64,000 bases of DNA from Octopus vulgaris (GCA_951406725.2 OX597817.1:83700001-83764000), one strand, 5' to 3'. Counted from the first letter of the stretch, positions 1-64,000 are shown. The notes: generated from the letters alone by a model not told the origin. Translations and numbers: made by a program.

Positions 1-828
1 AGACATTTAAGATATGATGATCGATGGCAAGTATTTGTCTGGTTGTATGTCTCTTGACAGCTTTCAGTAGATTGGTATTCTGAGTAAGAGAATGTTTTCA
101 GATTGGAGATACAAACTGTGAGATCACTGCATAGCTATCTATATCTTTAAATAGATAGTCAGAGAGTGGCTGACAAAGGTCTCACGAGTGATGTCTAGAA
201 ACCTTTGACCTTTTTTGACAATTTGAGAAATGTGGTTTGTCCAACACTGATTATGAGTGCTGCACTGTTTTTTGATTTTAGAAGGAGACCTGCCTGCCAT
301 AACAGAATTGATATCCTAAAACCAAGGTGCTATGCAAAAATCACTGGTGCAGGTGCCACATAAAAGCACTCAGTAGACACTGTAAAGTTGTTGTTGTTAG
401 GAAGGGCATCCAGCTGTAGAAACCAGACCAAAACAGACTTTGGAAGCTGGTGGGGACCCTGGCCATGCCAGTTGCTGTCAAACTATCCTATCCATGCCAG
501 GATAGAAAACAGGCGTTAAATGACAGTGATGATAATAATGATGATGAGGATGATGATAAACATGTTCAAAGGCTACATTTTAGAAAGTGTTCCATTTCCA
601 TTTTTTTAAAACAGTAGGATGTATTTTAGTGAATCTAGCTTCTATTTCTAGCAAATTGAGCTGCCACCTAGTGATGTCTTCAACTGCTTTCACTGGTATA
701 ATTTGAATTATTTCAGAAATTTGGCAATGTATGGTATCTATAGGATCTGATTTTTACTCTATCTAACACTTATTTCATTTAACTGATTGCAAGTTAAATG
801 CTAATCTGATTTTCTTGTCCTTCTCTAG

Positions 829-983
829 ACTCCTGAACTTCAACAGCTGTGGACAGCTTGCTGTGATGACAGCCCTTATAACTGTCACACCAGCTGTCAG
901 GTTCTACTAACTCTTGTCTATTCTAAAGATGCAGATTATTCTTATGTACTCAATGGCTTACTCAATCTAATACCCTCTGCCAA
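829..983 (+). CDS. FOCAD: FOCAD exon a (155 nt): TPELQQLWTACCDDSPYNCHTSCQVLLTLVYSKDADYSYVLNGLLNLIPSA
   Basis: Acceptor ttctctag, donor gtaagt, open frame; matches FOCAD N-terminal region. Confidence 0.92.
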
Positions 984-1346
984 GTAAGTAGATTTTGATG
1001 TCTTAACTTTAATATTTCAGATCAGCTTTTCATAAACTTTCCATTTTATTGCTCCCTCACAATGCTTCAGCAAAAGTAAAAGCACCACAAGAAATTGCTG
1101 CTGACGACTCATGTGGCCCATTGGAGTAATGAGCCCCACTAGATGGAGTGGCTGCTGAAGTGAGTGTCACTGGCCATTCACTATGGCAACATCATTGTGG
1201 TCGTTGCTGCTGGGCAAGGCTGAATACATCATTTGTTCTGAGATATGTGGCCCATTGCTTCCTCCTCCTCCATCTTTTGCTGCTTTACCCCATTCCCTGC
1301 CCCTTTTCTTCTTTATTTCTCTTCTTTCCTGTTTCTTAGTATTTAA

Positions 1347-1782
1347 CCCTTTAGCATTCAAATTATTCTCTCAAATTCTGTTGTGTCTGGGGAGAGTCAT
1401 TTTCTTTTTGTGCCTTATAATTTAACACTCTCACTGGTAAAATTTCCACTTACTTCTTATTTTTATAAATAAGTGGAAATTTTACTGGTGAGTGTGTTAA
1501 ATTATAAGGCACAAAAAGAAAATGACTCTCCCCAGACACAACAGAATATGCTTCAACACACGAACTCACATAAAGAATCTTGCAAACCAAATCCCAAAAC
1601 GAAATATTCTGTCAAATGTTCTGCTTTTTCATTCACACCATTTTTAATTAATCTTGCATTGTTTTGTTGCTTCAAAATTTTGGTAATGAGAAGGGTAGGT
1701 GTGATAGGCTGGATTTCACTGGTTAGAATATAAGGCAAGAAACATATTTGGATCAGTTATGGCTGGTTTAAACATTAAAGGG
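1347..1782. mobile_element. piggyBac-type MITE carrying an internal fold-back insertion
   Basis: TTAA|CCCTTTAG...TAAAGGG|TTAA termini; related copies near 29300-29480, 35690-35900, 41380-42670, 46710-46925, 57595-57820, 61255-61480. Confidence 0.75.
1375..1547. repeat. Near-perfect inverted repeat (78-bp arms, 17-bp spacer)
   Basis: 1375-1452 is the reverse complement of 1470-1547 with 3 mismatches. Confidence 0.9.
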
Positions 1783-2556
1783 TTAAGTGTTCTGATAAGA
1801 TAAAGGTATTTATTATTAAAAAATTAGTAGCACCTAAGTCAGCTTCATCAATATTAGGTGGGTTGAGAAAAGTTCAAGGAACTGTTACCATGTTGATAAC
1901 AAAGGTCTTTCTGCTCAGAATGAAGGGCAGATGTTATGATGCTTATATTTCCACCCTAGAGCTTATCACCCTCCTCCATCTTTTCAGATTCTATCAAACC
2001 ACCCAATTCATTCTAGCATGGAAATTAGATGTTAATTGATGATGTTGTTGTTGATGATGATGATAGCAGCAGCAGCAGTGGACAAGGAGGAGGAGGGAGA
2101 CGTTTCAAACACAAATATGGGTTTCAAATTTTGGCACAAGGGCAGCAATTCTGGGGAGGGGGTAAGTTATGGCCAATCAGAGAGTGACCATTGGTTTCAC
2201 ACCTATAAAGCATTTAGCTATTTATGTGACTCGTCTGACTCAAATGGCCAGAGGCAGTTTACCTTTCTGCTGAGTCACCTATACAGCTAAGCCCTTTATA
2301 GGTGTGAAACCAATGGTCACACTCAGATCTCTCTCTTTATATATATATATATAGAGAGAGAGATTGATTGATTGATGGCTATGTATGTGTGTGTTTGTGT
2401 TTTCTTGTCTTGATACTTATAAAAAGTGTCACCATCATACAAGCAGTGTTATTAATTTCCAGTCTTCTGCAGAAACATGTCTGGCCATGAGTGCATGGAA
2501 GAGTGAATGTTAAAACAGTGATGGTGATAATGATGTGTGTGTGTGTATATATATAT

Positions 2557-2673
2557 CACTGTGACCACCATGACCGACCAGACTATCAGATGTTGCTACA
2601 CATCGCTGGTCACAATGCGTTTCGCATTGTTTTAGCCTCCAAATGATGCCACCCCGCTGGCTAAGCGAGCAGG

Positions 2674-2713
<40 letters not shown>

Positions 2714-2834
2714 TTTGATCACCTTGACTGACCAGTCTATCGGGCATCCATTTGACACCGCTGGTCACAGCACGCTGTCCACTCCACTCTGGATTGCGCC
2801 TTTCTCATCCACGTGATCCCAATCGCCCTCCTGA
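2557..2834 (-). mobile_element. Two short retroposon 3' ends in a (TA)n tract; the second encodes an RTE-like C-terminus (WMRKAQSRVEW)
   Basis: Both share a GACCAG...CTGGTC stem-loop tail; separated and flanked by (TA)n. Confidence 0.55.
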
Positions 2835-4484
2835 TATATATATATATATATAGGAAAAAATAAGTTCAAAGAAGAACAATTCAAACTTTTCGAGAGGTGA
2901 AAAAAGAGAGAAAGAATGATTTCTAATAACGATTCATCATATTCATAAAAAAACACACAGAGCAAGTAGTAAGAATATGAAAATAGTAGCTGAAAAATAT
3001 TGATATAGGTATAAATATACAATAAACAATTATAAAAAATAGAGGAGAAAAAGATGTTGGATCAAAATTAGATTTAATACAAAATAGGGTTCAATACATA
3101 CGCATGTTTCAAAGGACAATACAAATATGTAAGAAAAAAATTATAATCATAGTAGTTATAATTAAATTTATGCATTGTCATTCTGATCAGTGTGAGGAAT
3201 TTTTAGAAGGACATCAAAAAAGGTTCAATAAAATAAAGTAAATTAAAATAAGATACAATAAGAGACAAAAGAGGTAATAGGGAAAAAATCAGATATTTAC
3301 AAGCAAGTTGTAAAAGGGAAAAAATAACAGTAATAATAATAGTGAGAGAGACGAAAGGGAAAAAAAGACAGACATATCAATGTGCATGCACGTCTATATG
3401 TGTAGTAAACTATAACGTAAAAATCTAACTGATATGTTTTTTAAAAAAATGGTAATTGGTCGAGACGAAGTATAATGTAAACAGGACCACATGTGTCTAG
3501 TAAATATAACGTAACAGGTGCACTAGTAGAAAAAAAACCATAGAGAGTTATACATTAATATTGAAAAACAAAAAATATATATATATTACACTAGGCTAAA
3601 AGTGATAGGCAAGACTATGTTTGAAAAAAGTTACAATATTTAAATAAAAATTTACATACAAGCAGAGAAAAAAACCAAAGAGAACTTAAGAGAAAAATAT
3701 CGATCACTGACAACTGTAAAATGACTCAATGATATATAAATTTAATCCATGCTAGCATAGAAATTAAAAACAAACTTAAAATGACTGAGCAAATGTGTGA
3801 GTGCTGAGGTACCATGTTTATGAGACATGGTATTGAGCTACTAAGTTCCGTCAATATGACTGTTACTTTGTGTTTCTTGAGTTTGCTTGATTGCCCATAA
3901 ATAAATAAAGCAAAATAAAATGACAAAAAAAGAAACTGAAAAATCTTAACCATTCTACTTAGGTAAACATAAAGAATTGCAAAGAAATGATAAAGTAGAA
4001 AGAAGAAAAAGAAAAGGCAACTGATAATTCAGATGATTTGAAACATCAAGGAAGAATTATTAATTTCCTTTTATCTCATGTTTCAGTGGGATATAAGAGA
4101 ATTATTAATTAAATGTCTGAGATGAGTTCTTAATAAAGTTATAATTTTTTAGATTATTAACTGCCTCTGCAGACCTCAAAAAAACCACTGTGTGTCTGTG
4201 TGAGTGGTTAGATTATAGATGAACAATAAAAGATGCTTAATGATATCATCATCACCATCATTTTTAACTTGTTTTTTATTCTGGCATAGGTTGAACAGTC
4301 TGACAAAAATCCAGTGAGTCAGTGCACTGCGCCATGTTCCAATGTCTCCGTTTAGGAATGTTTCCTATGACCAGATGCATTTCCTAATGCCAACTACTTT
4401 ACAAATGAATGTACTGAGTACTTTTTTTCATGGCACCAGCATTAGTGAGATTGCTTTGCTACCAACAAAACTAAAGAGCTTTAA

Positions 4485-4704
4485 CCCTTTCATTACCAAC
4501 CCGGCTGAAACCGGCTCTGGCTCTGAGTACAAATATCTTGTTTTCATAAGTTTTGAATTAAAATCTTCCACCAAACCTTTGTCACAATTTGTGTTCCGAA
4601 CACTAGCTGAATGATAACTAAGTTATTTTACTAAATTCTTTGTTATATTTAAAATAATTGAAAGAAACACAGAGTATCTCAAAATAAATGCAGTAATGAA
4701 AGGG
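4485..4704. mobile_element. piggyBac-type MITE, 220 bp
   Basis: Perfect 12-bp TIR CCCTTTCATTAC/GTAATGAAAGGG with TTAA on both sides; decayed relatives near 42660-42905, 50360-50835, 57945-58930, 59800-59985. Confidence 0.88.
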
Positions 4705-5645
4705 TTAAGAACTTCTACAACAAAAAGAATAGGAGAGTTCAAATTCCAATGAGGCTGACTTGGCCTTTCATCCTCTCAGAGTTCAATAAAATAAGTATCA
4801 GTTGGGCCCTAAGATCTGTACCTATGGTGTAGAGGACTATTAAATTTAAGTACATCATACTCACACATTCTCTGATGCTTGCAACTACTAGAAAAATTGA
4901 AGCAAAGGAAATAAACAAAAAGCATCGTTAATTCACATGCTTACAACAGTAAAATCAGTTAAAAACTAAAATTGAAGTATTTAACGAAGATAATGTCCAC
5001 TCATTGAGAAGGCTACAAATTGGTATGGTGAAAATATTTTCTGGGGCATAAACAAATTAATTGCATTTAAAAAAAAGAATTTCTTGTTCCATGTGTCTTT
5101 GAAGGCATGAAATGAGCAGATGATTTGTTGACAGAAATGACTACAACATTTACAGAGAGCAACTTCCTTAGGGTGCAAATATAAATGCATACACAGACAC
5201 ACACACACACATTATATAGAAAAATGAAAAGAAGTGAAATATTGATAAACAGCAAATGTTGATTATGTTTATAGGCTTTAATATTTTGACTCTTCTCCAG
5301 GCAGTGAGCTGGCAGAATTGTTAGCATGCTAGGCAAATGCTTACTAGCATTGGTCCATCTTTACATTCTGAGTTCAAATTCCACTAAAGTTGACTTTACT
5401 TTCATTCTTTCAAGGTCAACAAAACAAGTAGCTACTGCGCACTGGGGCCGATGTCATCAACTTAAAACCCTCTTGCCAAAATTGTTAGTCATAGGCCAAA
5501 ATTTGAAACCAATATTGTGACTGGCAGAACCATTAGTATATCAGGCAAAAATGCATTACCCTCATTTTAACATTCTGAGTTTCAAATTCTGCCATGGTTG
5601 GCTTTACCTTTCATCCTTTTGGAGTTGATAAAATAATGGTTTCAA

Positions 5646-5810
5646 GGCATAGGAATGGCTGTGTGGTAAGTAGCTTGCTTACGAACCACATGGTTCCGGG
5701 TTCAGTCCCACTGCTTGGCACCTTGGGCAAATGTTTTCTACTATAGCCTTGGGCCAACCAAACGCTTGTGAGTGGATTTGGTAGACGGAAACTGAAAGAA
5801 GCCCGTCGTA

Positions 5811-5860
<50 letters not shown>

Positions 5861-6079
5861 TGTGTGTGTATATGTTTGTGTGTCTGTGTTTGTTCTCCCA
5901 ACATTGCTTGACAACCGATGCTGGTGTGTTTATGTCACCATAACTTAGCGGTTCCGCAAAAGTGACCAATAGAAAAAGTACTAGGCTTACAAAGAATAAG
6001 TCCTGGGGTCGATTTGCTCAACTAAAGGAGGTGCTCCAGCATGGCCACAGTCAAATAACTGAAACAAGTAAAAGAGTAA
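5646..6079 (+). mobile_element. tRNA-derived SINE with CORE-like domain and internal (TA)n/(TG)n
   Basis: A-box TGGCTGTGTGGT, B-box-like GGTTCAGTCCC, CORE-like ACCTTGGGCAA; many copies in window. Confidence 0.8.
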
Positions 6080-6467
6080 GGGCAGCCATTTTGTGTAAGG
6101 AGATGAGTCAATTTCGTCGGCCCCAATATTCAACTGATACTTAGTTTATCAACCCTGAAAGGGTCAAAGTCAAAGTCTACTTCAGTGGAATTTGAACTCA
6201 GAACATAGCAACAGGCGAAATACCACTAAGCATTTCATTCAGCATGCTAACAATACTGCCAGCTTGCCACCTTATTGCAGTCAGTAAAATAATACCAGTT
6301 GAGTACTAGGGTTAATGTAATCAGCTTACCTCCTCTCCTGAGACTCTTGGCCTCACACCAAAATATGAAACTAATATTATAACTCTTCCCAAATATTATA
6401 ATATTTATGTATGTGTGTGTGTGTAAACTTGTATAATATAATTTGTGTTTTTTTCCTTTTTTGTCAG

Positions 6468-6572
6468 GAATTTAACACCTTTAATTTCTGCTATCGGCGA
6501 TCTTCTTATACTTCAATGTCATGCACAGAACAAATGTTCCACCAAATCATATATTAGCCCTTACTCTATGAG
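6468..6572 (+). CDS. FOCAD: FOCAD exon b (105 nt): (K)NLTPLISAIGDLLILQCHAQNKCSTKSYISPYSM(R)
   Basis: Polypyrimidine tract + cag acceptor, gtaagt donor; phase 2-2 fits neighbours. Confidence 0.9.
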
Positions 6573-7009
6573 GTAAGTAACTTCCTTAATCTTCTTCATA
6601 AAAGGATAAGTTTTTTTTCTTCTTTTTTTTAGATCATTAACTCACCTTTAGGAAAGAAAAAATAGTTTAATATTGACATCTACACTGTTATGATTAATTT
6701 GATCTCTACTCATCATCGTAGTATCAGACTGGATTTAAACTAATAACTTGCACCACAAAGGAAATTTTCATGCCTTATAAAATACATTTAAATTTGAAAA
6801 GAATTGAACAGCTTTCTATGTATTAAATGGCTCTTCTATGATGTAGCTGCTTTTGTAAATACCCATAGTTTAAAAATATAAGTTGCTAGTTCAAGCCCAG
6901 TCTGGTATTCATATCTAGCAATGAGTCAGTTGATGCTATCAGACTAAAGAAAACGAAGAATATATATAAACATTACAGATCTATTTTCATCTCTAAAGTT
7001 GAGGTTAAT

Positions 7010-7386
7010 AGGAGTGGCTGTGGAGTAAGTAGCTTGCTTACGAACCACATGGTTCCGGGTTCAGCCCCACTGCATGGCACCTCGGGCTAGCGTCTTCTAC
7101 TATAGCCTCAGGCCGACCAAAGGCTTGTGAGTGGATTTGGTAGACAGAAACTGAAAGAAGCCTGTCGTATATATATGTGTATGTGTGTTTGTGTGTCTAC
7201 CCCCAACATCGCTTGACAACCGATGCTGGTGTGTTTACGTCACCATAACTTAGCGGTTCGGCAAAAGTGACCAATAGAATAAGTACTAGGCTTACAAAGA
7301 ATAAGCCCTGGGGTCGATTTGCTTGACTAAAGGCGGTGCTCCAGCATGGCCACAGTCAAAATGACTGAAACAAGTAAAAGAGTAAA
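7010..7386 (+). mobile_element. CORE-like SINE, same family as 5646-6079
   Basis: Colinear high-identity copy. Confidence 0.8.
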
Positions 7387-7720
7387 GAGAGAGCTTGAAT
7401 ATTTCAACTCTTAGCTTGCATCCTAACACACATTAAATTTTGTTTATTTGTTTCTTTTTCTTAAAATCTCATGTCAACATCAAACTTAAGAATTTTCTTG
7501 TCACTGCTTTCATAATTTTCTGTTTTCCTAGTTTATTTGTTTCATTTCACTTTTTTGTTAATTTTTTTTCACTTTTGTATTTTTGTCTCCCCTATTTTTA
7601 CTTTCTTATTTTCATCTTTCTGTTGTCTTTTGTATTTTTTACCTTTTTCTTTTGTCATTTATTTGTTTTCTTTTCTTTATTTTTCTTTCAAACTTTTTTT
7701 TTCAATGATGTACTTATCAT

Positions 7721-8044
7721 AGGCACAGGAGTGGCTGTGTAGTAAGTAGCTTGCTTTCCAACCACATGGTTCAGGCTTCAGTCCCACTGTGTGGCACCTT
7801 GGGCAAGTGTCTTCTACTATAGCCTGGGTTCCACTAAAGCTTTGTGAGTGGATTTGGTAGACAGAAACTGAAAGAAGCCCATCATATATATATATATATA
7901 TATCTTCTCTCCTTGTTTCTTTCTGTGGAAGAGCATAGGCTCGAAACGTTAAAGACTTTTTCAATTCCTGAGTGTTATACTAATACATCTGTTTGTTTTG
8001 TACACCACCTGTCTTCGTCTTTAGTTTTTTTCGTGAATTCTCCC

Positions 8045-8081
<37 letters not shown>

Positions 8082-8268
8082 CCTCTCAACATCACTTGAC
8101 AACCGATGCTGGTGTGTTTACGTCCCTGTAACTTAGCGGTTCGGCAAAAGAGACCGATAGAATAAGTACTAGGCTTACAGAGAATAAGTCCTGCGGTCAA
8201 TTTGCTTGACTAAAGGCAGTGCTCCAGCATGGCCGCAGTCAAAATGACTGAAACAAGTAAAAGAGTAA
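7721..8268 (+). mobile_element. CORE-like SINE with a ~145-bp insertion (about 7901-8045) in its (TA)n tract
   Basis: SINE halves resume on both sides of the insert. Confidence 0.78.
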
Positions 8269-8340
8269 ATAGATATCTATTCTTGATACATTTCATCAGA
8301 TTTGAACATGATTAGACTAATCACTGTTGTATTTCATCTT

Positions 8341-8836
8341 TGGAGGACAACTTCTCTTTTCAGACAAAATGTGTGTGTTCATAACACACCCAATTCATTA
8401 AGGTAAGGAGGCTTTGAAACATCACGGTGTTTCAACCTGGTTCTGTTCCTTCAGTCAAAGCTATCCCCAGATCAGTGACTAAACAAAAATCTCAATTTTT
8501 GTTTCCAAAATGCAGTAAGCCAATCATTTGCTGAAGCTTGCTGAACCAACAATAAATTGTCACAGGCAGAAAGAACAGTTAAAGTCAAAATAATCATGTA
8601 CAATGACCATTTATTGTTTGTTTGGCAGACACCTGCAAACATCAGCAAATAATTTATTTACTGATTTCTATATACAAGAGTTACAACTCTTGTTCAAATT
8701 CCTTCAGTTCATTCATCCTGATGTAGGTTTGATTGAAGAGATACAACCAGGTTGAAATACAACAATGTCTCAAAGTTGCTTTATCTCAATGAAATTAATT
8801 TTTTGTAAGCACACATTGTCTGAAAGTTGTTCTGCA
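8341..8836. repeat. Degenerate ~500-bp fold-back element; related single arm near 22060-22270
   Basis: TTTCAGACAA..TTTCAACCTGGTT mirrored by AACCAGGTTGAAA..TTGTCTGAAA; inner arms also complementary. Confidence 0.6.
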
Positions 8837-9197
8837 TAATTAGCAATTAGCATATTTACATCCGAGTTTGCCAGAATGTATTAAGAATAAATACACATGT
8901 CATTGTTTGATTTTCTCTGTTACTCATGCACGTAATTATTTCTTTCCTTCTATTCTTTCGCATTGTTTATTTTCGCTTTCATTTTTTTTTTTCTCTCTAT
9001 TTACCTTCCTCTATTTTTTTTTTTTATACTTCTGTTTGCTTTCTGATCTCTTCTTCTTTTCTCTTCTTTTCTTCTCTCTTTCTCTTCCCATTCATCATAT
9101 GTGTTTGGATTCCTACAATTTCAGCATTTGTTGTTTAATAAGAATAAGTGTTATTTGCAGAACCTAGTTTCCTGTGATTGTCTGCTTATAACATATC

Positions 9198-9361
9198 ATA
9201 CTCATCTCTGATAGTACCACTTCATGCTGCAAATCTCTTCTAAGACATACATATATATATATATGTATATATATATGTATGTCTTAGAAGAGATTTGCAG
9301 CATGAAGTGGTACTATCAGAGATGAGTATATATGTATCTCTTCTAAGACATACATATATAG

Positions 9362-9395
<34 letters not shown>

Positions 9396-9445
9396 TGTAT
9401 GTCTTAGAAGAGATTTGCAGCATGAAGTGGTACTATCAGAGATGA

Positions 9446-9447
<2 letters not shown>
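9198..9447. repeat. Inverted and tandem arrangement of a ~53-bp unit around TA-rich spacers
   Basis: 9198-9250 is the reverse complement of 9277-9329; a partial forward copy and a further reverse copy follow to 9447. Confidence 0.85.
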
Positions 9448-9492
<45 letters not shown>

Positions 9493-10254
9493 TAGATAGA
9501 TAGATAGCTAGATAGATATACTCACACACACAGAGACATATATGTATGTGTCTCTTCAGGTTTTTCAGTTTGTATTTGGTAACCTAAGGGCTTCAGACAA
9601 ATGTCTTCTCTAATTTCGTTTCTTATCAGGTATAACTGATGCAATTTAATTTACTTGATAACGATTCCATTAAGATGAAAGTTGCTCTTTTTCTTGGAGA
9701 GTATATTATTTCTTTACTCAGTAATTACATTTCTTCTAGCGAAACGAAATGACTTACCTCTTCAAATATTTTGGTAATTTACTCTTGAGTTATAAAGTGT
9801 TACTACGGTCATTTTACATACGTTACTGATATGGCAAACCTCTTCGTTAAAATTTGAAGAGAATGAGGCACAGACATGGCTGTGTGGTAAAGGAGGTCAC
9901 TTCCCAACTTGTTGTTTTGAGTTCAGTCCCATTGCAAGGTACCTTAGGAAAGTAATTCCACTGTAACACCAGATCAACAAAAGTTTTATGAGTTGGTTTG
10001 GTTGATGGAAACTGAAAGAATACCCTGGTGTACATGTGTGTGTGTTTGTCTCTCTTGATATTGCTTGATAGTTGTAGTAATTCACTTCCAATCTTTAGGG
10101 AAAAAATGTCTGGCCATGGGAAACTGTTACATTGCTTGGAAACAGGTGAGGGCTGACAACAGAAAAAGTATCCAGCCATAGAAAATCTGCCTCAACAAAT
10201 TCTGTCTGCCCATGCAAGCGTGGAAAAATTATCATCAAATCAATGATGGTGATC

Positions 10255-10515
10255 ATCATCATCATCATCATTTAACGTCCGCTTTCCATGCTAGCATGGG
10301 TTGGACGGTTCAACTGGGGTCTGGGGAGCCCGAAGGCTGCACCAGGCCAGTCAGATCTGGCAGTGTTTCTACAGCTGGATGCCCTTCCTAACGCCAACCA
10401 CTCTGAGAGTGTAGTGGGTGTTTATGTGCCACCGACACAGGTGCCAGACGAGGCTGGCGAACGGCCACGCTCGGATGGTGTTTTTTTTTTTTTTTTTTTT
10501 GTGCCACCGACACAT
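10255..10515 (-). mobile_element. RTE LINE 3'-UTR fragment with (GAT)n tail
   Basis: Near-identical to 12032-12300; further copies at 22400-22744 (+), 34657-34985 (-), 340-560 (+). Confidence 0.8.
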
Positions 10516-10949
10516 GGTGATGATGAATGATATTTTGCTTGTCACTTCTGAACTACATGACTTTGGTTTCAATCCCACTGCATGGCATATTGGGCAAGTG
10601 TCTACTACTATAGCTCTGAATTGACAAAAGTTTTGTGCATGAATTTGGATTATGGAAACTGAAAGAATCCTAGCATATCATCATCATCATTGTATAATGT
10701 CCACTTACCATGCTGGCATGGGTTGGATGATTTGGCATGGAGCTGGTTAGCAAGGAGCTGTCTGTTTAGGCATGGTTTGTATGGCTGGTTACCCTTCCTA
10801 ATGCCAAATGCTCAACAGCATGTACTAGGTGCTTTTTACATACCAGTGGTGTGGATGTATTTATGCAGCACCAGCATGGGCCCATTAACATAGCACTGGC
10901 ATGGGTACTTTTTTAGTGGTACCAGTACCTGAAAGGACAAGCGATTTTA

Positions 10950-11485
10950 CTTAGCTTGGCATGTTTTATCAAGTACAACAAATTGCCATATCTCCCGATC
11001 CTTTGTCATTTTCTCAGTGAGGCCCAACATCCAAAGATCCTTTCTCACCACTTCATCCCACGTCTTCCTGGGTCTACCCCTTCCACAGGTACCCTCCGTA
11101 ATTAGAGCTCAGCGGCTGTACTCAGCCATACACATGACCAAACCATTGCAGTCTTCTCTCTTGCACACAACATCCGATGCCTCTTATACCCAGTTTTCTT
11201 CTTAAATCATTTATACTCTGTTGTGCATGCACACTGACATTACCCATCCAATGGAGCATGCTAGCTTCATTTCTTTCAAGCCTTCACAAGCCCTCTGTAC
11301 TCAAAGTCCACGTTTTACTGCCATTTAACATATCTGTATGTATATAGGAATCATACAATCTACCTTTCACTCTGAGAAGCCCTTAGTTACCAACAATGGT
11401 AGAAGCTCTCTGAACTTTGCCCAGTCCATTCTTATCCTAGTAACTACACTTTCAGAACTCTCTCCACCCCATTGCTAATTTGGGA
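10950..11485 (-). mobile_element. Old RTE LINE 3' coding fragment
   Basis: Diverged match to 12590-13060 (GRGRPRKTW region). Confidence 0.7.
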
Positions 11486-11504
11486 GACTAAGCATATATA
11501 TATA

Positions 11505-11921
11505 TATAAACAACTTATAAACAAGGGCAAAAGAAAATCATTTCCATGCCAATGTGCTAATAACAGACTTTTAGATTGTCAATTTCCACATATTATATAC
11601 TCACTACAGAAATACGTTGTACTGAAATCGGGAAGCTAGTCAATAGAATTTTTTTTAAATGTTCGTTATTTCTATATTGAATCAATTTCAGAATTAATCT
11701 CATAGATTTTTTCCTCTTCTGTAGAAAATACGAAAAGAAATAAATGAGATACTTATATGCGCCCATGGAAAAAAAGCCGAAGGAAAAGTCATGAGTACAT
11801 ATAAGTACCCCAGTTATATCTAAATATAAAATCCGTTGGCTAGCCTCAGTACATGTGTGAACTGTTCTCCACCATGGCATGGAAAGAATTTTCTTTTGCC
11901 CTTGTTTATAAGTTGTTTATA
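11505..11921. repeat. Element bounded by ~47-bp inverted repeats
   Basis: TATAAACAACTTATAAACAAGGGCAAAAGAAAAT..TTCCATGCCA (11505-11551) mirrored at 11875-11921. Confidence 0.8.
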
Positions 11922-12031
11922 ATTTTAACCTTTAAATGTATTTTAATATGCTGCCACCTTTTTGATGAAATTTTTTCTGTAAAAAACTTCATCCTATATT
12001 AGTAGTAGTATATATATATATATATATATAT

Positions 12032-15000
12032 CATTATCATCATCATTTAGCATCCGCTTTCCATGCTAGCATGGGTTGGACGGTTCAACTGGGGTCTGGG
12101 AGGCCAGAAGGCTGCACCAGGCCCAGTCTGATCTGGCAATGTTTCTATGGCTGGATGCCCTTCCTAACGCCAACCACGGTTGGATGGTGCTTTTTACGTG
12201 CCACCGGCACAGGGGCCAGGTGTGGCTGGCAGCGGCCACAATAGGATGGTGCTTTTTACGTGCCAATGGCACGGGGACCAGGTGAGGCTGGCAACAGCCA
12301 CGTTTGGATGGTTCGCTTATGTGCCACCGGCACTGGTATCACAGCTACAATTTCCATTGATGTTGATCGATTTCGATTTTGATTCTGATTCTCACTTGTC
12401 TCAACAGGTCTTCACAAGTAGAGTTTTGTGTCCCAAGAAGGAAAGGTATGCATAAGTGGACTGGCTACATCCCAGGTAGAGGTCATGGGTTATGGTCTCA
12501 CTTGTCCTGCCGGGTCTTCTCACGCACAGCATACTTCCATAGGTCTTAGTCTCTAGTCATTTCCTTAGTGAGACCTAAAGTTCAAAGGTCGTGCTTCACC
12601 AACTCGTCCCAGGTTTTTCTGGGTCTACCTCTTCCACAGGTTCCCTCAACCACTAGAGTGTGGCACTTTTTCACACAACTATCTTCATCCATTTTCGTCA
12701 CATGACCATACCAGCACAAACGTCTCTCTTGCACACCACGACTGATGCTTCTTAGGTCCAACTTTTCTCTCAAGGTACTTACACTCTGTCGAGTACGAAC
12801 ACTGACATTACACATCCAACGGAGAATACTGGCTTCATTTCTTGCAAGCTTACGCATATCCTCAGCAGTCACGGCCCATGTTTCACTACCATGTAGCATG
12901 GCCGTTCGTACACATGCATCATACAGTCTGCCTTTTACTCTGAGCAAGAGGCCTTTTGTCACCAGCAGAGGTAAGAGTTCTCTGAACTTTGCCCAGGCTA
13001 TTCTTACTCTAACAGTTACACTTCCAGCACACCCACCCCCGCTACTGACTTGGTCACCAAGGTAACGGAAGCTATCAACTATTTCTAGCTTTTCTCCCTG
13101 GAATGTGGTGGAAGTTGGTCTCTGCACATTTTCAGTGTTTATTGCTCCTGAGCATCTGCCACATACAAAAACTATTTTCCTAGTTAGCCTTCCTTTGATA
13201 TTGCTGCACCTCTTATGTGTCCATAGCTTACCCTTGGTGCATCTTATAGAGTTTCTACCTACACCTTTTCTACAGATCGAGCAGGGCCATCTACCTGAAG
13301 GCGTGTGTGATTTGTCTACCTTCCTACTTATTAGGACTTTGGTTTTAGCTAGGTTGACTCTAAGGCCCTTCGATTCTAATCCTTGCTTCCACACCTGAAA
13401 CTTCTCCTCCAGTTCTGATAGTGACTCAGCAATTAGAGCAAGGTCATCAGCATAGAGGAGCTCCCAGGAGCATCCTGTCTTGAATTCCTCCGTTATTGCC
13501 TGGAGGGCTATGATAAATAGGAGGGGGCTGAGGACTGAACCTTGGTGGACTCCAACCTCTACCCGGAATTCTTCACTGTACTCATTGCCAACCCTCACCT
13601 TACTAGCAGCATCCCTGTACATGGCTTGCACAGCTCTCACTAGCCATTCATCTATCCCTAGTTTCCTCATTGACCACCAGATAAGGGATCGGAGGACCCT
13701 GTCGAAGGCTTTCTCCATGTCAACAAAAGCCAGGTACAGGGGCTTATCTTTGGCTAGGTATTTCTCCTGCAGCTGTCTTACCAGGAATATTGCATCAGTA
13801 GCACTTTTCCCTGGCACAAACCCAAACTGCATCTCATCTAAACTAATTCTCTCTCTAATTAGTTGGGCTATGACCCTCTCTGTAACATTCATTACCTGAT
13901 CCAACAGCTTGATACCTCTGTAATTATTTGTATCTAGGGCGTCACCTTTACCTTTGTTGCAGTTGACTAGTATGCTGCTACACCAGTCATTGGGAATGAC
14001 TCCTTCGTGTATCACCTGGCTAACTATACGGGTGACTAGGTTATAGCCAACACTACCAGATATTTTGAGCATCTCTGCAGTAATTCCTGATGGGCCTGGG
14101 GCTTTCCCTGTCTACATGCTTCTAATTGCCTTAACTACCAAGGAACTGTCAACTCGGATAGCTGGTCCCTCTGTTGGGTCGACAATCGGCAGACTCTCTT
14201 TATCCCGTTCATTTTCTTTATTCAGCAACCTTTCATAGTGGCGTCTCCAAACCTCTCTCTTTGCATCCTCATTTAGCGCAAGTGAACCATCATCCATGCG
14301 AACACATTTCTCTCCTACCACATCATGATTCTCTCTCACACACTGTCTTGCAACACAAAATACCTCAAGTCTTTCATCCTCACGGCGCAGAACATTGGCA
14401 AATTTTTTCTTATCTACTTCCCTGCTACCACGTTCTTCCAGTCTTTCCAAGCTTGTTTCTTTTGTCTAATAACCCTGTCAACAATATTGTTCCACCACCA
14501 CGTTATTTTGGGTCTTGAGGGGACTTTGCACCAACCACAGATCTGGTCAGTGGCTCTCAGCAGGTTGTCCCTTAGAGACCTCCAGTTGTCTTCTACCCCA
14601 TGTGAAGCTATATCCCCTTCTATTTCGTCAAAGGCTTCAAGTAAAATGTCTCTAAAGCTCTGTCCATTCGCAGGATCTTTAAGTTTCCAGACCCTTCTTC
14701 TCCATCTTGGTCGTCTTCTGGTCATCCTCTTAGTCCTGATCCTAAAGTCACTAACTACCAGTCTATGTTGTGGGGTACATTCTTCGCCTGGGAAGGTTTT
14801 GGCATTTATAAGCAGCCATCTTTCCCTTTTTCTGGCAAGGATGTCGGCCCGATTGGTAGGTGACTAAGTGGCTGGTAGGTTTCCTGAAGTTAGTGTTGCA
14901 AACCATAAGACTATTCGCATCGCCGAACTCCAGCAGCCTGGTTCCCTCCTCGTTGCGAGAACTATAACCGTAGACTCCATGTATGCCATGGAAGCCCCCC

Positions 15001-15500
15001 AGCATGTAGTCCAACATGCCCATTGAAGTCACCAGCCACAAAGAGAAGGTCCCTGTCGTTCGTCAATGAGGTAGTCTGCAGTAGGGTGTCATAGAATCGG
15101 TCTTTCTGTCCATCGGGCAGTCTTGGCTGAGGGGCATAGGCCGATATGATGGTTGCTAATCCATGATGAAGCACTAATCTAATCTTAAGTATTCTGTCGC
15201 ATACTCTGACTACTTCAATTACCTTATCTACCCATTTTTCAGCGAGAAGTATACCCACGCCCCCGACCCCGTCAGTGTTCCCAGCCCAGAAAATCTTGTA
15301 CCTGTGTTCTTTGCCTGTGAGGAACCTAGCAGAACCTCCTCTCCACCTCACTTCTTGAATGCAGCACATATCAACATACCTCCTTTCAAGCAACTCAACA
15401 ATCTCGCCAGACCTACCTTTCAGTGTGTCAACATTGAGAGTGCCAACCCTGAGGGTGTGGGGAGTATAGGCCCTATGCACCTTGGGACGGGGGACAGTAG
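12032..15500 (-). mobile_element. Near-full-length RTE-clade LINE (APE endonuclease + RT), disabled; 3' UTR with subrepeats and (GAT)n tail; flanked by (TA)n
   Basis: EN motifs GTLNV, IQEVRW, AGDFNGH; RT motifs FVDMEKAFD, GVHQGSVLSP, LYADD, YLG; C-terminal GRGRPRKTW. Frameshifts near 15000, 14840 and 14430; stops at 14112 and 12582. Confidence 0.93.
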
Positions 15501-15556
15501 CTTATATATATATAAAAGGATAGAAAAATCTTAAAATTTCAAACAAATTTATTTTA

Positions 15557-15990
15557 CTATGGGGTAGGACTACCCTTGGCTGTAATTTCAGATTGAATTG
15601 TACGAAGTATGGACTCATACAAAGTTTGAATTGTTTCGAAAGGAATTTTTCTCCATTCTTCAGCTTAAATAGTCTCCAGTTTTTATAGATGATGGTGGAG
15701 GATATTGACTTCTTGTTTTTCTAAAATGCACCATAATATTGAGATCTGGGGACTGTGGTGGCCAGATAAGATATTCAACATCACTAGAATGTTCCTCGTG
15801 CCATTCAATAACAACTTTAGCTGTGTAAATTGGTGCATTATCATCCTGAAAGATTGTGTTTCCCTCAGTAAACAGTTCCGCAACCATAGGATGAATTTGA
15901 TCCTATAAAATGCTTGAATAGTCTTGACAATTAATTCTACCTTGAAGGACAACCATTGGGCCAGTGGATTTCCTAGATATAGCCCCACCT
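15557..15990 (-). mobile_element. Tc1-family transposase C-terminal remnant
   Basis: IFQDDNAPIYT...WPPQSPDLNI, ending AKGSPTP*; frameshifted. Confidence 0.85.
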
Positions 15991-16417
15991 TTCCCAGATC
16001 ATCACAGATCCTCCTCCATGTTTAACAGTTGGAAGAGGGCAGTTTTGGTCAATGGATGTCGCAAAAAAATTATGAGCACACTTTTGATTGAGCTGTGGGT
16101 CTGTCGTGTCCCTGTGCCACTTGAAACATTGTATCTAACCCACTGCCACGTTGCTGTTAGCTTGCCAAAGCATGCTCAATGTTTCTATAGCAGACTTCCC
16201 AAGTTTAACGTAAAATTTCATATTGGCTCTTTGTTCCAATTTCATGTTCTATGACAAAATCACAGACTACAGCACACATGAGATCACAAATTTCACAACT
16301 TACAAAGTAAACATAACGATGTTCCCTCAGCACACTGCCTTATGAAGGTCATTGCTAGCTCTCACTGCACAGGCAATCGTATGCTGCCATCTGTTGGCAC
16401 ACTACAGAAGTAGTCCG

Positions 16418-16646
16418 GCAACGAGGAGGGAACCAGGCTGCTGGAGTTCTACGATGCGAATAGTCTTATGGTTTGCAACACTAACTTCAGAAAACCTACC
16501 AGCCACTTAGTCACCTACCAATCGGGCCGACATACTAGTCAAATCTCACTACATCCTTGCCAGAAAAAGGGAAAGATGGCTGCTTATAAATGCCAAAACC
16601 TTCCCAGGTGAAGAATGTACCCCACAACATAGACTGGTAGTTAGTG
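16418..16646 (+). mobile_element. Isolated internal RTE endonuclease fragment, inverted relative to 14749-14956
   Basis: Near-identical reverse complement of the neighbouring LINE plus 21 extra nt. Confidence 0.9.
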
Positions 16647-16787
16647 TATTCCCTTCACCAGCTGTGCAGTCAGATATCACTTTGGTTTTGACACCCGGGC
16701 AGTACCATTAAATTTGGAAGTGTCCACAGCATTAAAAATATAAACACTACCTGTAAATCTACCAGCTTATTACTACATGTAACAACA

Positions 16788-16945
16788 TAGGAGTGGCTGT
16801 GTGGTAAGTAGCTTGCATACCAACCACATAGTTTCGGGTTCAGTCCCACTGCGTGACACCTTGGGCAAGTGTCTTCTACTATAGTCTCGGGCCGACCAAA
16901 GTCTTGTGAGTGGATTTGGTAGACAGAAACTGGAAGAAGCCCATC

Positions 16946-16991
<46 letters not shown>

Positions 16992-17194
16992 TTATGTTTG
17001 TGTTTATCTCCCCAACATCACTTGACAACTGATGGTGGTGTGTTTACGTCCCCATAACTTAGCAGTTTGGCAAAAGAGACCAATAGAATAAGTACTAGGC
17101 TTACAAAGAATAAGTCCTGGGGTTGATTTGCTCGACTAAAGGCGGTGCTCCAGCATGGCCACAGTCAAATGGCTGAAACAAGTAAAAGAGTAAA
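16788..17194 (+). mobile_element. CORE-like SINE
   Basis: Colinear copy of the 5646-6079 family. Confidence 0.8.
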
Positions 17195-17762
17195 TATTGA
17201 TAACTTTTAGCTACAAAATAGTATTCATAACAAAGAACTAATTCCAAAAAAGTCATTAAGATAGTACAACAAACATAGATAACTAAATACTTTGTTGTTT
17301 AATCAACATCACATCATGAACATGATACACACCCAAAAACAAGCCTAATAATGATTAGTGAAACAGTACAACGTGTAAACAATGTCCTCAAACTATACAC
17401 AAGGAAAATGATAAACTTAGATCAATATCTTTGAAAGAAGTTCAATACTATAGAATATACTAACCAAAATAAACTGCTTTTTAAAAGTAAAACAATAAAA
17501 AAAAAAGAGAAATAGACTTTAATTAAATTTCAAAAAATTATTTACGTATAAATTTATATGCATCTATAATTAAAACCAATAATTAATAACACTTAGCTAC
17601 AAAGAGACTAAATAATTCATTATAAATAAACGGCTAATGAGCTTGTTACGTGGGAACAAATCAAATTACTCTTAATTATAGTATAAATAAATATATATGT
17701 AGTTTAAATCAACATATGCACTTAGAAACTATAAACATTGAATACTGGCTCTGTGGTTAGAG

Positions 17763-20569
17763 TAGTGGTTCCTAAACCGTGCGCCATGGTACACTGGTGC
17801 GCTGCAAGATGTTGCTAGGTGTGCCTCGAAAAAGTAAGATTATATTTCAAAATATGAAAAATATAAACCGAAATTCACTAGTAAGTTAAAATATAAATGC
17901 CAAAGTGGCAAAAAACTAAATACTAAGTTCTCAAGAATGAGAGGTGGTTGCATCATTCAATTTATGTAGGCTAATTATGGTATGACAGTGTTATTCAATT
18001 TTGAATCTGAAATTTCATAAGGATAAGAACTAAATTAGCATCAATCTATCCTCGAAATTGACATCTTATGGATATTCAGTGCATGACTATGTTTCATTTT
18101 ATTTCAGTCATTGCCTCAGCAGTTTTCATTTCAATAATAAATGTGAAAAATAAACTATTGAACTAAAATATACAATGCTGAACTAAATCTTTTAATACAT
18201 CCTCACGTCTTGTGGCTGTATTGCAGTTTTTTTTTTTATCCATGTAGTGGCAAGAATATTCATCTTTTCAATTAATTTTGAAAGACTTCTCAAACAAGTT
18301 CAATAATGTGAAATGCTGCAACTTTTCACAGCTCACTGGTCACTTGTCTCCGTCTCAGTTTGACTCTGTTGGTAATCTGTGCTATTTGTTTGAGACAATT
18401 CATATTAACAGACTAAATTATCCATAAAATGGATAAGTTTATTAAGAGAAAAAAATAACTGATGATTATGAATCTGAAAGTGAAGGTTTGTCAAAAACAA
18501 CTAAGCGTAGTGATAATAATGTGAAAGCTCGACCAAATCATAAATATTGTAATAGCTGTTTAAAGTTTGGGTTTTATTGGACTGGCAACGAGGATCAACC
18601 TCTTCTGCTGTGTGTTGTTTATGTTGAAAAGATGTCTAACAAAGACATATTGCCCGGCAAGTTGAAAAGACATTTTACAACTAAACACTCACATCTTCAA
18701 TGTAAAGATTTGAATTATTTCCAAAGACTGCTAGAACAGCAATCTAGACAAAGAAACTATTTTGAAAAAAGGATGAATGCTTCTGAAAAGGTTCATGTTG
18801 CATCTATTGAGATAGCTGAAATGATTGCACTACAAACGAAATTGCTTGTACAACATCAAAATCCTAATGTCATTCATACTCATTGCTTCCTGCATAGGGA
18901 GGTACTAGTTTGAAAAACAATACCAGTTGAGTTAAAGTAAGTATTAAACGATGTTGTTGAAATGGTTAATCATATTCAAAGTAGGCCATTGAGTTATTAT
19001 TTAGCCAAGTCAATTATCTAATCCGCTTGTAGAAAGATGGTTAGAACCATGTTAGGTGATGAAGCCGAGCAAGAAATAAGTAAGATTCTACTCTCAAATA
19101 ATGCAATCCATAGGTGAATTATGGATTTATCTGCTGATACAGAGGGAAATGTACAGAACAAACTTCAGAACTCAGATTTTGCTCTACAGGTTGATGAATC
19201 AACTGACATTAGCAATAAAACACAATTACTTGCATTTATTCACTTTAAGAAATGCCACTCACTACAAGACATCAAGATATTTTTGACATTTTATCTGCTG
19301 ACCTCAAAAAATGGAATTTATCCTGGAATTCAGGTGTCAGAATATGTACCTATGGGGCACCATCTATGATAAGCTCTATTAAAGGTTTTGTATTGCACGT
19401 ACAACATCAAAATCCTAATATACATACTGATTGTTTCCTACATAAGGAGGTACTAGTTTAAAAAACAATACCATTTGAGTTAAAGCAAGTATTAAACCAA
19501 GTTGTTATAATGGTTAAGTATATTCAAAGTAGGCCATTGAGGTGTTGTTTATTTGAAGAAATTTGTGTTGATATGGATTCCCAGCACAAGCGCTTACTTT
19601 TACTCACAAAAGTCAAATGGCTCTCAAAAGGTAAGGTGCTACATCGCATACATGAACTCCAGAAGGAATTGCATGCATTTTTTGAAGAAGAAAAACATGA
19701 ACGCTTCTTAGAATATTTACAATGTGAATTTGGGGTTTCCAAGTTCGAATGTTTAACATAGATATTTGCACAATTAAATAGCACCAACACAGGTATGCAA
19801 GGTAGAGATGAAAACATTCTCACTTCGGTAGATAAGCTGGTTTCATTTAAGAAGAAAGTTGTAATTTGGTAAAATAGAGTTGAAGGTGGTAACTTCAAAA
19901 TGTTTCCCTTAATACATAAAAGCTGCATTAGAAAAATTATTCCTATTGTATTTGAACATTTGACAAATCTGGAAGGAAAGAAAAATAAACTTTTATTTTC
20001 CATCATTGAACACAGAAGAGTATGATTGGGTTCAAAATCCCTTCATAAAAATTCCATCTAATATTGATCTGAAAATATCCAGTGATTGCGGACTTAAAAT
20101 CAAGTATACTGAGTTACCTATTGATACATTTTGGATTGCTATTATAGGAGAATACCCCTCAGTAGTAAAAAAAAAAAGCTTTTGGTGCATTTTTCCACAT
20201 TGTATTTATGCGAGTTGAGATTTTCAATCCTCAATAACATCAAATCCAAAAGGAGAGAGAGGCTCCGTTGTATCGAAGAAGAAATGAGGGTTTGTCTTTC
20301 CCAAATATGTCCCAATATTGAAAATGTTTCCAAAAAACATCAAGCGCATGTTTCTCATTGACAACTTTGCTTCCAATATTGAATAAAGAGTGAGTACATG
20401 CAATTTTTCTGTACTTTTAATTATCTATATCTTACTTCATAGTTTATTGCTATGCTAATATGTATAAAATCCCTTTTGAATAAATTTGAGAATATATGTA
20501 CAAAGTGCACCAAATTATTTTGACTTCCTGTAAGGTGTGCCATGAAGGAAAGAAGTTTGGGAACCACTG
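17763..20569 (+). mobile_element. hAT transposon (Buster/Charlie group) with both ends; transposase disabled
   Basis: TIRs TAGTGGTTCCTAAAC / GTTTGGGAACCACTG; 8-bp TSD GGTTAGAG/GGTTAGTG with central TA; motifs KLKRHFTTKH, FALQVDESTDI, HTHCFLHRE, KWLSKGKVL, STLYLCE..FS, QAHVSH*. Confidence 0.92.
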
Positions 20570-20840
20570 GGTTAGTGTCAGGCTCACAATCATGAGGTAG
20601 TGAGTTTGATTTCCAGACTGGACTGCATCTTGTGTTCTTGAGCATGACACTTTATTTCATGTTTCTCCAGCTGTAGAAATGAGTTGCGACATCATTGGTG
20701 CCAAGCTGTATTGGCCTTTCCCTTGGATAACATTGGTATCATGGATCTTCCATAAACAACCTTGCCTGGACTTGTGCCTTGGAGGGTACTTTCTAGGTGC
20801 ACTCTCACTGTCGTTCATGACTGAAGGGAGTCTTTACCCT
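20570..20840 (+). mobile_element. tRNA-derived SINE (29704 family); its first bases lie at about 17746-17762, split by the hAT
   Basis: Joining the flanks restores TGGCTCTGTGGTTAGAG|TCAGGCTCACAATCATGAGG, matching 29711-29750. Confidence 0.8.
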
Positions 20841-23670
20841 TTACTACAAAAACGAAAATGCTATCAAAATAATGCTCCCTACACTCCCCAAACATAAAAG
20901 ATCAATATCTGTTAACTGGCAGAAATCATCCTAACTATCCAATGAAAAGAAGTGACATTGAACTCTATAGTGAATGACAGCTAATCAGTGAAAATGACAT
21001 TGTACAGAACATTGAATGGCAACCAGCCCCCAGAACTTCTAAACAGTGATTTAACCTAGACTAGATAAAAAAAAAAAACTAGCAGTCCTTACAATTCCAG
21101 GCTTAACTATAAGCTCAAGATCATTTGATACTTTCTGAAAACCATCACACTGTGTTAATCTAAACAACAGTTAAAACATTTAACCAGCCTTTTATTACTA
21201 TAACCTTGTTTTTCCATGTGCACCTTTAACATATTAACCTTATCCAAACACATTTCAACTTTATTTATAATTTTGCCATATCTAATGGCTTAACTGGACA
21301 ACATGTTATAACCCATCCAAAGAAGAATTCAGCTAACTGCACAAGGCAATGATGTAATGCCGAAATTATAACTATCAGTCTTATTATAAATACTCGTCTC
21401 AACCTTTCCATCTACACTAATTAATTTCACACCCAAATGGTTAGCCTCTTTTACAGCTTAACCATTTCTATTTGCCTTGAGATCCACTGGATATATATTT
21501 CCCAGCAAATATTCGAAATAGATGCAGGCATAGTTGCTTTCGAACTGCATGGGTCCCAGTTCAGTCCTGCTGTATGTTATCTTGGGCAAGTGTCTTCTAC
21601 AAAGCCTCAGGCTGACCAAAGCCTTGTGAGTGGATTTGGTAGTCAAAAACTGAAAAATGCCCATTATATGTATACATACATATGTGTGTTTGTGTGTATA
21701 TGTGTGTTTAAGTCCCCATTACCTAGTGGTTCAGCTAAAGAGACTGATAGAATAAGCCATGGAAGAAGAGGAATATTACTTTATATGGAAACAGGTGAAT
21801 GTTGGTGACAGGATTGGCATCTAGCCATTGGAAATCTGCTTGAATGAGTTTTATCTGACCCATGCAAGCAAGTTGATTTACCCAGAAAGATTCTCTTATC
21901 TGTTGTCATTGAATGGTTTACTATAATCATGGTCAATTTATTTTAATTCAGGAAATGCACACAGAACAGCAAGTATTTTGTTTAATAATGCACTTCCATC
22001 TTTAATGTGTTCTGGCAGATTCAAACATGAATGTGTGATCCCAGTTGTATGTTAACATTGGAGAACATCTCTTCCTTTTGGACAATGTGTCTTCATAACA
22101 CACAATTCATTGATGCAAAGGGAGTTTGAGACATTGTTGTGTTTCAGCTTTGTTATGTGCCTCCTCAGTTAAAGCTCTTCAGACTGGGAAATCTGACAAG
22201 AGTACTGGCTCTTGTTTTATAGAAAGCAGTAAACACATTATTTGCTGATGCATGCTCATCTCTACCAAACCGATAATAAATTCATGAGGTTCATGCAGAA
22301 GAGTGAGAATTCAAACAATAATGTATCTATTCATTTTCAATAAGTTTGGGCTGATTTGAACATGAGTGTGCTGGTCACAAGGAAGATGTTTTGTAATGGT
22401 GAAATACAACAGTGTAGCACTTGTGCTGGTGGCATGTGAAAAAAACATTCGAGCAAGGTCATTACCAGTGCCGCTGGACTGGCTCCTGTGCAGGTGGCAC
22501 ATAAAAAGCACCATTTGAATGTGGCCATTGCCAGTACTGCCTGACTGACCCTCGTGCCAGTGGCACATAAAAGCACCCATTACACTCTCGGAGTGGTTGG
22601 CATTAGGAAGGGCATCCAGCTGTAGAAACTCTACCAGATCAATTTGGAGTCTGGTGCAGTCATCTGGTTCGCCAGACCTCAGTCAAATCGTCCAACCCAT
22701 GCTAGCATGGAAAGCGTACGTTAAACGATGATGATGATGATGATCAGCATATTTATGTGTGAATCTCTTAAAATATACAAAGAATGAGTAGATATGTTAG
22801 TGTAGTTCATTTTGTTATTTTGTTTTTGAAATTTTATTTTAAAATATTCACACATAAACAATTATTTATATTTAATATCAACTTCTCTAACTTCACCCAG
22901 TTATCTCTGCTACTTGGTCTCCTTTGAGCCAACAGGAAAACCTCTACATGGTCACTGCAGCTGGCTAGAAATAGCAAGCATATTCCCTCAACATATCCTA
23001 CTGCCTTAAATAAAGGCTACATTGGATCATGTTCTAGCCAAAGCTAGAATGACTTTGATCATGGGTCTGCTAAATCAGGACTTAGAGTGTGAGCATGCAC
23101 CCTTCTTTGTCCTTCTACCTCTTTTTATAATGAAAAAAAAATGTGTGTGGCTGTCTAAACACATGTAACATACAAATAATAAATGTTAATGCTAACATAT
23201 ATTAATATACTCTTACCTCTTGCAACAGACATTCTCTTTCAGAGAGCATATAGGTTTTATCCAGCCCTCTAACGAAAACATAGATTCACTTTCTCAACTT
23301 TTCTCTACTTCTCACTTACTTTTCCCTTCTGTCTCTATCTCTCTATCCTTCTATCTATATCACTATCTATCTATCTGTACATATTTCATTCTCTCTCTCT
23401 CTTTCATTCAGTCAGTGCCTAAAGTAACACATACATCCAAACATGTAATCAACAGTACCAGCATATGTATAATTCTCTGTCTTTTTATTGATCAAGCCAT
23501 GTGCTACCTTTCCTGTAATCATTCCAAAACTAATTAGCATTATGGGAAACTTTGGTAAGCTCCATCACGAGAATACATCTATTGCATAATCAATACCAAT
23601 CATTTCATAACAGCATGTTTAAGCACTTCTCCAGAAGGGTGTTTTTTAAACAGGCTAATGGGTTTTATAT

Positions 23671-23722
<52 letters not shown>

Positions 23723-24511
23723 CCATAGCAACAGCACTCACCAGTCACTTGTAAGATATATGAAAGATGCAATTTGCACAATTTTCACAGTGAACAACCA
23801 GTGGAATGTTGAATTTCAGAGCAAAGCCTACTTTCGGCGCAGTTAACAATCTGTAGACCAAAGGACTACTGCTGTCACATCTACTATTGGTACCATCAAG
23901 GCTTTTGCTATCATCATTGCTATCACCACCTCATTCATTACTACTACCACCATTATTATTACCACTACCACCACTATCATTATCACCACCATCATCAGAA
24001 CACCATCCTAATGACAAAGTTGTTTCATTAAACTCCTCCAAACTCTTGCCATTCAATTGAATTGGAACACATTCAGCATTTCAATAGAAGTCAGTATCAC
24101 TATAGACTACCTTCAAAAGAACATGCAAAAACACACTTTTTTGCAAGGTCATTTTCATGTCAAAATACATTTTTTTTCATGAAAAATTATATATCATTTG
24201 AAAGTTCTGAATGTGAACTTCCTTCTCATATAGTTTTGATCAAAATTTGATATATATCATACCAGGGTCCCTTAAACACCCTGTTATTTCCACCCTTTCA
24301 CAAAGTTTTTCCTATTTTATTTTATTATTTTTTGACTGCTGAATGGTAGCTCTAGTTCTAGTTCAAAGTACTGGAGCACTATAATTCGCTTTGTGTTCAA
24401 AATCATCCAGTCATTGAAGAGGACTATTTTTGCTTAATTTGATATAAAAATCAATAGGAGTAGGTCAGATAATCATTATGAAATATAAAAAAACGGTAAG
24501 TTTATCATTGT

Positions 24512-25010
24512 GGAGGCATGTGGCTTAGTGGTTAAGGTGTCAGTATCATGATCATAAGATTGTGGTTTCGATTCCTGGACCAGGCGAACACGTTGTGTTC
24601 TTGAGCAAAACACTTCATTTAACATTGCTCCAGTCCACTCAGCTGGCCAAAATGAGTAACACTGTGATGGACTGGCGTCCCATCCAGCTAGGGAACGCAT
24701 ATGCCATTGAAACTGATAAACCGGGCCCATGAGCCTGGCTAGGCTTTAAAAGGGCACACTTTGTGGAGGCACAATGGCGCAGTTTTGATTCCCAGACCGG
24801 GCGTTGTGTGTGTTTATTGAGCGAAAACACCTCAAGCTCCACGAGGCTCCAGCAACCCCTGTTGTACTCTTTCACCCCAACTTTCTCTCAATCTGTCTTC
24901 CTGTTTCTTGAGTAATGCTGCAATGGACTGGCATCCCGTCCAGCTGGCGGGGAACACATACGCTACGGAAACTGAGCCCATGAGCCTGGCTAGGCTTGAA
25001 AAGGGTGCAT
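24512..25010 (+). mobile_element. Two tandem tRNA-derived SINE copies (another copy at 43270-43520)
   Basis: A-box TGGCTTAGTGG, B-box GGTTTCGATTCC; shared tail CCCATGAGCCTGGCTAGGCTT. Confidence 0.75.
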
Positions 25011-26399
25011 AAATAGAAATAAGTTTATCGTTAGTGTTCATTCAAAAAAGAACATATTTTCTTCAAGATTTTTATATCATAAGAAAGAAAAATTTCTCAT
25101 GAATTTAATTCAGTCATTGCTGAATCTGGCCATGATATAGCAAAAAAGCACAAAGTCAATGGTACTACCACAGCAGCTCATATAGGTTTAACACATACTG
25201 ATGCTACTTGTCAAACTGGTGTATTTCTGCATGATGAGAGGTCAAATGGAACATGAATCCAAAGTTTCAAATATCAAATTTGAGCCAGAATTTCTAGAAA
25301 TGGACAAACTAATTACTAAGTAAACATATACTTCTATGGAAAAAAACCTTGCTAAATTGAGCTACATAAGTCTTCTAGAGCCCAAAATTAGCATGGATTC
25401 ATCACATTGAAGATGTTGTTTATTCCCTCTCACTGCTTTAATGTGTGGAGAGTGATGTCCAAATATTACCTAGTAGGTATTTTTCTTTGAGAAAGATTGG
25501 TCAAATTTCACCAATAAAAATTATATTGTGCAGAGAATATTATTTTGTAGGCTATTAAAGTTCATTATTATATTTTGTTTTCTTTCTTTTTACCAATTTT
25601 GAATAGTCAGATAATTTGTGGTAATGTTTACCTGTCCATAAGTAGTGCTGATTCATTTTATTTCATTTTCAAGAACCTGAAAAGAAATAAGCAACTGCTA
25701 TATCATGGAGACTGTTAATTTGCGCAATTTGAAGATGATTATCACCTTGGTTTCAAAACCATTACATCACAAATATGGCTAATTATTCATTTAGGCTGAT
25801 TAGGCAAAACTTTGACCAATTTGCTGATCATTCAAATTGTCGCATTTCTTAAAATATTCATCCAGATTTCACAAATGTGGTATCAAAATATTCCTTTTGG
25901 GATGCTCACCAAAAACAAAAAAAACAAAAAAAATACAGTAGACATTACTTTTAAATATTTTCAAAATTCATAGTGATACCTAATAGAAATATAGTCATCA
26001 TCGTCATCATCATTGTTTTAATGTCTACTTTTCTATGCTCTTCTTGTTGCCAACTTTCACCTGTTTTCAAGCAAAGTACTATTTCTTCACAGCTAGATAT
26101 GGTTTCATGGAAAAACAACTGACATTGTTACTATGACAGTAACACTCATTTACAACTATCAAAAGATATCAAGACTTAGAGGCATAAACACACACATATG
26201 CAAATGTGTCTTGTATATATCTATATATACATATGTGTGTGTGTGTGTGTGTGTTTAATTTGTTTTAGGCAAATGCCTCTGAATGAGTTCATAAAAGCTC
26301 CTATGATATAAATAATATTCAATAATATTATTGTGAAAATGTCCTCACAAATGAACATCAGGAATGCAGAAATGTATGTCTCAATACATTAATAAAGTC

Positions 26400-28259
26400 T
26401 AAAAACAAGCACCCATTACTTCATATCCATACTTCCAGTATAGTAACCAGTGAAGGTTTTGCACTACCTTGTCGTCTGCGTATGTACTCTTTCTGTGCAC
26501 AGCTTTCACAAGCACTAACAATGTGAGTCATGCTTTTGACCTTCTTCCCACACATTCTGCAGAGGTTCGTAGAACTTGTGTGGTATATATCTCTTTTCAC
26601 TGAGTTGGTATTCAATGCCTGATCTGGGGCAGCAATGATTAGGCTTTCAGTCTTCTTTTTTAGGTTACCCTTGCTGAGCTACCTCTAGGATGCTTCTGGG
26701 TCTTTTAAGTTGTTAGTTTTACAGTGGAACTGACCATGTAATACCATGCAGAATAGAGTTTTTTCTCTTACATTGGCTGTTTGTGTTTGGAATTCATTAG
26801 CACTCTCAAGTCCATTTTTGGTAAATCCTTCTGCATTAGCAACATAGTGTAGCAGGTCTTGTTTGCTGTTTACCAAATATTCTGCCATGTTTCTTCTTTC
26901 ACTGTTGATGCACTACCATATTCTAATCAGCCCACCGTTACACCCCTTCATGTAGAGCCTGTGTATGTTCGCCTATTCATTGCCATCGTCATTCAGGTAG
27001 TGCAGTCGAGTTGGTTGATCCCCACTCATGTCCATTTCAGGATGGGTACACTGTAGCGGACTACAGCAACAACCCATATGTTGATGGCAGTCCCCAGGTA
27101 CTTTGAGTTCAGTTTTGATTTCAAGAGAAGTTTGAGGTGCTTCAAATATACAGTGATTACCTTGTCTTTCATTTCTCTGTGCAAGATATTGTCCTGCTTC
27201 AGGATCCCAAAGTACTTGTACCCATCATCATATGGGTCTTCCACTCACTCTCTGTTTGGGAATTCTACGCCCTTACAATCTCCTCTTTTACCTCATTTCA
27301 AAGTGAGCACTGCAAACTTCAAGATACCGAATTCCATCACTATATCCTTGATGCACATCTGTACAGTCTCAACCAGCCTCTCCATTTCAGGCTCTGTTTT
27401 TGCGAACAGTTTTAAATCATCCATGAAGAGAAGGTGGTTGAGATGAGATCCATTCTTTCTCAGCTTATAGTGCACATTGACTTTGCTTAGGACTACAGAA
27501 AGTAGGATCAAGGCTATAACAAATAAGAAACGTTAACAAGAGTCTCCTTGGAAGATACCACTTTTGATTGTTACCTCAACTAAGTGCTTGTTGTTACAGA
27601 AAAGATGTGTTTTCCAACTAGGCATACTGTTCTTAATCAGTGCACATATGTTCTCAGCTATTCCACATATGTCGAGTGTTTCCAAAATCCACGAATGCAG
27701 CAACATGTTATAAGCCTTTCTAAAGTCTGTCCAGGCCATGTACAAATTTTTTTGGTACCATTTGGATCCTTTCCAGCATCCCTTTTGCTCTACCAGAAGT
27801 AGATTGTATTCTGCAAGGAACGTATGTATTTTCTCTGTGAGGATGCCTATTAATATTCTCCATAAGAGGTTAAGGCAAGCAATGGGTCGATAATTGCCAA
27901 CCTCATTGCCCTTTGATCTTTCATCAACAATGTTGTCTTTCTCTCCAGAACTGCACCACTCTGTAGGCAATTGTCTAACTGCAATGCAGTTCACTTGTGT
28001 GTTGACCTAAACCACATGAGCTGTTGCCTTGATTTCTGTCTGGTCCTGCTGCTTTCCAGTTTGGCAATTTTGATACCTGTGCAATTACATCTTCCATTGT
28101 TATGCGCACATGGTCCTGTCATGGAGCCTCCAGATGATGGAGTTTGGATCTCATATTATCGTCTTTATCTCATGCTCAGCCCTTAAAAAACTGCCTCTGG
28201 TTGTTTGAGAATAACCTGTTTTGCTGGAGCTGCGATATGTGATCAGTGTAACATTGCAC

Positions 28260-28260
<1 letters not shown>
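26400..28260 (-). mobile_element. Decayed RLE-type non-LTR retrotransposon, R4/Dong-like
   Basis: NYRPIACLN, AWTDFRKAY, GIFQGDS, LNHLLFMDDLKL, YKYFGI; CCHC knuckle CRMC..MTHIVSAC; abuts (TAA)n. Confidence 0.82.

Positions 28261-28262
<2 letters not shown>

Positions 28263-28314
<52 letters not shown>
28263..28314. repeat. (ATT)n microsatellite
   Basis: Direct reading. Confidence 0.95.
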
Positions 28315-29703
28315 GTGTTTGTTTTTATATGCAGTTATAATAAAAATAATTTTACATTAATCTGATGAACTCCTTTATACTTTTGTAGAGTACAAATTTG
28401 AGAATAATAAATATATATCTTTAAATATATACTAGTACAAACAAGCTATCTTTAAGACTGCTTGTTTTACATTGGTTGCATATCATTGTATTATAAATTC
28501 TTATAGCATACGTACATAAGTATACATATGACATGAATCTGAGGAAAAAGCTGGCAAGATATACAACATAAATGAAGAATGAACATCAATAACAGAAAAC
28601 CTAAAGCAATGAAAATTTATTACCTGAATACTGCCAATAAATTTTAATACACACACACACTGTGGTGCATTTTTTGATACAGTTAGTATTCATAACTAAA
28701 AACAATATCATTATAAATACCATTATCCTGTTTATGTTTATATGTAGCAAAAAACTGAACTCATCGCATTCAGATTGTTATCACCTTTTTGATGCAAACT
28801 GAACAAAATAAATATATTCTTTGTTTATATATAGCATGTGGTTATGTAATTATGTATTGATACATACAGAATGAAAGTGAAGCAAAGGCAAAGGAAGCTG
28901 ATATGTCAGTATACAATAGCAATGTAATCTTAGTATTATTTATGTTAAAGTAATGGGCCTACATACACAAATGTGCCCCACTGACTTTGTTTCCTCATAA
29001 CTTCCAGAAAAATAGAAATCTTGTTTGATTGAATTTTCTACAAATACTCTTCAGGTGGTGTATATTCAAATTATATTGGAATTTGTAGTGAAAAAATAAA
29101 GTTTTAAAGAGAGTGGGAGAGGATTTTCAGAAAACTGACATGTGTTAGCATTGTTGCCTCATAACTTTCAGAAAAATGGGTTTTTTTAAATAAAAATTCT
29201 ACAAATGCCTTTCAGAGTATATGAATTATGAATATATAGAAATTTGGTGTGAAAAGATTGGTGATATCAAGGAAAAGCTGATGCTGTATTATTTATGCTT
29301 CTTAACTTCATTTTGAATTAATCAGGCATTATCTCATAGCTTTGAGATTTCACCCATGTGATTGCATATTTTCGGAATGACTTTGTAAAGTAGGTGTGGA
29401 AGGCCAGATCTGGCCATTTTGAACATAAAACAGGAAAAAATATTTGGGCCAGATACAGTTAGTTTAAATGTTCAAGAGTTAAAGATTAATCTAAAGACAA
29501 AACCAATCATAAGGTTTTTATTAAGAAGGGCATAAACACTTGCAAAATATCATTAATTGAAAAAAACTATTGGCATTTTTGATACTTTCATAACATTGAT
29601 TTCTTCATTAGGAAAGCACAAGGACTCTTCAGTTGAGAGAATTAGTGACTGGGTAGTGACTGATAATGTTGCAATAACGTTATGTTTGAGGAGTAAAACT
29701 GGA

Positions 29704-30036
29704 AGGCGCGTGGCTCAGTGGTTAGAGCGTCGAGCTTACGATCATGAGGTTGTGAGCTCGAATCCCGGACCGGGCTGCGTGTTGTGTTCTTGAGCAAGAC
29801 ACTTTATTTCACATTGCTCCAGTTCACTCAGCTGTAGAAATGAGTTGCGACGTCACAGGTGCCAAGCTGTATCGGCCCTTGCCTTTCCCTTGGACAACAT
29901 CGGTGACGTGGAGAAGGGAGGCTGGTATGCATGGGCGACTGCTGGTCTTCCATGAAACAACCTTGCCCAGACTTGTGCCTCAGAGAGTAACTCTCTAGGT
30001 GCAAACCCATGGTCAGTGTCTGACCAAAGGGGGTCA
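29704..30036 (+). mobile_element. Well-preserved tRNA-derived SINE (decayed inverted copy at about 61940-62225)
   Basis: A-box TGGCTCAGTGG, B-box-like GCTCGAATCC, CpGs retained, non-tRNA body. Confidence 0.82.
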
Positions 30037-30359
30037 CTATCACTATCAAAAGTAGATTGTAAACTTAAGTTGATACTTATCATATACCTATTTATTATAT
30101 TTATTTTTTATTATGTGAGAAGGCAACAAATGTGTTTTAGAGGGGGAAAATAAAGTTGGCATTAATGATGTCAAGGAAGAAAGATGTCTTTCACAAGACA
30201 TTGAAAATAGCTTGCTTCATTTTCTTCTTCCTCACCTGCCATAGAGATTCAGAATATAGTAGAGTTAATTTATAGTGAATGCCAAAAATTATGTAACACC
30301 TTGAAATCATTGTTATTATCATTTCTTAAAATTAGAGATAAAAACAACCTGTCACCAGC

Positions 30360-30506
30360 ATTCTCTTTCTCCCTCTCTCCCTTCCACTCTCTCTCTTTCT
30401 CTCCCTCTCTCTCTCTCCTTTCCACTCTCTCTTTCTCTACCTTTCACTCTCTCCCTCTCTCTCTCCCTTCCACTCTCTCTCTTTCTCTCCCTTTCACTCT
30501 CTCCCT

Positions 30507-30542
<36 letters not shown>
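30360..30542. repeat. CT-rich polypyrimidine/(CT)n repeat
   Basis: Direct reading. Confidence 0.9.
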
Positions 30543-30543
<1 letters not shown>

Positions 30544-31279
30544 AGCATTAACAAAAGTTAAAATACTTGTTGAAGTTTTTTTTATGGAATCCATGACCCA
30601 AAACTCAGAATAAAGTCATAAAGTTTCTCAAAATTAGAAAAAAGAAATGAATTTTGCCTTTCAATTCCCTTGCAATAACAACAATACCAATTTATAATTA
30701 GTAGTTTAGATTTCAGGTTCAGTTCCACTGCATGGTACCTTATGTAGGTCTTTTCTACTATAGCCACAGGCCAACCAAAGCTTTGTGAGCATATTTGATC
30801 GACACAAACTGAAATAAACCTTATATATATATTCCAAGAAAGTTAAAGGTTGTGAATCCAACCAGCTCAGGGATAATATCTATCCAATATACTACTGGTA
30901 GAATACCCAATTATTAATACACAAGTGTTTTTTATTGCATTGCAATTACATTACCGAGTGTACTAAATGGGTGAGGGTAAAGAGATATTTTACCATTAAT
31001 TTATAGAGCAATAAGAAAATGGAGGGGAGCAATAGGTGGTTCATCAACTTTCAGACATTATATTGTGTCAACTTATTTATTTATTTGCTAAAATGACAAT
31101 TACAAGAATAAACATATATGTATAACATATTATGCGTTACATATAAAATATATTAATATATAAAGATACCAGTAATTATTAAAATATAACATACAGGAAT
31201 ATAAATTGGGAAAATAACTTACAGCTGTTTCAGCCAAGAGGCAAAAATATCTCATTCTACCTTTATTCCTCCAGTAGAG

Positions 31280-31738
31280 TATGCTCAAGTCTACTGTCAG
31301 CAATTAGAGCGTTTGAACGAAGCTTTGAAGAAAAAAAGACCCGCTTTAGTGAATCGAAAAGGAGTGATGTTTCATCAGAACAATGCACAACCCCACACTG
31401 CAAAGATCACATCACAGAAGATCAAAGAACTTGTTTGGGAAAAAACACCTAATCTACCTTATTCTTCTGACCTTGCTCCTTCAGACTACCATTTGTTTCA
31501 TACTTTACAGAATCATTTGGGGTACATAACTTTCACAAGCCAGAAGGAGGTCGAAATTGACATTTGAGAGTTTTTCGCTTTGAAACCAAAAGAGTTTTAC
31601 ATTGATGGGATTAAAAAGCTTGTAAATAGTTGGAAGGAAGTCATAGATAATCAGGGAAAGTATATTAGTGATTAGATTTCAATTAAATATAGCATTTGAT
31701 CACTTGCTTTCTTTATTCAAAATTTGGATAGAACTTAT

Positions 31739-31742
<4 letters not shown>
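31280..31742 (+). mobile_element. Mariner (DD34D) transposase C-terminal remnant ending at (TA)n
   Basis: KRPALVNRKGVMFHQNNAQPH...YSSDLAPSDYHLF. Confidence 0.87.
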
Positions 31743-31791
<49 letters not shown>

Positions 31792-32348
31792 CGTCATGCA
31801 CAAAATACATTCAGTAATTATCAAAGACATGCTTTAGTTTTCCTAAATATTTATTAAAATAAATAAAATAATGATGAACATACACATGTATGTTTCTGCA
31901 TGTATATTTGTATTTGTATGTATATGCATGTTTGTGTGCATGTGTGTGTGTGTGTATCCTTGTCATGACATTGCATGGCAGTTGTAAATGAGCATCACTG
32001 TCATACTAGTGGTGTCCTTTATTTCGAATTTGGTATGTCTAACTATGCAAAATATTACCTTGCTTGTAATCAGGCAAGGGTTGGTGACAGGAAGGGCATC
32101 TGGCCATAGAAAAATCTGCTTCAATAAATTCCACATGACCAATACATAGGAGAGGGCATTAAAATGATGATGATGATAATGATGTTGGTGGTCACAGCAG
32201 CAATTTGACCTCACTAATAAGTTTAACTATATAAATTCTATGGAACATAGATGTTTCCACTGAATTCTTTTTTCGGATGTAATGTTTATATTGCTTTCAC
32301 ATAGAATTTTATGATTTTGATATGCTGTTTGTGTTTTATTCTTCCCAG

Positions 32349-32450
32349 AACCCCACCTCATCCATTCATTACTGTGTGTACAAACCGTCCAGAGAGTTGG
32401 CCTCTTCTACAGCAGCAAATATACCAAATATGTGTCCATCAGAAAGATAT
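32349..32450 (+). CDS. FOCAD: FOCAD exon c (102 nt): TPPHPFITVCTNRPESWPLLQQQIYQICVHQKD
   Basis: cttcccag acceptor, gtaagt donor; PHPxITVxxxRPxxWP motif. Confidence 0.92.
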
Positions 32451-32671
32451 GTAAGTGAATTATTTGTATAGAATAACACATTAAATATTAAGGTTTGTTG
32501 TTAATAATGCTTTAATGGCAGGAATATGAGCTTCATTTCCTCTAGAAGCCCTTGTCAATAGATAGCATTTATTATGTTTGATGGTCTTGTTGAATAAATG
32601 TGTGTCTGTGTCCACTTTTGATCAGCAATTATCTTATGCTTCTTTTTTTTTTCTTTTTTCTTCCCTCATAG

Positions 32672-32864
32672 AATATCTTCAAATGCTGTTGCCATCCTGA
32701 AACCATTTCTGCTCTATACAATTTTGGACCCTGTTCGTCAGGATTCCATGATGCCTATTCGCCTTGCCATACAGCAAATTCTATTTCAGCAAGCCTACTT
32801 AGCTACGTCTGTCGATGATGATCAATACATAGGCTTTCTGTGCTCCATTGTACCTCATATCCAG
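32672..32864 (+). CDS. FOCAD: FOCAD exon d (193 nt): ISSNAVAILKPFLLYTILDPVRQ...GFLCSIVPHIQ
   Basis: Long polypyrimidine tract + tag acceptor, gttggt donor; frame continuity. Confidence 0.88.
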
Positions 32865-33799
32865 GTTGGTTAATTGTATTGCTGGTCTTAATGTAAATGT
32901 AGATGAGCAAATGGTGAAGAAAGTTTACTCTGCAATCATGAGGTGAAAGGTTTGATCACATTATGCTCCAGCTCAGGCAATTGTGTTTTACAATAGTCTA
33001 GGACCCAAGCCTTAAATGAAATTGGGAAGGTGAATAGTATATAGAAGCTCATCAGATAGGCAAATATTAGGGTTGTGGCATTTTTGACCTGTTGGCATCT
33101 CAAAGCACCAACCATCACTCTCAGATATTTAGCTAAGAATAGGATTACCATTTTAAGATTTGGCTGGTATTTTTTCTAGCAAGCTGCTGTGCATAGCAGT
33201 CAAATCTCCCCCAGATCAGACACTACCACCTTAAAAAGAGAGAAGATACATTATAATTGGGATGGCCATGACTGGAATGCCTTTGATTGTATGACCCCTC
33301 ATACAGTGTTCACTTGAGTAGTGGTGGTGTTCGTGGTGGTTGTAGTGCTTACAGTAATTCTGAAACTACCAATATTCATGTATACAAGATGGTTTAAACC
33401 TCAGCGAAGCTATAACTTAGCATAACTTTTCTACATCAAAAGTTTCTTTGCTACATGTTCAGTTCAAGGACTTTTGATTTTTCTTTATTTCTCTCTTTAT
33501 GTTCACCAAAGGTAGCCATTTCTCAATATCTACATTTTCTTCCAACACAAATTGTTAAATAAATAAAGCAGCAAAGAAGCTGCTGTACAACTTGCAGGAA
33601 ATAGTAACCATACCTTCCTCAAATCAAACCCCACTATCTTAAAAAGATAGAAGACACATCGAATGGGGTAGATACACTGTTTGTAAATGCAACGGTTACA
33701 GCTGGAATGCCTTTGATCTAAAGGATCTTTCATACATTGTTGATTTGTGTCAACACATTAGCCATAGAGCATAAATTTGAAGACTGAATAAAATCTGTT

Positions 33800-34130
33800 C
33801 CTAACCACATGGGTTTAGGTTCAGTTCCATAATGTGACCCTTTGGCTGAGTGTCTTCTACTATAGTCCTAGGCTGCCCAAAGCCTTGTGAGTGGGTTAGG
33901 ATTGGTCTGCAAAAGCCCTGTGCTGTGCCATGTAAAAAGCACTTGTGCTGGCACTCCATAAAAGCACCCAGCACACACTGTAAAGTGGTTGGGGTTAGGA
34001 AGGGAATCTGGCCATAGAAACCAAACCAAATCAGACTGGAACCTGATGCAACCCTCCTGTTTGCCAGCTCTGGTCAAACTGTCCAACCCATGTCAGCATG
34101 GAAAACAGCCATTAAAGGAAGATGGTGATG
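33800..34130 (+). mobile_element. SINE with CORE-like 5' part joined to an RTE-type 3' UTR/(GAT)n tail
   Basis: 5' part matches the 5646 family; 3' part matches the reverse complement of 12035-12200. Confidence 0.65.
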
Positions 34131-34145
34131 ACATATATATATGAG

Positions 34146-34362
34146 TAACAAAGAGGTACAGGAGTCAATTCATTACTGCTGTTTCTAATGACTCTTGAGA
34201 AATAATGGAATAAAATTCTAAAAAAAAATAAAATAGGGGTTTGAAGATCATGAAGTCATCAGATGAAAACGGTTTCTTTTCATTGATGTAATGTTCTCAT
34301 TAATCAATTAAAAGAGTCATTAGAAACGGCTGTAATGAATTGACACCTGTACCTCTTTGTTA
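34146..34362 (+). mobile_element. Penelope-pLTR-like element with ~51-bp inverted repeats and a hammerhead-like motif
   Basis: 34146-34196 mirrored at 34312-34362; TCAT-CAGATGA..GAAAC-GGCT-GTA-ATGA. Confidence 0.6.
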
Positions 34363-35934
34363 CACACTTATATTTTATTCACTTATCCTGGAATCTACTC
34401 TTCATCAATTTTATAGACAGTATTTTTAATATAAAGTACATGTCTGAATAGCTAAGAGCAGCTTTCTTCACCCAGCTAGATGTTATCTGTATACACTGCA
34501 AGAATATCATGCGGCCGGCACTTATGCACCAAGTTTGATATTCACTTAATATTGTTGAGTATGCATATTACTCAGACCTAACAAGGTGCCTCAATTTAAG
34601 TACCCATTTCAACTGAATCTTAATTGTATTTTATATATATATATATATATATATATCATCATCATCATCATCATCATCGTTTAACGTTCATTTTCCATGC
34701 TAGCATGCGTTGAATGGTTCAACCAGGGTCTGGGAAGTCAGGAGGCTGCACCAGGCTCCTGTCTGATCTGGCAGTGTTTCTACAGCTGGCTGCCCTTCCT
34801 AATGCCAACCACTCTGTGAATGTAGTGGATGCTTTTTATGTGCCACCAGCATGGAAGCTAGTCACGGCAGCGCTGGCATCAGCTACGTTCGGATGGTGCT
34901 TTTTACGTGCCACTGGCACAGGTATCACAACTACAATTTCCATTTGACTTTTTATTTTGATGTTGATGTACTTGACTCAATAGGTCTCCGAGGGTTGTAT
35001 CTCCAGGTCTTGACATCGTATGATAGTTGTAAAGAAATTGTCACCATCATGGAAGCAGTGTCATTCATTTACAAACTTCCATGGAAACAAGTCTGGTCAT
35101 GGAAAAATACCTTGCTCAGAAACAAGCAGTTTGACAACAAGAATGAGTAACTGTGACACAGAAAGTATACCTTTTCAAGATGTCTGACCCATGCAAACGT
35201 GCTAAAGTAGATGTCAGAATGAAATTGATGATGATAATGATACTGATGATCGTTTGAATTGTCTTTCTGTGATTTTTATGTTTTTTTTTTTTTACTACTT
35301 CATTAGAAATTTTCCAATAGAAATTTATTTAAACTCTGCAAATAGTTGATTTATATTTTAATTTTTTCAAGCAGCATTATAGAGTTACTTTTAACAAAAT
35401 GTAAATACATAGTGATTTTGATTTTAAAAAAATATATATATTGAAATCTCCTTTGATTATATGTAAATGATTAGTTTATCATATGTCCAGCATACAAGTT
35501 GAAGTAGTATATAGTGTGAACATGTAGTGTAACTATTCAAATGTTGTCACTATTTTTCCAAATCCTGCTGCATTTTGCATAGAATTTTTGGTCACCCAAA
35601 GCAGCCTTGTTTTATAAGTTGACCTCCTTGTTTTTTAGCTATAATTTTGGGTCTGAAAAATTTGACTTGTATGCTGAAAAATACAGTATTTAAACCAGCC
35701 ATAATTAGCCCAAATATTCTACCTGTTTTATGTTCATGCCAGCCAGATCTGGCCTCTCACACCTATTCTACAATATCATTCTGAAAATAAACAACCACAT
35801 CATCAAAATCTTGAAGCTACAAGATAATGTATGATTAATTCAAAACAATGTGAATAAATAAGCATTATGTTTGTCAGAATAATCTGAGTGCCAAAGAGTT
35901 AATTTGTTTTCTTTCTTTCCTTTTATTTTTGTAG

Positions 35935-36138
35935 TTAGACTCTTCAAAGTCCATTGGTGAAGGTGTCCAGTTTGTGAGCCAACTGCTTTTCATAATGTTG
36001 CAACAGTCAACATGTCCCTCATTGTTAAGACCTCTAGTACAAAATGCTATGGCATTGTGCTATCTATGTCTACAGAGAGATCTCTCTGTGATGATGCTTA
36101 CTCACAAGATTCTTCAAATTGCTCATAAATGGCCTGAG
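35935..36138 (+). CDS. FOCAD: FOCAD exon e (204 nt): LDSSKSIGEGVQFVSQLLF...ILQIAHKWPE
   Basis: ttttgtag acceptor, gtaagt donor; overlaps ORF 35974..36249; phase 0-0. Confidence 0.85.
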
Positions 36139-36379
36139 GTAAGTGTGTTGATGGTAACTAGCCTTAGATATAATAACATACAGCTTAGTAACATAATGAA
36201 ATGTGTATCCAGCAAAAATGAATTAACATGCATTTTATTGAGGGATTAGCTGTACCAGTTAACACATCAAGGGTTGGTAAAAAAAATCCCAGTTACATTC
36301 TGTTCTCTAAATTCCATTCACTACATTTCTTTCTTCCAAAAAATTTCCGGTTTACAGTCTGTATAAGAAATCATCATCA

Positions 36380-37286
36380 AACCCTGCTGAGATGAACTTT
36401 GCCTTTCATCCTTTTGGAGTCAATAAAGTAAAGTACCAGTCAACTAAGGGCCAATGGAATTGACTAACCTCTTCCCACCAAAATTGCTAACCTTTTGCTA
36501 AAATCTGAAGCTCTCATTTAAGTGGTTAGCTGGCAGAATAATTAGTACATCAAACAAAATGCTTAGTAGTATTTTTTCCAGACTAAAGGCGGTGAGCTGG
36601 CAGAAACATTAGCACATCGGGCGAAATGCTTAGCAGTATTTCGTCTACCGTTACGTTGTGAGTTCAAATTCCGCCGAGGTCGACTTTACCTTTCATCCTT
36701 TCGGGGTCGATAAATTAAGTACCAGTTACTCACTGGGGTCGATGTTATCGACTTAATACCTATGTCTGTCCTTGTTTAGCCCCTTGTGGGTAATAAAGAA
36801 ATAGGTATTTTTTCCAGACTTAAGTTATGAGTTCAGAATTTGCCAAGGTTAACTTTGCCTTTCATCCTTTTGAGGTTAATGAAATAAGTACCAGTAAAAC
36901 ACTGTAGTCGATGTAATCGATTAGTTCCCTCCCCTGAAATTTCAGGCTTTGTGCCTTTAGTAGAAAGGATTATTATTATTATTGTGGTTGATGTAATCAA
37001 CTGACTCCCTCCACCGAAATTGCTGGCCTAATGCCAAAATTTGAAACCATTATTTAATCACAGCAAGCTGGCAGAATGATTAGCATGCTGGGTAAATTGC
37101 TTAGTGCTATTTCATCCATCCTTACATTCTGAGTGCAAATTCCACCAAGATTGACTTTGCCTTTCATCCTTTTGGTTTCGATAAAATGAGTACCAGTCAA
37201 GCACTGGTGTTGATGTAATTGATTTATCACCTCCCCCAAAATTTCAGGCCTTTTTCCTATAGTAGAAAGGATTGTTATTATTATTA

Positions 37287-37354
<68 letters not shown>

Positions 37355-37360
37355 GTGGTT
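36380..37360 (+). mobile_element. Cluster of nested/tandem SINEs with a Meta-like domain (GCCTTTCATCCTTTCGGGGTCGATAAA..AAGTACCAG), ending in (ATT)n
   Basis: Four or more copies; others at about 5300-5635 (+), 6090-6270 (-), 38415-38640 (-), 40556-40785 (+). Confidence 0.72.
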
Positions 37361-37499
37361 GATGTAATGATTCAAAGAGTGTAAAATAAAGGAGAAGCTG
37401 CAAGATATACATTTTATACTTGGTAGAGTTCAAAGTATCTTAACTTTTAAACATTATCCTCATGTCAAAGGTACATTTCACCTTAGCAAGTGGGCAGGT

Positions 37500-39080
37500 C
37501 TTCAGAAGTACCACATATCACCATATATCTTGTCATTTCTTCTGTGACATGAAGCATCTTCAGGTCAATGTTCAGCAAGTTTTTCTTGGTCTCCGTTTTC
37601 TGCAGGTTTCATTAACTTGGAGTGCTCTGCACCTCCTTAGAAAGTTATCATTTTAAATACATATCACATTCCCCTAACAACACAGCTCCCTCTCTTATGT
37701 ACTACACCTGACTTCTCTTATACACAATTTTGCTCTGAATTCAGTTGTACTCCGATGTGCATGCTCACTAACATTACTTGTACATCAAAGCATGCTTCAT
37801 TTCTTTCTAGCCTTTGCACGTCTTCAAGACCCATGTCTCACTACTATGTAGTGTCACAATTCTCACACATACATCACACAATCCACCTGTAACTCTGAGG
37901 GTAAGACCTTTGTTTCTAACAGACATACTGTCTCCCTGATCTTTTCTAACCTATTTTTACCCTGGTCATTACACTTTCTGAACAATCACCACCTCTGTTA
38001 TTTATGTTGCCTACGTAATAGAACCTATTGATTACATCATTTGAGCCAATCAGGCTCCTTCTTATTTCAACTTTCATTTTTGCTAAGTTTACCTTGAGGT
38101 AAGAAACTTATTTATAGATTTCACTTACATACTTTGAATTTGTTATTTGATTTTTCTAGAGATTCAGCAGTTAAAACTAGGTTATCAGGATATAAAAGTC
38201 CCCACTGGCAGCTAGTCTTGAACTTTTCTATGATGACCTGTAAGATTATGATGAATAAGAAAGGCCTGAGGACTAAACATTGGTGACCCTCTAACTTCAT
38301 ACTAAACTTGTCCATTAAACTCATTGCTGATTCTCACTTTAATTACTGTATCTTTGTACATATCTTATATAGTTCTCTCGTGCCTTTTATCTACATCTAG
38401 TTTCCTTAGTTTCTTATTTCTTTACTGCCCACAAGGGGCTAAATATAGAGGAGACAAACAAGGTCAGACAAGGGGATTAAGTCAATTATATCGACCCCAG
38501 TGTGTAACTGGTACTTATTTAATCGACCCCGAAAGGATGAAAGTCAAAGTCGACCTCGGCAGAATTTGAACTCAGAACGTAGTGGCAGATGAAATACCTC
38601 TAAGCATTTTGCCCGGCATGCTAACGTTTCTGCCTGCTCACTACCTTAGTTTCTATCAGATTACAGGGTGTGACAGCTGTCAAAAGCCTTCTCCAAGTCA
38701 ACGAAGGCCAAGTATACTGGTTTACTTTTTCCTAACTATTTCTCGTGCAGTTGTCTTACCTGCATTTCATCAAGGCTTACTTAATTCCTGATTGATTGTT
38801 CTGTGGCCCTCTGCATGACCTTCTTAGCCTGGTCCAGTAATTTTAAGCTTCTATCTTTCCTCCTCTCTGCTGCATCTCCTTTATCCATATCACAGTTTAC
38901 ACTGATACTGCTATGCCAGTGATCGAGCATGATACTTCCCTGTGTTACTTGATTAACTTTTTGAATAACTAACATCCTACTTCACCAGATATTTTGAGCA
39001 TCTCTGCAACTATCCTTGATTGGCCAGCAGCTTTCCCTACTTTCACATCTTTGATCACTCTATCTACCACACTACTGTAC
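37500..39080 (-). mobile_element. Heavily decayed RTE LINE RT fragment interrupted by a SINE
   Basis: Residual WGLLYPDNLVL and LKLLDQAKKVMQR peptides colinear with the 12582 ORF. Confidence 0.75.
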
Positions 39081-39109
39081 TGTCAATATATCTTCTATCC
39101 TTTACCTTT

Positions 39110-39480
39110 TACTTGTTTCAGTCATTGGACTGTGGCCAAGTTGGGGCACCACCCTGAAGGGTTTTAGTCAAGCAAATTAGCCCCAGAACTTTAAAGCTTA
39201 GTACTTATTCTATAATTCTCTATTGCTGAACTGCTAAATTACAGGGACATAAACAAACCAACTCTGGTTGTCATGTCATAGTGGGAGTCAAATACAAACA
39301 CGAAGACACATGCACATAAATACATACATGTATACAACAGGCTTCTTATAGTTTCCATCTACCAAGCCAACTTGATGCTTTGTTTGACCAGGGTTATAGT
39401 AAATGACACTTGCTAGGCTGAAAGTAGAACCATGTGGCTGGGAAGTAAACTTCCTCACCACACGGTCACAGCTGCGCCTA
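39110..39480 (-). mobile_element. Decayed CORE-like SINE
   Basis: Reverse-complement match to the 5646 family; similar copies at 47570-47880 (-), 53095-53460 (-), 59986-60357 (+). Confidence 0.7.
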
Positions 39481-40841
39481 CTAGGAAATGAACCACTGAT
39501 GTTATTTTATCACTGTTTTGGAGTGGGTATACAAAAGGCAATGGGTGACCTCTCAATGACCAGCCAAAACTTCGGTGACTTATTGAGGTTAGAAGGTAAT
39601 ATTTTGTGACATCAATGACTTTCGTCAGACCAAATAATGCGAAACAGTGTTTGGGATATCCGTTTATCACTTGACTCGGAAAATATAATCCTTTGTGAGA
39701 TAAAACAACCTTGAATTTATGAGTAAAAAACGTTTGAATTACTTTAATCCTGTAATGATTGCATATTAGCAATGTATGCGGAGTCAAAATGTTACATGAG
39801 TGTATGTTGAAATAATTTACATCTTTGGGTCACCAGCTGTCTCTACAAACAAGCGATACGAGAAGATAAGATGGTACATGTTGCCCTTTAGTTTATAAAA
39901 GATCTGTCCTCTCGTAATTTAGCTATTAAAATGAAAATGTTATAAAGGGAGATTACTCAATGCTGAATTATTTCTCTTGGACTATTTTCTCTTAAACAGT
40001 GGCGGTGGTGTTGATGTTGATTGTGGTAGAGACGGTGGTAGTAAGAAATATAATGAACATAAGAAATTAGCCGCAGTAAATTTCCTCGAATCGAAAATAC
40101 CTTATATACATTTTGTATATCAGAAACGTATCAATATATATCGGGTGGGGGTGGACTAAACTGTTCTCTCTCTCAGATATAAGCAAAATAAACTGTCATT
40201 CAATAAGCATTTTTTCTCAAACCACACATGACCAATTATCTTCAGTTTCTATTGATTAAAGTACATGAAAGAAAAATCTTTTATATTCCTCATTATGATC
40301 TTAAAGCAAACAATAGGGTGGGATGCATTGCAAGTGGAAAAATAGAAGAGAAAAGAAAAAGAGCACCACATCACCATCATCTTCATCATTTATTATTTTC
40401 CCTTTCATTAGTTTGTTATCATTATCTCCATCAGTATCTTCACTACCACCCCACTTACGACCATCATCGCTAGCATCATCAATATTGCAGTTTTCCATCT
40501 TATCAGACTACTTCATTCAAGGTAATGTATAGAATGATTATAACACCATGAGATAAGGTGGCGAGCTGGCAGACACGTTTGCACACTGGGCCAAATGCTT
40601 AGTGGTATTTTGTTTATCGTTACGTTCTAAGTTCAAATTTTGCCAAGGTCGACTTTGCCTTTCATCATTTCGGGGTCTATAAATAAAGTACCAGTTTCGC
40701 ACTGGGGTCGATGTAATCAACTTAATCTCTTTGTCTGTCCTTGTTTGTCCCCTCTATGTTTAGCCCCTTGTGGGCAATAAAGAAATATATAACGTCATGA
40801 GATACATAGTTTCAATTATCAGCCTCTGTTGTTATTTTTAG

Positions 40842-40926
40842 GTTTTATCAACAGGACAGAACATCATTTTACTGAGCCTGATGCTTTTTGAAATTAACGC
40901 TGACAACACAGTGGTACTAGACATTG
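40842..40926 (+). CDS. FOCAD: FOCAD exon f (85 nt): VLSTGQNIILLSLMLFEINADNTVVLDI
   Basis: tttttag acceptor, gtaagt donor; its phase 0-1 is needed to join exons e and g. Confidence 0.82.
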
Positions 40927-41594
40927 GTAAGTGATGACAGTTTTTCTCCACCAACTCCAGAATCAACCTTACCTTTATCATCATTTTCATGTCTGCTCTC
41001 TACCTGTCTATATGGTAAATTCTTCACTGCATTTTTGATGACTCTCTCTTTGCTGACAGCATCTTAAAACATGGCTTACATACTCCTCAAGCCACCAAGT
41101 TGTCTAAAACACCACACTAGAGGTTATGGTACACTGTCAAAGGCCTGCTATTTATATGCTTGCATAGTTCAGACGAGACCTCTGTAACTCAGTGTCTTGA
41201 TGTTTATTGCATTGCTTTGTCCTCTTCACCATTCTGATTTCAGCTTTCACCACTTCTGCTCATATCTTCCATCATCTTTCTCTACAATTGTATTTCTGCT
41301 TGGAACTCCTAACACTTCTTTATTTGTCGGTTACACACCACAGGCATCACATGTTTATACCAATGTAGTTGTCTCTCTTAACTGTTTACCATTCAGATTA
41401 CTTTGTCAAATATAATACATATTCAACCACATTAATTTGAATTAAACATACATTATCTTGTAGCATTGAGATTTCAATGGTGTGATTACTTTAGTTTTGA
41501 ATGACAATGTTAGGTAGGTGGAAGAGGCCAGAACTGGCTTGTTTGAATATAAAACAGGTAGAAAAAGGTTTGGGGCCAGATATGGCTAGTTTAA

Positions 41595-42661
41595 CCCTTT
41601 CGTTACCAAACTGCCCGAAAAAAATTTTGGTTAATGTGACCAAGCCGCTCAAAACCGCCCAAATTTACCTATTCATATTTAAATGAGAATATCAGAGCAA
41701 ATCTCTTTAGTACATTCGTGAAAACACGTATTATACTTCGTAAAGAGTTCAACTACAGTTTTGTACAAAAATCGAAGTGTAATTTTAATTCTGTGAATTT
41801 TGGGAGATTTTTTTCCGAAATTTGTTCCTATTGTGTTTTCAAAATTTGTAATTCTGACATAAAATGGATACGAATTTCATTATATCAAGCAGCGAGTCAG
41901 AATTCGAAGGATTTTCTACTGAAGACCTTCATAAATCTAACTCTATGACTGAAAAAAAAAAGCATGTGGTATTTGATAATGAATCTGATGTTTCATTTTC
42001 CGAAAGTGAAAACAGTGAATCCGAGAGCTCCGACAGCGATAAAGAAAATGAATTGGCACCTGAATGGAGTGAAAATTTAAAAACTGTGTCTTTCGGTGAT
42101 TTTTCTGAAGAAACTGGACCAAGCCACAGACTTTCCCAGAAGAGTAAAGCCTTAGACTATTTCTTTTTACTTTTTCGAATGAGCCTATTTGAAATCATTA
42201 CGGCGGAAACGAACCGTTACGCTAAATGTAAACAAAACGAAAGAAAGTGGTTTCCCATAACCTTAAATGAAATTAAGACTATTTTGCCATAAATATTATT
42301 ATGGGTATCAGAAAGTTACCCAGAATAACAAATTCTATCGTAAAATTTTGTTGTATACCCAATTGAATATTAGCTAATAACCTATTTTCTATAACGATGT
42401 TTGAACAAAATTTTAATAATTTTATATTTTGTGGAATTTACCTGTATCTACCTGCAATTAGAGACACTTTGTGACAAAAATTATAGTAAAGAATTGGTTG
42501 AGAACATTTCATTAAATTATCTTCCAAAATTCACGTTAATATATTGATAAATAAAAAAGTTATAGTAGTTTAATGAAACCAGACTAAATTTATGATTACG
42601 TTAGAAATTAATTGAAACACATAAGGGGTGTATTTTGGTCAGAAATATAGTAACTAAAGGG
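41595..42661 (+). mobile_element. Internally deleted piggyBac element retaining the transposase N-terminus
   Basis: TTAA|CCCTTTCGTTAC...GTAACTAAAGGG|TTAA; ORF 41864-42292 has an acidic N-terminus and DYFFLLF..IITAETNRYA..WFPITLNEIK. Confidence 0.88.
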
Positions 42662-44154
42662 TTAAATGCTAAAGGGTTATTGTTATCATATTTGTCTTGA
42701 ACTACACCCTCTTTCTTTCAATTAATTTTGAAAATTATAAGGAATTTACTAAAATATCTCAGTCCTTATTAAGCTGCTAATTGGAACATAAATCAACATG
42801 AAATTCTAATGGGAAATTTTAATTTAGATCAATTTATACAGAAAGTTTTTATCAAAGAAGCTGGAACAGTCTTGGATGGTTGGGTTGGTATCATGAGGGT
42901 TAAACATGACATCTAACATGATATTCTTTGTTATTCAGTTTCTTTCTCACTTCAGCCACATCACATCATTCATACACACAAGCATTACAACCAACAGTGG
43001 AAAGGTGAATAGAAACAGAAAGAGAAGACATAAGAAAAGAAAATGTCCACTTTTTGCATCTACCGTCTTCTCATTTTTTCCTCATTATTTCTCTTGTACC
43101 AGAATCCTTAATTGCAAGTTGAATAGACCATATGCTCTCAGAGCCTCAAGGTTGCTTGGAAACATAAGGCATGTTGTGAAAACCTGCCTAGACACAAGTC
43201 TCCAATGCAAGAAACTATTAGGAGCTCATATCTTTAGACTCTTTACATTAAATGAGATATATATATATGTGGAGGTGCGTGGCTTAGTGGTTAGGGTGTC
43301 AGCACCAGGATCATAAGATTGTGGTTTCGATTCCTGGACCGGGCAGCACGTTGTGTTCTTGAGCAAAACACTTCATTTCACATTGCTTCTGTCCACTCAG
43401 CTGGCAAAAATCAGTAATGCTGTGATGGACTGGCGTCCCATCCACCTGGGGAACACATATGCCATAGAAACAGGGAAACTGGGCCCATGAGCCTGGCTAG
43501 GCTTTAAAAGGGTGCATTTATTTATTTATTATTATGTATATGTATATATATATAATATATATGAGTGGGTGTGTGATAAGAAGCTTGCTTCTCAACCACA
43601 TAGTTCCAGGTTCAGTCCCACTGCATAGCACCTTGGGCGAATGTCTTCTGCTATAGCTTTGGGGCAACCAAAGCCTTGTGAGTGGATTTGGTAGACGGAA
43701 AGGGAAAGAAATCCATTAGATTTTAATTTTTATTCCTATTTTGATGTTATAGTTTACTACACATATAGATGTGCATACATATTGATATGTCTGTCTTTTT
43801 TTCTCTTTCATCTCTCTCACTATTATTACTGTTATTTTTTCCCTATTACCCCTTTTGTATTCTCCCTTATTGTATCTTATTTTAATTTACTTTATTTTAT
43901 TAAACATTTTAAAACAGATTTACGAATTCAATAACCATACATATCTTACATCTATTTTCTTTCCTCCACCTCACTCTCTATTTGTATCACATTGAAACTA
44001 ACTATGACTTAATTTTTCCTCTCACACTGTCTCCGATGAAGGGATATTATTAATTAATATCCTAGAAACAGCTATAAGACCTTCTATCTATAATATCTAT
44101 ACAGCCTTGATTTTTTATCTCATTACGCAAAAAATTCTTATATATATATATATA

Positions 44155-46229
44155 CTAGCTGGTGTACCTGGTAATTCCTGGGGGTAAAGATGTTCTATTG
44201 AAACGCCGTATTACTCTGATATAAGAAAGTAATTTCATTATAACTGCCACAAAAGGTGCATTTTCCATCACGTAAACATACAAAAACTGTCAGCTGGAGG
44301 AGGGAGAGATTGTTGGAGTTTGGTGAAAGAGGTTTTCAGAGGCTGGCGAGAGAGGTTGTTGGAGGTTGTGGAGAGAGAGGCATCTTCGTTCCAAAATTTC
44401 AGTCTTGCAGAGCTTCATATTAAACAATGTTTTTGGTTTTGCCGTTGGGTGCATAGATGAATAAATTTTTCGGATTTCCATCTCTAGAGCATCCAACATA
44501 GCCTTTTGAAATCAATTTTTGTGTCAGAAGGAATCAATCAGAGGAATCTTTGGAATGAAAACATCTTCACCACTTGCTGTCTGTGAGAAAAAGCAGGTTC
44601 TGCAAGATTAAGACCTACTGCTTTCAATGTCTGACCCTGTGCTTTGTTGTTGCTCATTGCAAAGCTTAATCTCAATGGGAATTTTAGCCTTTTGAAATCA
44701 ATTTTTGTGTCTGAAGGAATCAGAGGAATCTTTGGAATGAAGACATCTTCACCACTTGCTTTCCCATCAATTTTTTGATAATAAGTCTTGTGCCATTGCA
44801 TAATTTTGGAAGATTGAGGTTTCTTAAAACCATAACTGGGGCTCCAGCTTTTAGATGCAATTTATACAGTGGTAGACCTGAAGGTGCAAGGCTATTGAGG
44901 AATTCAACAGGGTAATGAACAGTATCATTGGTATGGAGCAAAGTATCAAGTGACTTGTATGTTCGACGTCAGAGTTATGGGCATTCATAGTGTGATGAAA
45001 TTTAATTGAAAACCCTGCATGCAGGCAGCATTTAGTTAGTTGGAGATGTTGAAGAAATGTCTTTTAATGCAATATGTAAATTAATTACAGCAAAATGTAT
45101 ATAACTGTAAAGATATTGAATTAGAATAGACAAAGAATTATTGTTTTATTTTGTAAATATGAAACATAATGAATGAAAAACTTACTTCAGATCGCCATTG
45201 TCACATTAGAGTAGCTTGTGAAGTAGAAGCACCCAGTCGTACTCTGACTCATCATGGCATTTTAAAGGTGAACTTTATAAAGGCTAATTTATTAAAGGTA
45301 ATATATGAATATAGTATATATGTATAGAAATATATGAAGGAAGTGTTAGAATAAAGTGCAATAATAACATTCACACTTACTGGTGGTCACTGTCAGTAAC
45401 TGTGTTTAGCTAACGGGGTTCTTGTTTTTATAACTATCAAAAAGCAGCCAGAAGGATAGACATATTGTTGAGAACAAATGATTTCGTTGGAGGTCTGTTA
45501 TCTCCATTCCAGCCTCTGGTGGCCTAGAAGAGGTTAGAAGGTTCAAGTGGCAAAGACATTTTTCTGCTTATAGGAGGCATCTGGGAAATGTATAACTGCT
45601 GTCATTCATAGAAAAACTTGTTTTACCATGAGAAAAGCACTGTTGAAGAGTTAAGTGAAATTTGGCAATCAAGGATCGAATCCACACTATGTCTGCATGA
45701 AGCCACTACAAATATGTTGTGGAAAAAAAAAATTATCTACAGTCATGGAGAAAGTGTAACTGTAAAAATGCAGAATTATCGGAGTAATGGCTTTCAAAAA
45801 AGTATGTATATATATAGAAATGTATGAATGAAGAGATTCAAATTAAGGAGGTTCAATGATAACGTTTAGCAGTTCAAAACTGAGTAGTGAAATACAGAAT
45901 TTGGTTGGCTGATCGTTGGTTCAAAGTAATCAAATATAAACGATGAAATGGGGGTTATTTCCCTTGAGTATTTAAAAAAAAAATTGTGTAGGTAGTATGA
46001 GTTATTTCCCTGCATATTAAAAAAAAAATTAATTATATAAGGTAGATATAAAGGTCCCTTCCAAGGGCTGTAGTATCGATTTTTTCAATAGTCTAATTAT
46101 GTCACAAGGTTTCCAGACATGAGTTCTACTCACGTGTCAAGTTTCATCAAAATCAATAAAACAATGTTGGAAGAGTTAGCTAACAACCCCACAAACAAAC
46201 ACACACTGATTTTTCATATATGTAGTAGA
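44155..46229 (-). mobile_element. Non-autonomous Helitron with a C-terminal helicase remnant
   Basis: Minus strand A|TC... start and imperfect hairpin + CTAG|T end; 44400-44965 encodes YPVEFLNSL..SGLP..LRNLN..LCNGTRL, FAMSNNKAQGQT, YVGCSR..KTKNIV. Confidence 0.85.
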
Positions 46230-46333
46230 TATCATATTTGTATATATTCTGTATATATAGTATAAGTTTATTCCTTATCAACCTTCAATATTCAATATTG
46301 TTGTATTTCTTTCTTTCTTTTTTTTTCTTATAG

Positions 46334-46554
46334 CATTAATAATACTGAATACCAATAACACTGCTGTTCATCCTGTAGTCCATGGATGCTTAATATTGCC
46401 CTTGCTATATCTCATGCTGTCACCCCAAGCAGACCCTTTTACTCTACACACCATACAAACAAAGTCTACCTTCATTATAGAAGCTATGGAAAAAATTCAG
46501 CTAGATTACAAGGTCTCAGCCTCTTCAGAGACTGATTCAACTGCAGGGATGTTG
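46334..46554 (+). CDS. FOCAD: FOCAD exon g (221 nt): (A)LIILNTNNTAVHPVVHGCLILPLLYLML...DSTAGML
   Basis: Polypyrimidine tract + tag acceptor, gtgagt donor; overlaps ORF 46396..46641. Confidence 0.85.
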
Positions 46555-47088
46555 GTGAGTTTTCTCTTTCCTTTTCCTCTCTTGCCTCCCTTTATTTCTT
46601 GCTTCATCCATTCTGGAATATTTTGTTTTTTATCTCTATAATGCTTTGAGTTGATAGATGAGTGTCAAGTAATTTTATTCATTCGTTTCTTCCCCTGTAA
46701 CCCATTATTATTTAAACTAGCCATACCTGGCTAAAATAGTCTACCTGTTTTATGATCAAACCAGCTAGATTTGGTCTCTCACACTTATTCAATAATATCA
46801 TCCTAAAAATAATAGTAACATAATCAAAATCACAAAGTTAGAAGATGATGCACAATTAATTTAAAAACAATGTTTCATAAATATGCATTACATTTGACTG
46901 TGTATCTGACTGTTAAAGGGTTAAACTTGATATATCATGAATGTAATCATTGGTTCTCTGTCTAGCTAGCAAAAATTATATTACATACAGATGCTGTCTT
47001 AACTGAGTATTTCCCCTACTATTTATATATTGACATTTATATGCCATTTTCTCTTCTCTTTTTTTCTGTCTTCCTCTCAATATTCAAG

Positions 47089-47358
47089 CCAATTTCCTGG
47101 TCTGAAGAACCATGTATGACAGAAGGAGCATATCAAAGCAGACAGTATTTGAAATTGTGTTCTGATATAGTAAATGAATCAGAAATAAATTGTCTCCTGT
47201 TAATGAACAACATTCAAGAATCACTGACTGGCATCAATGAAATTCCTGTGATAATGACCAATTTTTTAGCATCATTATTTGTCACACCACAGTGTACAAA
47301 TTTCTCTGCAAATGCTATGAATGGTTTGCTTGTAGTTGCTGAAAAGGATGACAGGCAG
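47089..47358 (+). CDS. FOCAD: FOCAD exon h (270 nt): PISWSEEPCMTEGAYQSRQYLKLC...VAEKDDRQ
   Basis: First AG after polypyrimidine tract (aag), cag|gtaaga donor; inside ORF 47041..47388. Confidence 0.83.
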
Positions 47359-50023
47359 GTAAGATTGCTCTCTTCTAAAAAAAGATAGAATAAACTCTGA
47401 TTTCACTTAGATTATCTCTACAATAGCAGTTAACAGTTAGTAGAGATTAGATAACTGATTGGATAAATGGATGTTGGACTACTGACTCCTAGGTAACAGT
47501 TTCAAATATCCTGCAGGTACTTAAGTGTATTTCTGGGCAACTAGATGATGTTTTTATTTTTTTTTTTTTAAGGGTTTTAGGCAAATGAGTTGACACCAAT
47601 ATTTACTTTTTAAAGCCTGGTACCTATTCTATCAATCCCTTTTGCCAAACTGTTCAGTTAGGAGGACGTATACAAACCAACTCCTGTTGTCAATCACTGA
47701 TAGAGGACAAACACAAACACACTTATACAGAGATATGTACATATACATTGTTTCTGTCTATCAAATCCATTAACAAGGCTTTTATTGGCCCAGGGCCATA
47801 GTAGAAAGTATTTTCCTATTTTCCCAAGGTGCTATACAGTGGGTCTGAACCTAGAACCATGTGGTTGGGAAGCAACCTGTGCCTATTATTATTTTTTTAT
47901 GGTTTAATCTAGAGAGAGAAAAGGGTAGTTTCCTTTGCTTTTGAGCTTTCTGTTATCAGTGAGATTGATGTGGTTAATGTTCTTTTTAAAGAACTATAAA
48001 AGGATAGGATTCCAGTGGAATAACATCATGCAAAGAAAGGATTGTGCATAGTGATTGATTACTGTAGAGCAAAGACAGGAAAAAAACAATAAGGTTGATA
48101 ACTGAGATGGAAGTATTTTCAAATCCTAAAGAGGAAGACTAATCTTTAATATGCAATTTTTTTTTGTTTGTTATAAAACTCTACATGCCATCATAATCAT
48201 GTTCATTATCATTTTACATCTGCTTTCCATGCTAGGATGATTTGTATCAGGTGTTAATCAAAGTAACCATCCCCTAACTCTTTAGAAGACTACATCTGTC
48301 TATACACTCTATTTTAGTTTCTATTTCTGGATGTCCTTCTTATAGCCAGCTCCTTTACAGGAGTGTACTGTGCACATTTATATTGTGATACTAACATATT
48401 AGCTGTCATGTCCTTAACAACATTAATGAGTTATCTTCTCAACCTTACATTGTTTATTCATTGTAACAAGGCAGCAGGCATCTCTGCAATAAACTTATCA
48501 TTCTCACCAGAGGGAGGGATGCTCATTTTTTGGTCCTATTGTTCAGTTTCATCCAATCTCTGCCAGAATGGATTTCATATAAAGGATTTAGTTAGAAATA
48601 AATATCTCTCTTACTTGGGTAGCAGAGACAACAGGAAACTACTACTGCTGCTACTACTGCCACCACTGCTAACACCACCAAGAACAATGTTATTAGTTAG
48701 GAATTGATGCTGGGTAAGATATTAGTGTTAGGAAGATTATCTACCATAGAAATTATGCCAAAACAGACATTGGAACTGATGCAATCCTCCATCTCACTGG
48801 ATTTAGTCAAACTATCCAAACCATATGGCATGGAAGGTGAATGTTAAATGATGATGGTTAATATTCCTTCCTTTGGGACTTATATTTTTGAAGGAGTGGT
48901 ATGAGATTGTGGGCAGGTAGAGCTTGCAAGAAAGTAAGGAAGAGTGAGACACAGCTTAAGATAGGAGCTGGGTGTGAAGGCAAGTATTGTTAAGAACTTG
49001 TATTTAGGGATGATAAGAAGGGAAAGTAGGTAACACTGGAATGCATAAAGATGGTTCAAGTCCAAGAGGATTGGAAAATATTTGGGAAAAAAATTAAAGT
49101 GCTCCAAAAGCAGAAATGCTGTGGGAATGATATGACTTCAATGGATAAAATTTGAAAATGATTTGACAGCTATTTCTAACTGTTTTAGGAAACAGAATTA
49201 TGGACTAACTTACAGTTTTGTATATGTGTATCTTGTATTACAATTAGAAACTTGCATAAAACCATGGAATAATGGGGTTAATGATAATGTTTTCTGATTC
49301 TTTGAAGAAGAGTGCTATTGATTGAAGTACCCACCCCCCAAGGCTTGAGAGGTACATATATCATTGACCTTCAGAGGCTAAAATGTGAAGTTGACCTGTG
49401 TATATTTGAACTCAGATTGTAAAGGGATTGAACTAAATGTCATAAGGAATCTTGTCTGACACTCTAACAATAAATTATTATTATTTATAACATTGGCACC
49501 GGAATATCAGTTTTCCAGGAATTTTGATTACTACCAATATGTTATTGCTATATATTTTATCGACCACAGAAGTTTGGAAAACTTAGCCAACCTTGCTGAA
49601 ATTTCACCTGAGAACATAAAGGGACATAACTAAATACTACAAGGTATTTTGTCCTGGATTCCAGCTGCGATGCCATTTAGATCACTTTTTGAATGGCAGG
49701 AACTATAGGTAGTTAAGTTTCTTCATATAGCATTTTTTAAAAGCAGAGAGGTTTAGAAGTTACCCAGACCCCAGTAAGACAGACAGATGATATTAATTAC
49801 TATAACATATTTAATACAATCCTTTAACATTTCAGCAGATTTAATTTTATTTATAAATATCTTTTTTATATTTTTATTAAATGTAGTTGTTTCATTGAAA
49901 TATTATATCTAAATCTAGATCTATGGGTTTCTTACATGAATTTAAAATCATTTTCATTAAATCTCATCTATTAGTATTATATATGTATGTATCTTGTACA
50001 CGCCCTTCTTTTTTTCTTTTAAG

Positions 50024-50128
50024 GCTTCATTTTTGCTTCCCTTGTTTCTCTATCAAATTGGACGTGAACCAGATCCTAGTCGCAAACTGAACATCCTTAA
50101 AGCGATTCCTAAACTTGCTCAACATAAG
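50024..50128 (+). CDS. FOCAD: FOCAD exon i (105 nt): ASFLLPLFLYQIGREPDPSRKLNILKAIPKLAQHK
   Basis: ttttaag acceptor, aag|gtattc donor; resembles human LIPVLMFKLGRP..ILYTLPKLGVHK. Confidence 0.9.
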
Positions 50129-50446
50129 GTATTCCCATATATTTTTTTATTCTTATATATGTTTCAGCCCAAGGCTGTGGCCATGGTACCCTAATAATTT
50201 GTAGTTTGTTTTGGAGTACTTTTATGGCTTACTCTGAGGAAGAAGAGAAACATTGATACCAGCAATGCCTATTGAAAAGGAAAAAAAAAAGGAAGAAATC
50301 ACAACTAAATACAGGATGTTTGCATCAGAGAGGACTCTTTGAATGCCACCCAAATGTTATCATATTTCTGTTGAAATCCTTTGCCTTCGTTTCTGTTAAT
50401 TTTAAATATAATAAAGATTGTAGTAAAATAACTTTGTCATTATTAC

Positions 50447-50554
50447 CCTTTAACACACTGCATTTTCTCTAAAATTGTTTCCCCTGCCACTGCCCTGTTA
50501 CTACAGGGGAGAAAACTCATACAGTGACATGATGCAGCTACAGTGTGCTAAAGG
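50447..50554. mobile_element. Short piggyBac-type MITE nested in another MITE
   Basis: TIR CCTTTAACACACTG/CAGTGTGCTAAAGG; flanks TTAC and TTAA. Confidence 0.6.
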
Positions 50555-51253
50555 TTAAGCTGCTAGTTGGAACATAAATTGAACATGATATTTTGATGGA
50601 AGGTTTTCATTTAGATTACTTTAACATTTTTGTTATCATATCTCTGTTGAAATACACTGTATTGCTTCAGTTAATTGTGAAAATAATGAAGAATTTAGGA
50701 AAATAACTTTGATATTATGGTTGGAACATAAATTGAGCATGAAATTTTGATATAATGTAAGTCTATTTGAAACAAGAAGTTTGTATCATAGAACCAGAGG
50801 CAGTTGCAGGTAAGTCAGTATCAAAAGGGATTAAATGTAGTGAAGAATTTGGGGAAATAATGATGATTCATGTATTAAGCAAATAAAATGACAACAGACT
50901 TTCTGTTACTATATTGTTATTGATGTTGTTGTTGCTTAGCCCGGGTTAGCTTTGAGCAAACAAGCCTATGATCAAGACATTCCAACTTTGACCATCCTGT
51001 CTTTTCATATACCTAGTGCTACATCATTTAACGCATTCTTCATTTTTTAAAATAGTTAAAGTGTGATTTAAAGGATATTTCATTGCTTTTCATCCTGGAT
51101 TATCATCCACATAGGAGTTTACTATTGCTTTTGAAATTATTGTTATTGTTATGGTTGTTGTTGTCAGAGGTGATGTTCTGGTGTTTATTTTCTATTGCTA
51201 ACTTGATTTCAATAGTACAAAACTGTATAATACATTTACAAAATATTTGAATA

Positions 51254-51561
51254 CGCATTCTCCTCAACTTATGACCATCTGCACTTATGACCACAAAAAT
51301 AAGAAAATAAGAAAGTAAATAAATAATCAATCCTCGGATGTTAGGCAGCTGCGCATATGATAACTGTGACAGCATCTGGCAATGCAGGACTCCCTCCGAC
51401 CCAGGCATCCACTGCTTGCCACTGTCTTTCACTCAGATACTTTCAATAATCAGTCGCTTTTGAATGAAAATAGTGTTGAATAATATAAATCCACATACGA
51501 CCAGATTGACTTACAACCTGTCAGTTAGAATGGAACTCAGTCATAAGTCAAGGAAAAGGTG
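51254..51561. mobile_element. Tigger/pogo-like MITE
   Basis: TA|CGCATTCTCCTCAACTTATGAC ... GTCATAAGTCAAGGAAAAGGTG|TA, imperfect TIRs with TA flanks. Confidence 0.62.
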
Positions 51562-52149
51562 TATAGTATTCAGCAATTCCTAAACTTGGAAATTTTAATA
51601 ATGAAAATGAAATTATTGTATATAGTGCTCAAATGCACCACAACTTGTCAAAAGTACATTGAATCTCTACATAATAATAGCCAATATAAATGTTGGTTGG
51701 TTGATTGATTTCTCCAGTCATGCTCTATGTCATATAAAAATAGTCATTGTAATTAATATTTTTCCTAATAAGCTTTTCAAGTAAGATGTTTGTTACCAGA
51801 ATGTTACTTTTTTGTGTTTTTTTTTGTTTTGTATTTTTTTGCATAACTTACTGGGGTTTTCTCCTTTTTTATGTACCCTCACCACAAAAAGGGGAAATCT
51901 GTGTCCAGGCCAAGCTTTGTAAGCCTCCTTTATTTGGTTGGCATTTTTAACTTCCTGGTTAAAAGAAGAATTCTTTTACTTTCTAGCACTATACCTAGCT
52001 GCTTTCATCCAGAGCATCCTACAGCCAAAGAAGAAACTTACCAACAAAACAACTTTCACTGTTTCAACATCCTTAGTTTTTTCGGGAAGGTTTCTAAATT
52101 TGAATGCAGTAATACCCATGTATTTTTTTTTCTGATTGACTGGATTATA

Positions 52150-52980
52150 TTTACAGATGACATGGTGTTACTTGGCTCATCAGAAGGTGATCTCCAGCAT
52201 GTACTGATTGGGTTCACTGCCAAGTGCTGCAAGGCAAGAAAGATAGTTAGTGTTGCGAAGACTGAGACATCAGTCTTTTCAAGAAAATCTTCTCAGTACA
52301 CTGTATGTGTAACGGTGTTCACCCAGGGTGGGTTGAGCCAGCTTCTTCTTTGAAGAAGTTTCATGGGAATATTGAATTCACAAGTGGTCCCCGACATCTT
52401 GCATGCATATCCCGAGTGACGGGACACCCTGTTTGCTGCAGAGTTTCCACAGACGCAAGGACAAAACGACCTCGAAGCTGCCAGTTGCCGATCAGACGCC
52501 TCTTGGAATTTTCACCAGAGCCCCATTGGCCATGCTGTGGCCCTTATACCGCTCGGTGCCAGACCAATCTGCCTTGGGTGGCCCTACCAGGAACCGAAGT
52601 TCCCGACGGCATAGCTCTGACACTGCCCGTTTACACCACCCTACCGCTTTGAGGAGGGGTTGGACTTTAGGGTAGGCAGTACACTGTGCATGTTATTGGA
52701 ACATGACTGAGACAAGTGGTGGAGATTAAGTATCTTGGAGTTGTATTCACATGTGATGGAAAACAGGAGGCTGAGCTGGTTGCAAGAATTGCTGGTGCTG
52801 GCACAGTAATGCACCAATCCCAGTATTCAATCCTCAAAAGGGAAGAGATTGTTGAAACAGCCAAGCTCACAATCTTCAATTTGGTTTTTGTACCTGTCCT
52901 CACCTATGTTTATGAATTTTGGTTAAATGACTAAAAGGGCACGATCATTAATACATGCAACTGAAATAGGGTTCCTCTCA
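52150..52980 (+). mobile_element. Decayed RT fragment of a second RTE-like lineage, split by an insertion
   Basis: IFTDDMVLLGSSEGDLQ..SVAKTE, then EIKYLGVVFTCDGK..FVPVLTY. Confidence 0.75.
52311..52676 (-). mobile_element. GC-rich short retroposon carrying an RTE/BovB-like 5'-UTR motif
   Basis: Direct repeat CAGTACACTGT at 52294-52304 and 52677-52687; minus strand GAGCTATGCCGT..AGGGCCACCCAAG. Confidence 0.65.
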
Positions 52981-53848
52981 AGCAGTAGTTCTCAACCATT
53001 TTTTCCCCATGGGCACCTTTGATTCTTATTTAACTCTACTGGATCTCTGTAGCCATTCAACGCATATAAAAAAAAATCATATTACTCTCTCTCTCTTTTT
53101 ACTCTTTTACTTGTTTCAGTCATTTCCCTGCAGCCATGCTGGAGCACCACCTTTAGTCGAGCAAGTCGACCCTAGGACTTATTCTTTGTAAGCCTAGTAC
53201 TTATTCTATCGGTCTCTTTTGCCTAACCGCTAAGTTACGGGGACATAAACACACCACCATCGGTTATCAAGTGATGTTGGGGGGACAAACACAGACACAC
53301 AAACGTATACATACACACATACATATATATACATATATCCGATGAGCTTCTTTCAGTTTCCATCTACCAAATCCACTCTCAAGGCTTTGGTTGGCCCGAG
53401 GCTATAGTAGAAGACATTTGCTGAAGATGACATGCAGTAGGACTGATCCCAGAACCATGTTTGTCCCCTCTATGTTTAGCCTCTTGTGGGCAATAAAGAA
53501 ATAAGAGAGACAAAAGAGACACATGGCTGCCCTGTACATGGCACAAAAGAGTTACTTGGCTGTAGAGGAGAAAGATACATGGCTACCATGTATTATAGAA
53601 GCATGGGTGAGAGTAGTTAGAAAGATGATAAAATTGGAGATGAGGTGCCAGAGTGTACTTCTGATAGCAAAATTATATTTCCAATGTTACTCATTGTATG
53701 AAAAGTAACACTCTAGTATAAAAATATTTTTCAAATTATTTAAGCAAATTAGTAAATTAAGTATTAAAAAAAGCCCAGAAGTGAATGCTTTTCCAAGACT
53801 TCTAAAGATATTATACTTGAGCTCTAATTTTCTTTATCTCTTTTGTAG

Positions 53849-54078
53849 GTTGTAGTTGGTCCAATTTTGAAATCTATCCAAGAATTAGGCTCTTACAAGG
53901 GGCTGAAAGCCATTTTCATTACACTACTGACAGAATTGTGGAAAATACAGGACCGCTGCTTCCCCCAGTTGCAGAAAGCACTTACAGAAGAGTCCATCAC
54001 TCCAGGTACCATAGCAGCAATAACAAATGAAGTAGTTTTTGCTAAAGCACACTCGATCACAAGTATCTGTGAATTAAG
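53849..54078 (+). CDS. FOCAD: FOCAD exon j (230 nt): VVVGPILKSIQELG...LWKIQDRCFPQLQKAL...AKAHSITSICEL(R)
   Basis: ttttgtag acceptor, gtgatt donor; conserved LWxxQDRxxPxLQ motif. Confidence 0.92.
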
Positions 54079-54535
54079 GTGATTATCTTGGTTTGTTATA
54101 ACTTTGAGCATTTCTTGTGTTAAAAACGACAATCAAAATATTATTTAGAGTTTAATTAAACTTTTTAATTTTTTTTTTTTAAACAATATTTAAAATCAAT
54201 TTGTGACTCATTCTCTAAGCAACATGTTTTTGGCTCCATTCTGACTCTACAGAATGAAAACATTTTCAGGTTATGAACAAGAAGTTTTGTATACTGCATG
54301 TAGTTAAGACTCTTGCTTTCCAACCATGTGATTTTATGTTCAGTCCCACTATGTTGAAACTTGGGCATGTGTCTTATACTGTAACCCAGGCCTGTAACCA
54401 AAGCCTTATGAGTGGTTTTATAGACAGAAACTGAAAAGAGCCCATTGTGTCTGAGTTCATTTACATTGTAACACATCCTCCTCTGTATCATCAGCAGTAT
54501 CATACATTCACTTTTATTGCTGGCATGACTTAGCC

Positions 54536-54696
54536 CAGTGGTTCCCCACCTTTTCACTGCCAAAGATCCCTTTTATTTAAATGAGTTTACCCACAGACCT
54601 CTTTTAATATGCTTACATATATATATATATGAAATTTTGAATTTAGTTCATGGACCCCTAGTACTACCTTTGCGGACCACAGGTTGGGAACCACTA
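54536..54696. mobile_element. hAT-Charlie (MER5-like) MITE
   Basis: TIR CAGTGGTTCCCCACC/GGTTGGGAACCACTA; TSD ACTTAGCC/GCTTAGAC with central TA. Confidence 0.78.
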
Positions 54697-55256
54697 GCTT
54701 AGACAGTTGCCAAGTGTGAATCAGTGCTTCTTTGGAGTTACTGCCCTCCTTGATAGGTCAGCAATGAAATCTCACTGATACATTCCAACTTCAGCATGAT
54801 TTCTATAGTTGGATACCTTTCTTTACACCAGCTTCTTTACAGAGTAACCTGAGTACATTTTATCTTGGTAACAGTACCAAAGAGGGATTTTTGGTCATCA
54901 GTATCACTAAAGAGCCTTACCTGCTGTATTGCTGTCTAAGTTCATTTAAGCCAGCATGAATGAGAAGGTGAATAGAAAGTAGAAGAAAGAGTGATAGAAG
55001 GAGAAAACCAAAACAAGAGCAATATAAAGGAAATACTTATCAAAGAGAAATAATGTGTGAGGAAACTCTCTGTGTGTGTATGTATGATGGCTAGGTTATA
55101 AACAGAAAAAGGAAATATTTTTACATGACATGTATGCATTATATAATAATAATAATAATAAATTGACCACAATATATGCATCATATAATATGAATAAATT
55201 AATCTTTCTAAAATAAATATTTACTCAATGACTATTCATATATCTTATGTTTACAG

Positions 55257-55383
55257 GCCTGTACAGCATGGACCAGATATGTTAAGTCTTTTATCTGATA
55301 TTCTCAATAGCTGCTTATTAAAATCAACCACTCCAGCGGCAATAATGGCATTGAAAGGATTAACGCACCTTTGTGAAGCAGAA
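55257..55383 (+). CDS. FOCAD: FOCAD exon k (127 nt): PVQHGPDMLSLLSDILNSCLLKSTTPAAIMALKGLTHLCEAE
   Basis: ttacag acceptor, gtgagt donor; RPxQHGxDML and LxGLxxLCxAE motifs. Confidence 0.93.
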
Positions 55384-58049
55384 GTGAGTTATTTCTCTTG
55401 ATTATTCAACCCTAAAATAAAATATAAAGAAGATAATTTTCAATATGTGTGCACACACACACACACACACACACATATACATATTTCATTCAAGTTTAAT
55501 ATTCACTTTCCATCCTTGGAAAGAATTTATTTACCTGTTTCAAGTAAGATATGTCTCCATGATTAGATATGTTTTCACAGTATATTGGAAATGAACGACA
55601 CTGCTTGTTTGATAATGACAATCATTACAAGTACACATGAAGTCGAGACTAGGAAACATGCACACACACACACTTATATACATACATGTGTGTGTGTGCC
55701 ATGTAAATTATTCAAGTGGTGCCACATAAAAGAAGCCCATGTGGTGCTATGTAAAAGCACCAATGTAGTTCCAAATAAAAGTGCCTGTGTGGTGCCACTT
55801 AAATGTGCCCATACAGTGCCACATAAAAGCACCCAGCACACTCTGTAAAGCGGTTGGTGTTTGGAAGGGCAACCAGCCATAGAAACTATGCCGAATCAGA
55901 CTGGTGTCTGGTGCAGTTCCCAAGTTTAGATCAAAACCATCCAACCCATGGCAGCATGGACAATAGACATTCAGTGCTGATGATATATGATAGGCTTCTA
56001 TCAGATCCACTCATAAAGCTTTGGTTTGCTGAAAGTATAGTTGAAAGCACTTGCCCAAGATGCCATGCCGTGAGACTGAACCCAGAACCATGTGGTTGGG
56101 AAACAAACTTATCATTGTTTTAATTTACTACTTTTACATGCAAATGCATGGAAAAGTGGTTTGAGTGGAATTTGTTGAAGCAAATTTTCTACAGCTAGAT
56201 GCCTCTCCTACTTGTTTACAAGCAATATAATGTTTTCCCGTAACTGGACATGTTTATATGGAAGATTGGGAACAAATGACATCGCTTGTGTGACCATCAC
56301 AGAATATCAAGACAGGGAGACATAGAAACACTCATGCGCACACACATGCACTCATATATACATACACACATATGTGCACACACACATAATGCGTGTTCTT
56401 TCCTTTTAGTCTTTCTTTGAAAACACATCTGGTTATGAGAAAATGTTGCCTTACTTGGAAACAGGTGAGGGTTGGTGACAGGGAGGGCATGCAACTAAAA
56501 GCCTGCTTTTACTAATTCTGTCCAACCTATGCAAGCATAGAGAAATGGATATTAAAATGCTAGGCTTCTTTCAGTTTCCATCCACCAAACTCACCTACAA
56601 GGCTTTTCAGCTGACTGCTATGGTAGAAGACACTTTCACAAGGTGATACTTAGTTGGCCGAAATCAAATCCATGTGACTGAGAAGCACAAATCTTAACCA
56701 CAGTGCTTATGTGTGTGTGTGTATTCTATCTGATTGCTTGAAGCTTCATGATATCCAATTTGAAAGCAAGATTGTTTGATAACATCAACTAACCAATACA
56801 TTGATGAGCACAGAGATAGCATTTAACTTTCAGCAAAGTGTAATACTTAGCCGAATAATGCTTTAGAGATTGATAAATAAAATTCTATTATGCCAACCTT
56901 GTTATTATGTTTCTTACTAATGATGCCTAAACTTAGTGATGACTGTGTTACTATTATTGAATTAGTTACAGCTAGTAGTTTAGCTGATACTGCCATTAAT
57001 CTTTTAGTGCAGTTTTCTTACCAGCTGTTGTTGATTTAGCTAGATTTTAACCACATTTAGGTATGTATGGTTGTGTGGTTAAAAAGCTTGCTTCCCAACT
57101 GTATGGTTTTAGGTTCAGTTCCACTGCATGGCACCTTAGGGAAGTGTCTTCTTTTATAGTTTCAAGGCAACCAAAGCCTTACAAGTCGATTTGGCAGATA
57201 TGGAAACTGAAAGAAGCTCATCGTATATGTGTGTGTGTGAGAGAAAGAGAGAAAGAAAGAGAGGGAGACATAAAGTGTCCTTGTCATGACATTGCTTGTT
57301 GATTTTAAATGTCATAATGAGCTATTTCATTTGATTCCACTCTTCTGAAATATTACTTGTCTGGAAACATGTGAGTTGGCAACAGGAAATTCACATGGCC
57401 ATAGAAATCCTGCTTTGATAAATCCTATCTCACCAATAGTTGGCATAGAAAAATAAATGTGAAAATGAGGGTTTAGATCTAGAAACTATGTTGCCTTTAT
57501 GTCCCTTAAATACAATATTAGCTTTGCATTTTTATAAAGATCTCTATTTTGTCATCAATTTTAGGTTTCACTATTTTGTCTAAACCTTCCCTGTTAACCT
57601 TTAGTATTCAGATTACTTTGTCAAATACAATGTTTGTTTATTTATTTTGTTTTCAGTTAATCATGTATTATCTTGTATTTTAGAGATCTCAGTGACGTGA
57701 TAGCTTAGTTTTAGAATGGCATTGTAGGTTTGAAGTGAGAAGCCAAATCTGGCCAGTTTCAACATAAATCAGGTTAAATATTTCAGATGGCCATAGCCAA
57801 TTTGGATGCTGAAAGGTTAATGTTGCAATAGATTTGTATAACTTTGTGTTGTTATTGATCAGTTGTTGATGTAGACAACAGCCTACATCTAAAGAATTTA
57901 AGTTTTATCAGAGAATTCCCGCTTGGTTATTTTGAGATTCAAACACTTAACTGTTTCTATGCCATATTTCTTTTGAAATACATTACTTACATTTCAAGTA
58001 ATTTTGGAAAAAAAAAAATTGATGAATTTATTAAAATAACTTTGTCATT

Positions 58050-58195
58050 TACATTATTTACATTCGATGGATATTTGTCCTCATCTTGTTTGTTGTTAGC
58101 ACAACATTTCGGCTGATATACCCTCCAACCTTCATCAGGCATATGGCATAGTGGTTCAGAGCACAGGCTAATAACCCCAAGATTCCAAGCTGTGA

Positions 58196-58236
<41 letters not shown>

Positions 58237-58418
58237 TCGAAAAATACCTTAAGAATGAGAACTCAGGTTCAAAATTTCCCCAAGACACCTGATGAAGGCT
58301 GGAGGGTATATCAGTCAAAACATTGTGTTAACAACAAACAAGATGAGGACAAATATCCGTCGAATGTGAATAATGTAAATAAAGTACATAATTTCCTCAT
58401 CTCTTAAATATAGAACTG
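58050..58418 (+). mobile_element. Composite retroposon: inverted partial repeat + tRNA-like head + (AAT)n + hammerhead-like tail
   Basis: About 58050-58139 mirrored at 58288-58380; 12-bp TSD AACTTTGTCATT at 58038-58049 and 58419-58430. Confidence 0.72.
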
Positions 58419-59037
58419 AACTTTGTCATTGTCATTGTGAAGCTGGTGTTTGGAACATAAATAAACATGAAATTTTGGTGGGAGGATTTTGTTTAGATCT
58501 CTTTAAAACTGAAAGTTTGCATCATAGAGCCAGAGGCTGTCTTAGATGTGTTAGTATTAAAGAGTTGACCTTTTCTTACCATATTCCGTTTGAAATACAC
58601 AGTCTTTGTTTCAATTAATTTTGAAAATAATAAAGAATTTAGTAAAATAATTTTGCCATTATTGAACTAAAGTTTGAAGACTAGCTAAGCGGGTTTAAGT
58701 TATGTTACAAGAAATGTAACTAACATTGTTTTACCTGTCTTTATTTACCTCTTTCATTCCTTATATTCTTAGATTTTTATTCACATTTTTAACAACATCA
58801 GTTACTAAACCATGAGTTGTGTGGTGATAAACTTTAAATAGACATGAAAATTTGATGAAAGGTTTTAATTTGGGTCAGGAATTTTTCATATCTTAAAACC
58901 AAGGGTGACCTCAGGCAGGTTGGTATCAATAAGCCTAAAATGGCTAGTCTAGTTGAAAATAAAGAGAGTGAGGGGAGAGAGGATGAAAAAGGAGTAGGAG
59001 GAGTGTGTTTATACTTATATATGTTTTATCACTACAG

Positions 59038-59096
59038 GTGATCAATATTCAAAGTCTGTGGAAGTTACTGTCAACCAAACTTGCCAATGATTCTAG
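59038..59096 (+). CDS. FOCAD: FOCAD exon l (59 nt): VINIQSLWKLLSTKLANDS(R)
   Basis: ctacag acceptor, gtaagt donor; resembles human VVCIRSTWNALSPKLSCDTR. Confidence 0.9.
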
Positions 59097-60465
59097 GTAA
59101 GTCTCATATTATGTCATATAGAGTTTCAAAATTTTATACTTTATTATTTTTGAGAGTCTGACATCTTATCACTAATTCAGCTTTGTGGTGTAATCATATT
59201 GCAGTTATAATTAGAAGAGTTAACAGAGCCACAGAGCTGAACTTTAGTTTCAATAACTGTAAGCAGCTGAGTAGCAATTTTTTTTTTTTTGTTTTGCTTT
59301 GTTTTGTTTCTGTATTCAATTGTCTGCAACTGATAACTTTCCAAGATATGCTTGTCATATATTCTATGGGTAGATAAACTAAGCTAAGTAAGTCTCTGTG
59401 GAATCTTCTATTACAAGTCATGTCTAGTTTGCAATAGTGGAATCAACACAGTTATTTATTTGTACTTCCTCGACTCCTGAAGGCTGAATGGGGATGTTGA
59501 TCTCGTGATTTTCCTAAACATAAAGTCATCTAAGTAAATACCACATAAATTTTGACCATGCTCTAAACAATTTGCCAGCAATATCTCCCTGAAATCATAT
59601 GCCACTTTTTTCTGAAACAGAGCATTGTCAGAAAATATTGTCCAGGGTCCAGCTTCTGAAATTCATCCTTGTTGTCACGCCGCTTCCTTTAATTCCTGAA
59701 GCAGAATATAACCTAATGATACACAAAGTTTATTTGTCCTCCCACCATTTACTTAGCCAATTAGCCTCTTATAATTAATTATACCAATAAAGGACAATTA
59801 ACCCTTTTAGTTATCACATTTCTATCAAAATACTCTACCTTTGTTTCAATAAATTTTGTAAATAATGAAGACTTTAGTAAAATAATTGCAACATTATGGA
59901 GCTGGTATTCAGATCATAAATTAACAGGAACTTTTGATGGAAGATTTTCATTTAGATTCCTTTAAAGCTGGAGGTTTGTACCATAGGCACAGGAGTGACT
60001 GTGTGGTAAGTAGCTAGCTTACCAACCACATAGTTCTGGGTTCAGTCTCACAGCATGACAACTTGGATAAGTGTCTTCTACTATAGCCTTGGGCCAACCA
60101 AAGCCTTGTGAGTGGATTTGGAACTGAAAGAAGCCCGTCATATATATATATATATATGTATGTGTGTGTATTTGTTTGTGTATCTGTGTTTGTCCCCCCA
60201 ACATCACTTGACAACCAATGCTGGTGTGTTTACATCTCCATAACTCAGCGGTTCAGCAAAAGAAACTGATAGAATAAGTCCTGGGGTCGATTTGCTCGAC
60301 TGAAGGCAGTGCTCTAGCATGGCCGCAGTCAAATGACAGAAACAAGTAAAAGAATAGAACAAGTTTGTACAATGGGGCAGTTTCAGGTGGGTTGGAGCCA
60401 AAAGAGTTAATGTACAGAAGTTTTGATCAGAAAGCAATCTTCCCACAGTTATCTCGCAACTTTAT

Positions 60466-60520
<55 letters not shown>

Positions 60521-62456
60521 CACAGTAACTATCACTACTTCAGGGTTAGAGGTTCAAAATACCTCTAAATTTCTCACTCCAACAATTAATGCTATTTTTC
60601 TTGGTGTTGTTGTTGAACTCAGGTAAGTTTTGATTATGCAAGCCTTTGACAAAGGCATTCTTGCTATGACCATCCCATCTTTTTTTCAGATCTGTACAAC
60701 TTAATTGTTACAATGCATCCTTTGCATATTTAGGATTATAGTATATAATTTGAAGGCATTTGGCTACTATTTCTTATAGGTTGAGTCATTGCTTCACACA
60801 CCCTGCATGCCAGCAGAGTGGAGTGGCAAAATTGATAGAACAGCATTATTTTATTTCATTCCTCTTTATTCCGTGTTCAAAGACTAGTGGGACTGAGTTA
60901 ATAAATTTAACACCAATGATATACAGGGGTTGATTAAATCAATTATGTCCTTGACTTACAAACCTGTAACCTTATACCACTTTGAGAAATAATTTCTTTC
61001 CACTGACTGATGACCTGATGCATATGGGTTTTGTTATTGAAGAAACAAGTCTTTTTGTTGGACAGAATACCACTGTATTGTACTTGATAGTTCTCACTAG
61101 TGAAATTGAACTCACTACTGCAAGATCACAAATCTGCTATGTATAAATGGGGATTTATATCACCTCCTAGTTGAAGTAACTATGAGGTTCTGCATCACTA
61201 GACTTGGTAGAAAGAAATAGCAGGCAAATTTCCTTCAGATCTCATTTTACTATTTTAAACGTTTAGCATTTAAGCTGGCTATATCCAGCCAAGATGTTCT
61301 ACCTATTTAATGTTAAAACTGGTCAGATCTGACCTCTACACCTACTCTACAATGCCATTCTTAAAATAAACAATTGTTCCATCAAAATCACAAAGCTATG
61401 AGATAATTCATGGCTAATTCAAAATAATGTGAATAAACAAGTAATACATTTGACCAAGTAATCTGAATACTAAAGAGTTAAAATAAGAAGGACATATTCA
61501 GTAATGCAGTTTTAAAGGCTGGGATGCATCAGTCACTCACTGACCACTGCTGGGAAAAATTTTCATTTCCCTCTGATATTTACTGTGTTTGTAATACAGC
61601 AAATCCATTAGTGGTGCTATCTTGGGACAAATATTGCAGTAACTGGCCAATCACATGTGAAAACATCAAGTGTGCTGTATATATTGCTCTCCCACCACCA
61701 TTTATTCAATATTTTATATGTATCTATCTGTCAGTCTTTCTCTCTATCAATTTATTTACTTCTCTTTCCATATCTCCCCCGCCCTCTCAATCAACCATGC
61801 AATTGACTGGACTGATTTTGATTTCTGAAAGATAAAATTAGCCACAGTGCTATTTGAACTATGAAACATCATATGTGAAACAAGATACTGTTACGCATTT
61901 ATTGAAGATCTCTACCATCTCGGTAACCTCTGGATAAAAAGACCTTCTTTGGCCATGAGGCACAAGTCCAGGCAAGGTTGTTTATGGAAGACCAGCAGTT
62001 GCCCACACACACTGGTCTCCCCTCCTCACACCACAGATATTATCCAAGAGAAGGCAAAGGCTGATACAGCTTGGCACTAGTGATATTGCAACACATTTCT
62101 ACAGCTGAGTTAACTGGAGCAGCTTGAAATAAAGTATCTTGCTCAAGAACACAACACGCAGCCTTGTCTGAGAATTGAACTCCTTACATCAAGATTGTAA
62201 GCCCAATACTGTAACCACTGAGCTATTTGCCTATGATACTTGACCTCAGTTATATTCTTTACTACAAGATCAAGGTTTCCGTAAAAATATACATCAGGCA
62301 ACTTGGTTGATAGCAGGGTGCAATACTAATTTAAATCATCAATTAACTGTTGGCTGATAAGCCAGCTAGTTGTAACTGTTAGTTTCTTTAAACAGCAAAT
62401 TATTTGAGGACATGTCATTTTGGTATATTCCATTGTCTTTTTTATCTAATTTTTAG

Positions 62457-62532
62457 ACCTGGCATTACCATAGAAATTTGCAAGTTATTTGCTCTAGTAC
62501 CACAATTAGCTGTTCAAAATGAAGAATTTGAG
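62457..62532 (+). CDS. FOCAD: FOCAD exon m (76 nt): PGITIEICKLFALVPQLAVQNEEFE
   Basis: ttttag acceptor, gag|gtaaaa donor; resembles human LFSLVPSLTVNTTEYE. Confidence 0.9.
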
Positions 62533-63298
62533 GTAAAAATTGTTTCATTCATTACAGTATTTCATTTTCTTTTGCAATCTATTTTTCTCTCTAAATGCAT
62601 ATCCTTGTATATTTGAATTCTGCTTGGGCAGTTGTCGTAACAGCTTGAGGCTTTCCAAACTATTTTCCCAAATATAAAACTGGACACATGATGTAGCTGT
62701 GTAATTCGGAGTTATATCTTGGCTACCGAATAATTGTCACATATTACTTTTACAGATATATATATATATATATTCTACATTGATTCCAAATAAAAAATGT
62801 CGAGTAACTCTAAAATTAATAATTCTATTTACCAGTGTAAAATGAATACTCATAATCAAGTATATTTTTATATTGGAAGCATGTCTTCACTGTTATCTAG
62901 AAGAATCTCTAATCATTACTCAACATTTAGGGATAGGAACAAATGTAACATGGAATATCATGGATTATAATAAAACCTGAAAATGAAGTTCTTTTCCTTC
63001 CCTTGTCTATTACGTAAAAATATAAGTTAATGTAAAATGTTCTAAAATCTACACAGCCTTGGTTTTTTATCTCATTACAGAAAAAAAAAAATTTAATATA
63101 CACACGCTGATATATGACCAACGTTGGACCCCTTATTTGCATAATCACCGAACCTGGAACTCAACTATGGTCTATCCATAGCACTTATTCAGCATTACCT
63201 GACACCTTTGGGTCTCACTGACACCATTACCTCTCATAACCTCTCTCTCTCTATATATATATATATATTTATATATGCATATATATATATATTTATAT

Positions 63299-63329
<31 letters not shown>

Positions 63330-63412
63330 CACACACACACATATATATATTTATATATATATTTATATATATGTATATTTATCTACGTATGTATATATAT
63401 ATATTTATATAC

Positions 63413-63446
<34 letters not shown>

Positions 63447-63469
63447 CTGTCTTCATACATATGTAACAC

Positions 63470-63715
63470 ATGACCATACCAGTGCAGACACCTCTCTTGC
63501 ACACTACATTTGATGCTTCTTATGCCCAACTTTAGTCTCAGGTCACTTACACTCTATCGTGTATGCACACTGACATTACACATCCAGCGGATCATACTAG
63601 TTTCATTTCTTTCAAACATACGCATGTCCTCAGCATTCATGGCTCATATTTCACTGCCATGTAGCATGGCAGTTCACATACATGCATCATACAGTCTACC
63701 TTTTACCTTGAGCGG
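63470..63715 (-). mobile_element. RTE LINE 3' coding fragment between microsatellites
   Basis: [13 protein letters not shown] matches the 12582 ORF. Confidence 0.8.
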
Positions 63716-63766
63716 TGTATACACATATGTGTCTATACACATATATGTATATACATATGTGTGTGA

Positions 63767-63810
<44 letters not shown>

Positions 63811-64000
63811 ACACATATGTGTGTATATACATATGTGTATATACACACATATATATATATATGCATATATGTAGATATAGACATATATATTTGTATATAT
63901 ATACATACATACATACATATATGTATATATATGTATATACACATATATGTATATACATATGTGTGTGTATATACACATATATACACACACACACACATGT
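63716..64000. repeat. Compound (TA)n/(CA)n/(TG)n microsatellite (another at 63240-63445)
   Basis: Direct reading. Confidence 0.95.

Follow-up and report, generated by a model that had tools for sequence, protein, structure and literature searches.

A decayed Penelope-type terminal repeat of Octopus vulgaris with a tRNA-Arg-like segment as putative Pol III promoter

In a window of 64,000 nucleotides from Octopus vulgaris (GCA_951406725.2 OX597817.1:83700001-83764000), a 369-bp insert is almost certainly a decayed, two-armed short copy of the pLTR of an autonomous Penelope/Poseidon-type retrotransposon. The tRNA-Arg-derived segment at the start of this repeat probably acts as an internal Pol III promoter that fixes the RNA 5' end about 6 nt upstream, and I put the probability of this reading as a whole at roughly 0.65. 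The new observations are a pile-up of copy 5' ends at the tRNA-Arg-like segment, intact promoter boxes within a broken cloverleaf, and a 2.6-kb sense strand that is free of TTTT. A first-pass annotation of the same DNA had described the insert as a separate, non-autonomous chimera of a SINE and a retrozyme; most of its structural observations stand, and the independence that it proposed does not.

The insert in the window and its autonomous element

The 12-bp target duplication AACTTTGTCATT is found at 58038-58049 and 58419-58430, bracketing the insert, whose inverted-repeat arms overlap 58050-58139 and 58288-58380. The direct repeats, the inverted arm, the A box and the (AAT)n tract are all located as first annotated, and the arm described there as an inverted partial pLTR is indeed one, as 58047-58139 aligns in minus orientation to the family repeat with 93.5% identity. 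Below, coordinates refer to the whole window, and signed positions to the family repeat, with +1 as the first G of the tRNA-like segment.

58038..58049, plus strand: left target-site duplication, 12 bp, whose last 3 nt (ATT) also match the start of the inverted arm
58050..58139, minus strand: inverted partial pLTR, family position about +241 back to +149
58138..58199, plus strand: tRNA-Arg-like segment, start of the pLTR, overlapping the inverted arm by 2 nt (GG)
58144..58154, plus strand: A box, inside the tRNA-Arg-like segment
58200..58235, plus strand: (AAT)12 tract, variable in length among copies and often the target of later insertions
58255..58257, plus strand: ATG, the putative start of the RT-endonuclease ORF where the repeat forms the 5' end of a full element
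58284..58329, plus strand: minimal type I hammerhead, predicted cut after 58324
58390..58418, plus strand: Penelope-type 'tail', on the plus arm only, stopping at the distal copy end (+269)
58419..58430, plus strand: right target-site duplication, 12 bp

The copy had been judged inactive, and its condition agrees with this. CpG and transition damage hits the hammerhead core in both arms: the inverted arm, which is without the 3' tail, has a damaged hammerhead with a truncated stem I, and the plus-strand hammerhead has lost G12 and its palindrome to CpG decay. The B box, suspected earlier to be deleted, is gone through a 12-nt deletion between two copies of TTCC after 58186; it is retained in the family copies and missing only from the copy in the window, over which ARAGORN calls no tRNA.

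Of 6,242 candidates in a DNA search, 40 were scored, and these contained 135 matches. The 24-mer of the tail has 5,924 exact matches in the genome against 0 for its reversed control, so the repeat is not a chance similarity, and I estimate roughly 20,000 arms genome-wide. In a position-ordered, tail-anchored sample of 70 loci from the first 100 listed, 6 extend 167-657 nt upstream into a reading frame, which terminates before the tRNA-like segment. A search with this frame scored 40 loci, and all 30 endonuclease-bearing loci examined of these (two of the 30 being one duplicated insertion) pass from the stop codon into this segment, with at least one promoter box retained in 29; the tRNA-like part is no peculiarity of the window copy. 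A search with the 5' part of the ORF found the same repeat immediately before it, including the tRNA-like head once (L185). The element is therefore ordered as tRNA-like segment, (AAT)n, ATG, hammerhead and tail, then the ORF, then the same repeat again, and its majority sequence is a 2,632-nt monomer, the frame of which opens at an ATG that lies within the repeat and precedes the predicted hammerhead cut by 70 nt. That this ATG is the start is suggested by the frame being open from within the pLTR into the RT. The tail was expected to match the pLTR of an element with RT and GIY-YIG-like domains, which it does on both sides of the ORF. In contrast, a separate non-autonomous chimera is not what is found, as the autonomous element has the tRNA-like segment built into its own pLTR, 27 nt past the ORF stop.

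The ORF is a single frame with RT followed by a C-terminal GIY-YIG-like endonuclease. It gives an RVT_1 match (E 5.5e-10, locus L175), and the endonuclease is 38% identical to a GIY-YIG-annotated (PF01541) protein (P0093, E 1e-26), while the Pfam GIY-YIG profile shows no match to the endonuclease piece of locus L093; in locus L286 both domains lie within one 569-aa frame. Read from the family translations, the CCHH motif is present and the CX2-5CxxC linker absent, a combination given as a mark of Penelope/Poseidon in the available text of PMC8557442. By these sequence features the element is of the Penelope/Poseidon EN+ PLE type. An abundant, intact 781-aa PLE family with Pfam GIY-YIG matches was considered as partner and rejected, as the repeat was unmatched in 30 of its loci; this family (L037) carries the linker. 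A distant-protein search for a sister Poseidon family led back to the family of the insert in all 30 loci examined. Its copies share about 91% identity with the majority sequence, with a non-CpG divergence of 4-5%, and no full intact ORF is present among 69 scored copies, so that the family looks inactive in the octopus genome. Contigs from four sequencing runs under other organism labels (B-E) contain the family, bridge the junction between ORF and head, and show the same end positions.

Short copies show no sign of the separate lineage that the first-pass annotation proposed. Three linked subfamily markers are common to the 87 ORF-linked and the 148 head-start arms, and in 944 tests between these groups, a comparison that mixes search-selected and unbiased loci, no substitution was specific to short copies. 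The top differences concern recurrent deletions and disappear in the unbiased sample, and the A allele at N7 of the hammerhead is somewhat commoner in short copies (34/118 vs. 8/66, P 0.01 uncorrected). Head and hammerhead tail do occur together as proposed, with the tail kept in 74 of 90 head-anchored loci; the other 16 have been cut or are interrupted, in most cases within the AAT tract. An independent head-only SINE was looked for and not seen, all 90 head loci continuing like the family. The head of a SINE is not shared by its partner, and here, judged from the sequences, the partner's pLTR carries it.

The tRNA-like segment and the 5' boundary of copies

Among six isotypes sampled, the segment aligns best with the tRNA-Arg(TCT) and (TCG) genes of the same genome, and it fits these genes slightly better than it fits other SINE heads that the loci contain. 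The family A and B boxes fully match the commonly given consensus and stand at tRNA spacing, which agrees with their earlier description as tRNA-like Pol III promoter boxes, whereas the acceptor and T stems and the cloverleaf are broken. ARAGORN at normal thresholds does not call the family head, and a tRNA match in Rfam was obtained in one locus (L010, 14.5 bits) and in none of six others. In Pol III type 2 genes the RNA 5' end lies slightly upstream of the A box, and the 5' ends of the copies lie shortly upstream of it too, as this spacing rule expects.

The boundary is sharp. Exact, CpG-free 20-mers number 5,148 at +30, 929 at -27 and 848 at -185; corrected by exact-match rates of 23/82, 23/54 and 26/54, respectively, these become about 18,000, 2,200 and 1,800 arms, which is an 8-fold step within 60 nt against 1.2-fold across the next 160 nt. 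The head-anchored sample (90 loci from the first 100 listed, excluding 7 already tail-sampled, 2 second arms and 1 not fetched) contains 19 loci that continue past -20. Within the 16 nt between +8 and -8, 48 of the 76 copies at risk come to an end, or 56 after reassignment of 8 fold-backs that the aligner had over-extended, and the rate of 5' ends is 0.046 per nt here, 0.007 downstream and 0.004 upstream. The junctions would fit an RNA that starts at G(-6), with a cDNA fold-back leaving no flap. RNase P processing of the tRNA-like fold was also considered as a source of these ends and seems unlikely, given the broken cloverleaf and the presence of -2 to -4 in several copies with unique flanks.

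TTTT is the terminator of Pol III. On the sense strand of the 2,632-nt family consensus it occurs 0 times, where 3.5 are expected by codon shuffle (P 0.015), 4.4-4.6 by base shuffle (P 0.011-0.012), 2.9 by synonymous shuffle (P 0.027) and 2.5 by a first-order model (P about 0.08). An RTE-like LINE within the window has 5 against 6.2 expected, and two copies of the 781-aa PLE family have 7 and 6 against 3.1 and 3.5. Read from one family consensus, the deficit appears modest.

Alternatively, the head could be a captured tRNA-like fragment carried along in the 3' UTR with no promoter role, the pile-up being a hairpin fold-back artefact or a coincident Pol II start, and the lack of TTTT being chance, for which P can reach 0.08. 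A TGCCC-AC-GGGCA hairpin sits exactly at the boundary, many boundary junctions are fold-backs, and in the head-anchored sample 18 of 90 copies end at -7 in fold-back sequence, which is also carried by loose read ends at that base in both RNA and DNA runs; moreover, characterised PLEs are described with an internal promoter and an intron in the pLTR (PMC8557442, in the text available). However, the excess of ends persists in copies without an adjacent inversion or fold-back, 14 of 28 of which end in the same interval (0.031 vs. 0.005 per nt on either side), with no native-sequence ends at -9 to -19 in this subset. The hairpin is weak (as DNA about -2.5 kcal/mol), copies pass another 5-bp hairpin near +120 unhindered, and both boxes are perfect even though the stems have decayed. 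I consider a head with no promoter role quite improbable.

Under the preferred reading of the segment as a promoter, Pol III would start at about G(-6) and, as it meets no TTTT, could read across the ORF. Copies that cross from the pLTR into the ORF bear on the length of this RNA. None of the 70 such copies used (of 74) reaches beyond -8 upstream, which is weak evidence by itself because only 7 of them extend to the head; for most, the sequence stops 13-460 nt inside the ORF, which suggests that cDNA synthesis began close to the 5' end of a long RNA. These copies also bear on a second alternative, in which Pol II reads the autonomous element, while solo pLTRs give short Pol III RNAs that end at a TTTT in the flank and are retroposed in trans, i.e. 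a Penelope-dependent SINE undiverged from its partner. Such a SINE would give the same pile-up at the head and the same 8-fold excess, would keep its A and B boxes intact, could account for the leaning of the N7-A allele towards short copies, and agrees with the statement that Pol III transcripts are normally short (PMC10886601, in the part accessible). Nevertheless, the 944 tests found no substitution of its own, and many copies have cDNA starts within the ORF, past the pLTR, for which the template must be an RNA that spans the 5' pLTR-ORF junction. It also leaves the missing TTTT in the ORF unexplained, and the minimal template of the anole element needs ORF sequence past the start sites, according to the available part of PMC11167929. 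Retroposition of such short RNAs in trans thus seems rather unlikely to me. Taking the cis and the SINE-like routes together, a Pol III promoter defining the RNA 5' end is well favoured by the sequences.

For the promoter within the autonomous element itself, the reading demands translation of a 2.6-kb uncapped mRNA, and this must count against it, as do five out-of-frame ATGs that follow the predicted hammerhead cut and precede the next in-frame ATG. A 1995 paper, going by its title, reportedly holds that Pol III can make functional mRNA. When one TTTT was removed from the ORF of a reporter, Pol III promoters yielded more full-length RNA and protein, as far as the text of PMC8223928 was available. 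Transcription of the whole ORF by Pol III is a tentative suggestion, with the odds somewhat against it. The same reserve holds for the fullest form of the proposal, an autonomous coding retrotransposon that would have exchanged Pol II for a captured tRNA-derived Pol III promoter, with a TTTT-purged 2.6-kb ORF, uncapped translation and 20,000 SINE-like run-off cDNAs that map its own start site. In three RNA-seq runs (organism A, about 6% of each), thousands of reads were found, in equal depth on the two strands and mostly with a similarity of 90-95% or lower, about 70% of them running into other, unique flanking sequence; these mRNA-type libraries show no start or end peaks, including at the hammerhead cut site. 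The signal is passive, unstranded read-through of old copies and uninformative on Pol III.

Insertion geometry and the hammerhead

The 3' ends of copies form two clusters, at +225-250 in 41 and at +258-269 in 29 of the 70 tail-anchored loci, so that the two ends fall about 122-130 and 154 nt past the ATG. In the 66 two-armed insertions the distal tail is on one arm in 56 cases, on both in 2 and on neither in 8 (P 2e-9 against independence, a few of the 66 being segmental duplicates), and this one-sided tail upholds the Penelope-type mobilisation proposed at first. The tail measures about 25-32 nt in these insertions, against the 30-40 bp given for EN+ PLEs. An inverted arm is adjacent in 51 of the 90 head-anchored loci. 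Copies have no simple-repeat 3' tail and end at two fixed sites; they are dispersed head-to-head pairs and not tandem monomers, and no tandem ORF-pLTR-ORF was seen among the 70 junction copies. Flanking repeats resembling target duplications (11-18 nt, at most 1 mismatch) were counted in 40 of the 66 two-armed insertions, and the shorter ones may be due to chance.

A tail at one of the insertion's ends is reported for PLEs (PMC8557442, available text). The protein of anole Poseidon cuts and extends both strands in vitro, cDNA begins internally, at one site 111-118 nt inside the ORF and at a second one, and insertion does not need hammerhead cleavage (PMC11167929, in the portion available). The arm geometry in octopus fits Penelope insertion and gives genomic support to this in-vitro mechanism through its internal start sites, the priming of both strands and one tail per insertion. 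From the copy ends and the anole experiments, I would propose that at AT-rich sites the element protein nicks the two DNA strands with a spacing of about 12 bp, and that cDNA is primed internally in the RNA, at +269 for one strand and at about +240 for the other. With a start in the 3' repeat, the product would be an ORF-bearing, 5'-truncated copy, whereas starts in the 5' repeat would run off the RNA 5' end after some 250-270 nt and could produce the roughly 8-fold excess of SINE-looking copies. Head-to-head joining of the two cDNAs may then rely on microhomology or on fold-back at the GCCC-AC-GGGC hairpin, which lies at the RNA 5' end.

The hammerhead consists of a 5-bp stem I, CUGAUGA, an extra A, a 6-bp stem II, GAAA and an AACGUU palindrome. 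The first-pass annotation had reconstructed an undamaged form by reversing CpG decay in the two window arms, and this form is the family majority, which has the CUGANGA/GAAA core as well as G10.1-C11.1 and the palindrome in place of stem III, as expected of a minimal type I hammerhead; 42 of 179 ungapped arms are fully intact, and neither window arm conforms to the design. The stem II fold of a good copy has a z of -2.0, against -0.6 and -0.1 for the window arms, the former of which folds no better than shuffles. Rfam scans matched no hammerhead or HDV family, and no subfamily-level changes in the stems, which would be needed for covariation, occur within this one family. The only frequent core variant outside CpG is at N7 (T 139, A 36 and C 4 of 179), where C is common in organism E. 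An apparent enrichment of palindrome deletions in ORF-linked copies disappeared in an unbiased sample (4/20 vs. 30/181).

A well-formed minimal hammerhead, with its only frequent non-CpG core variant at a position that is free in the ribozyme, could also serve a retrozyme-like cycle, in which a Pol III RNA undergoes hammerhead self-cleavage, forms a circle and is copied as a non-autonomous unit. However, N7 doubles as a third codon position, and self-cleavage does not delimit the copies, which end at about +240 and +269 and not at the predicted cut at +185; furthermore, dispersed head-to-head pairs are found instead of tandem arrays, and in vitro the anole element can insert without its hammerhead (PMC11167929, in the text at hand). 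This cycle is highly unlikely. The minimal hammerheads of metazoan PLEs are said in the accessible part of PMC4209133 to cleave weakly and only as dimers. In the preferred reading of the insert as a pLTR copy, the hammerhead may be a regulatory, dimer- or protein-dependent motif in the start of the ORF that is dispensable for copying.

Relation to known elements

Schistosoma Sm-alpha is a known case of tRNA-like boxes paired with a hammerhead. The closest counterpart of the octopus element is PAc of Anolis carolinensis which, as described in the available text of PMC11167929, also has a single ORF with RT and C-terminal GIY-YIG that starts upstream of the hammerhead cut, within the pLTR, two copy ends separated by about 30 nt that lie 120-155 nt inside the ORF and bound the tail, extension of both strands, and AT-rich targets. 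Unlike PAc, the octopus pLTR opens with a tRNA-derived A/B-box segment and (AAT)n, and the element has a sharp boundary of its RNA 5' end at this segment, a sense strand free of TTTT and no tandem ORF-pLTR-ORF among the 70 junction copies. The ribozyme itself is, by sequence, no different from the minimal hammerheads of metazoan PLEs in the accessible text of PMC4209133, with CUGANGA, an unpaired base before G10.1-C11.1, a long stem II, a short stem I and a palindrome at stem III. Animal non-LTR retrozymes likewise carry a type I hammerhead in a short PLE-related repeat, but are tandem, non-coding and delimited from cleavage to cleavage (PMC7229834 and bioRxiv 10.64898/2026.07.22.740005, parts available), whereas the octopus repeat is dispersed, has a minimal hammerhead and is part of a coding element.

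A Pol III promoter derived from a small RNA is also found in the terminal repeats of the TRIMp3 elements Cassandra, Helenus and Ajax; these are non-autonomous LTR elements, while in octopus the promoter-like segment lies in the repeat of an autonomous coding PLE, and the autonomous partners of TRIMp3 are argued to require Pol II (PMC10886601, in the part accessible). With tRNA-derived SINEs, as portrayed in the available text of PMC3531059, the family has in common an A/B-box tRNA head, a length below 300 nt, tens of thousands of copies, and a 3' part that is common to the RT-encoding partner. It differs from SINEs in that the head is common to the partner as well, in having no simple-repeat 3' tail and in its inverted two-armed insertions. 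Ohshima and Okada reportedly described three octopus tRNA-derived SINE families in 1994, with which the repeat may overlap. In the literature searched I found neither a tRNA-derived promoter in a PLE pLTR nor a Penelope-dependent SINE, and Repbase, Dfam, SINEBase or the 1994 octopus SINEs may list the repeat under another label.

Autonomous retrotransposons are held to be transcribed by Pol II, with Pol III confined to short non-coding passengers (PMC3531059 and PMC10886601, available parts). If the proposed reading is true, a tRNA-type promoter in a Penelope terminal repeat breaks this division, a SINE-like family has been born directly from its own partner, and the element has a self-renewing promoter that makes tandem insertion no longer necessary. 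Repeats of this type run the risk of being annotated as SINEs.

Deletions and insertions within the Poseidon-type pLTR

In about one sixth of the arms (single pLTR copies of the Poseidon-type Penelope family), a small deletion lies within the GTTGTGTT stretch at family positions +181 to +190, which covers the hammerhead palindrome and the predicted cut site. These deletions differ among arms, occurring in many distinct forms, and could reflect either slippage or the scar of cleavage and repair. In many copies of the family, the (AAT)n tract is broken up by the ends of another non-LTR element, which I take to resemble the microsatellite-targeting R4/Dong retrotransposons.

(AAT)n tracts with such ends (loci in the genome): L025, L029, L066, L073, L090, L096, L099, L100, L110, L114, L120

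A Neptune-type family and a three-stem hammerhead

The genome also harbours a second Penelope-like family, of Neptune type with a CxxC linker (loci L037, L042 and L049, and further matches listed), which is likely young, as many of its 781-aa open reading frames are intact. Tandem repeats bearing TGATGACGT motifs are located in its 3' region.

L042:2955-3030, (-): canonical type I hammerhead with three stems, including a genuine stem III

Judged by its fold, this hammerhead would be competent as a monomer. It is found on the strand opposite to the Neptune-type open reading frame and about 1.2 kb downstream of that frame.

Other elements in the window and a tRNA cluster

12582-15501, (-): near-complete LINE, presumably RTE-like, with APE-type endonuclease and reverse transcriptase (Pfam Exo_endo_phos and RVT_1)
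27533-28006, (-): fragment of another reverse transcriptase (weak Pfam match)
31205-31567, (+): mariner-like transposase fragment (weak Pfam match)
41858-42292, (+): piggyBac/IS4-like transposase fragment (weak Pfam match)

At a further locus outside the window, L318, tRNA-Cys genes and variants are clustered, one of them being called Ser(ACT) by ARAGORN.
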